Of a stretch of DNA of 19,927 nt, positions 1-19,927 are shown in pieces. How positions within the stretch are numbered: the first letter of the stretch is position 1; each line of letters begins with the position of its first letter. A program made the translations under genes and the position numbers. Under the pieces are notes generated by a model. It was not told where the DNA came from. It saw only the letters and a list, made by a program, of their open reading frames with translations, and did no database searches. Source of the stretch: Nitrospinales bacterium (GTDB taxonomy: Bacteria; Nitrospinota; Nitrospinia; Nitrospinales; JAJDAT01); assembly GCA_046757665.1 (NCBI GenBank), contig JBHHYO010000051.1, positions 1-19,927 on the forward strand. The letters run 5' to 3'.

Positions 1-54
1 TATTCTTCAAAAAGAAATCTTTACTAACTGTTGCACTTAAAACTTGAATCCGCC
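1..54 (+). mobile_element. Right end of an IS30-family insertion sequence (terminal inverted repeat 29-54); the element continues off the left edge
   Basis: 29-54 reads TGTTGCACTTAAAACTTGAATCCGCC, matching the TGTTGCA-N8-TTGAATC-N4 26-bp pattern of the IS30 right end. The transposase stop codon lies inside the IR, as in IS30. Mod-like sequence on the other strand stops at 55. Confidence 0.8.
3..47 (+). CDS. C-terminal 14 aa of an IS30-family transposase (partial)
   Basis: The frame from 3 reads FFKKKSLLTVALKT*. A VAL-x-x-stop ending encoded within the IR is typical of IS30-family transposases (E. coli IS30 ends VALTD). Confidence 0.7.
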   Translation, partial: FFKKKSLLTVALKT

Positions 55-802
55 TCCCTTTGCTATCAACAAAAAATGGATAATAGAGGTTTGGACGATT
101 TTTTTTCCCAAATTGCCTGTGAGTATTCCTCAGCTCTAAGGGGCGAAAATTTCCTTTTTCATCTTTTTCTGGATATTGTTTTTGGACTTCTTCCCCTGTT
201 TTTCTATGAGAAAGTTCATATGGAAGGTTTCTATTTTGGTAAACCAGCACATAGTCGTGGCTTCTCGCAAAATGTTCTCCAAGGACTCTACCTTTTGGAT
301 TGCATAGAACTGATAGTTGGGCCAAAAAGTTTGACTCCCCAAATATCTCATCCAAGATGGGGCGTAAATTATGAACTTCGTTATCATCAATGCTGATAAA
401 AATAACGCCATCTTCATCTAAAAGTTCACGAAGTAAATTTAACCTTGGCCACATCATGCAAAGCCATTTATCATGGCGTTCCAAATCTTCCCTATCCACT
501 GGGTTTCCAGATTTTTTGATCCACTCCTGCATAAGTGGACTTCGGACTTTATCGTTATAACACCACCCTTCGTTTCCGGTGTTATACGGTGGATCAATAT
601 AGATACACTTGATCTTCCCTGCATAGGTGGGCAAAAGGGCTTTCAAGGCGTGGAGATTGTCGCCGTGGATGATGAGGTTATCGTCCAGATTGGCATTGCC
701 TTTCGGGAAAGACTTGGATTTATCAATTTCCAGTTGGCGAAACGGGACACTTAAATGATGCGCGTGAACGAACTGTTTCCCCTTAAATTCCAGTGTCGGC
801 AT
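55..802 (-). pseudogene. mod: Type III restriction-modification Mod subunit (N6-adenine methyltransferase), N-terminal 249 codons, interrupted by the IS30-family element
   Basis: Manual translation from ATG 802: MPTLEFKGKQFVHAHHLSVPF...NLIIHGDNLHALKALLPTYAGKIKCIYIDPPYNTGNEGWCYND...RHDKWLCMMWPRLNLLRELLDEDGVIFISIDDNE...NRPNLYYPFFVDSKG. It has the DPPY motif IV and Mod signatures. No FxGxG SAM motif appears before the IS junction. The region is AT-richer than the flanking genes. Confidence 0.85.
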
Positions 803-895
803 TATTCTTGGTTTCCGATTAAAAATCTAACGCTTTTTTAACAGTAATCTTTTTTTCTTGTGTCTTTCTTGACCGTCGCGCGGGCGGCTAGGCGG

Positions 896-1582
896 TCAGC
901 CGCATCCGGCGATGACCAGGGTGACCTCGCCTCTCCACTTGCGGGTTCCGGCTCGGGCGACGAGTTCGGCCAGACTGCCGCGTATTACTTCCTCGTGAAT
1001 CTTGGTCAGTTCCCGGGCGATGGCGATTTTGCGGTCCCCGAAAACCTGCAAAAGGTCCCGCAGGGTTTGATCGACCCGGTGCGGGGATTCGTAAAGCACA
1101 ATGGTGCGCCGTTGTCCGGCGAGGTCTTCCAGATACTGCTTTCTTCTTTTCTTCCGCGGCAAAAAACCTTCAAAGACGAACCGGTCCATCGGCAGTCCCG
1201 AGACGGACAGCGCGGCGACGACAGCCGCGGGTCCCGGCAGGGGATGGATCGCAATGTCTTCCGCCAACGCCAACTGCGCGAGGTGGTACAGGGGATCGGA
1301 GATTCCCGGCGTCCCGGCGTCGGAAACCAGGGCCAGGTCCTTGCCGCTTTTCAGCCATGCGATGAATTCGCGCCCTTTTTTAACCTTGTTGTAACTGTTG
1401 TAACTCGACAGGGCGGTTTTGATCCCGTAATGATTCAACAAAATACGCGACCGGCGGGTGTCCTCGGCGGCGATCAAGGATACGGCCTCGAGTTGCCGCA
1501 CGGCGCGATAGGTGATGTCTCCCAGGTTGCCCAGGGGCGTGCTGACGATGTACAAACTTCCCTTCGCTTCGGTCGCCGGCAT
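896..1582 (-). CDS. rsmI: 16S rRNA (cytidine1402-2'-O)-methyltransferase RsmI
   Basis: Motifs LYIVSTPLGNLGDITYRA, AAEDTR, LVSDAGTPGISDP, YESPHR and ARELTKIHEE. ATG 1582 is preferred over TTG 1588 on SD spacing. Confidence 0.95.
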   Translation of the reverse strand: MPATEAKGSLYIVSTPLGNLGDITYRAVRQLEAVSLIAAEDTRRSRILLNHYGIKTALSSYNSYNKVKKGREFIAWLKSGKDLALVSDAGTPGISDPLYHLAQLALAEDIAIHPLPGPAAVVAALSVSGLPMDRFVFEGFLPRKKRRKQYLEDLAGQRRTIVLYESPHRVDQTLRDLLQVFGDRKIAIARELTKIHEEVIRGSLAELVARAGTRKWRGEVTLVIAGCG

Positions 1583-1705
1583 TTTCAACGCCCTATTTTA
1601 AATGCTAACACCCTGTTTTTCAATGGTTGACTGGCTCGGCCCCGACTGCAAGGAGCAAACTTGGAGCAACCGGTTCAGGCTTTCGGAATACGAAGCGATG
1701 CGCCG

Positions 1706-2104
1706 TCACGCCGGGGTTTGCGATTTCTTTTCCTCGTTTTTTGCGAGTTTTATGATTTTTCTTTTGCCGGGAATCATGTCGCAGTTGCCGTCGAACACCG
1801 CGCCAACCTCGACATACAGGGAAGGCGTTTTGATGTTGCCGACCAACTCGCTTTTGGCGTGGATTTCAATCCGCTTGGTCGCCTGGATGACACCTTTGAC
1901 CTTGCCCTTGCAAATGACGGTTCCGGCAGTGATTTCGGCGTTCAGCTCCCCGGTTTCCCCGATGATCAGCGTATCGTCCGTCACCACCTTGCCTTTGAAC
2001 TTGCCGTCGATGCGAACGGTTCCCTGAAAATTCAGGGTCCCCTGGAAAACAGAATTAATGCCCATATAGGCTTTAAGGTTTTCCTTCGGTTGTTTCGCGC
2101 TCAT
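1706..2104 (-). CDS. Bactofilin (polymer-forming cytoskeletal protein, CcmA family)
   Basis: Beta-helical bactofilin pattern: FQGTLNFQGTVRIDGKFKGKV...LIIGETGELNAEI...GKVKGVIQA...LVGNIKTPSLYVEVGAVFDGNCDM. Basic C-terminal tail. Confidence 0.92.
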   Translation of the reverse strand: MSAKQPKENLKAYMGINSVFQGTLNFQGTVRIDGKFKGKVVTDDTLIIGETGELNAEITAGTVICKGKVKGVIQATKRIEIHAKSELVGNIKTPSLYVEVGAVFDGNCDMIPGKRKIIKLAKNEEKKSQTPA

Positions 2105-2141
2105 GGGCTTTTCCTCGTTATGTTAATACCCAATGTATAAT

Positions 2142-3011
2142 TTACGCCATTTTGGGCATAAATATTTCGCAAAGCCTTTCCAGGTCCTCGTCGGAGTAAT
2201 ACGCGATCTTCACGGTGCCGCCGCTTGCGTCCGGAACGATTTTCACCTGGGTTCCCAGCACCCGCGCCAACTCGGTTTCCATGATTTTCAGGAACTGGTT
2301 TTTTGTCGGCGGCTTTTTCCCGGCCCTTTCCGGTTCCCCCCGCGGCGAATATTTTTTGATCATGGACTCGGTTTGACGCACGCTCAGGCCCTCCTTGACG
2401 ATTCTCTGCCTCAAGGCATCGATTTCCTTTTCCGAAGGCAGGGCGAGTAGCGCCCGGGCGTGTCCCATGGTGATTTTCCCGGCAATCAGGTCCTCCTGCA
2501 AGGGCCGGGAGAGTTTCAGCAGGCGCAGGTAGTTGGCCACGGAGGCGCGGTTTTTGCCGACCCGCTGGGCGATTTCCTCCTGTTTCAGGCCAAATTCCTC
2601 GGCGAGCCTGGAATAAGCCTTGGCTTCTTCGATGGGGTTGAGGTCCTGGCGGTGGATATTTTCGATAATGGCCATTTCCAGCGACTGCACATCGCCGGCT
2701 TCCCGGATGAGCGCGGGGATTTTTTTGAGTCCGGCTTGTTTTGCGGCGCGCCAGCGGCGTTCGCCGACAATGAGTTCGTACCCGGTTTCGGCTCTTTGCA
2801 CGACGACGGGCTGGATTATCCCCTGCTCGCGGATGGATTCCACCAGTTCTTCCATTTTTCGCCCGTCGAAGCAGGTGCGCGGCTGGTTGCGATTCGCCAC
2901 GATTTCGTCAATCAGGATATACGTGCCCTCTTCGCCGGTTTCCGGCACGCCCAATTCAAAATCGGGGATCAGGGCCTCCAATCCTTTTCCAAGCACTTTT
3001 CGATGCATCAT
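2142..3011 (-). CDS. parB: Chromosome partitioning protein ParB/Spo0J
   Basis: N-terminal LGKGLEALI peptide, NQPR, GIIQPVVV, GERRWRA CTPase arginine patch, ENIHRQDLNPIEEA, and HTH QEEIAQRVGKNRASVANYLRLL. Confidence 0.97.
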   Translation of the reverse strand: MMHRKVLGKGLEALIPDFELGVPETGEEGTYILIDEIVANRNQPRTCFDGRKMEELVESIREQGIIQPVVVQRAETGYELIVGERRWRAAKQAGLKKIPALIREAGDVQSLEMAIIENIHRQDLNPIEEAKAYSRLAEEFGLKQEEIAQRVGKNRASVANYLRLLKLSRPLQEDLIAGKITMGHARALLALPSEKEIDALRQRIVKEGLSVRQTESMIKKYSPRGEPERAGKKPPTKNQFLKIMETELARVLGTQVKIVPDASGGTVKIAYYSDEDLERLCEIFMPKMA

Positions 3012-3013
3012 TT

Positions 3014-3835
3014 TTACACCTGATGAGCGGCCGTTTTGTCCGACTCGGCGGCTTCGGCCCGGGACAAAATTTCATCGGCCAATTTTTCATAGGAATCCGC
3101 CCCCTTACAGCCCTTGGCGTAAAGGATGACGGGCCTGCCGTGGCTGGGAGCCTCGCTCAGGCGGATATTGCGCGGAATAACGGTTTCCAGCAAATAGCCC
3201 TTGAAATACTTGGCGACTTGTTCCTTGACCTGGCAGGCCAGGAGGGTGCGTCCGTCGAACATGGTGAGCAAGATTCCCTCGACGGAAAGCGCCGGATTCA
3301 GGGATTTTTTCACCAGTTTAAGGGTTTTGAGAAGGTGGCTCAGTCCCTGGAGGGAGAAGTATTCGCACTGCATGGGAATGAGCACCGAGCCGGAAGCCGC
3401 CAGGGCGTTGAGCGTCAGCAAACCGAGCGAGGGCGGGCAGTCGATAACGATGAAATCGAAATTTTGTATCGCCTCGTCGAGCACGGCGCACAGCTGTTTT
3501 TCCCGGTTTTCCCGGTTGACCAGCTCAACTTCCGCGCCCGCCAGGTTTGTCGAGGCGGGGATCAATTTCAAGCGCTCGATTTCCGTTTCGCAAGTCACCT
3601 GGTCGAGCGAGACTTCTCCGGTCAGCAGTTCGTAGATGCCTTTTTGGTCGTCCGCAGGCGGGCAACCGACACCGCTGGAGGCATTGGCCTGCGGGTCGAT
3701 ATCCACAAGCAGTACGCTCTGTCCGTGGTTCAGGGCCAGGGACGCCGCCAGGTTGATGGCCGTCGTGGTTTTTCCCACGCCGCCCTTCTGGTTGGTCACG
3801 CTGATGATTTTGGCCGTACCGTTCAACCTGCCCAC
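3014..3835 (-). CDS. parA: Chromosome partitioning ATPase ParA/Soj
   Basis: Deviant Walker A KGGVGKTT, DIDPQANAS, IDCPPSLG, PMQCEYF and IPRNIRLSEAPSHG. GTG start preceded by GGAGG. Confidence 0.97.
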   Translation of the reverse strand: MGRLNGTAKIISVTNQKGGVGKTTTAINLAASLALNHGQSVLLVDIDPQANASSGVGCPPADDQKGIYELLTGEVSLDQVTCETEIERLKLIPASTNLAGAEVELVNRENREKQLCAVLDEAIQNFDFIVIDCPPSLGLLTLNALAASGSVLIPMQCEYFSLQGLSHLLKTLKLVKKSLNPALSVEGILLTMFDGRTLLACQVKEQVAKYFKGYLLETVIPRNIRLSEAPSHGRPVILYAKGCKGADSYEKLADEILSRAEAAESDKTAAHQV

Positions 3836-3933
3836 AAAAAAGACCTCCGCCCGTAATTTAACGAGCTAAACTTATCACAGAACCAAAAACATGCCAACAA
3901 AATAAACAAAAACCGGCTTGCCGGCCCAGAAAA

Positions 3934-3949
3934 TGTTCCACGTGGAACA
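3934..3949. promoter_or_regulatory. parS centromere site 1
   Basis: Perfect 16-bp palindrome TGTTCCACGTGGAACA matching the parS consensus, upstream of parA. Confidence 0.95.
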
Positions 3950-3981
3950 AGAAAAACGGGCAACCGAGCTACGGGCCGGAT

Positions 3982-3997
3982 TGTTTCACGTGGAACA
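3982..3997. promoter_or_regulatory. parS centromere site 2, overlapping the rsmG stop codon
   Basis: TGTTTCACGTGGAACA matches the parS consensus and starts 48 bp after site 1. Confidence 0.93.
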
Positions 3998-4699
3998 TTT
4001 TTGAAAAATAACCAGCCTGGATTGTGCCCCGGGCCGGTTTGTCAGGGGAATCTCCCCAACCCGCGCCAAGGCCAAGTTTTGGCAAACGGCGTCGGCTTCG
4101 GTTTTTTCCCTAACTCCTTTTTTTATAATGAGTTTACCGCCATCATGGATCAGCGGAGCACCCAAGGCCAGACTGGAATCCAGTTTCGCCACCGCCCGCA
4201 ACAAGGCGTATTGAAAGTGGCCCTGGTACGCCGAACTGCGCGCCAGCTGTTCCGCCCGGTACTGGAGAACGTCGATGTGCTTGAGCCCCAGATTCCGCAA
4301 AACGCTTCCCAGAAAACTTGCCCGCTTGCGGCGGCTCTCCAGCAACGTTATTTTCATCTCGGGAAAGACGATTTTTAGCGGAATGCCGGGAAATCCGGCC
4401 CCACTGCCGATATCGATGGTTTCGCCCGGCTCGGTCATGGCTCTGGCAAATTGCAGGGAATCGATAAAATGCCGTTCAAAGATGCTTTTTTCATCCATCT
4501 CGGCGGTCAGGTTGATCTGCCGGTTCCAGCGCATCAGTTCCCGAATAAAGAAAAGCGCCCGCTCCGCCGCCCGCTCCGGGTCCGCCATGGCCAACGGCCC
4601 GGCATTAACGCTACGCAAAGCTTCAACTATTTGTTTTTTCATACTATATAGCCCTGTCTGGCGAGCGGATTCCGGTTCCGATCCGGCTGTTTCTATCAA
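3986..4699 (-). CDS. rsmG: 16S rRNA (guanine527-N7)-methyltransferase RsmG (GidB)
   Basis: Motifs WNRQINLTA, RHFIDSL, DIGSGAGFPGIPLKI, LLESRRKRASFL, RAE and RAVA; position upstream of parA. Start uncertain: TTG 4699 overlapping the etfA stop, or ATG 4642. Confidence 0.93.
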   Translation of the reverse strand: MIETAGSEPESARQTGLYSMKKQIVEALRSVNAGPLAMADPERAAERALFFIRELMRWNRQINLTAEMDEKSIFERHFIDSLQFARAMTEPGETIDIGSGAGFPGIPLKIVFPEMKITLLESRRKRASFLGSVLRNLGLKHIDVLQYRAEQLARSSAYQGHFQYALLRAVAKLDSSLALGAPLIHDGGKLIIKKGVREKTEADAVCQNLALARVGEIPLTNRPGAQSRLVIFQKCST

Positions 4700-5691
4700 G
4701 ATTTCAACACATTCGCAAATTCCCGGGTAAGAATCGGCAACACTTCCAGAACGTCGCCGACGATAGCGTAATCGGCCACGGAAAAAATAGGTGCGTTAGG
4801 GTCCTTGTTGATGGCAACGATATGTTTCGATGAGGACATTCCGGCCAGATGCTGAACGGCTCCGGAGATTCCGCAGGCAATGTAAAGGTCCGGCGTGACG
4901 GTGCGTCCTGTCTGGCCCACCTGATTGGAGTAGGGTCTCCAGCCGTTATCGACCACTGGCCGGCTGGCGCCTACGGCGGCTCCCAGAACACCGGCAAGTT
5001 CCTCGATCAGCTTGAAGTTTTCCGGATTCTGCATTCCCATGCCTCCGGAAACGACAATGCGCGCTTCGGTAATGTCGAGAGTTTTCCCCGTTTCGCGGAC
5101 GATTTCCCTGATTTTCAGGATCAGGGCGCTGGAGTCCAGGTCGATGTCGCGGGTTTCCACCTCACCGGCGCGGGCGGTATCTGGCCCGGCGCCCCGGAAC
5201 ACGTTGGGACGAAGGGTGATTACCCGGACGACCGACGGCTCGAAAACCATTGTTGAAACGGCTTTTCCGGCGTAAACCGGGCGCTTGACGACCAATCCTC
5301 CCTGGGCCGTGTCGTCGGCCCTGAGCGCGATACAATCCGTCGCCAGGCCCGCGCCCAGTTCGGCGGCCAGCGCCGGGGCCAGGTCTTTGCCGCAGCTGGT
5401 GGCGGCAAGCAGAATGGTCTCGGGTGCGCCGCCGGCAACCGCCTGCTGTAACGCCGCCCGGTAACCGGAATTGGTGTAATCGGCCAATCCAGGGTTTCTC
5501 AGGATCAAAACCTTGTCCGCGCCGTGATGAAACAGGGGATCGGCGGTGAAATCTTCCCCCGACCCCAGCCAAACGGCGGTCACCCGGCCCTCCGACCCTC
5601 CGGCAAGGCTCGCGGCGGCGTTCAAGGCCTCGAAACTGACTTCCTTGATGGCACCATCGAGGTGTTCAACAATAACCCAAATTTCTTTCAT
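4696..5691 (-). CDS. etfA: Electron transfer flavoprotein alpha subunit (EtfA/FixB family)
   Basis: Motifs KRPVYAGKA, ARIVVSGGMG, AAVGASRPVVD, QVGQTGRTVTPDLYIACGISGAVQHLAGM and AINKDPNAPIF. Confidence 0.95.
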   Translation of the reverse strand: MKEIWVIVEHLDGAIKEVSFEALNAAASLAGGSEGRVTAVWLGSGEDFTADPLFHHGADKVLILRNPGLADYTNSGYRAALQQAVAGGAPETILLAATSCGKDLAPALAAELGAGLATDCIALRADDTAQGGLVVKRPVYAGKAVSTMVFEPSVVRVITLRPNVFRGAGPDTARAGEVETRDIDLDSSALILKIREIVRETGKTLDITEARIVVSGGMGMQNPENFKLIEELAGVLGAAVGASRPVVDNGWRPYSNQVGQTGRTVTPDLYIACGISGAVQHLAGMSSSKHIVAINKDPNAPIFSVADYAIVGDVLEVLPILTREFANVLKS

Positions 5692-5756
5692 GGAATTTTT
5701 TCCCGAAGCGAATTGCGGGAATTTGCATACGGTAAGCCGGGTGTGTCCACCGCCTC

Positions 5757-5785
5757 ATTATATCTGATAAAACGGCGGCTTGCAG
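5757..5785 (-). promoter_or_regulatory. Putative sigma70 promoter for the etfA-rsmG unit
   Basis: Minus strand reads CTGCAA-17 bp-TATAAT, with the -10 about 65 bp upstream of the etfA ATG. Confidence 0.55.
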
Positions 5786-5856
5786 AAAAAAGTACCCGTC
5801 CGGCGGCGCACTTGCGGATTCCACCGCCGGGGAACGGCGGGAACGATGATCGGGCC

Positions 5857-5885
5857 TTGATTTTTCCCGGCATGACCAGTATATT
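5857..5885 (+). promoter_or_regulatory. Putative sigma70 promoter for the plus-strand unit
   Basis: TTGATT-17 bp-TATATT upstream of the lipoprotein gene. Confidence 0.5.
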
Positions 5886-5973
5886 GACAGCGGAGAACCA
5901 TGAGGCGCGCAAGCGCTTTGGACCTGAACGGACACGCCCGTTTGGGCTAATAAATCAAGGTGGTGCGCCCGCA

Positions 5974-6108
5974 ATGCCGAAAAAAACGGCCGTTTTGAGT
6001 TTATTGACCGTGCTCGTGGTGGTTTTTCTGTTTTCCGGGTGCGGCGTAAAAGGCCCTCCCCGGCCGCCGGAACCGAAAAAAATGTCGGCCTCAGACACCG
6101 GTCGATGA
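5974..6108 (+). CDS. Small lipoprotein, LptM/YifL-like (44 aa)
   Basis: MPKKTAVLSLLTVLVVVFLFSG-CGVKGPPRPP has a basic N-terminus, hydrophobic core, lipobox FSGC and the CGxKGP motif of LptM/YifL. SD-like AAGGTGG upstream. Adjacent to a DUF484 gene, as yifL is near yigA in enterobacteria. Confidence 0.8.
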   Translation: MPKKTAVLSLLTVLVVVFLFSGCGVKGPPRPPEPKKMSASDTGR

Positions 6109-6124
6109 AGCCCCCCTCGCCTTC

Positions 6125-7366
6125 ATGAATCCCGAACAATTTAAAGAAAAAATCGCCATTTACCTGAACGAGCACCCGGAGTTTTTCAACGATTACCCGG
6201 AACTGCTGGAAAAGGTCAAGTCGATCAAGTCAAGCGACCTGCCCTTGCCGCCCGCGCACACGATCAGCGTATCCGACCGGATTATCCAGCGCGCCCGCAG
6301 TGACCGCAAACACATCAAGGGCAAGCTGGAATGGTTTATCGACCTGGCCCGCAAAAACGAAAAAATCCACGAGCATCTGGACGAGATCGAGCGGCTGGCG
6401 CTGAGTTGCACCGAACTGTTGCCCATGATGGCGCAGTTGCGGGCGGAGATCATGAAGCGGTTCGACATTCATCACGTCGTCATCTGCCTGGCGGACAGTC
6501 CGTACCATTTCACGGAAAACCGGTTGAAGGAGCGTTACCCCGAGCCCATGGACGGCGAGTTGCGGTTCGTCGAGCCGGCGGTTCTCGACTCCTGGCTGGA
6601 GAACGGTTTCGAGCCCGTCCTGCGCGGCGAGATCAACGGCAAATCCAGGGTATTCCCGGCTCCCGGCGTCCGCGGCCTGATCCATTCCGAAGCCATCATT
6701 CCGATCGTCATTCGCGGCAAGGCGGCGGGTTGCCTGGGCCTTGGCGCGCCCAACCCCTACCATTTTCATGAGGAATTGCGGAGCGATTTCCTGGCGCACA
6801 TGGCGGGCAAGCTGGCCATCGCCATCGACAACATTTTTCTTATGGAGCGGCTGAAAACGCAGTCTGTCATGGACCCCCTCACCGGCCATTACAGCCGGGC
6901 CTATTTCGACCCCGTCCTGGCAAGGGAGTTCGACCGCTCCCACCGGTACCGGAAAATGCTTTCCTGCCTGATTATGTGCATTGACTATTTCGACAATCTC
7001 ATCAATACTTATGGTAATGAGAAAGCGGAGCGAATCCTGAAGGAAACCGGCGGTGTTTTAAGCGAATGTTGCCGCTCCTCAGATATTGTGATTCGCTACA
7101 ATGAAGCCAAGTTCTTCGTGCTTCTGCCGGAGACCGACAGCGACAACGCCGTTCGACTGGCGGAAAGGATTCGCCAGGGCGTCGAGAGCCGGAAGTTTCC
7201 CGTAGCGCCGGAGTCCGGAGGCATCACGGCGAGCGTCGGGGTGGCTTCCTATCCGTCGCCGGCGGTGGCCTCGCGCGAGGATTTGGTCAAAAGCGCGTTC
7301 ACCGGCCTGGCCCAGGCGGTGGAAAAGGGCGGCAACCGGGTGCGCGGCGCTGTCTGCGGGGAATAG
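6125..7366 (+). CDS. DUF484/YigA (GAF-like) domain fused to a degenerate GGDEF domain
   Basis: N-terminus IAIYLNEHPEFFNDYPELL and SEAIIPI...LGLGAPNPYHF...SDFLAHM are DUF484-like. The GGDEF fold runs DPLTGHYSR...LLPETD...AERIR...ITASVGVA...KGGNRV, but the active site reads RYNEAKF. Confidence 0.85.
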   Translation: MNPEQFKEKIAIYLNEHPEFFNDYPELLEKVKSIKSSDLPLPPAHTISVSDRIIQRARSDRKHIKGKLEWFIDLARKNEKIHEHLDEIERLALSCTELLPMMAQLRAEIMKRFDIHHVVICLADSPYHFTENRLKERYPEPMDGELRFVEPAVLDSWLENGFEPVLRGEINGKSRVFPAPGVRGLIHSEAIIPIVIRGKAAGCLGLGAPNPYHFHEELRSDFLAHMAGKLAIAIDNIFLMERLKTQSVMDPLTGHYSRAYFDPVLAREFDRSHRYRKMLSCLIMCIDYFDNLINTYGNEKAERILKETGGVLSECCRSSDIVIRYNEAKFFVLLPETDSDNAVRLAERIRQGVESRKFPVAPESGGITASVGVASYPSPAVASREDLVKSAFTGLAQAVEKGGNRVRGAVCGE

Positions 7367-7409
7367 GCCGAACGATTTACTTTTCACTATCCAGGAAACA
7401 CGTAACACC

Positions 7410-7916
7410 ATGTTTAGAAAAGCGCGGCACGGCGACATCGACGCCATCGTAGAACTGGTCAACCGCTACGCGGAACAGGACCTGATGCTTTTCCGCACTC
7501 CCCAGGACGTTCTCCGGGACCTCGAGCATTTTCTGGTCATGGAGGAGGCGGGCCAACTGGTCGCCACCTGCCACCTGCGTTACGGCTGGGACCGGCTGGT
7601 GGAAATCCGTTCCCTGGCCGTGCATCCCGACCATTACCGGCGGGGCCTGGGAAGCGCGCTGGTGCGCCAGTGCATTGAGCGGGCGCGAGGCGGGGACGTG
7701 GACAAAATATTCGTCCTGACCTACGCCATGCCCCTGTTCGCCAAGCTGGGGTTCGAGGAAACCGACAAAGACGCCCTGCCGTTGAAAGTATGGACCGACT
7801 GCCAGGGTTGCCGGAAACGCGATCATTGCGACGAGACGGCGATGATTCTGGACTTGCATCCGGCGGTTCCAGCAGGCCAAAAGGAAATTCCACAACCTAT
7901 AGGTGAGTTATGTTAA
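7410..7916 (+). CDS. GNAT acetyltransferase, short N-acetylglutamate synthase (ArgA)-like
   Basis: EIRSLAVHPDHYRRGLGSALV acetyl-CoA motif, IFVLTY, FAKLGF, and the C-terminal LPLKVWTDCxxCxxxxxCDETAM Cys cluster of this family. Confidence 0.8.
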   Translation: MFRKARHGDIDAIVELVNRYAEQDLMLFRTPQDVLRDLEHFLVMEEAGQLVATCHLRYGWDRLVEIRSLAVHPDHYRRGLGSALVRQCIERARGGDVDKIFVLTYAMPLFAKLGFEETDKDALPLKVWTDCQGCRKRDHCDETAMILDLHPAVPAGQKEIPQPIGELC

Positions 7917-8194
7917 ACGCTTTGTCCAGCGCCGGTTCGGGATTGAAGACCTCTGCCCGCAAACTGCAATCCAGCGCCAACAACGTGGCGAACGTTTTGA
8001 CGCCGGGTTTCAAGGCAGACCGGGGGGTGGAGGCGTCCGACGTCAAATCCGGCGCGGCGGCGGAAACCTCAAACGTCGATTTGGCAAAAGAAGCGGTCGA
8101 TCAAATCACCGCCGTAAACGCCTTCAAGGCCAACGCCAACGTCATCAAGGCCGCCGAGGAAATGACCGGCGCCATCCTCGACATAAAGGGTTGA
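7910..8194 (+). CDS. Minimal flagellar basal-body rod-family protein (N- and C-terminal rod motifs only, 94 aa)
   Basis: N-terminal SGL...ANNVANVLTPGFK motif and C-terminal SNVDLAKE...AFKANANVIKAAEEM...ILDI motif, joined by a short linker. Confidence 0.85.
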   Translation: MLNALSSAGSGLKTSARKLQSSANNVANVLTPGFKADRGVEASDVKSGAAAETSNVDLAKEAVDQITAVNAFKANANVIKAAEEMTGAILDIKG

Positions 8195-8222
8195 CGGCGC
8201 AACCGTCGGCTGTTGACCGCCT

Positions 8223-8483
8223 ATGAGCCTGATTGAGAAAAACCACCTCAATTACCTGTCCACCGTCGAGCAGTTTTTTTTGTCGCTGAAGGATTCCGGG
8301 TTGTGCCTGTCGGCGACGGACTATCACCTGATCGGCGAATGGGAGGAGCGCGGCATCCCCGCCACCCGGCTGTGCCGCGCCATTGAACTGGGATACCAGC
8401 GGAACCGGGATGCCGTCCGCAGAATTTCCCTGGTTTATCTCAAGGATTTCATCGAAGAGGAAATCGAACGCGCTACGCCATGA
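8223..8483 (+). CDS. Small protein resembling the DnaD/DnaB_2 (DDBH2) domain
   Basis: LSATDYHLIGEWEERGIP...LCRAIE...ISLVYLKDFI resembles LSPxE..I..W....P...I..AI...S..YI..IL of DnaD C-terminal domains. ATGA overlap with the downstream ATPase. The ORF is likely real; the family is inferred. Confidence 0.65.
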   Translation: MSLIEKNHLNYLSTVEQFFLSLKDSGLCLSATDYHLIGEWEERGIPATRLCRAIELGYQRNRDAVRRISLVYLKDFIEEEIERATP

Positions 8484-9367
8484 CCCGTCCCGCCGTCAAA
8501 GAAAAAACCTGCGCGCAATGCGGCGGGAGCCAATACGTCGTCAAAAACCTCCGGGGATTGTTGCAAGCCGCGCCGTGTTCGTGTTTTCATTGCGACCTGT
8601 GCGGCGGCGACGGGCGAGTATTCGGCGAGGACGAGACGGGCCGGTCGTTCGTCCGCGAATGCCAATGCGCCGGGTTCCGAAAACGCGCCCGGCTATTGAG
8701 CGAAGCCGGGATTCCGGGGAAATTTCTGAACGCCTCGCTGGAAAATTACGAAACCGGGTACCACCGCTCGACGGGATTCGCCAAAACCGTCGCCCAGAAT
8801 TTCGTCAAGGATTTCGGCAAGTCGGAGCGCGGCCTGGTGTTCATGGGCGGCCCGGGGCTGGGCAAAACCCACCTTGCCGTGGCCATCATCAAATCCCTCA
8901 TCCTGGAAAAATCCGTGGACTGCAAATTCGTCGATTTTTTCCAATTGCTGTCCGACATCCGCCACGGGTACTCGCAAAATTTGTCCGACCGGGAAATCAG
9001 CGCTCCCTACATCAGCTCGGCGGTTCTGGTGATCGACGAACTGGCCAAGGGACGCAACACGGAATGGGAACTGACCATCCTCGACCAGATCATTTCCCAC
9101 CGTTACAACGCGGCGAACAAGATCACCCTGTTCACCACCAATTTCCTGACCACCGAGCGGCCGGCGGAAACCGCCAAGGGCGGCAAGAGAAAAACCGGAA
9201 CCAGACTGGACACGGAAAGCGGCGCCTATACGGACATGCTGACGCGGGAAACCCTGCAAGACCGGATCGGGCCAAGAATTTATTCGCGGCTGGCGGAGAT
9301 TTGCGATTTTGCCCGTCTCGAGGGGCCGGACCACCGCCAGACCCACGCCCGGGTGCGCCAGTCGTGA
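8480..9367 (+). CDS. DnaC/DnaI/IstB-family AAA+ ATPase with a Cys-rich N-terminus (putative replicative helicase loader)
   Basis: Walker A GGPGLGKT, Walker B VLVIDE, IISHRYN, FTTN and RIGPRIYSRLAE. The N-terminus has two CxxCGG...CxC units. Confidence 0.88.
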   Translation: MTRPAVKEKTCAQCGGSQYVVKNLRGLLQAAPCSCFHCDLCGGDGRVFGEDETGRSFVRECQCAGFRKRARLLSEAGIPGKFLNASLENYETGYHRSTGFAKTVAQNFVKDFGKSERGLVFMGGPGLGKTHLAVAIIKSLILEKSVDCKFVDFFQLLSDIRHGYSQNLSDREISAPYISSAVLVIDELAKGRNTEWELTILDQIISHRYNAANKITLFTTNFLTTERPAETAKGGKRKTGTRLDTESGAYTDMLTRETLQDRIGPRIYSRLAEICDFARLEGPDHRQTHARVRQS

Positions 9368-9371
9368 AGTT

Positions 9372-9794
9372 ATGAACGATGTTTTGCAATACATTCCGCA
9401 CCGGCCGCCGTTTCTTTTCGTTGACCGGATCATCGAATGCGCCGGGGAGCGGATACGGACCGAGAAGAAAGTATCCGAGGACGAGCCGTATTTTCAAGGT
9501 CATTTCCCCGGCCGCCCCATCATGCCGGGTGTGCTGATTTGCGAATTTGTGTTTCAGACGGGCGCCATTTTGATGGCGCGGCTGGCGGGGGGCGCGCAAC
9601 ACCGCCTGCCCGTCATCACCCGCATCCGCGACGTGCGCCTCAAGCATCCGGTGGTTCCCGGCGAGGTGATCCAGGCGGACGTGCGCTTGAAAGACCGCGA
9701 AGGCCCGGCGTATTATCTTTCCGGCAAGGTGACGGCGGGCGAAAAGAAGGTTTTGACGCTTGAGTTCGCCGCCATGCTGACCGAGGATTTGTAA
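9372..9794 (+). CDS. fabZ: 3-hydroxyacyl-ACP dehydratase FabZ
   Basis: Motifs [31 protein letters not shown] and PVVPGE. Start reassigned to ATG 9372. Confidence 0.9.
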
Positions 9795-9807
9795 GGGAGA
9801 GCACTGC

Positions 9808-10611
9808 GTGAGCTTTCTGGACCTGGAAAACAAGACCTTTCTGGTGTTCGGCGTGGCCAACAAGAAAAGCGTCGCCTACCACATCGGCAAAACCCTGGAA
9901 CGGGAAAAAGCCCAAGTGATCTACAGCGTCCGTAGCGAGGAGCGCCGGCAGTCGCTGGCCGACCTGCTGGCCCCGGCCCCGGTTTATGTGTGCGACGTCG
10001 AACGCCAGGAGGAAATCGACGCACTGCAAAGGCAAACCGCCTCGCGCCACGGCGTTCTGCACGGGTTGGTGCACTCGGTGGCGTTCGCCAATTACTCTGC
10101 CGGGCCGAAACCGTTTCACGAAACCCGGAAAGCGGATTTTCTTCAGGCCATGGATATCAGTTGTTTTTCGCTGATCAACCTGGCGAATGCCTTCAAGGAT
10201 CAGTTCGACCGACAGGCCTCGGTGGTGACGATTTCCATTTCGACGACGCGCATGGCGGCGGAGAATTACGGTTACATGGCGCCCGCCAAGGCCGCCCTGG
10301 ACTCAACCTTGTGTTTTCTGGCGAAATCGTTCAGCGCCTTTTCGGAAGTACGATTCAACTCGGTCAACCCCGGGCTTTTGAAAACCTCCGCCTCGGCGGG
10401 CATCCCCGGCTACTTGCAGTCCTACCTGCACGCGGAAAACCTGACCTTGCGCCGCCGGGCCGTGGCGACGCGGGAAGTCGCCGACGCGGCGGTGTTTCTG
10501 CTGAGCCCGCGCGCTGGCGCCATCAATGCCCAGGGCCTCGTGCTCGACGCCGGCATGTCCATCAACTATTTCGACCGGGAAATCGTTAAAAAAGCCACCC
10601 GGCCGGATTAA
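9808..10611 (+). CDS. fabI: Enoyl-ACP reductase, FabI-type SDR
   Basis: [29 protein letters not shown], catalytic Y-x6-K (YGYMAPAK) and [10 protein letters not shown]; follows fabZ. Confidence 0.85.
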
Positions 10612-10632
10612 AAACCTCTTTCACCAATAGAG

Positions 10633-10790
10633 CTTTGGCTAACCCAAGAACTTCGCCCCTTGGTGTCATCGCGAGCCGCCACTGGCGGCGTGGCGATCCA
10701 GCCGGGCCACGCCCGGTGGGAAAAGGCCTTTCTGGATTGCTTCGGCTACCGCCTCGCAATGACAATCAAACAAGTTCACTTGTGCAAAGG
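10633..10790 (+). repeat. Structured palindromic repeat (REP/MITE-like), copy 1; core 10664-10764
   Basis: Outer stem TGTCATCGCGAG/CTCGCAATGACA, inner stem GCGATCCAG/CTGGATTGC and three small hairpins. 39 bp (10684-10722) are identical to 13119-13157. Confidence 0.85.
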
Positions 10791-10846
10791 CCTTTTTCGG
10801 CAAACCCCGCGCCGGATCAACAGATTTTCCTATCCCGTAAAAGTAA

Positions 10847-10875
10847 TTGATAGGGGGCTGTTTTGTTGATATAAT
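10847..10875 (+). promoter_or_regulatory. Putative sigma70 promoter of the sensor kinase
   Basis: TTGATA-17 bp-TATAAT, near consensus, about 40 bp upstream of ATG 10915. Confidence 0.7.
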
Positions 10876-10914
10876 CCATTGAGCCGTGTATCGGGGGGAA
10901 AATCAAGGAAATCC

Positions 10915-13056
10915 ATGAAGTCCTTCCTGAACAGACCTTATATCCTGATGATGTTGGGGGCAATTCTGGCCGCCGCGATTTTTTCGGTTGACCTGATGAT
11001 GTCCCTGGGAGTCGCGGGCGGCGTGCCCTATGTGGTTGTCGTTTTTCTGGGGCTGTGGGTTCAAGACAAACGCTACATCCTCGTCAGCGCGATTGCCGGG
11101 TCGGCGCTAACCACCGCCGGCTTTCTCTGGTCCCCTCCCGGCGGCGATTTATGGCATGTGGCGGCAAACCGTTTGATCGCCCTTTTTGCAATTTGGGTGA
11201 CGGCGGTGCTCTGCCTGAAATACAGGGAAAAGGCCGAATCCGCCTTGTCGCAAACCCAGGAGGAGTTTCGATCCGTCTTCGACCATGCCATGGACGGAAT
11301 CCTGAAGATCGACGAGACCGGAATCGTTCGATCCTTTAATCCGTCCGCGGAGCGCATCTTCGGCTTCAAGGCGGAGGAGATCATCGGCAAAAATGTAAAC
11401 CTGCTGATGCCGGAGCCTTATAAAAGCGAGCACGACGGCTATATCCGGCGGTATCTGAACACCGGCGAGACCCACATTCTGGGCATGGCGCGGGAGGTGC
11501 TGGGGCAGTGCAAGGACGGCTCCGTCTTTCCCCTGGAAATCTCCGTCAGCGAGTTCTTCCGGGAAGATCAGCGCATGTTCGTCGGCATCGTGCGCGATAT
11601 CTCCGAACGCAAGCGGGCCGAGGCGGAGATCAGCAACTTGTCGAAGTTTCCCGCCGAAAACCCCTACCCCGTCCTGCGTATCGCTCACAACGGCACCATA
11701 TTGTACGGCAATGCCGCCGCCCAGCGGCTCTTGATGAAACAATGGAACCGCATGATCGGCCAGGCGGTGCCAGAGCAATGGCAGGAATGGATCGCCAGGG
11801 CAGTCGCCGAAAATGTCACCGAACAGGTGGAAATCGCCGTGTACGACGCCATTTTCTCGCTTGCGGTCACGCCGATTGCGAAGACCGGCTACGTCAACAT
11901 TTACGGGCAGGACATCACGGACCGCAAGCGGGCGGAGGAAAATGCCCAGTTTCTTTACCGGCAGATCGAATTGGTTCTGGCTTCTGCCGGGGAAGGTATT
12001 TTCGGGCTGGACTTGCAGGGGACTTTGACCTTCGTCAACCCCGCCGCAAAACGAATGCTCGGTTACAAGGTTGGGGAGCTTCCCGGCAAACCGGTGAACA
12101 TCTTATTGCAAGACCCCAACGTCCCGAAACAGGAGCCGGTCTCCTCCGAGGGCTGTCCTATTCTCGCCGTGCTGGAAAACAGTCTTTCCTTTCGCGTCAC
12201 CGACAGCGTGTTCTGGCGAAAAAACGGCACCAGTTTTCCGGTCGAGTACATCAGCACATCCTTGATGGACCGGGGCGAAATCACGGGAGCCGTGGTCACT
12301 TTCAGCAACATCACCGAACGCCTGAAAACGGAGAAGGAGCTGAAACGCCAGGCCGCCGACCTGGAAAAGGTGAACGCGGAGTTGAAAGATTTCACGCGCA
12401 CCGCCTCGCACGACCTCCAGGAGCCTCTGCGCAAGATTGTGACTTTCAGCGACCGGCTGGAGTCGGCGCTGACCGAGGGCAAGGAAGCGAACGTGCCGGT
12501 CTATCTCGAACGCATCCAGACCTCCGCGCTACGGATGAAACAACTGATCGAAGACCTGCTCGAGTTTTCCAAGGTTACCGCGCAACCCGACGAGTTCAAA
12601 TCCGTCGATCTGAACCGTGTGGTCGAGGGAGTGCTTTCGGACCTGGAGATTCAAATCGAGCAATCGAAGGGCCGCGTGGAGGTGGCCCCCCTGCCTACGC
12701 TGGAAGCGAATGGACTGCAAATGCGCCTGTTGTTTCAAAACCTGATTTCCAACGGGCTCAAGTACACCTCGCCGGAACGGCCGCCGACGGTTTCCATCAA
12801 AAGCATCTTGCTCCCCAACGGCAACTGGAACATTCTGGTGACGGACAATGGAATAGGCATCGAAAAGCAGTATCGGGAGCGGATATTCAAACCGTTCGCG
12901 CGGTTGCATTCATCCGGAGAGTACCGCGGCAGTGGCATGGGCCTGGCGATTTGCAGTAAGATCGTTTCCCGTCACAAGGGGAGCATTGCCATCGAGGACA
13001 CCGCGGGCGAAGGCACCTGTTTCGTCGTCACTCTTCCACAAACCCAGGAGATTTGA
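10915..13056 (+). CDS. Membrane-bound multi-PAS sensor histidine kinase with a FixL-like heme PAS domain
   Basis: Hydrophobic N-terminal segments and three PAS-like repeats. H-box ASHDLQEPLRKI, N-box FQNLISNGLKY, G1 DNGIGI, F-box IFKPF, G2 GSGMGLAI. ATG 10915 follows AAGGA. Confidence 0.93.
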   Translation: MKSFLNRPYILMMLGAILAAAIFSVDLMMSLGVAGGVPYVVVVFLGLWVQDKRYILVSAIAGSALTTAGFLWSPPGGDLWHVAANRLIALFAIWVTAVLCLKYREKAESALSQTQEEFRSVFDHAMDGILKIDETGIVRSFNPSAERIFGFKAEEIIGKNVNLLMPEPYKSEHDGYIRRYLNTGETHILGMAREVLGQCKDGSVFPLEISVSEFFREDQRMFVGIVRDISERKRAEAEISNLSKFPAENPYPVLRIAHNGTILYGNAAAQRLLMKQWNRMIGQAVPEQWQEWIARAVAENVTEQVEIAVYDAIFSLAVTPIAKTGYVNIYGQDITDRKRAEENAQFLYRQIELVLASAGEGIFGLDLQGTLTFVNPAAKRMLGYKVGELPGKPVNILLQDPNVPKQEPVSSEGCPILAVLENSLSFRVTDSVFWRKNGTSFPVEYISTSLMDRGEITGAVVTFSNITERLKTEKELKRQAADLEKVNAELKDFTRTASHDLQEPLRKIVTFSDRLESALTEGKEANVPVYLERIQTSALRMKQLIEDLLEFSKVTAQPDEFKSVDLNRVVEGVLSDLEIQIEQSKGRVEVAPLPTLEANGLQMRLLFQNLISNGLKYTSPERPPTVSIKSILLPNGNWNILVTDNGIGIEKQYRERIFKPFARLHSSGEYRGSGMGLAICSKIVSRHKGSIAIEDTAGEGTCFVVTLPQTQEI

Positions 13057-13064
13057 GAAAGAAA

Positions 13065-13204
13065 CCTTTGCATAACCCGAGATTCTTCGCCGCCCCGGTG
13101 TCATCGCGAGCCGTCACCGGCGGCGTGGCGATCCAGCCGGGCCACGCCCGGTGGGAATGGGTCCTTTCTGGATTGCTTCATCGGCTGAGCCGCTTCGCAA
13201 TGAC
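13065..13204 (+). repeat. Structured palindromic repeat, copy 2 (direct orientation; core 13099-13204), between convergent genes
   Basis: Same leader (CTTTG...TAACCCRAGA...CTTCGCC) and same core as copy 1; ends TTCGCAATGAC 8 bp before the ABC gene stop codon. Confidence 0.85.
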
Positions 13205-13212
13205 GGTCAGAC

Positions 13213-14967
13213 TCAGCGGTACTCATTGACGTCCGGGGACGCGGTTTCCAGCATTCCCAGGGTGTAGAGGCGGTAATAGAGGCTTTCGTTTTTCATCAGG
13301 TGTTCGTGGTCGCCCGTTTCGACCACGCGGCCCTTGTCGAGGACGATGATTTTGTCGGCCCGGTGGACCGTGCTGAGGCGGTGGGCGATGATCAGGGTAG
13401 TGCGATTGACCAGCAAAAGCTCCATGGCTTCCTGAATCAGGGTTTCCGAGCGGTTGTCCAGGGAGGAAGTCGCTTCGTCGAGGATCAGGATTTTCGGGTC
13501 TTTCAGCAGTGCCCGGGCGATGGCGATGCGCTGTCTTTCGCCGCCGGAGAGTTTGGTTCCTTTTTCTCCCACCAGGGTGTCGTAGCCTTTTTCCAGGTTG
13601 ACGATGAAGTCGTGGGCGTTGGCCATTTTCGCCGCCTGCTCGACTTCTTCCTCCGAGGCGTCGAGTTTTCCGTAAAGGATATTATCGCGCACGGAGCCGC
13701 CGAACAGGAGCGTCTCCTGCGGTACGTAGGCGATTCGGTCGAGGAAGGTTTTCATGTCCAGGCGGCGCAGGTCGTGCCCGTCCAGCTTGACGCATCCTTC
13801 GTCGGGATCGAAGAAGCGGTGTAACAAATGACCGACGGTCGATTTCCCGGCGCCGCTGGGGCCGACCAGGGCAACCATCTGGCCGGAGAGGATTTCAAAA
13901 TCGACGTTCTTCAAAACAGGCGTGTTTTCCCGGTAGGCGAAGGAAACGTTTTCAAAGCGGATATCGCCCTCAATGTTTGCCAGTTTGACGGGGTTGTCCG
14001 GGTTTTCGACTTCGGGCTGGATGTCGAGGAGTTCATAGACGCGGCCGATGGCTCCGGACGCCTCCTGGATTTGCGTGTAGATGCGGACGAAGGCGCCGAT
14101 GGGGCCGGCCATGATGATGGCATAAAGAAAAAACGCCGCCAGCTCGCCCGGCGTGGTGGTCCCCGTCATGACCTGATGCCCGCCATACCAGATTAAAAGC
14201 GCCGAAACCAGAAAAGTCAGGCCCAGAATGAAGGGGCCGAAAAAAGCCGATATCCTGACCTTGCCGACCGACGTGTCGAACGCCGTTTCAATTTCCCGCT
14301 CGAACCGCTTTTGCTCATACGCCTCGCGGGCGTAGGATTTTACAATCTTGATGGAAGAGACCACTTCCTCCAGAACCACCAGCGCCCGGGCGAGTTTGTC
14401 CTGCACTTCCTCGGAAAGCTTGCGCAACCGCTTGCCGAAGATGCGCGCAAAAAGCATCAGCGGCGGCAGGAGCAGAAGGATCAAGCCCGTCAGCTTCCAG
14501 TCCAGGTACAGAATGATCGCCAACCCTCCCAGCAGGGTGATGGTCTGCCGTAGCACCGCTACGGGAATGTTGACCAGGGCGGATTGCACCACCGAGATGT
14601 CATGGCTCATGCGCGACAGGATTTCGCCCACCCGGCGGCTTTGAAAAAACCGCACGGAAAGGGACTGGATGTGGGCAAACAGCTCGGTGCGGAAATCTGT
14701 AGTCACCCGATGACCGATGAATCCCAGAATATAATTTTGAGTTACCGCGAAGATGGCCTGAAAGATAATAATAACGATCAGGTCAAAAGTCAGGTCGTTG
14801 AGAAGCGCGCCGTTTTTCTCGATGAACACGGCGTTAACCATGTTGCGCACAATCAGCGGTAGCGCCAGGCTGATCAGTGAGGTGAGAGTCAGGCAGAGGA
14901 ACGCAAAAACGATGCTCTTCGTATAGGGTTTTGCGTATTTGAACAGTTTGCCGTACTTTTTCATCAT
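13213..14967 (-). CDS. ABC exporter, fused permease/ATPase (MsbA-like)
   Basis: Multi-TM N-terminal domain, Walker A GPSGAGKS, Q-loop YVPQE, signature LSGGERQR, Walker B ILILDEATS and H-loop IAHRLST. Confidence 0.93.
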   Translation of the reverse strand: MMKKYGKLFKYAKPYTKSIVFAFLCLTLTSLISLALPLIVRNMVNAVFIEKNGALLNDLTFDLIVIIIFQAIFAVTQNYILGFIGHRVTTDFRTELFAHIQSLSVRFFQSRRVGEILSRMSHDISVVQSALVNIPVAVLRQTITLLGGLAIILYLDWKLTGLILLLLPPLMLFARIFGKRLRKLSEEVQDKLARALVVLEEVVSSIKIVKSYAREAYEQKRFEREIETAFDTSVGKVRISAFFGPFILGLTFLVSALLIWYGGHQVMTGTTTPGELAAFFLYAIIMAGPIGAFVRIYTQIQEASGAIGRVYELLDIQPEVENPDNPVKLANIEGDIRFENVSFAYRENTPVLKNVDFEILSGQMVALVGPSGAGKSTVGHLLHRFFDPDEGCVKLDGHDLRRLDMKTFLDRIAYVPQETLLFGGSVRDNILYGKLDASEEEVEQAAKMANAHDFIVNLEKGYDTLVGEKGTKLSGGERQRIAIARALLKDPKILILDEATSSLDNRSETLIQEAMELLLVNRTTLIIAHRLSTVHRADKIIVLDKGRVVETGDHEHLMKNESLYYRLYTLGMLETASPDVNEYR

Positions 14968-14974
14968 ATGAATA

Positions 14975-15023
14975 GTGGCGCGGGTTTTCCGGCCCGTGCG
15001 GCAGGCTGGAAAACCCGCTCCAC
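14975..15023. repeat. Strong REP-like hairpin immediately upstream of the ABC exporter start
   Basis: GTGGCGCGGGTTTTCCGGCC...GGCTGGAAAACCCGCTCCAC has an 11-bp perfect core (GCGGGTTTTCC/GGAAAACCCGC) with GTGG/CCAC ends. Confidence 0.7.
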
Positions 15024-15327
15024 CAAAAAAACCTTTAATGGATTGGTTTCAATAGGGTTGGTCTAAAAGTGTCCGGCTCAAACGGGTTGTGAAAGAAAGT
15101 TATGATACCTTCTCAAGGCTTTCAATTCAACGCATATCCGGCTTTCTCTGAAGCCCCGTTCGAGAGATTGCCATATAACAGCATAAAAATCAATTGATTA
15201 AAAGTTCCGTGAAATTCCATTTTCTTCTAACCCAGGCAAAGGTCTTCCGGGGAAATTTTTTTGGGTTGCGAATGATTTGCAAAATCAGCGGTTTTTTGCC
15301 GGCGCCGGAACGGGATAATTTTTAAGG

Positions 15328-15356
15328 TTGCAATCCTTCAAACCGTTTCCTAATAT
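15328..15356 (+). promoter_or_regulatory. Putative sigma70 promoter of dnaA
   Basis: TTGCAA-17 bp-TAATAT, about 50 bp upstream of ATG 15406. Confidence 0.55.
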
Positions 15357-15405
15357 TGCTTCTTCCCGGTCTTATTCCCTCCAGCAGATTTTTGGAAGCA
15401 CAGCT

Positions 15406-16755
15406 ATGAATGTTCTCTGGAAGAAGTGCCTTGGAGCGATTGAAAAGCAAATCCTCCCGGAAAACTTCAGAACCTGGTTTCTCCCCACCTATCCCCATTC
15501 CGGGGATGATAAATCCATAACTATCGCCGTCCCCGACGAGTTCTGCAAAAATTACCTGACAAAAAATTACCTGAACATGATTGAGACGTCCCTGGCGTCC
15601 ATCTGTAAAACCGGCATGAAGGTAAACTTTCTGGTGAATCCCGATTTGCCGGACTCCGGTAACGGCCACGGGAAAACGGCGGCAAATAATTTTCCTTACA
15701 AGGTCGATGCAACCGGACCGCGAACGGTCAGCCCAACTTTTCTGAATCCCCGGTACACGTTTTCCAACTTTATCGTCGGGTCTTCCAACCAGTTCGCCAA
15801 TGCCGCCTCACAAGCTGTAGCGGCAAACCCGGCTGTTGCCTATAACCCTCTGTTCCTGTATGGCGCCGTGGGTCTGGGAAAGACGCACCTTCTCCACTCT
15901 ATCGGCAACGAGATTCTCCAGAAAAACCCGTCCGCGAAAATCCATTATGTTCCCTCGGAAGGTTTCACGGTTGACTTGATTCAATCCATCAAGAGAGACC
16001 AAATGACCGCTTTTCGAGAGAAGTACCGCTCCCTGGACGTGCTGATTGTCGATGACATCCAGTTTATCGCCGGCAAGGAGAGGACCCAGGAGGAGTTTTT
16101 CTATACCTTCAACACTCTTTTTGAGGCTCACAAACAGGTTGTTGTGTCCAGCGACACTTTCCCCAAGGATATGCAGAACATGGAGGAAAGACTGAGGTCG
16201 CGGTTTGAATGTGGTTTGATCGCGGACCTCAAGCCGCCGGACCTCGAGACCAAGGTTGCCATCATCTACAAGAAGTCGGAGATTCATGGTTTGCGGATCC
16301 CCCAAGACGTAGCTCTTTTCATCGCCAGCAACATTCGCTCGAACATACGAGAGCTGGAGGGCCTGCTTCTGCGGCTGATCGCTTTTTCCTCCTTTACCCG
16401 AAGAAAAATCGACATGGACCTCGCCGGGGAGGTTTTAAAAGAATTCACCCTGGACAAAAAACAAAACTTCACCGTGCAGAATATTATGAGAAACGTATCC
16501 GTTTTTTTTAATGTCAAGGTTTCGGATTTGAAATCCAAGAAGCGCTCCCGAAACATATCCATCCCCCGGCAAATCGCCATGTTTATTTGCCGCGAGCACA
16601 CCAAGGTCTCCCTCCCTGAAATCGGCCGGAAATTTGGCGGAAAAGATCATACAACCGTCATCTTCTCGCACAAGAAGATAAAGAATATAATCAGCGAAAA
16701 CAATGAGTTATCCAGGTCAATCGAAAAGATCATGCAAAACATCGAAAGCGAATAA
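15406..16755 (+). CDS. dnaA: Chromosomal replication initiator DnaA
   Basis: Domain I (LW...FRTWF), LNPRYTFSNFIVGSSNQFA, YNPLFLYGAVGLGKTHLL, LIVDDIQF, RLRSRF, NIRELEG and domain IV EIGRKFGGKDHTTV. Start set at ATG 15406. Confidence 0.98.
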   Translation: MNVLWKKCLGAIEKQILPENFRTWFLPTYPHSGDDKSITIAVPDEFCKNYLTKNYLNMIETSLASICKTGMKVNFLVNPDLPDSGNGHGKTAANNFPYKVDATGPRTVSPTFLNPRYTFSNFIVGSSNQFANAASQAVAANPAVAYNPLFLYGAVGLGKTHLLHSIGNEILQKNPSAKIHYVPSEGFTVDLIQSIKRDQMTAFREKYRSLDVLIVDDIQFIAGKERTQEEFFYTFNTLFEAHKQVVVSSDTFPKDMQNMEERLRSRFECGLIADLKPPDLETKVAIIYKKSEIHGLRIPQDVALFIASNIRSNIRELEGLLLRLIAFSSFTRRKIDMDLAGEVLKEFTLDKKQNFTVQNIMRNVSVFFNVKVSDLKSKKRSRNISIPRQIAMFICREHTKVSLPEIGRKFGGKDHTTVIFSHKKIKNIISENNELSRSIEKIMQNIESE

Positions 16756-19570
<2,815 letters not shown>

Positions 19571-19927
19571 TGTTTTAGACGAGGGCGTCATACCTGACCC
19601 GCGCGCTATATATAAGGGGGTAAATCAGATTCGGGCGCCGGGCGTCAGGGAAAAGGCGAACCGAGGGAAGACGATTTTAATCTTCAAAATACGACCTTCG
19701 ATATGCCAAAACCGGTTTTAGCAAGTCGTTTAGAATCATTAGGATGTGGAGATAAATTCGATCCGGATTCTGGGCCGTTTTCCCGCAAAATCCGCTCACT
19801 CCGTGCCTGACCGGAATCTTGCGAAACGGCTTGGGAGATAAGGGGTTGGCAGGTTTGCAACCTGACATTTTGACTAGTTCGTTCCTCGTCTTTCAAAAAA
19901 TTTTTTTTCCGGAAAAAAGCGCTCCGG

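Follow-up and report, generated by a model that had tools for sequence, protein, structure and literature searches.

The question raised by this locus is whether two overlapping genes of a Nitrospinales bacterium encode a helicase-loading module, and how such a module would stand to the systems already described. Bacterial helicase loading follows three described schemes, built on DnaC, on DnaD/DnaB/DnaI and on DciA, of which DciA is ATP-independent. The stretch analyzed (contig JBHHYO010000051.1, 19,927 nucleotides, hereafter the window) contained both ORFs named in a preliminary description, which had reported an 86-aa ORF overlapping a DnaC-family ATPase by ATGA. ORF A (8223..8483, forward strand, ATG start) encodes an 86-aa protein predicted to form a single four-helix domain, a short form of a DnaD-C-terminal-like family, and ORF B (8480..9367, forward strand, ATG start) encodes a 295-aa predicted AAA+ ATPase of the DnaC/DnaI clade, a helicase-loader homologue. 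In the ATGA overlap (8480..8483, forward strand) the stop codon of A (TGA) is joined with the start codon of B (ATG), an arrangement typical for translational coupling. The overlap recurred in 11 of the 13 related loci in which the script detected both genes, with a 19-nt gap in the remaining 2, a count that leaves out 5 further loci where A was unmatched by the script's motif. Since the homologues adjoin on one strand throughout the order, the pairing of A and B exceeds what chance would give.

Nineteen window ORFs were scanned against Pfam, and the housekeeping setting described earlier was borne out. The neighbors are parB, parA, rsmG, an ETF subunit, a GGDEF protein, a GNAT protein, a mini rod-protein ORF, FabZ-like and FabI-like proteins, a PAS kinase, an ABC exporter, dnaA and gyrB, with a DNA methylase at the left end of the window and two ORFs lacking a Pfam match; no IstA, transposase, integrase or phage gene was found among the 19 ORFs. 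The start of dnaA is at 15328, 6.0 kb downstream of the end of B. DnaA-box-like words showed no enrichment (7 in the window, against 7.3 expected), and oriC was therefore not located within it.

Within the phylum, 80 of the 102 genomes of one Nitrospinota order have A and 86 have B, adjacent and single-copy, and neither was found in the rest of Nitrospinota (0 of 18 genomes). In four complete genomes the distance between the pair and dnaA is 21–60 kb, compared with 6 kb in the window. The co-occurrence of A and B proposed earlier holds as adjacency across these genomes, but the pair is dispensable in part: in genus g14, B was present in 5/6 genomes and A in 0/6, and three g14 loci yielded no remnant of A (best tblastn E 0.4). 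A is thus not obligatory for B. Even g14, which has lost A, retains the synteny GGDEF-GNAT-rod protein-(A)-B. A and B are a resident, single-copy, conserved chromosomal pair of one order.

B was compared with profile, sequence and structure collections. It matched the phage family phrog_50 ("DnaC-like helicase loader") at E 4.7e-44 over residues 8–293, N-terminal ribbon included. By sequence score, its solved relatives were Aquifex DnaC (3ECC, 73.7 bits, E 1.6e-19) and E. coli DnaC (47.4 bits), followed at lower rank by DnaI (34.9 and 33.4 bits) and IstB (31.7 bits). The predicted model (pLDDT 82.5) gave the same families in Foldseek, where ranks 1–9 were DnaC, IstB and DnaI chains at E 2.7e-12 to 1.9e-8; among them were 3ecc (E 2.7e-12, TM 0.83 on the target, 26% identity), 6qem (3.4e-11), IstB 8q3w (2.9e-10) and DnaI 2w58 (1.7e-8). 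B fell below the curated equivalog cut-offs for DnaC (NF005931, 63.3 bits against 357) and DnaI (NF006505, 45.1 against 228), and its top NCBIfam model was PRK08116 (101.4 bits, cut-off 189). B is the sole DnaC-type gene of its genome, where it occurs in single copy, and the genome has one replicative DnaB helicase gene.

The AAA+ core of B (8765..9154, forward strand, approximately residues 96–225) carries the motifs GxPGxGKTH, VIDEL and TTN, which we take to be Walker A, Walker B and sensor I. Across 37 B homologues, residues G123, G126, G128, K129, T130, H131, D186, E187 and N221 were invariant, as were R192, R266 and R270. An insert at residues 228–254 (9161..9241, forward strand), in which pLDDT was below 50, is probably disordered and precedes a conserved C-terminal RIxSRL helix. 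At the N-terminus, residues 11–63 (8510..8668, forward strand) contain C11, C14, C33, C35, C38, C41, C61 and C63; among the 37 homologues C38, C41, C61 and C63 were invariant and C11, C14, C33 and C35 at least 90% conserved. The Acidobacteriota orthologues of B also carry CxxC...CxC. Residues 19–60 form four beta strands in the model, and we infer that this region is a zinc ribbon that binds metal.

A is the less readily placed partner. Searched alone, it matched no Pfam family (PF07261 included, E <= 1) and no NCBIfam entry, nor any PHROG at E <= 0.01. Its AF2 model (pLDDT 83.2) is a single domain of four helices, and all named members among its 199 close homologues are from Nitrospinota. A profile search recovered 857 proteins at E <= 0.001, mostly 205–260 aa long with the A-like domain N-terminal, and a profile of these long forms in turn recovered A at E 2.0e-22 (profile positions 2–97 of 218). 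Matches between A and the long forms were reciprocal, with profile E values down to 2e-15 and tblastn values of approximately 1e-9 in 80/80 loci. All five long forms compared with phrog_7498 ("DnaD-like helicase loader"), three of them picked for their DnaB_2 matches, aligned to its positions 173–269 of 296 at E 2.2e-15 to 1.4e-3. The sole recurring Pfam family among 134 relatives of A was DnaB_2 (PF07261), with 3 matches, one of which exceeded the cut-off (23.1 bits against 22); all three placed the same N-terminal A-like stretch, residues 23–74, on profile positions 9–57. The Atlas cluster nearest one long form has an automatic name after DnaB_2, that of A itself is labeled PF29728, and DnaB_2 clusters lie near A among Atlas structures at TM 0.68–0.69. 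The DnaD/DnaB_2-like pattern first noted in A accordingly had no direct family match, but was recovered through longer relatives that match phrog_7498 and, rarely, DnaB_2, and by this transitive homology the A domain can be called DnaD-like.

The long forms extend C-terminally by an unassigned helical region that is not DnaD_N, and the DnaD_N oligomerization domain is absent from A, which at 86 aa has one domain. Judged by these alignments, A is a shortened member of a very large bacterial family (approximately 215–260 aa) with the DnaD-like domain at the N-terminus, and nothing in them supports the earlier suggestion of a retained C-terminal domain of an initiator.

In the structural comparison proposed earlier for the 86-aa protein, Foldseek returned nothing at E <= 0.001 against the PDB. 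The model aligned with DnaD-like chain 2zc2_B at Z 6.2 (rmsd 2.5 Å over 67 residues), a value that lies in a tie of fold matches at Z 5.6–7.3 in which AAA+ lid domains equal or outrank 2zc2. The A profile searched against PDB chain sequences gave Cas9 only (E 2.4), judged a chance match. With hhalign, the A alignment gave E 0.094 and 0.23 for individual DnaD-like proteins of phages, and a broader alignment of the A domain gave E 0.031 (probability 1.6%) for a narrow alignment of 52 DnaB_2 segments from Bacillus phages; these matches were not significant, although they lay where expected within the domain. Viral contigs gave 18 pattern matches to A, 0 of them confirmed. When the partners encoded upstream of seven mobile loaders, and the six-frame ORFs of 16 loci, were scanned with an A-domain HMM, just the two positive controls matched; descent of A from the C-terminus of the DUF1376 partner was therefore dropped as a candidate. 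Complex prediction of A with B, run without controls, gave a score of 0.01 and a mark of 0.32, values that count neither for nor against binding.

On these data, we lean cautiously towards reading A and B as a resident, vertically inherited module of a DnaD-like adaptor and a DnaC/DnaI-type loader that works beside DciA. The pair would be the chromosomal, vertically inherited counterpart of a replication module that in phages and Bacillota comprises two genes, and helicase loading is attributed to it by homology only. B would most likely bind the single replicative DnaB through its N-terminal zinc ribbon and, like DnaC and DnaI, may oligomerize in an ATP-dependent manner on single-stranded DNA so that the helicase ring is opened or placed. 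A, a bare DnaD-C-terminal-like helical domain presumably synthesized in step with B via the ATGA overlap, would most likely be an adaptor, tethering B or the helicase to DNA or DnaA, possibly by contacting B. The module would act alongside a retained, divergent DciA-domain protein rather than replace it, with a possible division of labor between the two.

The closest parallels in gene order are phage and plasmid modules that join a DnaD-like protein (phrog_7498) to a DnaC-like protein (phrog_50), with overlapping frames as seen here, such as gp37-gp38 of Bacillus phage PfEFR-4 and a DnaD-domain/ATP-binding pair on a Clostridioides difficile plasmid. The whole of B aligns with phrog_50 and the A family with the C-terminal portion of phrog_7498, and an N-terminal CxxC...CxC ribbon is present in B and in the phage loader alike; the pair described here differs in being chromosomal, single-copy and lineage-wide, in its identity of <32% to phage records, and in that A comprises only the DnaD-like domain of approximately 85 aa, without an N-terminal DNA-binding or oligomerization part.

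In the B. subtilis DnaD/DnaB/DnaI system, the dnaB-dnaI operon likewise encodes a DnaB_2-type domain protein beside a zinc-binding AAA+ loader. The type of gene pairing is the same and B is matched by two structures of DnaI (2w58 and 2qgz), whereas the DnaI equivalog gives B 45 bits (cut-off 228), A is 86 aa without the DnaD N-terminal domain, and a single adaptor gene coexists here with a DciA-domain gene. E. coli dnaT-dnaC has an AAA+ loader gene directly after a small primosomal partner gene, and chains of the DnaBC complex match the fold of B, although the helicase-binding N-terminus of E. coli DnaC is helical where B has a zinc ribbon, and B reaches 63 bits on the DnaC equivalog (cut-off 357). 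The closest solved relative of B in both sequence and fold is Aquifex aeolicus DnaC (3ECC, 3EC2), of which the solved chain is AAA+ only, so that the zinc ribbon lies outside the comparison. No A-like neighbor was found beside the loader copy of a Persephonella plasmid. Aquificae have been listed among the gainers of dna[CI].

The preliminary description had held that absence of dciA would support its reading, and that an intact dciA with a dispensable or patchily distributed pair would refute it. A DciA-free genome was rejected here: the source genome has a PF05258 (DciA) domain gene at 38.9 bits (cut-off 24), and such genes were found in 93 of the 102 genomes of the pair-bearing order. Brezellec et al. 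(2016) report PF05258 genes solely from genomes without a resident dna[CI]; lineages in which dna[CI] replaced dciA in that study are not matched here, since the PF05258 gene is retained. DciA domains of the pair-bearing order scored 30–54 bits (with one outlier), compared with 59–74 bits in the rest of the phylum, and were often found within frames of at least 740 aa. The low scores and long frames are a hint that DciA, rather than the pair, changed role. With a DciA gene present, B need not be the oriC loader.

The module is not special to this lineage, both the A and the B family being near-universal in the Acidobacteriota sampled. There the two genes were adjacent in 0/80 loci. By hand tally, 43 of 113 B-bearing Acidobacteriota have an HspR-like MerR gene preceding B on its strand at a distance of no more than 1.4 kb, and the gene order in four genomes examined was dnaK-(hsp20)-dnaJ-hspR(-sigma-70 family)-B; the neighborhood of B by itself demonstrates neither co-regulation nor function. 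A literature search that took in few subscription journals returned no account of a DnaC-type loader in Nitrospinota or Acidobacteriota and, in the same scope, none of a DnaC-like gene in a dnaK/hspR operon.

This clustering of B with heat-shock genes suits a stress-linked role no less than origin firing. DnaT/DnaC and DnaD/DnaB/DnaI are also used in PriA-dependent restart, and the module might correspondingly serve to return the helicase to forks that have stalled or collapsed, or to reload it after stress, instead of acting at oriC, while DciA loads at the origin. We consider this the less likely account. It is favored by the retention of DciA in those 93 genomes and in 5/5 Acidobacteriota checked, and by the hspR-linked B genes of Acidobacteriota just described; it sits less well with Nitrospinota, where the pair is origin-proximal and without chaperone neighbors, and where DciA is lower-scoring in the pair-bearing order and often carried in the long frames.

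The same dnaK-dnaJ-hspR-B clusters could instead be read as a sign that B is a domesticated loader-type ATPase acting off the helicase, as an ATP-dependent switch for DnaK/DnaJ or DnaA control, with A an unrelated small helical partner or regulator. The zinc region of B has a DnaJ-like CxxCxGxG spelling (the Pfam model DnaJ_CXXCXGXG reached only E 0.96), and the best fold matches of A are AAA+ lid domains. Such a switch is nonetheless improbable, because the CxxC...CxC ribbon also occurs in loaders of phages and plasmids next to DnaD-like or O-like genes, the match of B to the phage loader family extends over its full length with the ribbon, and the A family matches phage DnaD-like loaders.

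IS21 IstB has the AAA+ clade and the Pfam model in common with B. B matched IstB_IS21 (PF01695) at E 1.2e-11 (45 bits, cut-off 24.1), with coverage confined to positions 47–189 of 238 compared with 3–234 in a true acidobacterial IstB, and missed the IS21 helper equivalog NF038214 (57.9 bits, cut-off 200); B is single-copy and no IstA accompanies it. In a tree of loaders, true IstB, represented by one row, fell outside the clade of B, and E. coli DnaC clustered with a lambdoid plasmid loader, apart from B. The sister of the Nitrospinota B clade was a prophage-like, DUF1376-associated loader copy (support 94/92). Prophage-like modules of this kind, in which DUF1376 is joined to a zinc-ribbon loader, occur in the same phyla, and the prophage loaders nearest B in the tree have the DUF1376 partner without an A-like domain. 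The identity of B to any phage or plasmid record was <32%. The DnaC/DnaI-type assignment made at the outset, with B not nested as IstB, was upheld: by its profile scores and place in the tree, B is a homologue of DnaC/DnaI-clade AAA+ loaders, not an IS21 IstB. That B is an IS21-type helper ATPase or part of a recent prophage, with A an accessory mobile-element gene, is very improbable and was rejected: although PF01695 is the IstB family model and one DUF1376 loader module is sister to B, the equivalog score, the single copy, the GGDEF-GNAT-rod protein-(A)-B synteny kept even in g14, the low identity to mobile records, the tree position of the one IstB row and the absence of transposase, integrase and phage genes from the window all stand against it.

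A core single-copy DnaC-type ATPase, a DnaD-like protein and DciA occur together in one Nitrospinota order and in nearly all sampled Acidobacteriota. It is possible, and put forward tentatively, that Nitrospinales and Acidobacteriota maintain two core helicase-handling systems, DciA and an ATP-driven loader of phage ancestry made up of a DnaD-like adaptor and a zinc-ribbon ATPase of DnaC type, that divide the labor between the origin and stress or restart. In Nitrospinales, A would have been reduced to the DnaD-like domain alone and translationally coupled to B, and DciA would have diverged and been fused to a TPR protein; in Acidobacteriota, B would sit in the dnaK-dnaJ-hspR cluster. Were the two-system reading true, the mutual-exclusion rule for dna[CI] and dciA would fail for whole phyla. 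The 86-aa A would define a minimal functional unit of the DnaD-like domain, and, if DciA and the loader share one helicase as their target, these lineages would lend themselves to separating the contribution of DciA from that of ATP-driven loaders.

Two reading frames were analyzed, A (8223..8483, + strand, 86 aa) and B (8480..9367, + strand, 295 aa); as the preliminary description had stated, the 86-aa frame overlaps a DnaC-family ATPase by ATGA, with the ATG of B on the TGA of A. Both belong to one co-directional, closely packed run comprising a GGDEF gene (6125-7366), a GNAT gene (7410-7916), a 94-aa rod-protein-like ORF (7910-8194, + strand) adjoining A, then A, B, a FabZ-like gene (9372-9794) and a FabI-like gene (9808-10611). 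Of a flagellar rod/hook protein, the 94-aa ORF contains only two segments, one N-terminal (Flg_bb_rod) and one C-terminal (Flg_bbr_C), so it could be either a mini rod-protein or a gene in decay; its positional counterpart in genus g14 encodes a rod protein of 244 aa (locus L116, 2489-3223). The end of B lies 6.0 kb from dnaA (15328-16755), and gyrB occupies 16970-19570. The window also carries parB, parA, rsmG, a PAS kinase gene and an ABC exporter gene. In Pfam scans, none of the window ORFs scanned matched a transposase, integrase or phage family, in agreement with the earlier statement that no integrase or phage gene lies nearby. DnaA-box-like words were not enriched (7 found, 7.3 expected), and oriC was not placed. 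The dnaA gene is followed directly by gyrB after a 214-nt spacer, with dnaN and recF absent between them (15328-19570), and G+C dips to 0.44-0.48 at about 14.5-17.5 kb. It is also lower, 0.43, at positions 1-1000, where an N6/N4 DNA methylase gene (2-802, - strand) runs past the left end; the next two ORFs (860-1630 and 1602-2027) lack a Pfam match.

B matched Pfam IstB_IS21 (PF01695) at 45 bits (cut-off 24.1) and the phage family phrog_50, 'DnaC-like helicase loader', at E 4.7e-44 over residues 8-293, and scored below every curated equivalog cut-off (PRK08116, 101/189 bits; DnaC, 63/357; IS21 helper, 58/200; DnaI, 45/228). The nearest solved chain by sequence was clearly Aquifex DnaC (73.7 bits), followed by E. 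coli DnaC (47.4 bits), two DnaI chains (34.9 and 33.4 bits) and IstB (31.7 bits), and Foldseek ranked the solved chains identically using an AlphaFold model of B (pLDDT 82.5). Across 37 homologues, the P-loop, the DE pair, the TTN asparagine, three arginines and C38, C41, C61 and C63 were invariant, and four further cysteines were at least 90% conserved; in the model, the conserved cysteines fall in a four-stranded N-terminal ribbon. The window's genome contains one B-type gene and one DnaB helicase gene.

A had no match of its own in Pfam, NCBIfam or PHROG; the Atlas assigns its cluster to PF29728, a family outside the Pfam set scanned here. Close homologues (n = 199, about 84-98 aa), where named, were all from Nitrospinota except one labeled Acidiferrobacteraceae. 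A model built from 42 homologues (pLDDT 83.2) contained four helices and a small beta bridge; Foldseek gave no match at E ≤ 0.001, and exhaustive structural alignment gave many tied matches (Z 5.6-7.3). AAA+ lid domains were in the majority; DnaA domain IIIb reached Z 6.4, and the DnaD-like chain 2zc2_B reached Z 6.2 (rmsd 2.5 Å, 67 residues). As modeled, the fold is a common helical arrangement and is not decisive.

A profile search of 1.84 billion representatives proved decisive: it returned 857 proteins at E ≤ 0.001, mostly of 205-260 aa, in which an N-terminal A-like domain is followed by a helical extension. As a family these long forms are very numerous: of the 8000 candidates scored, 7963 met the threshold of E ≤ 1e-5. 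Their profile recovered A at E 2.0e-22 through profile positions 2-97 only. When 134 of 149 new representatives were scanned against Pfam (E ≤ 0.01; 12 fragments and 3 long multidomain proteins omitted), DnaB_2 (PF07261) was the sole family matched more than once; its three matches all covered one stretch of the N-terminal domain (residues 23-74 versus profile positions 9-57), and one of them exceeded the curated cut-off (23.1 versus 22 bits). An earlier, looser scan (E ≤ 10) matched DnaB_2 in 4 of 44 relatives. All five long forms compared with PHROGs, three of them chosen for their DnaB_2 matches and two (L018, the best match, and P0260) not, matched phrog_7498, 'DnaD-like helicase loader', at positions 173-269 of 296 (E 2.2e-15, 1.3e-11, 5e-10, 1.1e-5 and 1.4e-3). 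The Atlas cluster nearest a long form carries the automatic name 'Replication initiation and membrane attachment domain-containing protein'. Direct comparisons of A with DnaD-like or DnaB_2 proteins were not significant. Because the long forms recover A and match both DnaB_2 and phrog_7498, A is classed, by transitive homology between sequences, as a bare DnaD-C-terminal-like domain; the DnaD/DnaB_2 likeness first proposed for it therefore holds through these relatives but not directly. In one relative (P0319; 576 aa, very G+C-rich), the A-like domain (residues 354-415) follows a Ser/Thr protein kinase domain, an arrangement that may reflect either a genuine fusion or an error in frame calling.

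The Nitrospinota sample comprised 120 genomes, 102 from one order (families f1-f4 and the window's genome) and 18 from families f5-f9. B was found in 86 genomes and A in 80, one of the A matches being a fragment of 24 residues where a contig ends. All these genomes belong to f1-f4, and neither gene was found in the 18 f5-f9 genomes. Wherever coordinates were compared, A and B were neighbors on one strand, with the ATGA overlap at 11 of 13 loci and a 19-nt gap at the other two; at five further loci, outside these 13, A was missed by the motif script. In genus g14, B was present in 5/6 genomes and A in 0/6. Synteny there is intact (GGDEF, GNAT, the 244-aa rod protein, then B), and no remnant of A was detected in the ~250 nt between the rod-protein gene and the likely start of B (L116, 3224-3471). 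Distances from the pair to dnaA are 21, 39, 54 and 60 kb in four complete genomes, and in a fifth genome the pair is close to the end of a record beginning with dnaA; since the five are related, this represents conserved synteny, not five independent observations.

Phage and plasmid relatives of B were all <32% identical, and their reading frames often overlap those of the upstream partners. The partner is a DnaD-like protein in a Bacillus phage and a C. difficile plasmid, an O-type replication protein in a Klebsiella plasmid, and a 'replication initiation protein' without family assignment in a Roseburia phage. Extra B-like copies with zinc ribbons follow DUF1376 genes at L210 (909-2638), L208 (1824-3600) and L209, in one Nitrospinota genome (G012) and two Acidobacteriota genomes (G163, G206); because of this position, and because they are multi-copy in both Acidobacteriota genomes, they look like prophage modules. 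In a maximum-likelihood tree of 25 rows, thinly sampled, with many long branches and constructed without Aquificota chromosomal DnaC or DnaI, eight Nitrospinota B proteins formed a clade (94/96) sister to the Nitrospinota prophage-like copy (94/92), and five from Acidobacteriota formed a separate clade (98/99). Outside lay E. coli DnaC with a lambdoid copy, two Bacillota-phage loaders and the single IstB; on this one row, the ATPase does not nest within IstB. The tree fits one old acquisition of B or two separate ones.

The preliminary description had counted absence of dciA as support for its loader, and this expectation failed. The window's genome has one DciA-domain frame (PF05258, 38.9 bits, cut-off 24; contig C64, locus L001 1-1797, - strand, >599 aa, downstream of recN), with the domain at the N terminus, then a lipobox-like stretch and TPR repeats; DciA-TPR proteins in Nitrospinae are already noted by Blaine et al. 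(bioRxiv 10.1101/2022.01.24.477630). The domain was found in 109/120 Nitrospinota genomes. Sixteen are in f5-f9 (58.7-73.5 bits; frames of about 110-190 aa, except 783 aa in G109) and 93 in the order with the pair (30.4-54.3 bits, with a single outlier of 82.3 bits from a genome with 7% contamination), where the match lies within a frame of at least 740 aa in 41 of the 93. This contrast in score and length is one lineage-level difference, not many independent events.

The long form occurred at 80 loci of Terriglobia-type genomes (at L018, the one locus examined, downstream of nadC, birA and coaX); A matched its N terminus at 80/80, and B was within 4 kb at 0/80. A B orthologue that begins with the same CxxC...CxC pattern was present elsewhere in 5/5 such genomes (35-38% identity, E about 1e-39), all five of which also had DciA. 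In an even sample of 121 Acidobacteriota genomes, including two unpublished (G148, G173), B-type genes (E ≤ 1e-15) were present in 113, long forms in 119 and an HspR-like protein in 97 (111, 117 and 96 of 119 without the two). Distances were tallied by hand from listed coordinates, leaving out these two. B and the long form shared a contig in 35 genomes, 7-20 kb apart in 21, 30-80 kb in 5 and >200 kb in 9; in two genomes the order was long form ... MazG, DUF1844, dnaK, dnaJ, a MerR/HspR-like gene and B, which overlaps the latter. Upstream of B and on its strand, the HspR-like gene lay <400 nt away in 15 genomes and 0.8-1.4 kb away in 28, making 43 of 113 B-bearing genomes (43/111 without the unpublished two). 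In two of the 28, the intervening gene encodes a 286-287-aa sigma-70 family factor, giving dnaK-(hsp20)-dnaJ-hspR-sigma-B. At L212 (8216-12572), L213, L214 and L215, the B-type gene is the last of a dnaK-(hsp20)-dnaJ-HspR-like(-sigma-70 family) cluster.

Homology of A and B to the two halves of the phage/Bacillota DnaD-like/DnaC-like module is well supported, as are an intact ATPase, its single copy and lineage-wide conservation. These features favor the helicase-loading module originally proposed, and we infer that A and B load or reload DnaB. The coexistence of DciA and the loss of A in g14, however, count against that proposal and, with the heat-shock context in Acidobacteriota, leave room for a role in restart or stress, or for an altered function. 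Brezellec et al. 2016 (PMC5109545) state that PF05258 genes are confined to genomes without a resident dna[CI]; Acidobacteria do not appear among the lineages they list as having resident dna[CI], and Nitrospinae fall outside their strain list. If B counts as resident, the co-occurrence of A and B with DciA does not conform to this rule.
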